Positions 1 to 64,000 of a stretch of 64,000 nt of DNA are shown piece after piece. The notes below the pieces were generated by a model. It did no database searches and was not told the DNA's origin. It was given only the letters and a program-made list of their open reading frames with translations. The first letter of the stretch is position 1. Each line of letters opens with the position of its first letter. The stretch lies in NCBI GenBank assembly GCA_951406725.2, contig OX597825.1:49662001-49726000 (forward strand), in the 5' to 3' direction. Source of the stretch: Octopus vulgaris (taxonomy: Eukaryota). Made by a program: the position numbers and the translations under genes.

Positions 1-59
1 ACTACAATCCTTTTTGCAAAGGATGGTAAAAGACATGGAGGACGAATCTGCAACTTCCA

Positions 60-1010
60 GAATTCGGTTCAAATTGTAAAATAGTCTCAGAGCATTAGCG
101 GCAACTGTTGTGTTCACTGTACCCAATCAAAATATCCTAATAGCGGCAGAGGAACCACTCAAAAGCATCGATCGGTAGGTAACATGACGACACCTTGAAA
201 GATACTAAAAGGGGAATCAAAACCAAACAAATGGTGCGAAAATGTTTTCACGTCATAGACCTGTGAGGCCTCTCTGGCAAATACAATGTTTGGTGTTTAC
301 GGTTCGTGTTATCCCAAATCTTCTCCGGTGTCTGGTGATTTTCTATATCAGCACTATCACAGTGGATGATATGGAGGCCGAAATCAATAAGTGCATAAGG
401 AAGTGGCTTGATGTCCTACCAAGTTTTATAGATGTTACACTCAACTTTCGTCAAGCCAAGTTGAAGTTCATCGTTGAGTATGGACTTAAAAAGGTAGAGA
501 ATAAAAGCTCTGAACCATGTTTGTAGATTTGAAAGACAAGGTCATGAAGTCAGTCCGGCCCAAGCAGAAGCAAGGCAGGAAATAGAAATCCAGTGGCAGT
601 GGATGCAGCATAGGAAAACCTTCAGATGCGAAATATAACGGGACATAGCTGGCAAGGACTACGCGTAACAAAACTGGAATGATGGTTAGAGTCGGGGCTA
701 CAGATGAGGAGAGATCTGATTCTACGGCAGGGCGCTGTAGGAATCTCAAAGACAGCACAGAAGAGCGAGCGTACGACATGGAAAGTTGCATTCCAGAAGA
801 GGTTCAGCTAAAATGAATTGTGACATATGACATCTCGTAGATTAAGTTTTATTCTGAGATCTGTTTATGATCTCCTGCCTTCAAATATGTAACTGCAGAA
901 ATGAGTCAAATCAGATGATCCTGAGTGCACACTCTGCCAGGATAGCCAGACAATTGAACATGTTCTGAGCTCCTGAAGCGTATATCCCAGTACATAGGAC
1001 ACAATTATCG
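60..1010 (+). mobile_element. Degenerate non-LTR retrotransposon fragment (HERO/NeSL-like; post-RT region and CCHC zinc knuckle)
   Basis: Broken frames read EAEINKCIRKWL..., RLSFILRSVYDLLPS...DDPECTLCQDSQTIEHVLSS and a YxxxHN-like motif, matching the C-terminal part of restriction-like-endonuclease LINEs. Many stops and frameshifts. Confidence 0.6.
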
Positions 1011-1938
1011 TTTATAATATTCTTTTCAAGAACGATTTGGAACAGTCATGGGATATGTTACCTCTTTCCTTTCTTTTGGTAAATTTTAAAATAAGAAATG
1101 CACAATTGAGATAAAATAGTTGTGTTGTAATCTGGATATATACTGTTCGACTGCATCGTACTTAAAAGGTTTGGTCAAAAGTGAGATCATATTTTCTACA
1201 TTATTCAAATGATGTAATGGTAACGATGGTCCGTGAAAGATTATATCTAGCGGTTGTTTTACTTAAAACATGCGTCATGGATCTAACTGGACACATCGCG
1301 CAAAGCTTACTTTCTCCTATTCTCATCAATGTAAAGAGCTTTTCGATAAACTACTAACATGAACTTATTTTTTAGAAAACCCGAAAACTTATCTACCAAG
1401 TATGTTATCGACACTACTAAAAATTAGAATGAAATATTATGTACAACTGAAATATTTATTAACGATCCAAGGCAACTGACCATCGAAGTCATGTCTGCAC
1501 CGCCTCAGCCACAATTTATATATCTGCTCGTAGATATCAGATTTTATTTACCATTAATCATGTTACCGATACACATTATATGGCACGCAGTATCAAACAC
1601 TCATGTGTAAAAAAGGTAACATGTAAAAAAGATAACTTTGCTTTATCCTAAAATAAATATCGTTCCTTCAATATGAAAAATAAGTTAGAGCACGTAACTA
1701 GTTAAGTTAAGTTACTGTTCATAAAACTCACATACTGATCAAGATATTTAACGTTGTAACACACACTCAAGCAAAATGACTGAGAATAACCATACCAGAA
1801 GGTTAACACTGCAGCTGTTGCCAGCTGGTATAGGGGATGTATTATAAGCCTAGTAACTTGGAAATCAAGATAAATTGTAGGCCTAAATTTAAATCAATAA
1901 ATCGGTCTCTCTGTCTATCTCACACACACACACACACA

Positions 1939-1969
<31 letters not shown>

Positions 1970-2059
1970 CACATGTATATATAATGCGGAAGGATGACAC
2001 ACAGAGAGATAGAGAGCGAGTGAGAGAGAGAGAAAAATGTCCTTCCCTTGCTATAGGTT

Positions 2060-2232
2060 CATAAGATCGGGGACGGGATGCTTGTCTATCACAGGATTAA
2101 TCAGTTTTGCCAGCTGAGTAAACTGGAGCAACATGAAATGAAGTGTTTTGCTCTAGAACTCAACACATCGCTCAGTCCAGGATTCGAAGCAAAAATTTAC
2201 AATCATGATTGCAACACACTAAGCCACGCACC
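2060..2232 (-). mobile_element. Degenerate tRNA-derived SINE
   Basis: Minus strand reads GTGGCTTAGTGTG (A-box-like) ... TTCGAATCC (B-box) ... GAGCAAAACACTTCATTTCATGTTGCTCCAGTTTACTCAGCTG (SINE central-domain-like). Confidence 0.6.
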
Positions 2233-4947
2233 AACACAGAGAAAGAGAGAGAGAGAGAGAGAGACTGACAGACAGGCAGACAGATAGACAGATATACGCA
2301 CACACACATATAGTGTGTGTATATATATATATACATTTTCGTCTGTGTGTGTGTGTGTGTGTTTGTAAGTGTGTGTGTGTGTGTGTGTGTGTAGCGTGTG
2401 GCGTGATCCAATAGATGCCGCATCGCACAAACACTCTTTAACACAGCAGTGTCAATAAAGATAATATTTAATGTGCTTGTTTTAATTTTTTTTTCAAATT
2501 AAACAAGTGCAATAGTTTTGTTAAGTTACAGAAAGAAACCTCGAAAATATTTCCGGTAAGTCTATTCGACATGAAAAGTGATTCTTAATATAGAAATTTC
2601 CATTAAACCTGCAACCTAAAGAGAGTTTAATTTCTTTGCAGTGGATTTGAAATCTTGACAACTAATTGTAAGTGGTTAAGTGTTCACTCTTCCTCAAAAT
2701 GTTGTCTCTCCTTCCAAAATCTTATATAGCGTTAAAATCTGCTGAAATGAAACGTAATCCCAATATCTGGCAAAGCATTATTCTATACGCTAGCAGTAAT
2801 TTAACAATACATATATGTATTTGAGTAGTTTTGTCCATTCTTTTAACTTGTTTTTTTTTTTTAAATTTAATTTCATATTTAAAGGTTTGAGATGTAAGAT
2901 TTTATGTATACTAGTTGTAAATATTTAATATATCTTTGTAAATTACTGTTATTTAATCAAATGTTTTCGCAGCGAATCAGAATCAAGTGATAATAACATA
3001 TTTACGTTTAATTAGCCGTTTTGAATCTTAGAAACCGCATAAATTGTCAGATTCAGTAATCAACTGGTTTCTATTTTATACCGGATTGAGCAAGGAACTC
3101 AAAAGAACTCTCTTAGTGAGAACGTGAGATCCATAATTGAGAATCATTTTTATCCAGCATTTAGCGGATACTGACTATCCTCTCTATTAATACGTCTAAT
3201 ATGATGCTTATAAACTTTCATTTGTTAGAATGAAAATTTTAGAATAAAATTATATTAGACCCAATTAAAGTCTTGTACAGCATTTATTTGAACAGGACGC
3301 GTAAAGAAACTAAATTCTGAAAAATATTTATCCTGGTTCTCTGCAAATCTTCCGATATTTAATCCAAGTGTACCACATCCTCGATGCTATTTTACACTCA
3401 GATACAATTATTTTCAATAAAATTATATATCGTATATAAGTGAAAAACATCTTTACAGAAAAAAAACAGTCATTGTACATCATCACTTTAAATTGATTTT
3501 CTAGAACTTTTAATTCCGCTCTGCTCTGACTCTCATGCGATATTTTGGAGTTAAAATTTGGAGTTAAAATTTCTCTGGGTTCAATTTTGGCATTCCTTCC
3601 ACTAGAATGCCAAAAGTAGTTGACAGGATTGTGTATTTACTACGGTTAAGTTGATCTTTGGCCAATTAACGAATCAATATTAGAAACGTTGCAACTATTT
3701 TGTCGCAATGAATAACTATGTCCTGTTATGAAGCGATAAATTATTCATTTGATAAAAGCACGACAAATTATTAATTTATATAGAGATGATCGTTATCGTT
3801 TTATGTAAACATTTTCTTATTCAAATCGTATTATCTTACAAGCTTGTCTTCTCTTAAATGTTTTTCTATCACGTGAAGTGATTGAAGACTGACAGTGAGA
3901 TGCTGTCTCAGAAAAGAATCTGTGCCGAATTACAAAGCGTCAGGCACTGAACGAAGTCATAACAATAACTATGAATGCATACACCAGTGGGTCAAAATTC
4001 ATAGTTGTACTCAGTAAGATTTAAGTTAGAATACAGAGAGATGAAAATGAATATTGTTAGGCATAAGTCCGGCTATTTACAGTTTCTATCACTTCAGCGT
4101 CTTCGACATTGTTTTAATATTTTAAGTTAATACCCATTTTAATATGAAGAACGATATTGACGTTCAAACAGAGATACGACAGAACTTTTTATATAGGTCG
4201 TAAGAATATTTAATTCATGTCAACATAATAAATGTAGTACTTTATTGAGTCCCAACAAACCGATTGCAATATTAATGATTTTGACCGTGAGCCAGGAAAA
4301 TTAATATATTATATACACTTAAGCACACCTTTCATCTGATGCTTTAAAAAGTATTTCTGCAACTCACTAAGACAAACATACATGTAGTAATTCAATATAA
4401 TTATTAGAAAATATTTGTTCCGTCAATATACTATACATAAGATATCCCTTTATTACTATACATCACATTAAAATAACAAACTTTTAACTAATATATCTAT
4501 TTTAATTTTTTTAATATGGCGCCTATCACACATTAATTGCTAGCGTCGCAAACAAGAACCGAAACAATATATTTTTATACGTTGCAAATTGCTTTGATCT
4601 TTATACCCTTGTCATGTGAGCAGCAGTGCATTTAGTGCGATAAGAACAGTGACGTAACTGAATAGATAAAACAAGCGTTCAATTATGTTTTGAATAATGA
4701 TTCATATGATGCATTCGATAAACCACTTTACTTGATATTTATTTAATCGATTCTGGTAACAATGTGGTTAAAATAGTGCAAATATTTTACACTGTTTTTA
4801 CACAGAAAATATAATGGAGAGTGTGGTTAATTTATGGAAATATGACAAATAAGAAACAATGTATCCTGGAAGTTTTTTGTCAGTCACAAACCACTGATTA
4901 AGTACACTTGCGGTGTCACCTGGTTTCAGTTGAGCCAGCTCTGAGAA

Positions 4948-5591
4948 GACAGAGTGACCTGCCCTGTATATATGTTACCATCAGTACAATCACCACACCT
5001 AGAGATGGTGACCAATACAGGACCAGTGACACAGAGGAGGTATCCGGCGTTCTTAGTACCACCACCACAGATGATGACCAAGCAATTATCATCGACACCG
5101 ATGGGATGACCGGCACCGCAACATATGCTACCAACGGCCGCACCCGCACTAACGCCAGCAGTAGCATCGCCAACTATATAACCAATAGTGATAACCACGG
5201 TGATAACACCACCGGATCATGGCACCATATCAACTGCGCCAGGAACGGTGTTACCAATAGCATCTCCAGATTTGGTGCCTTTCAGAGATATTCCAGGAGT
5301 GCGAATATAACCACATCCCAAGTGTGTAAATATATCGGATCAGCCAGTAAATCACTCAAACGTCGCTTCCATAAACCACGAGCCATCTTTCAGGGTCCCA
5401 GAAAGACCTTTTGTCACGACTTTAGCCCGTCATGTGTAGCACCTTAAAGATCAAGGGACCCCATGTGATATCAGGTGGAAAAAATAGATCATCCATGCCC
5501 ATATATAAATGGGAGGGGCCGTTGCAACATTTGCTTCGCGGAGAGGACCAAATTACTCATGGACTATACAAAATCTTGCGCGTGAAATAGT
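4948..5591 (+). mobile_element. PLE GIY-YIG fragment, near-identical duplicate of ~22264-22906
   Basis: Directly alignable to the 22.3-22.9 kb copy. Encodes a Thr-rich stretch, then KYIGSASKSLKRRF...WKKI...GRCNICF. Confidence 0.8.
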
Positions 5592-6502
5592 CCCTTACGA
5601 ATATTGACCATATCTGACGGTCAGCAGTGTCGGATAGCGCTGACGCAATAATTGGATTCGTTATTCGCAGTTGAGGTGTAGAGTTCATGTTCAGAGTTTC
5701 AGTGGAAAGCCAAGTGCACGTGGTCCCCGGCCACCTCCATACAAAATGTAGGATAGCGTGATCTGTAACAGCTCATTTTCCCGTTGATTGTGGACCGTCA
5801 CAGAGGATTTGCTGACCAAACCACCGCTGATTATCACAGCTTGGGGTTGAAGTACGTTCTAGAGACATGCTATAAGAAAAGATAAGGGGTGCCCCATTTT
5901 AACTGATCTTCCAGTACGCGGACACCAACTTGGAATTTATGAGACTCCGTGTTATTGCTGGATAGTCATTGAATCTACATCCTTTTGGCAGGTTGTGCTT
6001 TTAGTTCTGCTGGGTTTCTAGTAATCCCTATCACCAAGGAAATCTAGTGACGGTATCGACCCGACTATGCAACAATTTGTACAGAAATCCATGTTACTAG
6101 TACTATTCACAAGAGACCTCACACGTGAAGTGATAAATAAATTAAATGCTTCAATTACGGCATCGTATCACTTATTTTTGGCGTTTACGTCTGTGATTTA
6201 ACTGGATAACAATTACTCAAACGTAACCCAGATTACCATTCTATTTCATGTTTTATCATTTTCTAAGTGCTAATTTCCACACTGTATTGACCTATTAGGA
6301 ACACATATAAATGCAAGCGCATTATAATATACAGTCAAAGTCACGCTTATAAACAAATACCTATAAGTCTATTTATTCATCCATTTATATATATGTGTGT
6401 GTGTGTGTGTGTGTACGTCTATGTGTGCATTTATATATTTACTCACGCACAGATACGCAAGTGCGAGCACACATGCACACACACACACACGTGTATATAT
6501 AT

Positions 6503-6596
<94 letters not shown>

Positions 6597-8024
6597 CCTT
6601 ACCAATTTCTGTTCCTACGTGACAGAAGGAAACGTCTGAAAATCCGGTAAAAAATTATATATTATTAAAGCGAAAGAGAGATTAAGATGTGTTGGTTTGT
6701 GACTTAATATCACAAATTGATTAAGAGACAGAAATGTAAATAGTTAAGATTTATGTATCTGTACTTTGTGTTGATATATTAAAAAGGGTTAATTGGCACT
6801 TGTACACCAATTGACAGTGGCCATAATATTTTGTAGGCAATGAGTTGCATGAAATGTTAGTTCCGAATTTCCTTTATTTTTCTCTATAATTGTGAGTATA
6901 CCTTCAGTTTTGCCAATGAAAAGACGTTATGAAATAATAGAATAATGCAGACGATTCAATCAACCGAAATACTATTTCCCTTTCTCCCTCTAAGACACTT
7001 CTACTGAAACCAAGGAAAAATATGATTAATTATGACGAGAATCTCCGTAATGTTAATAGAGATGCAGGTGTGAATACGCGGGGAGGTTCCAACAGTCAGC
7101 CACTCAGCAGAAACAGGTGGAATATGTATGTAATATATATGTTTACCACACCACCCTTATGTAGGAAACGAGATAAACTTTATACTAACATAGTTGTATA
7201 TGCGGTAATGTGTCAGTGTATAATTGATAAGCATCTACTAAAGTGGATCTGCTAAACTCGTAATTTACGATGGCATTGTTCATATAATGTCATCAACTTT
7301 CATGACATTTGGTATTATATAAGATATTGAAGTGGTAGTATCGACATTTTACTACGTTTGCAATTGTGTGCTGATGATTCTATAGAAGCGGCTTATAAAT
7401 ATGGTTTCATATTAAAACTCTGCAATGCATTAAGATATTGGAGTAATCACTGATATAACGTGTATACATTGGGAATATCAAGACCAAACTGAACAATCAT
7501 TACACACTGTTGTATGGAAATTTATTGACCAAATTACTATGACTAGGTGGTCAAATGCATTGTAACACGCTCTTGTCAACGAATGGCTTATTAATTATAC
7601 GCCTATGAAAACATGTTCATTTAAGTTAAGCCATGGATAAACATAATCACTTAGGTTAAGGCAGAGCAGATGACATACGCATTGCTTGCATATACATAGA
7701 CAGACAAGATTATGTCTACTACCTGAATGTTTGTAAGTTTTGTCCGGTGTAAGTTTCCCTGGGTACAAAAATGCGAACCATAGACATGTGACATCAAAAT
7801 GGTACATCTAAGTTCAGTACTAGATAATTCGGAAAGTCCAGCGGAATGTATACTGCGAGACATACACGTGTGTAAAATGAAGATATTTTGAATTTTTTAT
7901 ATCAGTTTTTGGCTGATTGGACATTTATTATCTCTCGGTGATCATGGAATACTGGTAATTGCTGTTTTGGATTTTGATTATTTAATATTTAAATTTTAAT
8001 ATATTAAAATGTATCACTTGCAAA

Positions 8025-8550
8025 GCTGCGGTCATGCTGGAGCACCACCGTTGACTGAGCTACATCATTATTTGGAACTTCCTCTGATATGTGGCATTCG
8101 GTCAATGAGAGAGTTTGATGCTGCTGCCCTTATTTGTGTTTCCTGCCGTGAGGTAGGCTCCTGTGGAACCCGCAACAGGAAGAGATCCAGTTTTGTATTA
8201 AAAACACTTACATCCACACCATGCAGGTCTATGAGGCATTTTGGGAGGATATTAATGAGCTGTGGGCCCTTGAACCCAAGCTGTTGTAGTATCTGGTCCT
8301 GTATTTTGAAGGCGATGCTGGATTCTTTGGCACTATGCAGTGGCGCCTCGTTCTGCAGTTTGAGTAGCTTTCAATACCAAAGTTTGGTAAAAGTCCTAGG
8401 ATTCTCCAGATGTATATCACTGCATATCTCTCCCGCCTTCGTTCCAGGGAGAAGAGTTTTAATTCTTTAAGTCTTTCTCAGTAGCTGACATGCTGCATCG
8501 AGACGATTTTCTTAGTATTGCTTCGTTTGATTGCTTCGAGTTCCACCGTG
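8025..8550 (-). mobile_element. CR1/L2-group LINE 3' fragment
   Basis: Encodes RYAVIYIWRIL...PNFGIESY; homologous to 62745-63850; ends in the GGTGGTGCTCCAGCATG tail. Confidence 0.8.
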
Positions 8551-10351
8551 GTAATCATTTTTTCTGAAGTAAAGTAATTTTCCGTATCATTATGGTAAAA
8601 GAGAAGTAATGATATTGTGCTGAAGTTCCATGGTGTCAATGCTCCTTGTCTTCATTCGATACGTAATGGCACATAACTATGATTCGGGAATATCCATTAA
8701 GCTAATTGTCTTTTTCTTTTAAAATATTTATTGGAGCAGTTTGCTTCGGATAATTCCAAGGGATAATTTGATATCGCTAGCAGAGAAGTAATGAATTTGT
8801 TGATTTTGGTTCAAACTCTAGACCAAGTTGTTTAACGACAGATATTTCAAACATATGTCCTAGGTGTGACATTTAATCCCATCCTGTGGTGAGGCTACAA
8901 TTCGGATGTTCTGGAGTAGTGAGGACCCGAAAGTCACCCCTTAATTACGATTACTTCCAGATCCGTTCTGACCTAGAATGTTACTACCTGTCAGGGTTCT
9001 CTCTATAGGTTAAATATGATTTTCTTAATGTATGTTGAGCAACTTCGGTGCAGTGAAAGCAATCAATCTAGCAAGAAAACTCCATAATTCTTGTAATATT
9101 CCCTCGGCCAGTACGGAACAGTATATCTGAAGAACCTAACATGAGGTGTGTCAAATAACATAGGTTCATAATACGGCGGTTAACACACATTCTGCTTCAG
9201 GCAGACATGACGGGAAAGGATTTGAAACATCGTGAGAGAATAAAACTAGGTACCGTTTCCAACTTCTTTTGTTTTAGTTCAAACTTCATTACACATAGTG
9301 CTATGGCTGATAAGACTAGTACTACGGAATTACATAACAATTGATTAAATTAAATCTAAAAAGGAATTTAAATAATTTCGATACAAGGATAAATAATTAT
9401 CAATTCTAAATGCAATTTTCCATTTTATAATTCGCAACAGGAGCGTCCACTTCAGACAACCGGGACTGTCAACTAACTTTTGAACTGAATAAGGTTTCAG
9501 TCCCACTGAATACAATTTAACTTATGTACAATAGGTGGTGGGACAAATGTCAATGAAGATCTGATTGCAGATACTGGTGGAGATGTTTAAGGAGCATTAT
9601 TAATTCTTTTTTGTAGGTTTCTGTAAAAGAACAACTATTAGGTTATATCTATTTTTTCTGTTAATTGCTATAATTAGCAGGAACAAATATTTGTGTTCAC
9701 AATGAAATTTATTTCGCATCATGTAAATCCCGAACAAAAACATGAATACAATTTCTCAGCCCGTTTGCTACCAGTATATCATTTTCTTTTTGATGTGGAT
9801 TGCTTCAAGGTGTTCCTTGTATCGACTTCTTGCACAATCTACATATCAAATATAGATAGCGCCGTGGAAAAGAAGTATTGATCTCATCGCCTTCTAAATT
9901 GCCATTCCGTCTAAATTTTAATAGCTACTGCTACGAATTGAATAGTGCAATAATATGTCAGTGGGAAATGGCACGTCTTACATTTAATAAGAAATAGGCA
10001 CGCAAGTGAAAGAATCAGCCAAAAGAGTGAACAGTGTATGTGTGTGTGAGGGAGTGTGTGTTTCTGTGACGGCTCCATATACAGGCGTAATTTTCTTTAT
10101 TTTTTTCTCTATTTATCTCTCTTTGTCTATCCATCCTTTCAGAAGAAGAGTGTATGTGCAAAAAGGAAAATGCATTTTTTTCTTTTTACCCATTCCATGA
10201 AAGTTCACCTAATACGTTGTTGTTATTTTTTTTTTACCTCATCTTCGTATTGTATTATTTACCATTGATTGCACCATAATGGCTAGACAATTTTCGTGTA
10301 TACAGGCATACCTGCACACATACACACATACATAAATACATAGTTATATAA

Positions 10352-10413
<62 letters not shown>

Positions 10414-10414
<1 letters not shown>

Positions 10415-11249
10415 TAGCAGAATTGCCCGGCGTTGCTCGGGGCTGAATTACTTGAAAGTACTGTTAATGATTGCACTGAATGATGATGATTATTCAGGCA
10501 AATATTGATATAAGTTTACGGTGGGAGATAAGGACTTAACGATCAAACGTGTGCCATTGCATTGTTTTGGGGAAACCAAATTTCTGATGAGCATTATAGT
10601 GGCACCAACTTTAAGTTTGAGAATGTGTGGTGGTAGTCCGGGGTGCTCAAAGGAATTGAGTACCTCTATTGGATAGTTGATGACGTCTTCTGGGTCAGGA
10701 GTTGTATCGATAGACTGATATACATAGACTTCCCCAGGAATGAGTTTTAGCATTTCATCATTAATATGGTGAACAGTTTTATTCCTCGGGGCCAGTATAG
10801 CCTTTTTGCCAATCCAATCCATATTCTGATAATTAGCTTGTAGATCTTGGAACACTGCATCAGAAGGCGTCTTAACAATGGTACAAATGGAATCGATGGC
10901 AATATTACCATTTTCATCCCCTGGTATTTTGCCTTCGCCAAGTGCAATGAGGGTGTGAGGAAATGCTGCTGATGTGATATTACGTCGCATATGAGCACGC
11001 ATATTGGTGTGAAGTTTGAGAGTTACTTCCCTTAATTTTAAAAAATGCATTAAAATGGGAAAAAATGATGGTAAATTATTTGTAAAATCGTAGACTCATC
11101 GTAGACGCGCGCTAATACCCAGAAGGGCTCGATATGAATCACGACTATAAGATACTCGGTTTTGGTTAAACTGCATCGCAAAATGTGGGAGTAGTTAGGA
11201 ATCTAAATCGGAGTAGACAGACACACAACCTTTCTTTTATATATAAAGA
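10414..11249 (-). mobile_element. Non-autonomous mini-Helitron (836 bp) retaining a Pif1 helicase fragment
   Basis: On the minus strand: 5' A|TCTTTATATATAAAA, 3' hairpin CCCGAGCAACGCCGGG followed by CTAG|T (A|T target, no TSD). Confidence 0.9.
10490..11050 (-). pseudogene. Pif1-family helicase fragment (Helitron RepHel, internal part)
   Basis: Motifs LHTNMR, AILAPRN, GLPPHILKLKVGATIMLIRNL, CNGTRL; truncated at both ends. Confidence 0.9.
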
Positions 11250-12069
11250 TTTTCGTCCTAAAACACTTTGTATTGAGTGAATGGTTACCTCTATGGAAAT
11301 ATATACACGCACATTATACATACATGTGTGTATAGATGAATATATAAATACATTTAAATATCTATATACACTTTTGGACGATCTTTCTGCTTCTTAGAGA
11401 TAACTTTAGATGTTATTTTCGTCCTAAAAAACTTTGTGCGGAGTGAATGGTTACCTCTATGGAAATATATACACACACATTATACATACATGTGTGCATA
11501 GATGAATATATAAATACATTTAAATATCTATATACACTTTTGGGCGATCTTGCTGTTTCTTAGAGATAACTTTAGATCTTATATTCGTCCTAAATAACTT
11601 TGTATGGAGTGAATGGTTACCTCTATGGAAATATATACACACACATTATACATACATGTATGTATAGATGAACATATAAATACATTTAAATATCTATATA
11701 CACTTTTGGGCGATCTTTCTGTTTCTTAGAGATAACTTTAGATCTTATATTCGTCCTAAATAACTTTGTATGGAGTGAATGGTTACCTCTATGGAAATAT
11801 ATACACACACATTATACATACATGTGTGTGTCTATATACACTTTTGGGCGACTGCTACTTAGAGATAACTTTAGATGTTATTTTCGTCCTAAAATACTTT
11901 GTGCGGAGTGAATGGTTACCTCTATGGAAATATATACACACAAGTTATACATACATGTGTGTATAGATGAATATATAAATACATTTAAATATCTATATAC
12001 ACTTTTGGGCGATCTTTCTGCTTCTTAGAGATAACTTTAGATGTTATATTCGTCCTAAATATCTTTGTA
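11250..12069. repeat. Tandem array of 166-bp units (about 5 copies, one 133 bp)
   Basis: The TTCGTCCTAAA anchor recurs at spacings of 166, 166, 166, 133 and 166 bp. Confidence 0.95.
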
Positions 12070-12296
12070 TGAATTGAAAAAGTAAATGAATTGAAATTCT
12101 AAAAGAAAGGAATTTGTTTACATACATGTGTAAAATGGCAAATGTTTGTGCAGTTGTCCGATGGAACTGATGTATTATAATGAATAGTCCTTCTTCTTGT
12201 GAATATTAATTTGATTAATATGAACTGAAAACCGGTGGTGTAGCATAGGTGATCTTCTAGCAAAAAGGATGACCAGTCTGAATGGGTCGTCCCTGT

Positions 12297-12327
<31 letters not shown>

Positions 12328-12933
12328 CCTCACACACACGCACACATACACACACACACACACGTTAGCTTACAATGTATGTAAACAATTGACACTGTCG
12401 TATATATTAGCGTGTCTATGTGTCTAAAGAGGAAGTGGAAGTAATAGGCAGAGTAAAGGCTTCAAAGTGAAATGTTAAAATATTGAGTTTTCTCGAATTT
12501 TGTCTTAATTGGGGGTGAAATTGAAAGAAATATATTATGGCATGAACCAATGGAATTTCTTGGAAAAATCATAGGTAAAGTCTAATTGAAGAAATTGTGT
12601 GAGGAGTAAATCATTATGTATTTATTTGTTTCTGTTTGCTGCTTTCTTTTTAAATATTACATTTAGTTTCACTTTATTCGTTGCACACTGTGTGTGTGCG
12701 TTTGCGTGTGCTGTAAACCAGACTAAGAAAAGCATTTGACATACACACCAGAATGTGAGTTTTCTGTAAATTTTGCTTAATTGGAGTTTAAATTTTAAAA
12801 ACTGGACCTGGCATGACCCGATGCATTCTACTCTTAAAAATGCTAGGTAAATTGTAATTGAAGAAATCCTATATTGTAGATTTCTATAACTTACAAAGGG
12901 AGGCAGATAAAATCTGCCTTTTATAATAAGAGA
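12070..12933 (-). mobile_element. Second Helitron-like 5' segment
   Basis: Minus strand begins A|TCTCTTATTATAAAA followed by a subterminal hairpin (AGGCAGAT/ATCTGCCT). No separate CTAG 3' end seen. Confidence 0.55.
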
Positions 12934-12959
12934 TATATAAAACCTTCCGAAGTCTTTTG

Positions 12960-13654
12960 AAGAAGCACTCTTATATATAATATTTTTAGATATATTTTTC
13001 CATGATAGAGACAGTTGTCATGCACAGTGGCCTACGCAAAATTGCGGCAAGTGTATGGAGAGGATTGTACGAGCCACACGCAAGCGTACATGTGGTTGAG
13101 ACGTTTCCAAGATCGTCGATAAATTTGATATTGACGAACGTTCTGAAAGACTCGCAACCAGCAGAACTGAGAAAAACATGGCATTTAAGCGTGCAGCTAT
13201 GAGGGGATATCGTTGAATCCCCATTTATGAGTTATCAGAGGCTGTGCAGATTAGTTACGGTTCAGGTCAGACCATTGTCACTGAGGATTTATGTATGAGA
13301 CGCGTGTCACTCAAGTTTGCGTCGAAACTGCTTTCAGTGGACCAAATAAATTAAATTGGGTTTCAGTTACATAAGATCTCCTTGATTGTGTGAAGAACGA
13401 TGAAAACTTTGTGTAGGCTCTGAGCGGGTGTCACCAAGGTTTTGGAAAAATTTGATGCAGATTCTCTGCAGATCACACGCTACACACCTTCATTTCAGGC
13501 AGTGTTGTAAACAGTGGAAGTGAGCAAGAACGTTAAAGCTCAGTGAGCATGCACACCAAAATTCAATGTCAATTTGTTCCAAGCCGCTTCCCTCTACGTC
13601 CCTTACCTTCATTACTATAGCAATAGTCCGGGTGCTTAATAATCAGACCACGCA
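12960..13654 (+). mobile_element. Degenerate mariner remnant
   Basis: Encodes SYGSGQTIVTEDLCMRRVSLKFASKLLSVDQ (mariner HTH/linker); right end AGTCCGGGTGCTTAATAATCAGACCACG is TIR-like. Confidence 0.65.
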
Positions 13655-13657
13655 TAT

Positions 13658-13750
<93 letters not shown>

Positions 13751-13751
<1 letters not shown>

Positions 13752-14448
13752 CTAAGGGTCAGACCCGATTCTGATTGGTCAACAAGTTGATGACGTCTAG
13801 CTCTGCTAGAATGGACAGGATACAAACAGGGAACAGTCATTAGTCAGAATATTGATGACGTTCTTTTCTGCTTGAATAGTCACCTAACAAGTACAGACAG
13901 GGGGCAGATCTAATGTAGCTATAAGTCGTGATTGGGCAGAATCTGGATGACGTCCCGCTATGCTTGACTAACGAAGCGACTGGTCAAGACAGGAAACAAA
14001 CAAGAGGGAGTTATAATGCAGCGATTGGTCAAAATAATGATGACGTCCCGTTCCACTTGATTAAAGCCACCTAACGAAACGATTGGTCAAAACATTGATG
14101 ACGTCACGCTACGCTAGATTGACCACCTAACAGGCATTATAAAACCGAGCATTTCACAAAAAATCACTAGAACCACCCAGCGAACTTCCACCATGGGTCA
14201 TCACAATTGCTTAAGGTAAAAATGAATTCCTCGCTCTTTCGGAAACATCAATCTTCTGTATTGACCGCTTTCCACCACTTTGATCTGTTTTTTGTATTGA
14301 ATACGTATCGCCACCGTGGGCCACTGCATCGAACACTTTGAACATATACTTCAAACTATATATCAACTATACATGAACTCTAAGATGTCTGACTCCGTTG
14401 TGTATTATAAATGAATTTCTTGTGTTTGACGGCATGAGCTGTCTCTTT
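13751..14448 (+). repeat. 5' pseudo-LTR
   Basis: Direct repeat of 18426-19143; begins right after a (TA)n tract. Confidence 0.95.
13774..14168 (+). promoter_or_regulatory. Candidate Pol II promoter: 5x (ATTGG-N12-TGACGT), TATA box and Inr-like site
   Basis: ATTGG (one ATTAG) at 13774, 13839, 13931, 14024 and 14082, each exactly 12 nt before TGACGT; TATAAAA at 14138-14144; TCACT at 14164-14168. Confidence 0.7.
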
Positions 14449-14518
14449 TTTTATATATAACTTTTTTTGATAAGGTTCATTTCAGGAACTGAAACATGTT
14501 ATAATGTATATATAAAAA
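14446..14518 (+). ncRNA. Minimal hammerhead ribozyme candidate, U3-A8 variant
   Basis: TTGATAA (14467-73), stem II GGTTC/GAACT, GAAA, palindromic ACATGT stem III, GUU site. Proximal stem I is weak; a distal TTTTTATATATA/TATATATAAAAA pairing is present. Confidence 0.55.
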
Positions 14519-14632
14519 TTAAAAATTGTATAATACAGCAGCATTTTCGAACTTCATTTTTTACAAATATATACCTACTCGTATACGAGCTAATCATATT
14601 ATAAATATCATATCACGTACGAGCTCCCGAAA

Positions 14633-16018
14633 ATGCCTGCTAAAAAAGACACCAACGACATCACCTCAATAAATGAAGAGATACTGAAAGAAATGAAAAG
14701 CATAAATTCAAACCTAACAGCAGTGTTAAACAAACTCAACTTAACACCTCGACCTTCTACACAAACTAACGAGGAAACCGAATCGAATAAAACACCCTCC
14801 GAAATATTCGAGAAAGTTGAAAATCTATGCGATACAATGACGACATTCTTCACAAACTTTACGAAACAAGAGCAACAAAAAGAAGGAACACATGAGAAGA
14901 ACCGAGCAACTTCAACATTACAAATAAAGAACCAAGTCCTCCCCCAATGGAGAACACTACAGCGAAACAGAAAATTCGCTTTTTGGAAAATGATACAAAA
15001 TCAGAATAAAGCAGAGATTTACCAAAAATGGCTAGACTCAACACCCCTAGTCATACCCCGTAAATTACAAATCAAACCCATCTCGGAAGAACCAGAAGAA
15101 CAAAGAAAACTTAGAGAAAAAATGAAGATGGAAATAGAACTACTTAAGCTGAGAGCTAAAACGAATGAAGAAAAAGTAAAAACCATAGACGAGGAAATCA
15201 ACGAAGAAGTCATCAAACTAATAGACGACAACAATACTGAAACATTAACAGCACTATGGAATGAAGAATGTGAAAAAGAGGAACTTAAGTCCCTCCAACG
15301 ATAGGAAAAGAGCGCCATCTGGTTTCTAGATTATGAAACCAACTTCAAAAATGAACACATATCCAACAACCCCTTCATAAAATTAAGCAAATCAAAACCA
15401 AATACCAATAGAACGGAACAACCACCAAGAAATCCTACCACACTCTACACCAGAAAAGTACACCTAAAACACACCCCACACTACCTACACCAACCCCAAA
15501 ACCCCTACAGAGGCCCACCACACCAGTTCGAAAATAGACATACCAACAGAGCAGAACAACCACCAAGGAATCCAAACACACTCTACACCAGAAAAATGCA
15601 TTTAAAACGCACCCCACACTACCTACACCAACCCCAAAACACTTATAGGGTCCCACCACACCATTCCACGAACCTAAGAGCCACAACATACAATACTATA
15701 AAATACAACCCACATAACCAAACCAAAACGCTACTACCAAACATCCACCCCAGGAACCAACCATACAACCATAACAAACAACAAATGCACTACGGAGGAA
15801 ACAACTACCAACACAATACACCTGAGGAACTAAGACGTAACACTAGGTTCAACAACAGACTCCAGAACAGAGCACCACAAACTCACTCTGACAATTATAA
15901 CAACATGAGACAGATAAATAATAGCTTTGAACATAACTACACCAACCATTTTTTAGACCCCACACACAGGAACAGGGACACACGATGGCAAAGGACAAAC
16001 AAAAGAAACCTCTGGTAA
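14633..16018 (+). pseudogene. PLE ORF1 (~461 codons): coiled-coil N-half, N/Q/H/P-rich C-half; one in-frame TAG at 15302
   Basis: ORFs 14633-15304 and 15596-16018 share a frame, and the sequence between them translates without further stops (EKSAIWFLDYETNF...). Contains a 46-aa tandem duplication. Confidence 0.75.
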
Positions 16019-18280
16019 TTAAGATAATCAATCTCTCAAACAAAGAACTTACACCTAACGAAATAAGCATACTCTCCAAAGGACTTAAATTTACACCCAC
16101 CCCACAACGTTCTAATTATTATGAAATGAAAGATGATATTTCGGAATTTTGCAGAAAAGTAAGACTCACCGAGGCATTTCAAGACAAACAAATAGAGGAG
16201 GACTCAATAGCTAGAAACAAGAGCAATTACACCCCCACCAAAGGTAAGAATAAAGCCTTAGACCGCTATTGTGACTACATAACTAATTTCCCGTTTCAAT
16301 TCATCAAGAAACAAAAACACAGCCCTAACTTCAACAAAAGAGAATGGAACGACCTCATCAAACTAAGAGAAGACAAAATAACAATTAAAGAGGCAGATAA
16401 GGGCAACGCGATAGTAATAATGAATACAAACAATTATAAAAATTTAGTGCTATCCCTATTAAGAGATGAAACGTATTATGAAAGGGCCCAACAGTATAAC
16501 CAGCAAAAAATAATGCATAATCTTAGGACATTAATCAACACATACCAAGAAGGACTCACGAACAAAGAAATATGAATACATCACTAACTTCAAATGCAAA
16601 TCGAGTTTGTTCTATGGTATCCCTAAGGTACACAAAAGCCAAACCATTAGAGAAACGTGCAAAACATCCACCGACACACTCATCAAAATCCCTTCACCAA
16701 ATGATCTTAAACTAAGACCGATAATAGCAGGGCCAGCATGTGAAACTCACCGCCTCAGCAATTTCTTAGACACACTTCTTAAACCTTTCCTAAAACACAT
16801 CAAAAGCTACGTAAGAGACGATATAGATATGCTCAACCACCTCCCTAAAACAGTCAATGAGAAAACCCTTCTAGTATCATTCGACGTAGTTAATCTTTAT
16901 TCTAACATCCCTCACAACCTAGGAATAGAAGCAATCACCTTCTGGCTGAATAACTACCCCTTTGAACTCCCAACTCGCATAAACAAAGACCTTATAATAG
17001 AAGGACTTAGATTCATTTTAGAGAACAATTATTTTATTTTTGACAATGATTTCTACAGGCAAAGATCGGGAACAGCGATGGGCACGCGTACTGCACCATC
17101 TTTTGCCAACCTACTGATGGGATACCTCGAGAAAATACTATACCGGATGACACTCGAGAAATATGGAAACACCTTCGCCACCTATATCCATAACAACTGG
17201 AAAAGATACCTCGATGACTGTTTCATCATCTGGGACAAAGGCATAGAGAAACTTGAGGAATTTAAAATTCTATTAAATGGAATAAATGACAATATACAAT
17301 TCACGATGGACCACAACGAAAAAGAATTACCATTTTTAGACATCCTCATTAAGATAACCGGCAACAAAATAGTGACAGATATCTACTATAAACCGACAGA
17401 CTCTAAACAGTACCTACCCTTTGATTCATGCCACCCACGACACACTAGAATAAATGTCCCTTTTTCTTTAGCTAGAAGGATTTGCACCATAATATCAGAC
17501 ACAAACACCCGACACACACGTCTCCAGGAACTTAGAACCACACTCACAAATAGAAACTATCCACAGCCCCTAATAGACAGTGCAATCCAACGGGTACTTA
17601 AATTAAGTATAGAAGACCTGAGACAAACAAAACCAAAAAAGAAAGAACAATTAAAAACCCTTCCCTACATCTCTACACACAACCCACTCAACAATGAGGC
17701 CTTCAACACCATACTACAAAGCACAGCCCTACTAAAGGGAGACCCAAAGATGAACCGGATCCTCGAAACACACACCATCATTAAAAGTAAACGGCAACCA
17801 AAATCCTTGAAAAGGATTTTAACCCAAGCTACACTGCACTCAACATCAACCACAAAACCAGCAGTTAGAAAATGTGGAAGGCCCAACTGCGGAATCTGTG
17901 TCATCTTGAAAGAAGGATCAGAATTTATACTGGAACAAGGCCACCAGTTCACCATTAGAACAAACTTCACCTGCGCATCAGAAAACTTAATTTACGTCAT
18001 AACATGCGCAGGCTGCAATAGGCAGTATATAGGCCATACAAAAAATAGCTTACGTAACAGGATGGCGGTGCATAAATCACAAATTAGAAACCCTGATTAC
18101 CGCAAAATACCGGTCAGCGGACACATAGATAGATGTGCTGGAAATGTAAATCCTAAATTTACAACTAACCCGCTCTATAAATTCAGTGACAACGCAACCT
18201 TCACACAACGCCAAAATAAAGAACTATATTTCATAAAAAGATTTAGACCAAGTTTAAACACCCTGGGCCAGGAATACTAA
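15985..18280 (+). pseudogene. PLE ORF2: reverse transcriptase and C-terminal GIY-YIG endonuclease; single +1 frameshift near 16573
   Basis: Motifs LSKGLKFTP, ADKGNAIV, FYGIPKVHK, LRPII, SFDVVNLYSNI, GTAMGT, RYLDD, LPFLD, CGRPNCGIC, LIYVITCAGC-YIG. Confidence 0.93.
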
Positions 18281-18425
18281 AACAAAAGATAAGTCCTCCG
18301 AAAAGGAGAACCAAATTTCACCACGGCCGCTACTTCAAACAGACACTCACTCTGACGGAAATATGCCTTAGTAAAAAAGGGAAAAAAATTCTTTCGTGCA
18401 AATCTGACCCTGATACATACGATAA

Positions 18426-19143
18426 GCTAAGGGTCAGACCCGATTCTGATTGGTCAACAAGTTGATGACGTCTAGCTCTGCTAGAATGGACAGGATACAA
18501 ACAGGGAACAGTCATTAGTCAGAATATTGATGACGTTCTTTTCTGCTTGAATAGTCACCTAACAAGTACAGACAGGGGCAGATCTAATGTAGCTATAAGT
18601 CGTGATTGGGCAGAATCTGGATGACGTCTCGCTATGCTTGACTAACGAAGCGACTGGTCAAGACAGGAAACAAACAGAGGGAGTTATAATGCAGCGATTG
18701 GTCAAAATAATGATGACGTCCCGTTCCACTTGATTAAAGCCACCTAACGAAACGATTGGTCAAAACATTGATGACGTCACGCTACGCTAGATTGACCACC
18801 TAACAGGCATTATAAAACCGAGCATTTCACAAAAAATCACTAGAACCACCCAGCGAACTTCCACCATGGGTCATCACAATTGCTTAAGGTAAAAATGAAT
18901 TCCTCGCTCTTTCGGAAACATCAATCTTCTGTATTGACCGCTTTACACCACTTTGATCTGTTTTTTGTATTGAATACGTATCGCCACCGTGGGCCACTGC
19001 ATCGAACACTTTGAACATATACTTCAAACTATATATCAACTATACATGAACTATATATCAACTATACATGAACTCTAAGATGTCTGACTCCGTTGTGTAT
19101 TATAAATGAATTTCTTGTGTTTGACGGCATGAGCTGTCTCTTT
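18426..19143 (+). repeat. 3' pseudo-LTR
   Basis: Direct repeat of 13751-14448, with an extra ~22-bp internal duplication near 19030-19070. Confidence 0.95.
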
Positions 19144-19308
19144 ACGTTACGTTCTGAGTTCAAATTCCGCCGAGGTCGACTTTGCCTTTCATCCTTTCGG
19201 GGTTGATAAATAAAGTACCAGTTTCGCACTGGGGGGTCGATATATATATGGTGGTGCCCCAGCATGGCCACAGCTCATGAGCTGAATCTAGAATCAATCA
19301 ATCAATCA
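19144..19308 (+). mobile_element. 5'-truncated SINE with Nin/Deu-like core
   Basis: GAGTTCAAATTCC B-box, TCATCCTTTCGGGGTTGATAAA...GTACCAG core, GGTGGTGCCCCAGCATGGCC tail. Confidence 0.8.
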
Positions 19309-19439
19309 TATACATATATATATATATAGAAAATAGTAAAAAGTGAAAAAAACTACAGAAGGCTTAAAGGTTAAAAAAAATATATATTTGCGTCATTATG
19401 TCTGAAGAATATTAAATTTTTTTTTCTTACAATGACATA

Positions 19440-20782
19440 GTTTAGAAGAAAGACCGGTTTCGCGTTTAGCTTTTCAAATTTCTTACGACGTTATGATTAT
19501 CTTGAACAGAGTTATCTTTATGTTTATGTTTAAAAGAGTTCTAAATAAGGGGAGGTAATGAGTGATTTCTTCCGGTGTAAGGGAGATAATCGCTTAAAAT
19601 TTTAAAAAAATTCGTTTCCTTTTCCTTGGTGTGAATTTCTCTGTATCAGTATGTTGGCATGGTTAAGTCTGGGCTTGTACTTTTCAATGAAGAATGTTTC
19701 CTTGTTTAGTCTAATTTGTGTTGATGATCCGATAGCACATTGGTAAAATGGAAAGATTAAAAATTGTGGTAGTAGTTGCTTTGCGCATCTCTTAATGTGC
19801 TCACTTAAAGGTATCATTCTGTATTCTGGGAATGCAATCTGTTGTCGATGCAGTGTGCATCTACGTTTGAGTGATAGTCCCGTGGATCCCACGTAGTCTT
19901 GGTGACAGCCCGAGCATTTTATGACATAAATTATGTTTTCAGAGGCACAAGTAAAGCTAGATTTGATCTTGAATTTCTGTCCCTCTTTGAAGAGGAATTC
20001 TGATCCTTCTAGCAGGTTTGGACATGTTGCACAGTTCGATCTACCACATTTTTTTACTTTTGCATCCGTAATTTCAGAAAACAAGTGATTTAGATTGTTT
20101 GTAGCTTTTAATGATTTGGTGTATGTTTAGAATTTCCTTTAATTTGGGGTCCTTATGAAGTATTGGTAAATTCTAGGTAATGATGGTGAAGGCTTCTTTG
20201 TTTCTGGGGTTGTATGTAGATATGTAAGGTAGTATTTTCGGGGAAGGTGTGTTGTTGTGTTGAACTTTTCTTAAAGTTTCTATGTTGATTTCTGTTGCAC
20301 GTCTGATCCCATCCTCTATGAGTTGAGCTGGGTAATGTCTGTCAATTAGGGTGTTTTTGAGTTCTTGCAGTCTAAAGTTCCTGGTATTTTGTTCTGACAC
20401 TATTGTGCATATCCTTCTTGCAAGGTTGAAGGGGATGTTTGTTTTAGTGTGTCTTGGGTGGCATGAATTGAAAAGAAGGTATTGTTTGGCGTCTGTGGCT
20501 TTGTAAAAAATGTCTGTTTCTATTTTAAGGTTAATTTTTTTAATTAGTATATCCAAGAACGGGAGCTCCTTTTGGTTGTATTCCATTGTGAACTGTATAT
20601 TTGGGTTTATGCTGTTCAATAGGTTTTTAAATTTTAGGAGTTTATCTGTGTTTTCATTCCAGAGTATAAAACAATCGTCTAAGAATCGTTTCCAATTCTC
20701 TTTTATGTATTGAGAAAGGATGTTTCCAAAGATTGATAAAGATTCCTGGTAAATGATTATTTCCATGTAGCCCATTGTTAGG
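19440..20782 (-). mobile_element. 5'-truncated Neptune-type PLE (RT C-half and GIY-YIG)
   Basis: ORFs 20173-20775 (WKRFLDDCF, LPFLD) and 19602-20084 (CGRSNCATC, IIYVIKCSGC-YVG). Confidence 0.9.
19446..19484 (-). ncRNA. Minimal hammerhead ribozyme, U3-A8 variant
   Basis: Minus strand: AAGAAA T TTGAAAA GC TAAAC GC GAAA CCGG TC TTTCTT (stem I AAGAAA/TTTCTT, palindromic ACCGGT, GUC site). Confidence 0.7.
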
Positions 20783-20985
20783 GAACCAAGTGTGGCGTCG
20801 TATACAAGACAGTGCTACTGACGTTTATAGCGCCAAGAAGACATCTCTTCCAGTGGCTAACGGCACACATTCTCTTTCCGATAGGTATTTGCGAGGGGTG
20901 GTCATCGCTTCTATCTCTAGCCTTACGTGATGCATAGAGACTCGAACTTCTGGGTGGCTACCCGTCCTCAGCGTGTTTTAATTAC

Positions 20986-21053
<68 letters not shown>

Positions 21054-21254
21054 CCATGTATGTGCGTGTGTATGCGTATGTTATAGCCGCAGGCCGACCA
21101 AAGGCTTGTGAGTGGATTTCGTACACGGAAACTGAAAGAAGACAGTCGTAAATATATGTGTATATTTGTGTATGTGTGTGTGTATGTGTGTATACACAAA
21201 TATATATATGTACATATATTTCTATATGTATGTGTATATCTTGAGCACCACCAG

Positions 21255-21438
21255 CAAAAATATTTTTTTCCTCTGTCTTCCCTTCTTGGGATCTTTCCTT
21301 CTCCTTGTTTCCGACGAAGAGCTCCGCTCGAAACATTAAACACTCCTTCCCTTCTCTCCTGAGCGTCAAATAATACTTTAATTGTTCCACGACCTCGCGT
21401 TGCTGTGTTTTTTTCTGTGTTTTCTTGTTTGGATTAAC

Positions 21439-21440
<2 letters not shown>
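21255..21440 (+). mobile_element. Short hammerhead-bearing repeat (pLTR/retrozyme-like)
   Basis: TGTTT CCGACGA A GAGC TCC GCTC GAAA CATT AAACA at 21306-21342; ends in (TA)n. Confidence 0.6.
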
Positions 21441-21496
<56 letters not shown>

Positions 21497-21534
21497 TAGA
21501 GAGAGAGAGAGAGAGAGAGATAGATAGATAAATA

Positions 21535-21700
21535 TAGGGAGAGAATTCATTAAAAAGAAATCAAAAGACAAAGACAGGTGGTGAAGACAACAAACAAATG
21601 TATTAGTTTAACGCTCGGGAAAAGAGCCCACACTCTTCCACAGAAAGGAACACAGAAGGAAACAAGGACGGAAAATAAAGAATGTGTAGTGCTAGCGATC
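21535..21700 (-). mobile_element. Short repeat of the same family as 30490-30650 (internally deleted)
   Basis: Shares GACAGGTGGTG.AGACAAC.AACA.ATGTATTAGTTTAACGCTCGGGAA with 30515-30567. Confidence 0.7.
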
Positions 21701-21739
21701 TATATATATTCAATAAAGTATATATCAGAATAGAAGCAC

Positions 21740-23230
21740 ATTCTAAAGAATAGACGAGTAATTGTTAGAAAAAAAATTAAATTTTGGACACAGAGTTACC
21801 ATAGATTTGGTATCCAGAAAGCCAAAGCTTTTATGGAAAGCTCGTTAGGCTCTATGCAAGACAAATATTTCACACACACACACACCTAGATACAGACAAT
21901 TATTTAACAGGCACAACCTAAGTGTCTCCTTTAGTTATGCATATAACATAAAAAGCATTTTAAGAAGTACCCACAATACAAGGGAGGAGGCCAGTTGTTC
22001 TTGCTGGGTATTATGCTAACTCTCCAGTAGAAGGCTGATGTGAGGCTGAAGCAGTAATCTATGAAGCTACAGTGACACCTGTTATCCGCATTACCAGCAA
22101 TGTACAACCCAACAGCAATATAACCAGATTAACCAGATCTCACGCCAGTTCAATCGCCACAGCCAGAGATGATGACAAGTCTGGGACCAGCGTCATAGAG
22201 CACGTAACCGACGACCCGATTATCACTGCTACATATGATGAACAAACCGTTATCATAGACGCAGACAGAGTGACCTGCCCTGCATATATGTTACCATCAG
22301 TACAATCACCACACCAAGAGATGGTGACCAATACAGGACCAGTGACACAGAGGAGGTATCCGGCGTTCTTAGTACCACCACCACATATGATGACCAAACA
22401 ATTATCATGACACCGATGGGATGACCGGCCACGCAACATATGCTACCAACGGCTGCACCCGCACTAACGCCAGCAGTAGCATCGCCAACTATATAACCAA
22501 TAGTGATAACCACGGTGATAACACCACCGGATCATGGCGCCATATCAACTGCGCCAGGAACGGTGTTACCAATAGCATCTCCAGATTTGGTGCCTTTCAG
22601 AGATATTCCAGGAGTGCGAATATAACCACATCCCAAGTTTGTAAATATATCGGATCAGCCAGTAAATCACTCAAACGTCGCTTCCATAAAACACGAGCCA
22701 TCTTTCAGGGTCCCAGAAAGACCTTTTGTCACGACTTTGGCCCGTCACGTGTAGCACCTTAAAGATCAAGGGACCCCATGTGATATCAGGTGGAAAAAAT
22801 AGATCATCCACGCCCATATATAAATGGGAGTGGCCGTTGCAACATTTGCTTCGCGGAGAGGGCCAAATTACTTATGGACTATACAAAATCTTGCGCGTTA
22901 AATAGTCGTAAAGACGTTTTCTCTAAATGTGTCTGCTTCAAGCGCTACCTACTAGAAGATTGGATTTTGCCGTTTGCTGTTAGTCTTTTCCAGGTCAATA
23001 ATGGTTGTTTTATCCTCTGTTTCAGGAGCAACAACCTATCGTCATTAACGTTTTTATAATTTAAGATTTAAATCACGATTTCTGAGTGCTTCCTGAGGTG
23101 CGCGATGTAAAAACTTTAAATTTTGTGTCTTTATATAGAGTCAAACGAGCTGTCCGCAGCGGTTTGGCTTTGTGGATACAAAATCTTTTGTATCTCTATG
23201 TCCCAAATTAAATTTTTTATTGTTATGTAT
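21740..23230 (+). mobile_element. Degenerate PLE 3' part (second lineage, Nematis-like) with an insertion inside GIY-YIG
   Basis: VSFSYAYNIKSIL, CSC..SPVEG*CEAEAVIYEATVT (22021-22075), YIG at 22646, then RCNICFAE...LNSRKDVFSKC. Confidence 0.8.
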
Positions 23231-23986
23231 ATATATCGACGAACTACACGTGCCAACAAAAGGGCTAGACCTCAATACTCTTGAAAATAAGGGCTTAAAG
23301 TTCTTGTTTGATACAGTTATGGTGCCTTATATACACAAATTTAAGTTTCTGGCTCAACAATTTAATGATCAACTCTTCAGTTATGCAAGTCCAGTGCGCA
23401 TGGTACCACCGACTACAAACAAATACACCAGCGGTGGACAAAGTATTCCTCATTGGTGGAAGATAAACAGCTCTCTTACGCTTGATTGCAATACCTTGAC
23501 GAATACGCTATTATGCAGTATTAAAGATAATACGTAGGTATAAAAATATAATAATTTAATAAAGTATAGATACTTTATTGTATATATATATATATATATA
23601 TATATTTACATCAAGCATTATATATTAATATCATATATACACATAGTAAATATATAAATAGATAAGCGTAAATAAAGAATAGATTGCATGCCTCAATAGA
23701 AATTAAAATGAATAGATGGGATATTAAGGTTGAAACAGCTTTATAAAACTTACAACGTAGAAATTAAAAGAAATCCAAACATAAAAGCATCGAAAGATTG
23801 AAAAATTGAAAACGAACCAAAGCATTGAATATTAACAAAATTTAAAAAAATTGGAAATCGAAATTCCAAAACAGAAAAGTGACCAATATATAAAATTAAA
23901 TTAAAATTAATAATTAAAAATGAAAAGGTTTTAAAACTATCAAAAATATTTAAAAGTATATATAAAATTATATTTAAAAGTATATA

Positions 23987-24152
23987 TAGGCATAGGAGTG
24001 TCTGTGTAGTTAGTAGCTTCCTTACCAACAATATGGTTCCGGGTTCAGTCCCACTGCGTGGCACCTTGGGCAAGTGTCTTCTACTATAGCCTTGGTCCAA
24101 CCAAAGCCTTGTGAGTGGATTTGGTAGACGGAAACTGAAAAAGCCCGTCGTA

Positions 24153-24221
<69 letters not shown>

Positions 24222-24447
24222 GAGTGTGTATACGTTTGTGTGTTTGTGCTTGTCCCCCCAACATGGCTTGACAACCGATGCTGGTGTGTTACGTCCCCGT
24301 AACTTAGCGGTTCTGCAAAAGAGACCGATAGAATAAGTACTAGGCTTACAAAGAATAAGTCCCGGGGTCGATTTGCTCGACTAAAGGTGGTGCTCCCGCA
24401 TGGCCACAGTCAAATGTCTGAAACAAGTAAAAGAGTAAAAGAGTATA
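23987..24447 (+). mobile_element. tRNA-derived SINE with internal microsatellite
   Basis: Head GGCATAGGAGTGTCTGTGTAGT...GGTTCAGTCCC, CCTTGGGCAAGTG core, CAGCATGGCC-type tail with GAGTAAAA repeats. Confidence 0.85.
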
Positions 24448-24454
24448 TAATATA

Positions 24455-24716
24455 GGCACAGCTGTGGCTGTGTGGTAAGAAGCTTGCTTCCCGACTACAT
24501 AGTTTCGGCTTCAGTCCCACTGCATCGCTCCTTGGGCAAGTGTATTCTACTATAGCTTCAAGCCAACCAGAGCCTTGTGCGTGGAACTGAGCTATTCGGC
24601 GAAAGAGACCAATAGAATGAGTGCTTGATAAACAAAGAATAAGTCTTAGGGTCGACTAAAACCCTTTAAGACGTTGATCCAGCATGGCCACATCCAATTG
24701 ATTGAAATAAATAAAA
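24455..24716 (+). mobile_element. Second, internally deleted copy of the same SINE
   Basis: Same head, core and tail as 23987-24447. Confidence 0.8.
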
Positions 24717-25091
24717 TATATATATATATATATATATTTTAAAAACTTGAAAATATGTGAATAGAATATGAATGAATTGATATCTAAAAACTAAAAAATA
24801 AAAATGAAATTTGAGATATTACAAATAGATTAAAAGTTGTTTATAAAACATTTTTATAGAAGTTAGAATTTTGACATTTGAGATATATGATAAGAAGTTG
24901 AAAATTTAAATACGTAAATATTTAAGAATTATTAAGAATTATATAATGCAAGACTTTAAATAATTTTATAATCTAGAAGCTTTTAATGTCAGTTATAAAG
25001 CGATATTTGGCTTACTGTTGGACAATGACTACCGTCTGTTGATGATTACGAACTTTGACTGAACTGTTTCTCTTATACCCTGTCGAGTAGA

Positions 25092-25689
25092 CATATGAGG
25101 CGGTAACAGACCGTCTAAGTGCCACATTTTAAAAACCGAGAAAACCGCTGTCAAAACTTTCAAACTGCGGTATCTCGGTGGCAAAGAATAAAGTTAGGAA
25201 GCTGGGTTTTTGCCTTAAAATGACGGCGAAGAGCTTCTCTAATCATTACACCTATGTAAAGTTATTTATTTATGCATACATCTTTCAGATGTATGCATAC
25301 AAAGGTATTGTTTGTGTTTTAATATACCAAGGTAAGTATCTTTAAGAGATGTGTAAGACAAGATAGGAAGATAATAGTCCATTACCGTTACGACAGCAGC
25401 GAAGTATATTAGAAAATGATCCATAATACCTTGAAAAACGATACACCAAAGTTATTGCATGGGTGTGTGTGTTACTAAACTCTCAGATCCTACTTTGGAT
25501 AAACGATCATCATGTTAATAGCGTTGAGGTACAGTTTTTTCAGCTAGATTTTCGACCTTATTGAAGGCCTCACCAGCACTTACTCTCAACTTTTTCAGAT
25601 CCTAGACTTCGAGACAAAGAAAATAATATACTAAGCTCGAAAATGGCTGGGCTGGTGCTTACGACACTCTGTTACTAAATGCCTCATAT
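25092..25689. mobile_element. Possible old TIR element/MITE
   Basis: Imperfect inverted ends CATATGAGGC..GTAACAGA and TCTGTTAC..GCCTCATATG. Confidence 0.4.
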
Positions 25690-25774
25690 GCAATAGGATT
25701 TTCTTTCATGTAGAAGCTACATAAATACATACATACATACATACATACATACATACATACACACACATACATAC

Positions 25775-25841
<67 letters not shown>

Positions 25842-25847
<6 letters not shown>

Positions 25848-26595
25848 CAAAATAAGCAACAAGGATATCCAAGGTAGTGTTGGACAATCGTTTCATGCTA
25901 CTTCGTTTTATTAAGCACCGTATTACATCAGTTTTAAAATTTATTTAAAATTCACAAGCAGAATTATGGCTGTTAAATGGTAAGGGACATTGAAAACTTC
26001 TAGAGCATTAGTAGTATCTATTCCCCCTACCCCACTAACTTTAGCTAAAAGACATTCAAATATGTCTAAGTTAAATTGCTCAAAATGAGGATGGATTTAT
26101 GGCTTTGATATTTGTACTACCCCTTCCTCTATTTATAAATAGAAAAATGCCTGTTTTTCTCCATTGAACCAAGAATAGAACCCCCCCTCCTCACTGGTAG
26201 ATCTATATAACAAAGTAAACTCAGTGATAAAAAATCTACAGATTGAGAAGAACATACTACCACCATGTTCTTAATAATAAAATTAACCTCTCTGGCTATA
26301 TATCTACCCTCTTCGTAATGTTAGCAAATGAAAAAAGTATAAAAATGTGCATTGTCCGTTTAATAAAAAAATTCTATATGTGGCTGAAGCTTGTTCGACA
26401 TTTTAAAACTGATGTAATACTTACAGTGTTTAATAAAATGAAGTAGCATGAAATGATTGTACTACACTACCTTGGATATCCTTGTTGCTTATTTTGATTA
26501 TAATCACCTCATTTTATTTATATGGATAATACCATACAAAATTATGGTGCCTTTAACTTAAGTACCATATTCATCTGAATCTAAATTTTGCTGAA

Positions 26596-26600
<5 letters not shown>
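25842..26600. mobile_element. Inverted pLTR-like pair with a long-domain-II hammerhead-like motif
   Basis: 25842-25940 is the reverse complement of ~26401-26502; same family as 61255-61850. Confidence 0.75.
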
Positions 26601-26655
<55 letters not shown>

Positions 26656-26666
26656 TATATATATAT

Positions 26667-28108
26667 CAACTATCGATATTCTCCACACGCCAACTTCAGG
26701 AGAAGTCCAGAGAGCAGAAAATGCCATTATATATGGCCTTCATTGATCTAACAAAGGCTTTTGACTCGGTAAGCAGAACAGGCCTCTTCATCCTGCTCCA
26801 AAAAATCGGATGTCCATCAAAGCTGCTGAGGATCATCAAGTCTTTCCATGATGACATGCAAGGCACCATACAGCACAACGGTTCAACATCAGCCGCCTTC
26901 CAAATAAAAAACGGGGTAAAGCAAGGTTGTGTCCTCGCTCCTACATTGTTTGGCATCTTCTTCTCGCTCTTACTTTCACATGCCCTTCAGACATCAGATG
27001 ATGGTGTGTTTCTACACAGTAGAAGTGACGGGAAACGGTTCAATCTCTCGCGCCTGCGTGCCAAGACCAAAATCAGAAACGTCCTGATCAAGGAGATGTT
27101 ATTTGCTGATGATGCCGCTCTGGTAACACACACAGAAGAAGCCGTCCAAAGGCTCATTAACTGTTTTGAGCAAGCATGTAACGACTTTGGCTTAGCTATC
27201 AGCCTTAAGAAGACCAACATCATGGGCCAGGCTACATCGGACAAACATACATATTGGAGATCACAGATTACAAGAGGTGGAGAAGTTTACCTATCTGGGC
27301 TCTACCGTCACCTACAACCTATCCCTTGACGCTGAGCTCAATATACGCATTGGCAAGGCAGCTGCTGCGATGGCCCAACTCTCCAAACGGGCTTGGGACA
27401 ACAATAAGCTGACCAAGACCACGAAAATGAAGATCTACCAGGCATGTGTACTCAGCACTCTACTGTATGGAAGTGAGACTTGGACGCTATACACACGCCA
27501 AGAGCGTCGCCTAAACATCTTTCACCTGCGCTGCCTCCGAAAAATCATCCGCATCAAATGGCAGAATCATATCCACAACAAAGATGTCCTCAGGCAAGCA
27601 GGAATACCAAGCATGTTTGCACTCCTCACACAAAGACGTATGAGATGGCTTGGGCATGTTAGCCGTATGAAAGATGGCAGAATCCCCAAGGACATACTCT
27701 ACGGAGAGCTTGCTAGGGGTACTAGGTCTGTGGGTAGACCGATCTTACGTTACAAGGATGTTTGCAAAAGGGACATGAAGGTCTGCAACATCAATATTAG
27801 CGGTTGGGAGGCAGTTGCCGGCAACCGTGGAGAATGGCGACGTACTGTAAAAGAGGGAATACAAAGGAGTGACAGAGAGAGAGAGGAGAAATGGAAAGAA
27901 AAGAAGAGACGTCAACAAGAAACTATGGCACTACAACCAGCCAGGAACAGTCTTCGCTACATTTGCGGTACCTGCCAGAGGGAGTGTCTGTCCAGGATAG
28001 GACTACACAGCCACAGCAGGAACTGTATCAGGACATGAAATATAAAAGCCGGACTAGACTACTTTATGCGCAACTCCATTGTCTTCCGAGACAAAAAGGA
28101 TGCCAACG
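26667..28108 (+). mobile_element. 5'-truncated RTE-clade LINE (RT and C-terminal zinc finger), one frameshift near 27240
   Basis: FIDLTKAFDSV, GVKQGCVLAPTLF, LFADD, LLYGSETW, RMRWLGHV, CGTCQRECLSRIGLHSH; inserted in (TA)n. Confidence 0.93.
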
Positions 28109-28124
28109 ATATATATACATGTAT

Positions 28125-28420
28125 AGAATGAACGGTAAAGTCGACCTCGGCGGAATTTGAACTCAGAAAGTAATGGCAGACGAAATACCTATTTCTTTAC
28201 TACCCACAAGGGGCTAAACACAGAGAGGACAAACAAAGACAGACAAACGGATTAAGTCGATTATATCGACCCCAGTGCGTAACTGGTACTTATTTAATCG
28301 ACCCCGAAAGGATGAAAGGCAAAGTCAACATCGGCGGAATTTGAACTCAGAGCGTAACGGCAGACGAAATACGGCTACGCACTTCGCCTGGCATGCTAAC
28401 GTTTCTGCCAGCTCACTGCA
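28125..28420 (-). mobile_element. Nin/Deu-core tRNA SINE (28190-28420) next to a partial copy (28125-28189)
   Basis: Minus strand: GAGCTGGCAGAAACGTTAGC...GAGTTCAAATTCCGCCGA...TCATCCTTTCGGGGTCGA. Confidence 0.85.
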
Positions 28421-28689
28421 TTCATTGAGGAAACAATATTGCTATGTCTTTAGTGATCTCACTGACGGAAGGGATGTAATCAAATTCATATCCCTGACTT
28501 AACTTTTATGACTTCAATACATCATAACAGCAATAAAAGAAATCAAGTATTATTGTGTTGTAGGCCTAACACAGCTTTCACATTACTGTTAAATTAAGGG
28601 GAAATTTCTCATGCATCTTAGAAAACAAAATATTCCCAAACAATTATATTCTCTTCCTTCACGGGACCTACTTACAATATCCAATAATA

Positions 28690-28990
28690 TAAGAGACTTA
28701 GAATTGTTGAAAGCAATTTCCGACTGTGCTCACATTAACAATAAACTCGATGTGGTTCGCAGGATGAGCACCTGGATTCTAAGAACTTTCCCGTACAGAG
28801 AGGAATATTCCATCATTCCTCTTTTCTTCTCCTTTAGAGGGTCACGCCTAGAATACTGCTGCCACACCAAACAAATTATTAGGGGAGTTCAGTTACCAAA
28901 GAGAGCGATCAATAAAAAATAAAAGTATAACCGGTCTTGATTTTTGGGAACGCTTTAAAATATTTTTCTTTCCAGCGTCATGCTGAGGAC
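28690..28990 (+). mobile_element. Highly degenerate CR1/L2-like LINE fragment
   Basis: IRDL...WILRTF...SRLEYCC, resembling VRDLG...WILRTF...SRLDYCS at 63.3-63.5 kb. Confidence 0.55.
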
Positions 28991-30064
28991 TACATACTTT
29001 CCATGTTCTTATTCTAAGAACTATACAGAACTCTACTAACATTCATGTGTTTTAAATAGTACTGTATTACATTTGATAAATCCAGTCGTAAACAAAAATT
29101 TCTAAGTAAACGATGTTACTTTCTGTTTTTTTTTTTTTAAATAAGTATTTCATTTCACGCATAATTCTGTCTTTGTTTGTAGCCTCAAGAATTTCTTCTT
29201 TTTTTTTTTTTCAAAACTACTGTTGCTATATGCAGCTGCAATGTTAGAAATTAATAATTAAATTCACATATTTGTTGTTACAATAACAATTATGTGTTTT
29301 TATTTAAAATATTGTTACGGTTTTCCTCCGTAGAAATAACATTTGAATTTTTTTACAATAAATATACTTTTAATAACGCTGATTTTTTTTTTTGTCAACG
29401 ACAGAGTGTAAGTTGAGATAATGATAATTTCTTAAGTAACAAGAAGATGGACCCAGACTGATAAAAGTGATGCAATCCAACATGTTGATCACAGTCCTAC
29501 ACATAAGGGACCTAGCAGGATGGATCGAAACGACCGTCGTACAAAATAAAGATTAACACCATATCCATCTTCTCGTTACTTAAGAAATTATTAATACTAT
29601 CATACACAGATATATAAATATATGTATACATATATGTATATAATATATGTGTGTGTGTGTGTATACATACATATGTACACACATATGCATATATCTATGT
29701 GCATGTGTCTTTGTACTTGGATCTCCCCCCAAATGATGATTAGCGTTGCTTTGTTTACAAATCTGTAACCTAGCGAGTCAGCATAAGAAGCCGATAGGGT
29801 AATTACTAGGTGTAAAATTTATTTTTAAAATAAGCTTTGGGGTTGATTTCTTTGACTAAACCAGTCAAGGCAGTGTCTCACCATGGTTGCAGTCCAATGG
29901 CTGAAATAAGTATTAGATATTATTTCATTGTCGCTGTATGTATGTATGTATTATCTATCTACCTATCTATCTATCTATCTATCTATATATATATATATAT
30001 ATATGTATATACAAATATGTATATATATGTATATATGTATGTGTATATATATATGTATATATAT

Positions 30065-30360
30065 ATCACCGTCACCGTGACCGACCAGGCTATCAGATGT
30101 TGCTTCACATCGCTGGTCACAATGCGCTTCACATTGTTTTAGCCTTTAAATGACGTCACCCAGCTGACTAAGCGAGCAGGCAACAGAAGAAAGAGTGAGA
30201 GAAAGTTGTGGTGAAAGAGTACAGCAGGGATCGCTAGGGAGCCTCATGGAGCTTTAGGTGTTTTCGCTCAATAAACAGTCACAACGCCCGGTCTGGGAAT
30301 CGTAACCGCAATCATCCGACCGCGAGTCCGCTGCCCTAACCACTGGGCCATTGTGCCTCC
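30065..30360 (-). mobile_element. tRNA-derived SINE (same family as 50420-50677)
   Basis: Minus strand: GGAGGCACAATGGCCCAGTGGTTAGGGCAGCGG...CGATTCCCAGACCGGGCG. Confidence 0.85.
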
Positions 30361-30363
30361 ATG

Positions 30364-30454
<91 letters not shown>

Positions 30455-30461
30455 TATATAC

Positions 30462-30489
<28 letters not shown>

Positions 30490-30497
<8 letters not shown>

Positions 30498-30650
30498 TAA
30501 AAAAAAACAAAAGACGAAGACAGGTGGTGTAGACAACCAACAGATGTATTAGTTTAACGCTCGGGAAGTGAAAAAGTCTTAAACGATTCGAGCTTACTCT
30601 CTTCTACAGAAAGGGACACAGAAAGAAACAGGGGGTGAAAATAGAGACAA
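30490..30650 (-). mobile_element. Short repeat with a degenerate hammerhead-like motif
   Basis: Minus strand: TTT CTGTAGA AGAG AGTAAG CTC GAAT CGTT TAAGA; homologous to 21535-21700. Confidence 0.5.
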
Positions 30651-30835
30651 CCAACTCTATTTAACGCCTAGGGGCTGTCCAATCACACGTGACTTTGAAA
30701 AGTACGTTGTTCGTATATCTAGGATGTCCGACAAGTTTTAAATCCCCTTGGTGTATTATAATCAAATAAATAATAACATACGATGGATATTGAGCTGACA
30801 ATTAACCATCGTATGTTATCATTCATACATATAAA

Positions 30836-30919
<84 letters not shown>

Positions 30920-33900
30920 GGGGGTGTATGTGTGTGCGTCATCATTCATATATATATATATGTATATATATTTACAGATGTAGAATGACAGAACGTGTTG
31001 AAGTGGATAAATATTGAATATTAATTATGACAAGTCGCATATTTGTACTTAGATTTATCAATTCATAGGTATTTGTTCGCAATACTAGTTCTATTGTTGA
31101 CATCACAGGTCTTGGAAATGTTGAGTAAACAGATTTGAAATATCAGGTTCATTTAATTGTTGTAATGTATTGCCATTAACTCAAATGATATTTGCATGTT
31201 ATCAGCAGTATTCGAAATTATTTTTAGCTTTGAAATTATACATTCCACAGGGAATTGTTGGTAAATAAAGTATAATTCAAATGCGCAGTAGACATCAGAT
31301 ACAAAACCTTTCCTTTTAAATATGATTCTCAATTCATAAATTTTTAGCACAGCAAACATAGTATGTAAATGCTTGTCTACCAATAAATATCTTCCTCGTG
31401 ACAATGTCATGCACAGTAGATTCACAGAAATGTTATCGGTTACGTTAGACTTATTATTGATTATAGAAATATAATATTACACAGTGTGAATGTTGTGGAA
31501 TTTCGTATTCACTTCGTAAAAGAAAATAAAGAGAGATAAGACGGTAAATGAACATCTACCGTAATGTTTTGAATTATATATATGCGTATGATAATGCTGA
31601 AGAAGATCTTTTTTACTGGGTTTGAAATTATCAAGTTAAATGAGACACACTTTGATATCAGCTTTAAAAACATTAGTAGACAAGTTAGTTAATTTAGAAG
31701 ACTAAATATTTTTTATAGTTCTGGAAAATATTTGGAACATATTTTAAAGTTCAGTCGCCTAATAATAGTTTTATAGAATGTTAAATACCATAGAAAATAT
31801 ATCAAAGGAGTTAAACAATGTAGAGAATTTAGGGATCGTTATTTTAATGCCTGTACCGATGTGTCATGCAAGGTATCTTTTATTCTCTACTCCAACCTAC
31901 TTTATATCCTAAGTAACAACGACAGCACCAGCGCCGCTATTTCTAACACCACCACCACTGCCATGGACAGCAACAAAATGTGTTCTTATCATCATATAAT
32001 TATCTTCACTGACACTATTAATACTGGCACTACTAACTCTAAATATTACCATCATAATCAGTAACATGATCGGTACCAACAACATCAACACCACCTCATC
32101 CATCCTTATCATCATCCTCATCATTACTATCATCATCGAAATCAAATGAACCTAATCATCAAAAGAGTGTATATTCTTTACCAATTTCATTTGTTGCGGC
32201 AGTAGGTTAAACAGTTGGTTGTATAATGGTGGAATATAATAATGGAATGTGTTATTTACTTTGTATCTTAAGGGAATTGGCAATTATTAGCATTTAATTC
32301 AGTTACCACTTCTGCCATCACAACAACTCAACTTATAAATGGAATTATATCCATTATGTTCTCATGTTCTAAAATGTTTTGTTTTACAGCTAAAGAGTTC
32401 AACGTCTAAAGTAGCACAATTCTAGCCATTAGATAAACGAATATTCATGCTATATTGTTTCCCAGCTTAATTCAAACCAGGGTTTCATATATTATACATT
32501 ATTTGCATTACTTATTAGCTAAAAAGAAATTACAGTATTAATTATTCAAGATAAAACAATCCCCCCTCCTTATATTAGCAAATTCTAATTTAAAAATGAA
32601 TTGGCAATTACTTCGTCATGCATTAGCTGGCTTTAAAATCATTATTTGACCTTTGCAGATATCAAGTTTACATACTCGGCTTTAATCACTGTAATCTTTG
32701 AAAATGATTCACTTTGAAGAATAAACAGATACACTAACTGAATCTTTGCTAAAATTAAGAAACAATATAAAACTAAATCATCAAATTTACCCCATCAATT
32801 AGTTTATCTTTTATTACATATAATGTTACATACATTACAGTCCAACATCTAAACTATATTTGTTAGATATTCATTTTAGACATCCGGAAAATGTCGATAA
32901 AATTCATATGTATAAGTATTTCGGAATTTTGCTTAATTTTAGAAAATAAATTGAATTTTAATATGGTTGTAGATATTTGTCTTTTGTTAATTTTGCTTTC
33001 CTTTTCGAAAAATCTTAATTACATCGTAATTTTGAGAATTAAGAATGTTATTACATGAAATAGTAATTACTGGAGTATTATTTCTAATCTAGACTAATAG
33101 GTGCCTCAATGAGTGTTAGTGGGAGGAAACCATTTGTCCAAGAGCTCGATTTCCTAAAGGAATGAGTGAAATTGCAGCAATAATAATATACTCTTGCCTC
33201 AGGTGAATATTGATCTAGTAAATCAATGAACAAGATTATTCAATTGTAACCATCTTGCTGTTGTTTCAGGGAAAAAAATGGTTTTCGAGGAAATATTGTT
33301 TTCTTTTTCTTTTCTGAGATTTTTCTCTTCACACATTCTAATGCTTGGAAGTTCATTATAAATCCAAACGCACAGTTTTATTGCTGCAAGGTGGTATAGC
33401 GAAGATCTAAAAGACGTATTTGTTTGGGCATTCATTTGCTTAGGTCCTTTTCTGTAATTCACAAAGGCAATGATCATCTATTGGTTTTAGAGATGATTAT
33501 TTCTTAGCGCTATCTCCATCTCTCTAATCCAACATTTTTGTCACATTTTTATATGCAGCATTGTATAAACATAACATTGTTTCTCTGTTGGGTATTATTT
33601 ATGGAATTTTACCTAAACGTATAGCGAATGAGGTTATAGTTCAGTCATATTGGAGATAGTCGAATCATCTTACTTATGATGATACTTCAATAATCTGATC
33701 TGCTTTAATTTTGATTATCACATTATAACTAATACCCAACAAAACCATCGTTAACTATTCTCATCAAATGTTAAAGCTATTTGATGATCACCCAGTATAT
33801 GCCAGGGTTACTCATGATGAGCTACAAAATATTAAGCGAATATCAAGAAATTGTGATCATTTCAATAATTTTTTTTTATTTTTCGATATAATTCGAAGTG

Positions 33901-34073
33901 TTAAAATATTAACTTATTAACTTATATAATTAACTTATATGTCTAATTAATATCTAGTACTTTCAGAGATGCTACATACGTCTTCTGATGAGATTTAGAT
34001 TGTCATGCAGGCTTATATCACTTCAATTTGGATATATTTCAATTTGGCTAACAAAAACGTGAGAGAGAGAGAC

Positions 34074-34122
<49 letters not shown>

Positions 34123-34399
34123 AATTTGGAAATATTCAGAGAAATTCCACTGCAATATCAATGGCAGTTAGTTTTAAAAGACTGGAATACAGTTGATCTT
34201 GTAGAGAAATGAGATAAACTTCAAAGAAATTGTAGCGAACAAAATGCAATACACCAAGTCACTATCTGAAGAGATTGGTTAAAATGCGTTTTGGACAAGT
34301 TTATATTTCAAATTTAAAAAATATAATTTACTGACAGCAGTTAATCATAATGTATTCATAAATGCAGTTTAGTGCGGTGAGAACAGGTTCAAAATTTTG

Positions 34400-34595
34400 G
34401 CAGAAGGCAAGTTCGGGGTAGGGGTGAATCGATTACATTTGCTCCAGTGCTCAACTGGTACTTATTTTATCAACTCCGAAAGTATGAAAAGCAAAGTCAA
34501 CCACGGTAGAATTGAAACGTAGAACATAAAGACAAGCGAAATAGCCCTTAGCCTTTTGCCAGGCATTGTTGACGATTCAGCCAGCTTGCCGCCTA
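34400..34595 (-). mobile_element. Degenerate Nin-core SINE
   Basis: Alignable by eye to 28190-28420. Confidence 0.65.
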
Positions 34596-37500
34596 AAGGG
34601 TTATTCTATGCGGTTGGAGTATTAAATATTTATTCGGAGTAATTGATAAAATTTAATGATATTTTCGTAGAATTAGAAATTATTATTACAAATTAAAAGA
34701 CAATAAAATTAAAATACATTCGTTTTGATTGTTTTTTTTTTATAGTATAGAAAACCTTAATTTAAAAGTATTTTCTCCGTAGTCTCGACGATAAGCATTC
34801 AGTTACTCCATCTAACAAATGCCGACTTGTCAATGTACATTCCCCATTTATATGTAACGCGTACTCTTAACACATTTTACATGCTGAATTAATGCGAGGA
34901 AGCTCTATGTTTAAATTGAAGCTGCAATACAGAACATAAAGAAGGTCCCGTGAAGTTTATCCCTTGGCTTTTACTTTCTTTGTCGACCTCAAAATATTGA
35001 CATGCAAAATTTATCCGAATTCGTAGAATTTATCCGAAATCGGAGCATGAAGAGATGCAAAATGCAACGCCTTCGCAGCTGAAATGACGCAGATAATTAA
35101 TTCACTAGATCGTATTTCACTTGAAGCAGTACATGAATTCTTCCTAATGAAATTTTCCCTGAATACGCTCTCAAAAGTTTGCGAATTTACCACCTTCGAT
35201 ATAAATGTACGGTATATACATCTTTACTATCTTGAGTTTTCCTATTTTTTATTAATTCGTTTTAAAACATTTAAATACAGATTTAATTATTCTGATAATT
35301 TCTGATAATTTATGACGAATTATCTCAGTAATTTTATTAAACCATGTCGCCAAACTTGAATATAATAGAAGAGTGGAAATTGTTTTGTTATCGACTTTTT
35401 CTATTTAATCTTTATGTGACAAATCAATATACTAAGTATGCGCGATACTGATATGACGATAGAAAATTACAATATAAAGTGAGTTTTAATTCTGCCGAGG
35501 GCTCCAAAAATGTGCCTGTTGAACAGTAGGGTCGATGTAATCGACTTAGCAACACCCACAGAATTGCTGACGTTGTGCCAAAGTGTCAAACGAATATTTA
35601 GTGATTAGTTATGGTCAACGATTCAATATAATTCTTAAATCATTTGAACGGGAATTTCGTGGCTATGATTGCGAACAATGTCATGATAACAATGATTATG
35701 ATATGAATGGAAGATATGCTAAGGAGTATAATATTGAATATAGGATGATGATATTAATGATGATATTATAACGGTTATGATTTACAATGACGGTGATGAT
35801 ACGAAAGAAAGGGGTATTTAATCCTGGTGGTGCTACTGCTGTTAATAATAATGGAAATTACTATGCAGATAACTACGATTTTAATCGTGACTAACATCAG
35901 CATCATCCTCATCATCATCATCATCATCACCACCACCACCACCACCACCAATACCATCACTAACACCACTACGACCATTATCATCATCGTCGTCGCTGTC
36001 GTCGCCGTCGTCGTCAACATCATATTATCACTGTAATTCGATATACTGTGACTGGTTATCACTGAATTCATTGAATTGAATCTCGATAATAAAATGAACT
36101 TGAATTAAATATTTTGATGATTTAGCCTCAGTTCATTAGTTATGATCTTGCTTCAATCTCAGCTAATTAACGTTTATTTCAGTCATCTGATTAGCGAACT
36201 GGATTATTCCCTTTCAAAATAAGCACCCACTACTTACCTCAAAATATCAGTAATTCAATGACTTATCTCTGATTTCTAAATATCGAGTCATCATTAAAAT
36301 TACACCCCTTATGCAATTCCCGGTGAATTAATCCTTATATTTGTCCTGCCAAGTTCTTAATTCTTTCGATACAAGCCCCCTACAGAATGCCAAGCAAACC
36401 ATAATTTTTGAACTGATATGAAGAAAGATTGGGTTCAAATTCAAAGCTGGATGAACTTTACTATTTCCTTACTCAAGATTTCAAAAAGTCATACGAATTT
36501 TCTAATTTTGTGTAGTTTTATGCACTGTACTTGTAAATGAAATGACTGCTGTTTATGCATATTCTGTTAGAAATAATGCAGAAATATTAAATTAAATAGA
36601 CGATAATGCATTTGAGACAAATATTCTATTTTATGATTTTATCATAACTCCAAAATATCACATGCCAAAAGTAGAAGTGTCTGATTAAATAACTCACAGG
36701 ATTAAGTTGATGCCATTACATTTTAGTTCCAAACTCACCCGTTGTTATCCCTAGCATTCTTTCTGTCGTGATTACATTGTAAAATGAACACATAACATGA
36801 CGCTCAAGTCATTCTATTTAATACAGTTGTTTACTTTCAATATTCGGAGTAGCAGCGTGATCGGGATTATTTTTATTGCAAATGAGGAGTGTGTTTTAAA
36901 TCAGAGTATAAAATAGTGTACACTAACTAGAATTAATACAAAGGTATATAATAGATGTCGGATCGATAAATATTAAGTGTTTTCCTTGAATACATCACGT
37001 CTCATTTATAATTTGTATAAAAATAGTGGTGTGACAAATATTTTTACAACCAACTTATACATCATGATCTTAATTTAATTTACACTGATGTTAATTAAGT
37101 TAAGTTTTATCTCTCTGTATTAATGATACAAATACCAGTAACATATTGACTTCTCTTCAGTCGAATATCTGCCACATTCTTTCTTGTAGAAATCGTTTTT
37201 ATCAACTTTGCCATCTTAATACGAGAAGAAGCGAGATTGCATTTGCTTTTTAACTTCGCATAATTTCGGATCATCTGTGTGTAGAGATAGACTCACTGTT
37301 GGTTTGAAAAATGAGAACTATATATTGATTCAAGTAACTTGAAAGTGAATTAGTATTTAATAGAAATTTGAACATATATCGTAATTTCAGGTAGAATCAG
37401 TGTGATACATTGTGTAGGAATACTTGACGTTTATTTTACAGATTCAGTTCATTAGATGACTTCCAAATTTTTTCTAGTAACCATGTTCGCTCACTAACCG

Positions 37501-37687
37501 CATCTGTGTTAAAGCGGTAAAATACAGTTTAACTCAGTTACCAAACTTCGAGTTCGAAACACAAACCTCGTGCTTGCAAAGCGTAATTCTTATCCACTCA
37601 GTAATGTCTGCGTCTGCAACGTGTATGTTGGTTTCACGGTCTCGAAATCTCGCCTGTAATTTATGTGATGTGATGTTGCAGATCGTT

Positions 37688-37724
<37 letters not shown>

Positions 37725-38585
37725 TATTTATGACACGCATTTCAAATTACATTATCAGATATCCTTTACATTATATTTGGCGCCTATGATATAATATTCA
37801 TGAGAAATATATCGCATAACCACTAAGGTTAAATTGAATCTCAGTAAATAATTTACTTCTGATATTACAAGTGACAAACTTACTACTAGTAACAAGTTGT
37901 ATACAAATAAATTTAAATGATATTGATAATAAAGTGTACCAGGTAAAATGCATTAGTTACATGGTTACATAAAGACTATAAAAAGACAGAGAAACCAGTT
38001 GAAACGTGTGAATGAAAATATCATTTTAGAAAATTGTACATAACATTCGTTGAAACATTAAGGAAAAAAAAGGAGTAATGTCTTTTCCTTGGTCATATAA
38101 AATTGGCTATGTGTATCAAAACAAGATTAAGGTCGCTATATATGATTGCACTGAAATTTGTGTTCATTTTATTGATCCAGGTTGTAGTAGGCACAGAAAT
38201 CAGAAAATAATTAGTGATGTGTTAAAATAATTTAAAAAAAAAGATATTTCTTCGTAGAATGCTGGATTTAATGATCGAGCATTTTCATAATTTCTGTTAT
38301 ATCTGAACAACTGTTAACATACCACGTGTTGAAGTTGCGGTTTAAATACGCCATTCTTTCAAGCAGATCAACTTGATGTTTGTAGTCATGTTTCCAGGAT
38401 ATTTTTCTATAGTTATATTATTCTTGTGTTCTTCAAAACCTGAAACACTCAGAAATAATATTACTATTACTAATAATAGCTACAATAACAAAAATAATTC
38501 ATACGTATTTACACACATACATACACACATACAGATACGCGAACACAAAACACATACGAACACAAGGACAAATACACACATATAA

Positions 38586-38651
<66 letters not shown>

Positions 38652-39632
38652 ACATACACAAATATATATATGTAGAAACACACACACGCTACACACGCAC
38701 ACACATAAACACACACACATATTATGCAGACAATAGTAGCTTTTCCGACACTGTAAAATAGGTGATTGACACGAATGTAGCATATTTTAACTTACCCACA
38801 GGGTACTTAGCATAAAAAGCTGAGTCTTATTCTCTTCTCAGATATTTTAATCACTTTTTCTGTTCGCATCTATATTCATATATATTTTAGCAAAAACACG
38901 TATAGATGACCCTTTACACAGACTCATGCACGTCATCATCATCTCAAGCAGATATATAAATACATATATGCGTACGTACAAGACCACAGCTACGTACAAT
39001 CATATAGATATATACACATTCATTTATACGTGTGTGTGTATCTCAGTTTCACCTTAGTTGTGTGTGTACGTTATTGTTATGCTTGAGTGTCAATAGAGGT
39101 TTGTTAAATGTTGCTGCCTGTCTTGATTTCTTAAAATAACTAAATTTCGTGAGTCTATTATTATTTCTGACTTATTTAATTTTTCTTCATTATGTATCTT
39201 TCATTTCTATTAACAAGTATAACCTTTCTATACTTATTTGTAACTAGTTTATTATTATTTTATCTCTCGTTAATTATCAATAAAGCCATATTTATAATAT
39301 CCACAAATAGATGGAAAAATAGTGGATACGATAATACGATAATAATGGAAATTACAATATATTTCTTTTGTCTTTATTAGCTTCAGCTCAGGAACTGCAG
39401 TCATTGTAATACACATGTGTAATTTTGTTTGAAGACATTAGCAACTCAGTTCTTTTTATAGTATTGTATATTATTTGGATCTTAGTTGTTATGTCTAGTG
39501 CATAAGTGTGTTTATGCTGCCAGTATTAAGAGGTACATTTTTGTTCAAACTACACAAAAGAAAGAATAATGAAGCTTGCTATGAAAATGCAGTCATTCTA
39601 AGTAAGCACCGACTTAGACGTTTGATATGCTA

Positions 39633-40914
39633 CGAGGGGCGTTCAATAAGTAATGCCCCTGACCCACTTCCCATACCAGCAGAGCAACGAAACTTGGCAG
39701 TTATTAGTCTTTTTCTACATAGGAACCACCCAGAGTTATTCATTTCTCCCATTGTTTAATGCAGCTCTGAAGACCGTTTTTGTAGAAGACCCCAGCTTGG
39801 TCCTCCAATCACGACGTGACTTCAGAAATCAAGACTGCATCATCTGGGAAATGCTTTCCTTTCAAAAACAACTTCATGGCTGGGAAGAGGAGAAAATCAA
39901 AGGGTGCAAGGTCAGGAGAGATGGTGGAGCAGTTCATAGCCGCACGCCTGTGCTTCTGATCTGGCGACACGCGAGTTGTGGATCAGAGCGTTGTCCTGTA
40001 GGAGGAGGATGCCTTTTCTGATCTTGCCCCGCCTCTTGATTTTGATAACTTCTCTTAATTTCCTCAAAAGTAAAGCATAATAGGCTCTTGTAATTGTGGT
40101 ACCCTTTGCCAGGAAATCTGTCATCACTACTCCGCCCTGGGCCCAGAAGACTGTGAGTATGACCTTGGCAGCGGAGGGCTGCCCCCTTGCCTTCTTTGGA
40201 GGAGGTTAGTCACGGTGCTTCCACTGCATTGACTGGGCTTTGATCTCTGGATCATAGTGATGTACCCAGGTTTTATCCTGTGCAATCAGTCTTTTGAAAA
40301 ATTTTGACTCATCTTCTTGGCACATCTCCAAATTCATCCTCGAGCACTCGACACGTTCTTGCTTCTGGAAAGGTGTGAGCAACCTGGGAATCCATCTGGC
40401 AGACACCTTTTGCATATGCAAATGGACATGAATGATACTTTCCACAGACCCTGTACTAATCTTGACTTCATGGGCTATTTGGCGAATAGTTATGCGGTGA
40501 TCTTCCAAAATGGCAGCCTCAACATGACAGACAGATGCCTCATCAATGGCAGAAGGGGGCGACCAGATCTGGCAGCTGTTTCCACAGAGTTCCGACCATG
40601 TTTGAATTCACGATGCCAGCGTTTTACAAGGTCATATAATGGGGCATCATCACCATAAGTTACTTTCATTTCATCAAAAGTCTCCCGTGGTGTGCGTCCT
40701 TTCAAATACAAAAACCGGATCACTGCTCGAGACTCAACTGACTCCATTTCACACTTTACTCAATTCAAACACCTGTAAATCAGAAACCACAATTAGTTCA
40801 GAGCTGTAATTTGCCATTCGATCCATAGAGATATAAATAATTGCACGTGCAAAATTTCAGCTAGATCAAACAACTGCAAGTGGGTCAGAGGCATTACTTA
40901 TTGAACGTCCATCG
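39633..40914 (-). mobile_element. Full-length mariner (1282 bp) with TIRs and TA target duplication; transposase disrupted
   Basis: TA|CGAGGGGCGTTCAATAAGTAATGCC ... GGCATTACTTATTGAACGTCCATCG|TA. Minus-strand pieces: MESVESRAVIRFL, WIPRLL, QDKTWVHHYDP, LLQDNA. Confidence 0.93.
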
Positions 40915-43077
40915 TAAATATACCAGTAAACTTCTCTCTTAAAATACAATTTTCTACCCAAAAGAAATGTTATATTGCTTAATGTAATCTAACAATTATT
41001 ATGCAGAAAACATGGTGGTATGTTCCTGGACGGACGGCTTTGTCATACTTGCTACTAAATAACAATCAGATCTACTCAAACGTAGTTTTTTCACAATAGA
41101 GCTGAGCATTCAATTCTCAGATGTATTTAGGAAACTGTCACATTTATCGTCTCTAATGATTGGAAGTCTTCGGTTTGCACTTCAACACAAGAATGTATAA
41201 TTTTGTTAAATATTTTAGTTAGTGCTTAATATATGCTAATACCACATCGGTGTTTAAATACAGTCTGTATCGCGTATTTAGCATAGGTCAAAAGTAATTC
41301 GGATCCAAGAACTGGAGACAAATGCCAGTCCTTTTCTTCTTATCAGCAGAGTTCTTTAGAAAACTAGGAGCTAAAATAAGTTCAAAAGTCTCATGTAATC
41401 TCAACTAAAATATAATTCGCATTCTATCATCACTGAATATCTGTTTAAATGGTGTTTTTTTTAATATTTTGTTTAGCTTGTATTTACAATATTATACGAA
41501 GTTCAACAATCAATATTTCGTTTCTAATTCATTAGAATTTAAGAAAATAAGTGTTAATTCTTCACATCCCTGGAATTAAATGTTAATAATTTAGATTAAT
41601 CACATGAACTATAAGCAATACTTCCAACTTCATTTATTTCTAATACTTTAATTGAAGTCAAAAATGTGTTATAGTATTATGGATTAAGTCACTTCAAAAA
41701 TATACTGCAGATATAGAAATACAACGTTTCTTTGAAAACATTTTCTATGAAAGTTTCTATAAATATTTTTGGGTTTTTTCTGGCGTCTTTAATTTGAATG
41801 AAATTATAAAAAAGACACGCTTCCACCACAGTAACCTAATGTTATTGTTGTCACCATTTCTATGAAGTAGTGGTTACTGTTACTGAAATTTCTATTTCTT
41901 TTTCTTTGTACAATTAGCAATTTTAGTATGACTTTGAAAGGAAATAATATCCATGTGAATAGCTAGACTACTATACCAATCGCTTATTCTTTCTAACAGA
42001 AGTATACTGAAAAAGAAAGGAAATCTGTGTTAGGTTTTGATGTTGATAAAACTTATCTGAAGTTAGACAGTAGTACTCCATTTTTCAGTTTTAATCTGTA
42101 TAATGAAATAATGGTTCTCTCAAAAAGTGATGATATAAGAAAGCAAAGTGTGAAAATAGCTCTGAAAGCTGGCGCGGTGAAATAAAAGCAGGTTTCTGAA
42201 ATATGCATTAGTTTCTTTGTCTGAGCTTCTCTTTACTATCCTAAACCTTTCCAACTATTATGTCTATATAAGAAATCAATATAAGTATTTGGTAAACGAA
42301 GGGATAAATTCGATTGAATTAACACGGTACACTACGTTTTGTTTGACGCTACTATGATGAAATGAATGAAAATACCGCTTCTGAAAATATTCACAATAAA
42401 CGTGAAACTTTATATGACTGCTACTTTTACTTGGACTTGTGGCTAACATCTTTTTGATTATTCTGAAATTAAAATCTATACCAATTTACTATTCTTTATT
42501 CCACGAGAAAAAAAACTTTTGTATTTTTAATAAAAGCAGTATTCTCTGCAAAGGAATAATCTGACACCGATAAAACGACATGAGACTTATAGCTCCGATC
42601 ATAATTCTGAACGCAGTAATCACTGTTATTAAGAAATGGAAGTTACTCTAATTGAAAGTGATAATCAAAACACAATATGTACTCCGAGAAAAAAAATTCA
42701 TATGCAAAGAAAGAACAAATGTTGTGAGAAAAATAGGGCAGAACTGATTTGTAATTCTACAGCAACAAACTTCCACATTTTATAGTTCAGAAAAATATTT
42801 ACATCAAACGCATTTTTGGATAAACGATATACATTATGGCTGCTCGAAGGATCAACGATATCATACATTATGGCTACTCGAACGACTAGAACGATGACGA
42901 CAACATCAAAAGCAGAAACAATTATTGTTACTTTAATTTAGTTCGGCATAATCTAAACAATCTAGGAATTGCAAGGAAATAGATATTGTTGATAAAATCT
43001 AAAATAAAGAAAAAATTATTTTCTTGAGAGGAAAACACCTATTTTTCTAACATGCGTCCTTCTTCCGATTATATGTA

Positions 43078-43163
<86 letters not shown>

Positions 43164-43329
43164 TAAATATATATATATATACATATATATACACACACAA
43201 ATATATGAATGTTTATATGTAAATATGTGTGTATGTGTATATATATATTAATATGCTATCATGTATGCATGCATTCATATGTACATGTACGTATCTATAT
43301 ATATGTATATATGTACATAAGGAGGTTTT

Positions 43330-44790
43330 CCTTGCGACGTTTCGTTCTTTAGTGCGAAAGCAATTTTGGATAAACGACTAGACCGTACGTGGACAGCCGA
43401 TAGGTGAATTGGGGTGTAAAAGCCCCAGAAACATGCTCGATCGCTTCCAACAAAATGGCAAGTACCGACTAGATTTGCAGAATGCACTGATGTTGACACG
43501 CGCAAACAGTATTGGGTCATCCAGATTGTATTTAGATAGAGTATTCTGTACGTCAGTAGATGGAAATAGAATACGCTGTCAAGAATTCAAAGTCTATGAC
43601 TATACAGACTACAAATCTGTGAAATAGCGTTAGAGGAATCTAGATTAGTGTGTGACAGAGTGAAAACGGTTGCAACCGACGTAGCGACGGCCAGATTAGG
43701 TTCCAAAACAGTTCTCCATTGCCAAGCGCGGTCGTTGTGTTCTGAAAGTTACGATGCATGCTCTAAGAGAATAGGGACTGAAAGACGCTCTATACTAGTG
43801 CTACTCAAATTGGTGGTCCGCGGATCGGTGCCGGTCCTCAAGCCATTAGCTGCCGGTACGCTGCGAATTTCCAGAAAAGAAACATTGTTAAATGCTTATG
43901 TCATTCTGTATTATTTGTTTGCAAAATAAATATAAGATAAAATTAAAATTGCCAATTTTTATCATATTTATTATAGATATTGTTTCTTGTATAAATTAAT
44001 ATTACTAAGAAATATTGCCGGTCCCAGACACATTGGAAAAAAACTGCCAGTACGCCACATCAGATAGTTTGAGATGCACTGCTCTATGCATCCGGGTGCC
44101 GTAGGCGCAACGTGGCAACAAATTTGTTGCCCGAATCCACACAAAATTTCAGCAACACTTTGCCAACCTATACGGAGCGTGCGGTGGGTTGGAAACAGAA
44201 GGTGATTTCATCGTATACCTCAAGGTATGCCTCGCCTTTCGACTACGGATGCGAGGATCGATTAAATGCCAATAACAGTCGAAGGCAAACGTAAATTAAT
44301 GACTAGTTACAAAAGGGAGACTTAAAAAGTCTCCGGGTCTAGATGTTTTGTATTTCGAGCTTCATATTTATATGCTAGACTTGATCAGGGTGACATCGAC
44401 CGCAATTGGAAACAGAACAGAAGAACTTCCAATGCTATGAACAGTGGCCTGGTGGTGTTGCTGAGAAAGGACCCGTACAAGGGTGACCAAATAGAGAATT
44501 TTAGGCCCATGACTCTGCTAAACGCAGATTACAAAGCTTTGAGCAAGGCGTTAGCCAAGATGTTGCCGCTTGTCGTTGACAGAGGGGTCGGTAACACACA
44601 GACATGTGTTACCTCAAACATATTCCTCCTGCACAAACTCCACCACATGCGTTATAACATAGAATGGGTAGGTAAGGAAGCTCGTATGGGTAGGGCCCTG
44701 AACAGATTGCATCAAATGAAACTTTTCGATTAGGTTGACTGCTAATACTTGCAGGTTTTTCAGAGGCTGGATCGACATAGATTAGGTGGA
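43330..44790 (+). mobile_element. Degenerate L1/Tx1-like LINE (APE and RT N-terminal part)
   Basis: SRLYLDRVF (APE) near 43520; FRPMTLLNADYKALSKALA (RT) at 44437-44733. Confidence 0.7.
43796..44081. mobile_element. hAT (Charlie-like) MITE, 286 bp
   Basis: Ends TAGTGCTACTCAAA and TTTGAGATGCACTG; 8-bp TSD CTCTATAC/CTCTATGC; nested in the L1-like fragment. Confidence 0.8.
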
Positions 44791-45169
44791 CATTTATATT
44801 TTAAGAGTGTACTGGTAGGGGTAAGTATCTATTTACCTCTACCAGTACACTCTCAAAATTTCATTCACACCACAAGACACCTTTGAACAGCACATTTATG
44901 TCTCCACACTATTCACTGATATTAACAAAATATGAACTCTTCTCGGAAATTGACAAGAAACATTTCTATCCATTCTACACAGCAATTTCCTTCGATAATG
45001 GAACTTTCTATTTGTACTTCATATATCCATCCTATTCCCAAATAATTCCTTATGTTCCTTATGTTGAATTCTACTATTTCCCTCTTGTTAAATTTCACAC
45101 TGCCTTCGTTTTGTTGTGTCATTTCATTTTACATATATATATATATATATGTGTGTATGTATGTATTTT

Positions 45170-45405
45170 TTTTACTTGTTTCAGTCATTTTACTGCGGCC
45201 ATGCTGGAGCACCGCCTTTAGTCGAGCAAATCGTCCGCAGGACTTATTCTTTGTAAGTCCAGTACTTATTCTATCAGTCTCTTTTCCCGAACCGCTAAGT
45301 GACGGGGACATAAACACACCAGCATCGGTTGTCAAGCAATGACTGAACCCGGAACCACGTGGTTGGTTAGCAAGCTACTTACCACACAGCCACTCCTGCG
45401 CCTAT
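45170..45405 (-). mobile_element. Internally deleted SINE (family of 23987-24447)
   Basis: Minus strand: GGCGCAGGAGTGGCTGTGTGGTAAG head and GGCGGTGCTCCAGCATGGCCGC tail. Confidence 0.85.
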
Positions 45406-46077
45406 GTATGTATATATTATTTAATATATATATGTATGTATGTGTATATGTATGTATGTGCGTGTACGTACATACACACACACACGAACATATGGAAATA
45501 GTTTCTCCTCTAAATATGTTGGAGTTCAATATCCTCGTTACAAACTGCACTAATTCGTATCTTTTATTGATTTAGATTGTCAACGCCCAAGTTTCCGATT
45601 TTGCACGTAAGTTTTTGGGCAATTAATACATATCTGAAAGAGATTTAAAGATGCAGAACAGGAATCAGATATCAAAGAATTTTGTTAAACAATAGTTGTC
45701 AAAATAGCAAGCTATTGTTGAATGCAAGTAATACATTTCAATGTATGTCTCAATACCTTAACTAGAAACAAGAACACAAAAACACACTAGCGAACGTACA
45801 CTAATTCAAACACTCGCATATAAATGTATATACACAGACAGAACACCCACCCACAAACATATACGTATGTACATATAATCATGTTTAAGAAAGGCGAATA
45901 TAAGGCAGATGTCGACTTATTCAGTCGAAATAGGTTTTAAACCAATATTACTCGCTATTGTGTACAGATTTGTTCGCCTGAAATTTACCATGGCAAAAAA
46001 GAATTATTCCTCTTTCTCTATGTTAATAAATTCTTATGACAACACACACACATATACACACACACACACATACACAT

Positions 46078-46110
<33 letters not shown>

Positions 46111-46189
46111 CATATACATACATACACAAACACACACACACACACATATATATATGCATACATGCATACGTACACTTATATGTACATTA

Positions 46190-46761
46190 TTAATAAAACT
46201 GCAAAGACATCACAAAAACTGTTACTCAGAGTTTCACGTTTCTGTTCGTTGGAAAATTTTTGTTGAGAATGGAATTAAAATACCGTTATATGTTTTAAAT
46301 ATATAATTACGTTGATAGATACATATTTGAAATTTGTTTCGTTGGCCCTTTCAACTAACGGTTTTTTCAATAACCGGTTATATGAAATTAAAATTACGAT
46401 TTAAAATTATATTATTTAAAATCTAAGAAAGCCTTGAGTCAAAAATTAGCTATAGTAGAAGGGGAAAAATTTGTATTCCCAAGATAAATTAAGCAATGGT
46501 AAAATGAATAAAGATTTATGTCTGTTTACAATAAAAATATTCACTTAGAAAGAGCTAAGATCATAAAAATGCATATACATTTACTTATACATACACATAC
46601 ATATATGCACTAAACATACAACAGATGATACATGCCTACATACATATACAACCAAATACAGGCTATATAAATATGATATAAATATATATATATATATATA
46701 TATACATATATGTAAGTATGTATGTATATATATATCTATATATCTATATTTCTATCCAGCA

Positions 46762-46831
<70 letters not shown>

Positions 46832-47157
46832 TAATGTATATATACGTATCTACGTACATATATATACACACATAATGGGTCTTCGTGCGCATTTCTAAAT
46901 GTTAAACTTTGTGGAGAAATGAAAAGAAGAAAAGTGCTGGGAGAAAGGAAAACGTAACCGAAAGAGAAAATACAATGAGAAAAAACAGATATATATTTAC
47001 AGAGAAATGATTTAGAAGTTGGCATTCCCAAACAATATCTAAAAAATGTTAGATACAAAAGACATGCATATCTACATAAATACATATATATATATATACA
47101 ATAGTAACACACATGTAGACACGCATACAAATATACAAATAAACACACACACACACT

Positions 47158-47227
<70 letters not shown>

Positions 47228-48420
47228 CATGCATATATTCACACCAAGATAGGCTTTCTTGAATGTCGTATGTAAAATATGAAGGCAAACTATATAACAT
47301 CATTGTACTACTAAAGGATATCTATATTTTAGGTGTAAAAACCAAATTCAAATGCGGAAGGTAAAAATAAGTTACACATATAATATTTTTTCATTTGACA
47401 TTTTGAACCTCATAGCGGGCCAGCAAGAATTAAAAAACTCACGTGTTTTGTTCAATACATGTTTATCCTGGAACTGGACAAAATTTTGTTAGTGAGGCAC
47501 AAATTGCATCTCATTAGTCGTATATATGCTCAATGTTTATATGTTTCTGCCTTCTCCAAAATCGTCCAGCTGATGAGCATCATTTTCTTTCAATTGCCAA
47601 ACATGTTTTGCAAGACTTGCTGTCCTATTTTCAGGATATCGAAAAGAAATTTGGTGGGAATAAAACCTAGGCTTCAAGGATTTTCCGAAGTTTCTGTATA
47701 TGTTTTGTATTCTTGTGAGACATGTATATGTTCTTTAGCTCCATAAACTATTCCTTTCTCAAAACATTTTCCTCCTAATGAACAGCAACTCTAATCTTCG
47801 AAATTGTAATTCTTCTGGTTAAATTCGGCACTGTGGTTGCGGGCAAAGTCTTTGCAACAAGAATAACTAACTTTCAGCGTTCTCCTATTAAAAATATAGA
47901 AAGTATGGCTAGCTTGAAAATGCTTAGAAACTAGTTTTAAGTATTCCCTACCTAAATTTGCTTTAACGTCATTGTTAAATACCGGATTAACCCACAAAAC
48001 TTTCTTACTTGTAGTTGTACGTGTTCTATTATTGCTACAAGTAGTTTGACTATACTAAATCTTCTCTGAGAATCCACTGTTCCTTACTTCAATATTAAAA
48101 TACAGCGCAGCAGTTTGATACGCTATCTCCTCTGAAGATATGGATGATATGCGCCTTCCTATATATTACTAACTAGACTCTTAAGAATTACAGGTGGGTA
48201 ATTTGACACTTTGTTAATATAAAATAGCTTTTCATTGAGTGTACGGTAGGTTTTTAATTTATCTAATTGCAGATCTAAGTTAATATCTAAAAACAAAAAC
48301 TACATTATTAAGGTTACTCTCTATCGTTATCTGTAAGGCCATTTTTTGTAAGAAAGTAATATTCTTCCTAAGTCTATCTAATTCATGGAAGTTTAAGTCA
48401 CCGCTGACTATAAGACCGTC
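46190..48420 (-). mobile_element. Degenerate Nematis-like PLE: ORF remnant 47350-48420, 3' UTR/pLTR interrupted by microsatellites
   Basis: VNPVFNNDVKANLGREYLKLVSKHF..FNRRTLKVSYSCC is homologous to 56.6 kb; 46190-46380 matches 58490-58680, including a decayed hammerhead. Confidence 0.8.
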
Positions 48421-48465
48421 ATATATATATATATATATATGTGTGTGTGTATATATATATATATA

Positions 48466-48517
<52 letters not shown>

Positions 48518-48801
48518 CAGCAATTGAGGGTAAAATTAATTAATTATTAATCAATTTCACCAAGTGTTCAGTATGCAAAGGGACCATTTAAGGCGAATTC
48601 AAATTATTACATTATATAAAAGGGCTTAGTAAAATAAATTACTTCGCCGCATACTGAACTCATTAGAAATAGCAGCTAAAAAACTTTTTTAAAGCTATTT
48701 CTAATACTTAAAGAAAATCTCTCTCATATATAGCGTTTGCTTAATTCAACTCACAAAAGTTTGGGGGTAAGGGCATTAAAAAATCAAATGCTAAGGTTAT
48801 T

Positions 48802-48853
48802 TGAGTACGTACGTTTCAAGATTAGTCAAAGCAACATTTCTCTCTTCAGCTCA
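48802..48853 (-). ncRNA. Minimal type I hammerhead ribozyme, copy 1
   Basis: Minus strand: TGAG CTGAAGA GAGA-loop-TCTT GAAA CGTACG TA CTCA; canonical core, GUA site. Confidence 0.85.
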
Positions 48854-49346
48854 TAAATTCCTTGGTTTGGATTTGGAAACACTGAAAGTAAGAACTTACC
48901 CTTTCGAAGATCCGCTCTCAACTACCAGTGCCAACGAATCCAAATAAGCAAGTGAATCATTTCTGCTCTCCCCTTTCCACCAGCGTGGGTTAAAATCATC
49001 AAACGCTATGCTTATTTCGGTAAAATCCGAAGCATTAATTAGAGGGAGATTAATTATAATTTCAGCAATTGAGGGTAAAATTAATTAATTATTAATCAAT
49101 TTCACCAAGTGTTCAGTATGCAAAGGGACCATTTAAGGCGAATTCAAATTATTACATTATATAAAAGGGCTTAGTAAAATAAATTACTTCGCCGCATACT
49201 GAACTCATTAGAAATAGCAGCTAAAAAACTTTTTTAAAGCTATTTCTAATACTTAAAGAAAATCTCTCTCATATATAGCGTTTGCTTAATTCAACTCACA
49301 AAAGTTTGGGGGTAAGGGCATTAAAAAATCAAATGCTAAGGTTATT

Positions 49347-49398
49347 TGAGTACGTACGTTTCAAGATTAGTCAAAGCAACATTTCTCTCTTCAGCTCA
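49347..49398 (-). ncRNA. Minimal type I hammerhead ribozyme, copy 2
   Basis: Identical to copy 1, offset +545. Confidence 0.85.
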
Positions 49399-49891
49399 TA
49401 AATTCCTTGGTTTGGATTTGGAAACACTGAAAGTAAGAACTTACCCTTTCGAAGATCCGCTCTCAACTACCAGTGCCAACGAATCCAAATAAGCAAGTGA
49501 ATCATTTCTGCTCTCCCCTTTCCACCAGCGTGGGTTAAAATCATCAAACGCTATGCTTATTTCGGTAAAATCCGAAGCATTAATTAGAGGGAGATTAATT
49601 ATAATTTCAGCAATTGAGGGTAAAATTAATTAATTATTAATCAATTTCACCAAGTGTTCAGTATGCAAAGGGACCATTTAAGGCGAATTCAAATTATTAC
49701 ATTATATAAAAGGGCTTAGTAAAATAAATTACTTCGCCGCATACTGAACTCATTAGAAATAGCAGCTAAAAAACTTTTTTAAAGCTATTTCTAATACTTA
49801 AAGAAAATCTCTCTCATATATAGCGTTTGCTTAATTCAACTCACAAAAGTTTGGGGGTAAGGGCATTAAAAAATCAAATGCTAAGGTTATT

Positions 49892-49943
49892 TGAGTACGT
49901 ACGTTTCAAGATTAGTCAAAGCAACATTTCTCTCTTCAGCTCA
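49892..49943 (-). ncRNA. Minimal type I hammerhead ribozyme, copy 3
   Basis: Identical to copy 1, offset +1090. Confidence 0.85.
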
Positions 49944-50092
49944 TAAATTCCTTGGTTTGGATTTGGAAACACTGAAAGTAAGAACTTACCCTTTCGAAGA
50001 TCCGCTCTCAACTACCAGTGCCAACGAATCCAAATAAGCAAGTGAATCATTTCTGCTATATATATATATGTGTGTGTGTGTATATATATATA

Positions 50093-50126
<34 letters not shown>

Positions 50127-50217
50127 ATACATATATATATACATATATATATATATACTTATATATATTTATATATAAGTATATATATATATATATATAA
50201 GTATATATATGTATATA

Positions 50218-50257
<40 letters not shown>

Positions 50258-50373
50258 TACAATATACACATGTAAAAATGGAAGGAAACAAAACTTTACA
50301 CTATCATACATTCATACAAACACAGATCGAAATATTAATTTCATGGTATACACACACACACAAATAAACATGC

Positions 50374-50407
<34 letters not shown>

Positions 50408-50419
50408 ATGTGTGTGTGT

Positions 50420-50677
50420 GGAGGCGCAATGGCCCAGTGGTTAGGGCAGCGGACTCGCGGTCGTAGGATCGCGGTTTCGATTCCCAGGCCGGGCGTTGTG
50501 TGTGTTTATTGAGCGAAAACACCTAAAAACTCCACGAGGCTCCGGCAGGGGGTGGTGATCCCTGCTGTACTCTTTCACCACTCTTTCTTCTGTTGGCGTC
50601 ATTCGAAGGCTAAAACAATGCGAACGCATTGTGACCAGCGATGTGCAACAACATCTGAGTGTCTGGTCGGTCACGTG
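50420..50677 (+). mobile_element. tRNA-derived SINE
   Basis: TGGCCCAGTGG A-box, GTTTCGATTCC B-box; homologous to 30065-30360. Confidence 0.85.
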
Positions 50678-50715
<38 letters not shown>

Positions 50716-53364
50716 CTTCCCTCCGGCTAGTACCACTTGACATTTTTTACTATAATGTATTCAACCTAAGACAGGGATGAACACCTTCTCATCACAAATA
50801 ATGCGATATACTTGGCATCTGTTGCAAATTAAACAAAATCGATAAAACCACAGTAGAATAATTAACATATATAGGTAAAATTCTAAATGGATAAAATACA
50901 TTTCAGAAAAAATTGAATTAGTAAATTTGGATTTCTAGACCACTTACTGAGGTTATAAGTTATTACTACAAGCTACATAAAAAGTATCAACTCACACATG
51001 AGCAACTGATTATCAGTTAAGTCCGATTTATACATTAGTCCATTAAAAGTATTGCATGTGTAAGTTTCGTTGTGTATGTATATATCTACACACACTTGCA
51101 TACATATTCACATATATGAACTTACTTAATTTTTAATCAAAAGAATATATGAGTGTCCGTGTGTGTGCATGGGGGCATGTCTACATATATATGAATGTAT
51201 CTATGTGTCTATGTATATATGCCTCTACATGTGCACATGCACACATACATTTATATAGATAGACACACACACTCGCACACACCCATACACACATACATGC
51301 ATACATACATATATACGTACATACATATATTGCGTTAACTGGTAATTTCTCCGTTTTTGTGTTTCATCAACTATTTCAACAAATTTGCAAATGATATGTT
51401 CTTCTTCGTTGTTCTGGATATCACGCCGACATTTCACTAGTAAATATCACCTTGTGTTGACTGTATGAATTCATCAAGCTACATTTTCTGCTAGGCAGTG
51501 TTTTCTTTGAATATGCAGATGGCACACACTAGAATATCTCTGAGAAAATATTAGCTTGGGATACGGATAGCCATCCGCTTCTTCAACCCGGAGGATGTAT
51601 CTTTATGGACCTTCTTAGAGTACCATGTGAAGTGGAATGTGGAGGATATTACGGTGAAATGCACTATTCGCAAACTTCCATTCACATATATACAAATGCC
51701 ACATATATACAAATGCCACTTTCATAAAAGGAACAAACATTGCAAAGGAATTTATTGCAAGTTAAGCCATAAAAGAATTGTAATGTTAAAAATTCAAGAA
51801 TATATCCTGATTTTAAGACTTATCAAACGTGAGCGCCTCTGTTGGAGTAACGAGTGTACTGCACGTATCTCCGCCGAATCCTTACCAATGTTAACCTTTT
51901 AACGATTTCGGATTCGGGCATTGATATTTTGTCTGGGCAAACCAAGTTAAATCTCACTTCGTTTAACTAATAAAGGATTTAGAAGTCCGAAATCGAAATG
52001 AAAAGTAAAATATGTGCACCACTGTTCTTGCCGTGAGTTGGCTTATTTCTGTTTCATGTCATTTCCAAACTTCTCGTTTAGTATATTAACTACAGCAACC
52101 GCAAACTTAAAAACGGGGAATTAATTCAATATTAGACTACATCCACTCCATGTTATCAAGCAATTCTTTATTTTGTTTAAGAAAAAATATCAAAATAAGA
52201 TTGTTCATGTAGACACATCCACATCACTATAAATATATATATTCATAATTACATATGTAAATATAAACTTACAAGAAAGTCGAAACCTAAACACATGAAA
52301 ATATACATAGTCAAAGTAAATACGTACGTAGACGCATTCACATAATATATATGTTTGAATATATATCTATGCACGTGTGTTCGTGTGTGGGGGTTTGTGT
52401 GTGAGTGTGTGTATGTGTGTGTGTGTGGTGTCTGTGTGCGCATAGATTGTTGGTGTTTACATTTGTTACATATTTGAAAAATTCATCTATTTACTGCACA
52501 AAATACTAATAAATCACAAGAAAGTTTCCTTTACTCAGGTAATTTTCTATATTGAATTTTCATTGATTTCCAATATAAAATGTTGAAATATCTTGATTTT
52601 GTAATGATCACTTTTTTGTCAATGACGCGTTTTTTAAATAATTTAAAAAAGAATACAAATCGAAAAAGCTTTCAGCGTTTTTTGCTTTTCTGCTTTTCAT
52701 CAGCGCAATACAAATAACACAACCATCAGCATTGTGATTTATCGTTTCGTTTTTCTTTCTGACTCTCAATAGCAGTAGCAGAATAGATTGTATGCACTGC
52801 CGCTTTCAAAATAAATTGTTAATATATGTTGTTTCATTGCAAATTCTTTAGAGAATCAGGCTTACAAATGAATACATTTTCTCTGGTGTACGTTCTTATA
52901 TAACCATGTCTGCTAGAAAGAACAATGGTTTGGCTTATTTTATAATGGCTGACAAGTGAGTTCAGATTGAAAATTGATTATCAACTTCAGTCAGTGAGAG
53001 CACTGATAGATAAATGGGTATTTCATTTACAGATTGAATATGCCTGTACAGATTAGTCTGATAAAATTTGGTCGTAATTGTGTATTTGATTTGCTGATCT
53101 ATATTAAACGGAGATTTAATCCGACTGAATATGTTGGTCAATAGGATGATACTTCCTTTTCAAGTTGTAAATTTTTATTTCAAATTTTATTTTCAACAAT
53201 ATTTGCATGCCAATTTTCTACGCAGGCATATCTTTGTAGTATCCAACTGACGTACTAGTGAGTTGGATGTTTTACACACAGCTTTGAAGGAATTTCTTTC
53301 CTTAGTTTGTTAATTTATATATTCTGCTATTGTATTATACGGTTTTTCGCTGGTATAAGGGAGA

Positions 53365-53605
53365 AATTACCTATTGACATTGGAAGACATTCCGGTCCCA
53401 CCTAAGAAGTACTTTATTAAGGACCTTATTACTAAGACTTTTGATTTCATACATAGAATTCGTTGGAACACTCTTCACCAAGGAAGGGATATTCTTAAAG
53501 GACGAAGACTACGAAATTTATAAGAAAATCTTCAAAACCAGACAATTTCTGTCACTTAACCGCCATTTGGAGGCTTTTGAGACGGATATATGGAATACTA
53601 ACTTT
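53365..53605 (+). mobile_element. N-terminal fragment of a Nematis-like PLE ORF
   Basis: EDIPVPPKKYFIKDLITKTFDFIHRIRW...FKTRQF...LEAFETDIW resembles PLE N-termini. Confidence 0.5.
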
Positions 53606-53630
53606 AAATTGTTATTATTATTATTATTAT

Positions 53631-54158
53631 TGAGTGAGAGAGCAGTGCATGCCATCAAAGTGACACTGGGGTAAAATATACGAAGCCCAATATACCCATC
53701 ATGACTACCCGTCTGATAAAGGTACACCAGGCACATGCATCACAACCATATGTGCGCGACATGGTGATCTCATATCAAGATAAACAGCACATGACCTTGC
53801 AGGTGGGGCCCAGTTAGAATTTTCTTCAGGTTGAGTAGCCCATCACACTCAAAAGGTCTCTGAATAAGGGTTGTTTAAGGATGTTGAAAGAACCACCTAT
53901 GTTTCCAGAGGTGAATTATTCAAAGCCCAAAGAATCCCTCACAACACATGGCTATGATGCTCCCCCACTACTTCTGCTCGTGATCAGAGATGCACATATC
54001 GTCAGCCACTAAGGGACATGCTCAACTGGTTAAGGTCAAACAACTGACAAGCAAATCTGTGGTATTGAGCAGAATATTTGCTGTAGCCCATCTTTTATAC
54101 CAAGACAAAACAATGTACATGATAACACTTCCAATCAGTTAAGATCAGAAGCCATGAG
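53631..54158. mobile_element. ~525-bp non-coding interspersed element embedded in (ATT)n
   Basis: GC-richer block with sharp edges, bounded on both sides by TTA repeats; no recognisable coding motif. Confidence 0.5.
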
Positions 54159-54195
54159 ATTATTATTATTATTATTATCATTATTATTATTATTA

Positions 54196-54247
<52 letters not shown>

Positions 54248-54306
54248 CATTATTATTATCATTATTATTATCACTATTATTATTATTATTACCATCATCA
54301 TCATCA

Positions 54307-54367
<61 letters not shown>

Positions 54368-54466
54368 CATCATCATCATTATTATTATTATTATTATCAT
54401 TATTGTTATTACTGTTGTTGTTGTTGTTGCTGTTGTTGTTGTTATTATTATTACTATTATTATTAT
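54159..54466. repeat. Compound trinucleotide microsatellite (ATT/ATC/GTT)
   Basis: Directly visible. Confidence 0.98.
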
Positions 54467-54853
54467 GAATTAATAAAATGAAAGTAGTTATACATATAAT
54501 TATTTAGTATTATGAAAACTTCTTGCAATATATAATTTATATCAAATTGCTAATATAAAGATGTATTTTACAGTAACGTAAGAAGTTGCACCAGAAAGAT
54601 TCAAAATATTCTGAATAAATCCACCAAAAATTTTATTTTCCAAATTCTATATTATTATATAGATAAGGATGGCAAAACGTAACGACATACACACACATAC
54701 AAACACATACACATATATATATACATATATACATTCGCACATTCGTATGTATATACATTTATATCTGCATTTACACACATCCATAAACATATATGTATGT
54801 ACATACATGCACATACTTGTGTAAATATATACATATGCACACACACACATACA

Positions 54854-54928
<75 letters not shown>

Positions 54929-54981
54929 GCATATATATGTATATACATACATAATATATATATACACACATGTAAATATAT

Positions 54982-55038
<57 letters not shown>

Positions 55039-57375
55039 GGAGTAAACACATAAATTTGAAACAAGGTGAAAAAAGAGTACTCAAATACCAGGGGTAGAGT
55101 ATTATGCTTTATTTGTATACAAATTATGTGAGCACATATACTGACACATATATCGAGACAAGTACGCAAACACACAAGCCCAAGTGGATACATGCATACA
55201 CATACATTCGTGTATGTATGTGCTTCAGTACAAACATACGCTCACTTACACATATACAAAGACGTATGCTTACAAATACATATTCATGCCAATACACATA
55301 TTTACATAAAATGCCTTGGATCTGACAACTTTGTTTTTTAAAATGATGAGTGCATAATAATAAAAATTAACCGAAAGACATGCAAAATATAGCACCCTAT
55401 ATTGGATTATCTATAAATTAAATACCAAAGTAAGCCTATACAATATAATAAAATGAAATAAACTTAGCCGAAGGTTTTTCCTAAGGAATATGTAGAAATA
55501 TAAACAAAATAAACAAAATATATGCACAAGACATTGCTATGCGGAATGAAATCTGCGAGGTGAATTTGGAAGCAAGAAGAATAGCTAACAATCTTAAGAT
55601 TAGCGATAGGATAGAATATCTTTCCCCACGACCATCTTTTATTACACTAAAAGACCATAAAGCCAATTTTAATAGAAACCCCAAATGCAGATTGATAAAT
55701 CCGGCTAAAACTGAGGTAGGCATTATTAGCAAATATATTTTGGACCGTATTTCAACTAAGTTAGATAGTGAATTAGATTTGAGAATTCGGAAGAATAGTA
55801 AGTCATTCATCGAGTGGTTTAAAGGGATTAGCCATAAGCATAGTTGCAGTTTTACGCAGTTCGATATTATTGACTTTTACCCGTCAGTATCTAGGGCTTT
55901 ACTCCTAAGGGCAATGGACTTCGCCAACCAGTATGTCAACATCGGTAGCTCGGAAATTGATATTATCATACATGCGAGGAAATCACTTCTTTTTTTCCGA
56001 GGATTCCACCTGGATTAAGAAGAGTGAGGATTCTCTTTTCGATGTACCGATGGGAGCATACGACGGGGCTGAGTTAAGTATGGTCATAGGAGCCTTTATT
56101 CTTCATTATCTAAAAATAGAATTCCCATTTATAGATGCAGGTTTATAAAGGGATGACGGCCTTATAGCCACCCATAATTTAAACGGCCGTGAATCAGATA
56201 GACTTAGGAAGGATCTTATTGCTTTCTTCCAAAGGATGGGCTTACGGGTTACAATAGATACCAACCTGAAAAGTGTAGATTTTTTAGATGTAAATTTTGA
56301 TATTAGCTCGGATAAATTTAAACCTTACCGTAAGCCCAATGACAAGTTATCGTATATTAGCAAAGATTCGAACCATCCGCCAGTTATTCTTAGGAACTTA
56401 GTCAGCAATGCAGGTAGAAGAATATCGTCAATTTCTTCGGATGAGGCAGCATTCCATAATACTGCACCTTATTACGATAGCGCATTAAGGAATAGTGGAT
56501 TCTCTGAGAAGATCCAGTACAACCAGCTTAATGCTGGTAGTAATGCCGCACGCAGAACTAGGACCAGGAAAGTTTTGTGGTTCAACCCAGCTTTCAATTT
56601 GGCCGTAAAAACTAACATAGGTAGGGAATTCTTGAAATTAGTCTCTAGGCATTTTAAGCAGGACCATAAATTTTATAGAATATTTAATAGAAGAACCCTT
56701 AGGATTAACTATTCTTGTTGCAGGAATTTCGCCTCTTACATTAGCCGACACAATAGGAATTTAATTGATATTAAGCATGGTGCCGAACCCCTTAAGAAAT
56801 GCAATTGTAAAGATGAATCCTCCTGTCCGTTGGAAGGGAAATGTTTGGTAAAAGGGGTCGTTTATAGAGCCAAGGAGCAAATAGAAGGATCATCTGAATA
56901 TAAGACTTATACAGGGGCTTCGGAAAATTCGTTTAAAACGCGATTTTATTCGCATAAAAATTCAATTAGATACCCAGAAAATAGGAAGAAGACCAGCCTA
57001 GCAAAATATGTCTGGGAACTAAAAGAAAAGGAAGCCCCACTTTTCAACCTGACATGGAGCATTCTGGATAGAGCGGCACCGTACAGGCACGGGGCTCACT
57101 AGAAAAATTTAAATGCAATCTTTGTTTGTTATAAACATTTTATATTTTATTCAAAGACAATAATTCTTTGAATCAAAAAAGCGAACTTTTGAACTAATGC
57201 AGGCACGCAGCCAAATTCAAAATTTTAAAAACGATGTTGTCAAATCCTAGGCATTTTTATGTAAATATGTGTATTCGCATGAATATGTATTTGTAAGCAT
57301 ACGTCTTTGTATATGTGTAAGTGAGCGTATGTTTGTACTGAAGCACATACATACACGAATGTATGTGTATGCATG

Positions 57376-57927
57376 TATTAAAATTGGCTTTATGGTCTTT
57401 TAGTGTAATAAAAGATGGTCGTGGGGAAAGATATTCTATCCTATCGCTAATCTTAAGATTGTTAGCTATTCTTCTTGCTTCCAAATTCACCTCGCAGATT
57501 TCATTCCGCATAGCAATGTCTTGTGCGTTTATTTTGTTTATATTTCTACATATTCCTTAGGAAAAACCTTCGGCTAAGTTTATTTCATTTTATTATATTG
57601 TATAGGCTTACTTTGGTATTTAATTTATAGATAATCCAATATAGGGTGCTATATTTTGCATGTCTTTCGGTTAATTTTTATTATTATGCACTCATCATTT
57701 TAAAAACAATGTTGTCAGATCCTAGGCATTTTATGTAAATATGTGTATTGGCATGAATATGTATTTGTAAGCATACGTCTTTGTATATGTGTAAGTGAGC
57801 GTATGTTTGTACTGAAGTACATACATACACGAATGTATGTGTATGCATGTATCCACTTGGGCTTGTGTGTTTGCGTACTTGTCTCGATATATGTGTCAGT
57901 ATATGTGCTCACATAATTTGTATACAA
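57376..57927 (-). repeat. Inverted duplicate of ~55114-55673
   Basis: Identical ORF starts (MRNEICEVNLE..., [10 protein letters not shown]...) appear on opposite strands. Confidence 0.92.
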
Positions 57928-58611
57928 AAACTCATAGCGTATAACCTTTTCTTCTTTTTTCCTTTTCTCTTTTTCTTTTTGTCTCTCTTCCTTTCTTTCG
58001 TTTTTTCTCTCCCTATTCGTTACTTGTATAGAGTCTTGTAACTTTACGTCCCGCGTCCCCCTCCCTTACTTATGTCTTTAGCTTTATGCTGTAAATAAGA
58101 ACGCCCCTTCCCCATCCATGAATTTAGCTTATAATCTATATGGATACAGTGATTTTGCATGCGAGCTAGATTGCATATACATATGTGTACATGCATATGT
58201 GTGTATATTATAGTTTTGTATTTATATGTCTGTATATGTATGTGGTCTGCGGACATCTATCTGTGTATGTTGATGTATATATGTATAGTTTAGTATGAGT
58301 ATGTACTGTTGTGAAATATTTTAATGCATTTTAATATTTTAATTTCAATTTCCATGTATTAATTATATTTTCTTTATTAATGAGAATATGTATTTTAACC
58401 AAAGATTCGATGTAAGGTTTTTTCCTCGACTTTTATAATTTATATATATATATATATATTTTTTTTAAATATTTTATATTAAGCTCATTTTTGTTTATCG
58501 CTCGAAAATGACCGTTATTTGAAAGGACCAATCAAACAAGTCCATTTTTAAAGGTGTAGCGTTTATACTAGTCTTGATAGAATTGGCATATCGGTTCTAT
58601 TTTAACAAAAA

Positions 58612-58649
58612 CTGTCCGACGAACGGGAACGTGAAACTCAGACTTACAG
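58612..58649 (+). ncRNA. Hammerhead ribozyme candidate (C4 variant) at the PLE 3' end
   Basis: CTGT CCGACGA ACG GGAA CGT GAAA CTCAGAC TT ACAG; the homologous minus copy near 46228-46265 has CTCTGAG TA ACAG. Confidence 0.6.
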
Positions 58650-58682
58650 GTTTTGTTGAATTTTCTGCTGCTTTTAGATAAA

Positions 58683-58769
<87 letters not shown>

Positions 58770-58777
58770 CAAACACA

Positions 58778-60255
58778 TGTCGATGCAGAGTGCATTTGCT
58801 TTTGAGTGATAATCCCGTGGATCCTATGTAGATTTGGTGGCGGTTCGAGTATCTTATAAATACATAAATCAGGTTTTCTGAGGAACAAATAAAGTCAGTT
58901 TGATTTTGAATTTTTCTCCCTCTTCGAACGAAAAAGAATTCTGATTCTTCTGCATGTTGCGCAGTTTGGTCGACCACATTTTTTCACTTTTGCGTCCGTT
59001 AATTTAGAAAATAAGTGCTTTTGTGAGGATCTTTTTTAGTAATTTCGGTTGCTTGTGGCTTTTAATGATCTTATGCGTGTGTAAAATTCCTTTAATTTGA
59101 TGTCTTTGTGCAGCAGAGGTAACTTTTGGGTGATGGTGGGGAAGGCTTCTTCGTTTCTGTGGTTGTATGCGGTTATGTACGGCAGTATTTTCGGGGAAGA
59201 TGTGTTGCTGTGTTTTCTCAAGTTCGATTTGTGTTACACGTCTGATTCCATCCTCTATGAGTTGAACTGGGTAGTGTCTGCAAATCTAAAGTCTCTTGTA
59301 TTTTTTCTGACACTATTCTGCTACTTGCAATATTGAAGGGGATGTTTGTTTTGGTCTGTCTTGGGTAGCATGAATTAAATAGTTGATATTGTTTGGCGTC
59401 TGTGGTTTTGTAAAATATATCTGTTTCTATTTTTAGGTTTATTTTTTTTAATTAGTATATCCAAGAATGGGAGCTCCTTTTGGTTGTATTCCATTGTGAA
59501 CTGTATTTTGGGGTTGACGCTGTTCAATAATCGTTTGAATTTCAGGAGTTTGTCTGTTTTCGTTCCAGAGGATGAAACAGTCGTCTAGGAATCTTTTCCA
59601 ATTTTCATTTATGAATTGGAAAAGAGGGTTTTCAGAGGAAGATAAAGATTCCTGGTATATTATTATGTCCAGATAGCCTATTGTTAGGTTCACAATGACC
59701 GGGACAGCCCTAGTTCCCATGGCAAGCTCGGCGTTTTGTCAATAAAACGTGTTGTGAAACATAGTGGTTGTTTCTTAGGATGAATTCAACCGATTCACTT
59801 ATGAATACTTTACTGATCATTTCTGGTATTTCTTCCGGATATTTGTCCAGTCAGAACTGAATTGCCCCAAGCCCATAATTATGCGGTATACTGGTATATA
59901 AATTAATCACATCAAATGAAACCATAGTTGTCTCTTCCTTGACATTTTTGGGAGGTGATTCAACATGTCCAAGTCTTCTCTGATGTAAATATTGATGTGT
60001 TTAAGGAAGAGTTGCAGGAGAATGTCCATAAATAGACCTTGTCCGTGTGCTTTACAGGCTGGTACAGCTATAATGGGTCGTAATTTTAGGTCCCCTGGGT
60101 TTGGCGTATGTATGTACGTCTTCGGTTATTCTTTAATGGTTTTATTTGCAATATCGCTTTTGTGGATTTTGGGTAGACCGTAGAAAAGACTAGGTTTGCA
60201 TTTAAAATTTGTTGAATAGTCAATTTCTTTGGTTGTCAGTTTTTTCCATGGGTTT
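58778..60255 (-). mobile_element. Degenerate Neptune-type PLE fragment
   Basis: KEIDYSTNFKCKPSLFYGLPKIHK, MGTRA, WKRFLDDCF, FICSSENLIYV..YIGSTG; close to the 19.4-20.8 kb copy. Confidence 0.88.
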
Positions 60256-60467
60256 TAATTAGTGAAGACAAGGTGTTCATTATTTGTTGCGGAGTGTGTT
60301 TGGTGAATTTTGTTGTGATATTGACTGTCATTCGGCATGGAGATTACATATACGTATGTTTTGAATTCGTTGGTACTGATCATTGGATATAGTTTGTCTG
60401 ATGTTACTTGAATCGGATAGGTATGTTCAATTTTTTCAGTGCTCTCAAATATAAGAACCTGAAATAT

Positions 60468-60547
60468 TGTGCTGAGGAGGAGAGTGATCGAATGGAAATG
60501 TGATTTTTGCATTTTTCATATATATCTAACTCAGAAACGAGTCCACA
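60468..60547 (+). ncRNA. Hammerhead ribozyme with long stem II
   Basis: TGTG CTGAGGA [GGAG..ATGGAAATGTGA/TTGCATTTTTCAT..CTC]A GAAA CGAG TC CACA. Confidence 0.7.
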
Positions 60548-60833
60548 GCTAATCAAATGCCGAGTGAATTTCGTTGTTTTTCTTCTCTACCTACGTGAAT
60601 TGTTTTGAGTATATGTTGTCTGGGAGTTTCTTTTTATAGTACAAGAACTAGCTAGGTTCTTTGGCTGCTATTTCTAAAGTTCGGTATGTGGTGAAGCAAA
60701 CTTTGCTGAACCCTAGTTATAATTATACACATAATTATAAAAATATTGTTTAAGTTTACCGAAAATGGTCCTTTTAACATGCCGAATACTACTTGGTGGA
60801 ATTATTAATTATTAATTAATTAATTTTACCCTT

Positions 60834-60884
<51 letters not shown>

Positions 60885-60885
<1 letters not shown>

Positions 60886-61170
60886 CAATTCCAGTGTGGA
60901 AGGTGTTTATAAGCCATTTAAGAAACACCCAAAACCGTTAGATTCACTTCAACATTTAAATTTAATATGTCAAAATATTTTCGTCGCTTTGAGACCGTGA
61001 CCTGTTCTCTCACAAAATTCCGTGCTGCACGGAATTTTGTCTCTAAACAGGTCGCAGTCTCAAAGCGACGAAAATATTTTGACAAATTAAATTTAAATGT
61101 TGAAGTGAATCTAAGGGATTTTGTGTGTTTCTTAGATGGCTTATAAACACATTCCATGCTGCAATTATTT
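60885..61170. repeat. ~285-bp near-perfect palindrome (inverted pLTR-like pair)
   Basis: Centre AATTCCGTGC T GCACGGAATT at ~61026; arms match outward to ~60885 and ~61168. Confidence 0.9.
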
Positions 61171-61254
61171 TCATTCCAGCACACGATCACAGATCAGGTC
61201 TCTTGCTATGCAAGTACATCTCTGTAATATATATATATTTATGTATATATATAG

Positions 61255-61848
61255 GTTCAGATGAATATGGTACTTAAGTTAAAGGCACAAGAATTTAGTA
61301 TGGTATTATCCGTATAATTTAAAATAAGGTGATTATAATCAAAATAAGCAACAAGAGTGTCCAGAGGAAAAGCAGTTCAATCGTTTCATGCGACTGCATT
61401 TAATTGAACAATGCAAACATTACATCAATTTAAGATGTAGACCAATCTTCAGCTGCATAAAAATAAAGAATTTAGTTAAATTCGAATGACTCATTTGTAT
61501 AATTTTCTTTTTCTCAAAAATCACCAAGGAGATAGACAAAGAACATATTTTATCAACAACATCACACTTGTAACTGAGATTTTTTTTTAAAAAGTCAATG
61601 CTTATCACTGATTATTTTTTTTTATTTAGGCATGTTCTATGTCTATCTACTTATTCTCTTGGCGATTTTGGAGAAAAAGGTAATTATACAAATACGTCCT
61701 TCGAATTTAACTAAATTCTATATTTTTCAGCAGCTGAAGATTTCTCTACATTTCAAATTAATGTAATGTATGCATTGTTCAATTAAATGCAGTCGCATGA
61801 AACGATCGTACTGCATTACCTCTGGATATCTTTGTTGCTAATTTTGAT

Positions 61849-61850
<2 letters not shown>
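61255..61850. mobile_element. Inverted pLTR-like pair, each arm with a hammerhead-like motif
   Basis: Minus copy 61372-61456 and plus copy 61730-61814; same family as 25842-26600. Confidence 0.8.
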
Positions 61851-61890
<40 letters not shown>

Positions 61891-61949
61891 TATATATATA
61901 CATGTATATGTATACATATATAGATATATAGATATACATATATATAAAT

Positions 61950-62670
61950 ATATAAGGGTAACATAAAATTCAAGAAAAATGTTCTGCCACCAGCGGTCAA
62001 GTGAGAAAATAGAAATAGTCACAGACTATATGATACATTCAACAAAATATTAAGGGATGACCCTGAGAAGGTCGTTCGACTCACTTGAAAAGAGCAGCTA
62101 AAACTCAAAACCTCAAAAAAATAGTAGTAATTCTGAAATTAGAGGAAAATAAAAAACATTTATCCCCTTCAAACTTTGTACCCTGCAAGGTTTGAACATC
62201 TTCACGCAATCAAATTAAATTAAATTAAATTAAATCCGTTTACGTTTGGCTTCTCTCGTCAGCAAAGTCACCAAAATAGGAGGCAGATATATATACAAAC
62301 GAGGCTACACCATCTAAACCCCGGGTCTATATATCGTAAATTTTCGAATTCACCATAATCGCGCCATCTACTCCGCAGCAAATATAAGCTGCTGATACAA
62401 ATTTCAGAATTAGTCAAAAATTCATTAATCAATCAATATAAGGGTAACATAAAATTCAAGAAAAATTTTCTGCCACCAGCGGTCAAGTGAGAAAATAGAA
62501 ATAGTCACAGACTATATGATACATTCAACAAAATATTAAGGAATGACCCTGAGAAGGTCGTTCGACTCACTTGAAAAGAGCAGCTAAAACTCAAAACCGC
62601 AAAAAAATAGTAGTAATTCTGAAACTAGAGGAAAATAAAAAAATAGTAATTCTGAAACTAGAGGAAAATA
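61950..62670 (-). repeat. Partial tandem repeat, 486-bp unit (about 1.4 copies)
   Basis: AGGGTAACATAAAATTCAAG at 61955 and 62441; flanked by (TA)n. Confidence 0.9.
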
Positions 62671-62744
62671 TACATACATATATACGTATATATACGTATG
62701 TATGCTAATGTATAAACACATATATATATATATAAGTATCCTTA

Positions 62745-63850
62745 AATCCTCAAAAAATGTTTTAGCCCGAAGGCCGCGGCCATGCTGGGGCACCACCGCT
62801 GAATGAGATACACTAATTTGTGAATCCACCTCTGATACGTGGCACTTGATCAACAAGGGAGTTCGATGCTGCTGCCCGCATCTGCGTCTCCTGTCGTGAG
62901 GTAGGTTCATCTGGGACTCCCGAAAAGAAGAGATCCAGTTTAGTTTTAAAGAAACTCACATCCACACCATGTAAGTCTCCCAGGCATTTAGGGAGAATGT
63001 TAAAGAGCTGTGGTCCTCTGAAACCCAAGCTGTTGCAGTATCTGGACCTGTATTTTGATGGTGATGTATGTTGGAATCCTTGGCACCATGCAGTGGGGCC
63101 CCGTTCTGCGGTTGGGGTAACTTTGAATGCCAAAGTTTGGGACAAGACCCTCCAGGATTTTCCAGATGTATATCACCGCATATCTCTCCCGCCTCCGCTC
63201 TAGGGAGAAGAGGTTTGATACCTTCAGTCTTTTCCAGACGATTTTCTTTGTGTAGCTTCTCTGAATTGCTTCGAGTTCTGCTGTTAGTTTTATATTGTGT
63301 GGTGACCACAGTTGGGAGCAGTAGTCCAAGCGGCTGAGGACGAATGTTTTCCATAGGACCATCAGTGTCTCCTTCTCGTTCTGAAAGTTCGGAGAATCCA
63401 TCCATCTAGCCGTCTGCATTTTATCACCAGATTAGCAATATGCACTTGGAAAGATGCATCATTGCTCATGTCAATGCCCAGGTCACGCACTGATTTTGAC
63501 TCAGGGATTGCAATTCTTCCTGGGCCAGTGTATCCAGTCTGCACGTCGTTTACCTTTGTGTGCCAGTAGCGCAGGGCCTGGAACTTACCTGCATAAAACT
63601 GCATGTTGTTGTCTTCAGCCCACCCGTATATTGTGTCCAACTCCTGTTGCAGATGCGCAATATTTTCAGGGTTTGTATTGCGTGGGACACTTTTGTGTCA
63701 TCTGCATAGCTAGCAAGGGTGGTCACCGTAGCAACTGAAGGCATGTCTGAAAGGGCCACTATGAACATCAGTAGCCCCAAGACTGTGCCCTGTAGGACAC
63801 CGCTTGTTATTTGTGTTTCCTTGGAGGTGGCTCCATTGCTCACATATATA
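62745..63850 (-). mobile_element. 5'-truncated CR1/L2-group LINE
   Basis: SGVLQGTVLG, SYADDTK, VRDLGI, SRLDYCS, SLERRRERY; 3' tail GGTGGTGCCCCAGCATGGCCGC. Confidence 0.9.
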
Positions 63851-64000
63851 TTGATAAAAGGTCATCATGTCTTCATTGGTGTGTAGCATGCTACTCATTT
63901 TGGTAGGTATATTATATGCATACATGTATATATACATATATATAGTGTATGTGTGTGTGTGTGTGTGTATGTGTATATACATATATGTATATATATATAT

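Follow-up and report, generated by a model that had tools for sequence, protein, structure and literature searches.

What is the role of an RNA fold that recurs, with changed sequence and kept pairing, downstream of the hammerhead ribozymes of three divergent repeat families in a single stretch of the Octopus vulgaris genome? The window, i.e., the whole stretch of 64,000 nucleotides analyzed here (contig OX597825.1, positions 49,662,001 to 49,726,000), belongs to a 2.8 Gb, AT-rich genome in which (TA)n arrays and Penelope-like elements (PLEs) abound. A preliminary description, made from the letters of the window alone, had claimed a shared multi-stem architecture for three hammerhead-linked repeat families (A, B and C), and we recovered this architecture in every place in which it had been reported.

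A recurrent RNA domain in hammerhead-bearing retrozymes

A covariance model of the domain detects exactly six strong sites in the window at 103–131 bits, with the next best match at 15 bits, the window copies having been part of its training set (Table 1). In the genome as a whole, the 3′ half of the motif, used as a pattern, has 4,666 matches versus 17 for the reversed control, an excess indicating that the motif is not a product of chance; a 5′ pattern of the C-like version has 784 matches versus none for its control. Looser patterns and model searches uncovered additional families, and about 20 families or subfamilies bear the motif, being non-coding, hammerhead-bearing tandem repeats lodged in (TA)n arrays. 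Left out of this count is family I (loci L239–L243), a hammerhead repeat with a similar last box ahead of (TA)n, a different fold and two ends of its own. A weak model match at L241:5105-5247 looks like chance and was likewise rejected as a motif copy.

With respect to Rfam, the motif was rightly called unassigned in the preliminary description: a scan of the window returned nothing at the gathering score and, near the motif, only weak matches far below the threshold. Its host elements, however, belong to a described class, the non-LTR retrozymes, and the two-end pattern considered below is that of the described Penelope tail. The domain itself is without description in the titles or the opening of the abstracts of the open full-text literature, subscription papers lying outside the scope of this search. 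The motif is a genuine covarying RNA domain, apparently new to a known class of elements and tied to a known but poorly explained feature.

The hosts display the characteristic features of non-LTR retrozymes, viz., tandem units of some hundred base pairs, a type I hammerhead per unit and a non-coding sequence. No ORF of 90 amino acids lies within the A and B units, the sole frame touching the C unit stems from an adjoining LINE fragment, and no match to PLE proteins was found inside the motif units. The full family A unit, represented by tandem copies elsewhere in the genome, measures ~590 bp. Arrays of more than 10 units occur, and copies are dispersed in (TA)n on all large contigs; a first look at the genome yielded 2,283, 1,389 and 1,840 candidates for A, B and C, respectively, of which 40 each were scored. 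The type I hammerheads stand 100–200 nt upstream of the motif on the same strand. This arrangement, as previously claimed, holds for A and B, whereas the C copy of the window has one core base changed; the hammerhead is intact in two other C copies tested. A pattern for the hammerhead was matched in A, B, other copies of C, H and N; the window C copy and one stretch of H2 gave no match.

Some additional features of this region deserve mention. A splice-donor-like site is found upstream of the hammerhead in A (60440-60460, +) and B (49960-49990, −), and the 5′ box of the motif has an acceptor-like run, such that an intron across the hammerhead is possible; no spliced joint was found in the sequencing-run contigs. 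Two palindromic MITE-like elements (60907-61146 and 61335-61851) lie between the A and C insertions.

Non-LTR retrozymes of animals have been described previously (Cervera and de la Pena, 2020, PMC7229834; Li, Clavereau and Pollet, 2026, 10.64898/2026.07.22.740005) and share with the motif hosts the organization as non-coding, few-hundred-bp tandem repeats of low GC content with one type I hammerhead per unit, the many dispersed copies and the co-occurrence with PLEs. A conserved 3′ domain, two fixed ends and head-to-head insertions are not described in the available portions of these two publications. In Xenopus, homology to pLTRs has been found for a part of the retrozyme families (10.64898/2026.07.22.740005), whereas we found no homologous pLTR for the motif hosts among ~8 PLE families.

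Table 1. Features of the domain, its host elements and the adjoining fragment (positions are those of the window)
Feature	Position	Strand	Basis
Motif, family A	60662-60840	+	covariance model
Motif, family B, three copies	49609-49768, 49064-49223, 48519-48678	−	covariance model
Motif, family C, two copies	62433-62586, 61947-62100	−	covariance model
Family A retrozyme copy, 5′-truncated, ending at the distal site ahead of (TA)n	60350-60836	+	
Predicted type I hammerhead motif, family A	60467-60549	+	pattern
Family B array (545-bp unit), almost three units long and flanked by (TA)n runs	48513-50057	−	
Predicted hammerheads, family B	49943-49892, 49398-49347, 48853-48802	−	
Family C array, 486-bp unit	61954-62670	−	
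Predicted hammerhead, family C, one core base changed	~62269-62172	−	
Conserved, mostly unpaired 5′ box ahead of P1	60662-60675	+	
P1, 5′ strand (partner 60777-60787)	60679-60689	+	folds, alignment
P3 hairpin with 3-bp basal extension; first anchor hairpin	60690-60712	+	folds, alignment
AU-rich strand with internal insertion end; putative RT start 1	60713-60755	+	end mapping
Small hairpin P4; its 5′ strand doubles as the 3′ partner of the earlier P2	60758-60769	+	
P1, 3′ strand	60777-60787	+	folds, alignment
Terminal hairpin P5; second anchor hairpin	60795-60830	+	folds
AU-rich distal insertion end, putative RT start 2, leading into the (TA)n target	60831-60884	+	
Neptune-type RT-EN fragment, decayed and truncated, head to head with the A copy	58770-60349	−	

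Architecture of the fold

Folds of single copies and consensus folds agree on the order of the elements: an unpaired 5′ box, a junction closed by P1, a linker of 4–8 nt, the hairpin P5, and a CU with an AU-rich strand. The junction closed by P1 (8–11 bp) comprises P3 with three basal pairs, again a CU with an AU-rich strand, the small hairpin P4 and a U-rich linker, the helices being taken from individual folds rather than from a per-family helix table. Conserved across copies are the closing pairs and the following CU at both P3 and P5; the 5′ box aside, the motif has few invariant unpaired bases.

This picture retains P1 and P3 as originally drawn, both of which occur in the minimum-energy fold of each of the three families in the window (z-scores of −3.7, −6.6 and −2.3). 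The helix originally named P2 has a more ambiguous standing: its strands are complementary in A and B, but it competes with the 3-bp extension of P3 and with P4. In the A/B-like alignment 88% of its cells are paired versus 95.8% for the P3 helix and 100% for P4, it does not appear in the consensus fold of the C-like group, and we rejected it as the main helix, the P3 extension together with P4 being the stronger. In a single lineage, one column covaries with both of its partners, and, judging from the sequences, a switch between the P2 and the P3/P4 pairings is possible. Other parts of the earlier outline have to be redrawn. Its last two boxes, listed as separate entities, pair with each other and constitute the two feet of P5; the six-letter box before the 3′ strand of P1, listed as one element, corresponds to different parts of the fold, overlapping with the 3′ strand of P4 in A and B and forming the 5′ strand in C; and the last box, listed as the terminus, is not where insertions end, this being ~10–20 nt beyond it or at a second, internal site.

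Covariation and strandedness

In a MAFFT alignment of 18 A/B-like copies, not fitted to structure, 95.5% of the cells are paired, with double changes at 7 of 32 pairs; slid partners pair at 31–42%, and none of 500 shuffles reaches the observed cell count. With training restricted to the A/B group, a model recovers full-length copies of the C, H, N, M and J groups on the hammerhead strand, with 19 of 20 chosen copies passing an E-value of 0.01. The broad alignment, which was fitted to the structure and therefore leans towards it, and for which shuffling takes no account of relatedness, has double changes in 25 of 29 pairs and 93.5% of its cells paired, P4 being weak across families (77% paired). 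An independent check on covariation comes from the energies of P1: the best helix averages −11.7 kcal/mol within nine families, whereas 54 combinations across groups average −4.8 kcal/mol, with −12.8 kcal/mol for the most stable of them.

The placement of the motif on the hammerhead strand, which had been argued from G-U wobbles, is borne out by the model score of B (122 bits versus 12 on the opposite strand) and by the better folding of the sense strand in 10 of 11 copies. However, antisense folds are stable too, and in the window C copy the two are level. Sense and antisense are also nearly level in families Q and R, and antisense is the better in L317.

Insertions end at two sites

Arrays stop at two places, an internal one behind P3 and a distal one behind P5, both 10–20 nt behind the hairpin. 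When ends were scored anywhere in the unit, all 39 ends of family B fell at these two sites (29 distal, 10 internal), as did 21 of the 23 ends of family C (16 distal, 5 internal, 2 other), and three further TA-rich runs within these units were without insertion ends. The median distance from the landmark to the microsatellite behind it is 11 nt at either site (range 2–25 nt for 43 internal and 1–40 nt for 89 distal ends), the scoring of microsatellite onset and of end pairing being confined to ends at the two landmarks, which are spaced 94–113 nt apart; a microsatellite follows 83 of 87 distal ends. The ends vary in position by several bases within AU-rich sequence that is not conserved, and both sites are read through in tandem arrays. 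Contigs from four sequencing runs (four organism codes) cover the B unit, and their (TA)n loose ends at 49600 (X17) and 49701 (X3) are the two end sites; no run containing these sequences is listed as RNA. These elements behave as non-autonomous PLEs both in inserting into microsatellites, as for Neptune, and in having two ends, less cleanly so in family S. The interval between the two sites is the Penelope ‘tail’, here 90–110 nt long.

The insertions in head-to-head orientation couple the two sites to each other. One internal and one distal end were found in 32 of 32 such insertions with both ends at the landmarks, 26 of them from queries needing the distal part and the other six from loci picked regardless of end, with four of the pairs coming from two near-identical loci. 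Family S, an older family found later, with copies ~90% identical, that was not used for the rule, has 13 head-to-head insertions, of which six are cleanly one-of-each and one probably so, two end at a TA-like run in P1 that lies ~40 nt upstream of the internal site, and four are irregular; no internal-internal insertion is seen among the 13. The arms overlap in 23 of 29 insertions (18 of these 23 being at least 98% identical), leaving six without overlap. Of 12 family B junctions read by eye, only three are symmetric to within 10 nt, which argues against simple fold-back.

Two individual joins may be recorded here. In the head-to-head insertion at L246:4300-4960, the arms differ in the P1/P3 region, as if they came from two subfamilies. 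In the window, the A copy meets an RT-EN fragment head to head at 60350 with no (TA)n run between them, possibly as a two-RNA insertion or a nested insertion.

An inverted 5′-truncated arm and a tail of 30–40 bp at one end have been reported for PLEs (Craig et al., 2021, PMC8557442; Arkhipova et al., PMC3846280), and the purified Poseidon protein from Anolis cleaves both strands and extends them (Frangieh et al., 2024, PMC11167929). Its reverse transcriptase (RT) initiates at two internal positions of the RNA, the tail being the interval between them, and a dimer has been predicted (PMC11167929). As far as the available portions of these reports go, the motif hosts resemble Poseidon and other PLEs in having two ends downstream of the hammerhead, a tail at one end only, an inverted 5′-truncated arm, AT-rich targets and an inner start enclosed by a helix. 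They differ in the length of the tail (90–110 versus 30–40 nt) and in the nature of the starts, which are AU-rich strands able to pair with the target in the motif and an AC-rich loop unlike the target in Poseidon. Unlike in Poseidon, the domain is non-coding and conserved by covariation over ~20 families or subfamilies, although the Poseidon fold in Fig. S2C of that report may bear on how similar the two folds are.

Autonomous PLEs and the source of the RT

The preliminary description had raised the possibility that autonomous PLEs carry the motif at their 3′ ends. None was found in the 3′ or 5′ repeats of the ~8 families sampled, and no 3′ homology to an autonomous pLTR was seen in these families, the genome having more families than this sample. 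The families examined include PLE1, D, D2, a Poseidon family and 20 loci chosen from 150 matches to a DKG-region query. Models R1 and R2 match only nested retrozyme insertions in autonomous PLE loci, and the PLE families examined for ends make two-ended insertions without the motif fold, with shorter tails of ~40 nt or ~73 nt. The Neptune-type fragment facing the A copy was rejected as a parent: its relatives have a different 3′ end without the motif, and it is a neighbor. At L257:4413-4600 and L317:4835-4990, the distal end of a retrozyme is joined to a 5′-truncated Neptune ORF on the same strand without a microsatellite, possibly by a template jump of a Neptune RT or by a later insertion; among 40 scored copies, the L317 join occurs only once. 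Either the parent element lies outside the sampled families or the domain is the retrozymes’ own.

The window also houses other PLEs. A near-complete Neptune-type element (13750-19142, +) has RT and GIY-YIG domains by Pfam and several hammerhead-like repeats in its pLTR, and its family ends at 14573 and 14613, giving a 40-nt tail. A truncated Neptune-type copy (19320-20814, −) has a degenerate hammerhead core common to its relatives and a tail of ~43 nt. The left arm of a Poseidon-type insertion (55037-58684) ends at the distal site of its family and the right arm at the inner site; this family is very young, with many intact frames, and has a tail of ~73 nt. Elsewhere in the genome, a Neptune-type family with intact frames (L311, L312, L314, L322 and L323) has as its 3′ UTR a long (TG)/(TA)-rich tract common to the copies. 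No relative of the PLE1 RT-EN was found in the PDB.

A two-start model and its alternatives

We propose, with a probability of roughly two in three (0.68), that the conserved 3′ RNA domain positions a borrowed Penelope-like RT at two start sites, likely as a dimer. An RT-recognition signal was among the functions suggested for the motif at the outset, and it is here both supported and sharpened, in that the fold brackets both insertion-end sites. According to this proposal, the endonuclease would cut both strands of the (TA)n array, and an RT dimer would bind the domain with one subunit at P5 and the other at P3. Each of these hairpins would place the AU-rich strand behind it in an active site, and each DNA 3′ end would pair with the AU-rich strand beside a hairpin to prime a cDNA, one per site. 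The two 5′-truncated cDNAs would then be joined head to head, and as a consequence the 90–110 nt interval between the starts would appear as a tail on one side only. Tandem arrays would result from read-through of a multimeric or circular RNA, which they would require; arm overlap would need either such an RNA or strand displacement. The driver would most likely be a Neptune-type element. As a more speculative extension, which we consider doubtful as a whole, the domain may be a telomerase-RNA-like scaffold with two anchors that seats both active sites of the Penelope RT dimer on one RNA, with concerted twin priming from both cut ends of the (TA)n array. It would then be an RT-capturing module of the retrozymes’ own, unrelated to any autonomous pLTR, and might switch between the P3/P4 and P2 pairings during copying.

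The occurrence of one end of each kind and of near-identical, overlapping arms is also predicted by a scheme in which the RT starts at the distal site alone and the internal end is made on DNA: the first cDNA would fold back or undergo a template switch, and this intermediate would then be cut by the endonuclease at the internal AU-rich site. Such a scheme has precedents in the available portions of the literature, in which the tail was ascribed to EN-mediated resolution (PMC8557442) and palindromic junctions were read as self-priming (PMC3846280), and it accommodates the three symmetric junctions of family B. However, the other nine junctions are asymmetric, six of the 29 insertions are without arm overlap, both ends lie equally far behind a similar hairpin, the G-U-tolerant pairing favors the RNA strand, and both tail ends are reported as RT starts in the sole PLE tested in vitro (PMC11167929); we hence regard a DNA-level origin of the internal end as unlikely. 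Somewhat less probable still is that the fold is kept for RNA stability, circularization or export, with the ends being those places at which unpaired AU-rich RNA anneals to (TA)n and with no specific contact between RT and hairpin. Both end regions are AU-rich and predicted to be unpaired, two family S insertions end at the TA-like run in P1, and two-ended insertions are also made by autonomous PLEs that lack the motif fold, as such passive annealing would have it. Yet no insertion ends at the other TA runs of the B and C units, and neither the one-of-each ends per insertion nor the conservation, at both hairpins, of the closing pairs and of the CU behind them would be explained. The more general notion of a stability element, also put forward initially, is compatible with the data but does not account for the two ends.

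A further early suggestion, a second catalytic RNA, would make the motif a self-cleaving ribozyme or a nuclease site that creates RNA 3′ ends, and a covarying multibranch RNA to which the array ends map is indeed what this would lead one to expect. The scatter of these ends over several bases of unconserved AU-rich sequence, the arrays of more than 10 units that read through both sites, the lack of an Rfam match and the paucity of invariant unpaired bases outside the 5′ box speak against it, and we deem it highly improbable.

Beyond the Poseidon system, the domain invites comparison with two others. The 3′ end of Terminon/Athena elements (Arkhipova, 2019, PMC6431247) also presents a fold beside a short stretch pairing with the DNA primer, although in the available portion of that report the hammerhead itself provides the fold and a telomeric repeat the stretch, whereas the motif is a separate fold 100–200 nt downstream of the hammerhead with (TA)n as its target. 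We rejected an identification with this fold: the motif copies are dispersed in (TA)n, not telomeric, and the C-run behind each hairpin is partly paired. Telomerase RNA has a template region with a template-boundary hairpin and a core-enclosing helix; as an analogy only, the motif parallels it in possessing an unpaired priming strand, a hairpin on the 5′ side of that strand and an enclosing long-range helix. It differs in showing no repeated copying of a short template and no stop at the hairpin, the copies running through the hairpins for hundreds of bases, and with no Rfam match either, we rejected it as a telomerase RNA core.

Implications for retrozymes and PLEs

The motif bears on how PLEs choose their RT starts, on the one-sided tail and on the borrowing of an RT by retrozymes, questions for which one element has been studied in vitro. 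It offers a 160-nt non-coding RNA with natural compensatory variants in ~20 families or subfamilies and two mapped end sites, and our preferred reading, that of an RT positioned at two starts, makes the sharp prediction of one RT start per DNA end. Further, because the RTs of PLEs are the sister group of telomerase RTs, a design that combines a hairpin with a priming strand would bear on the origin of telomerase RNA handling.
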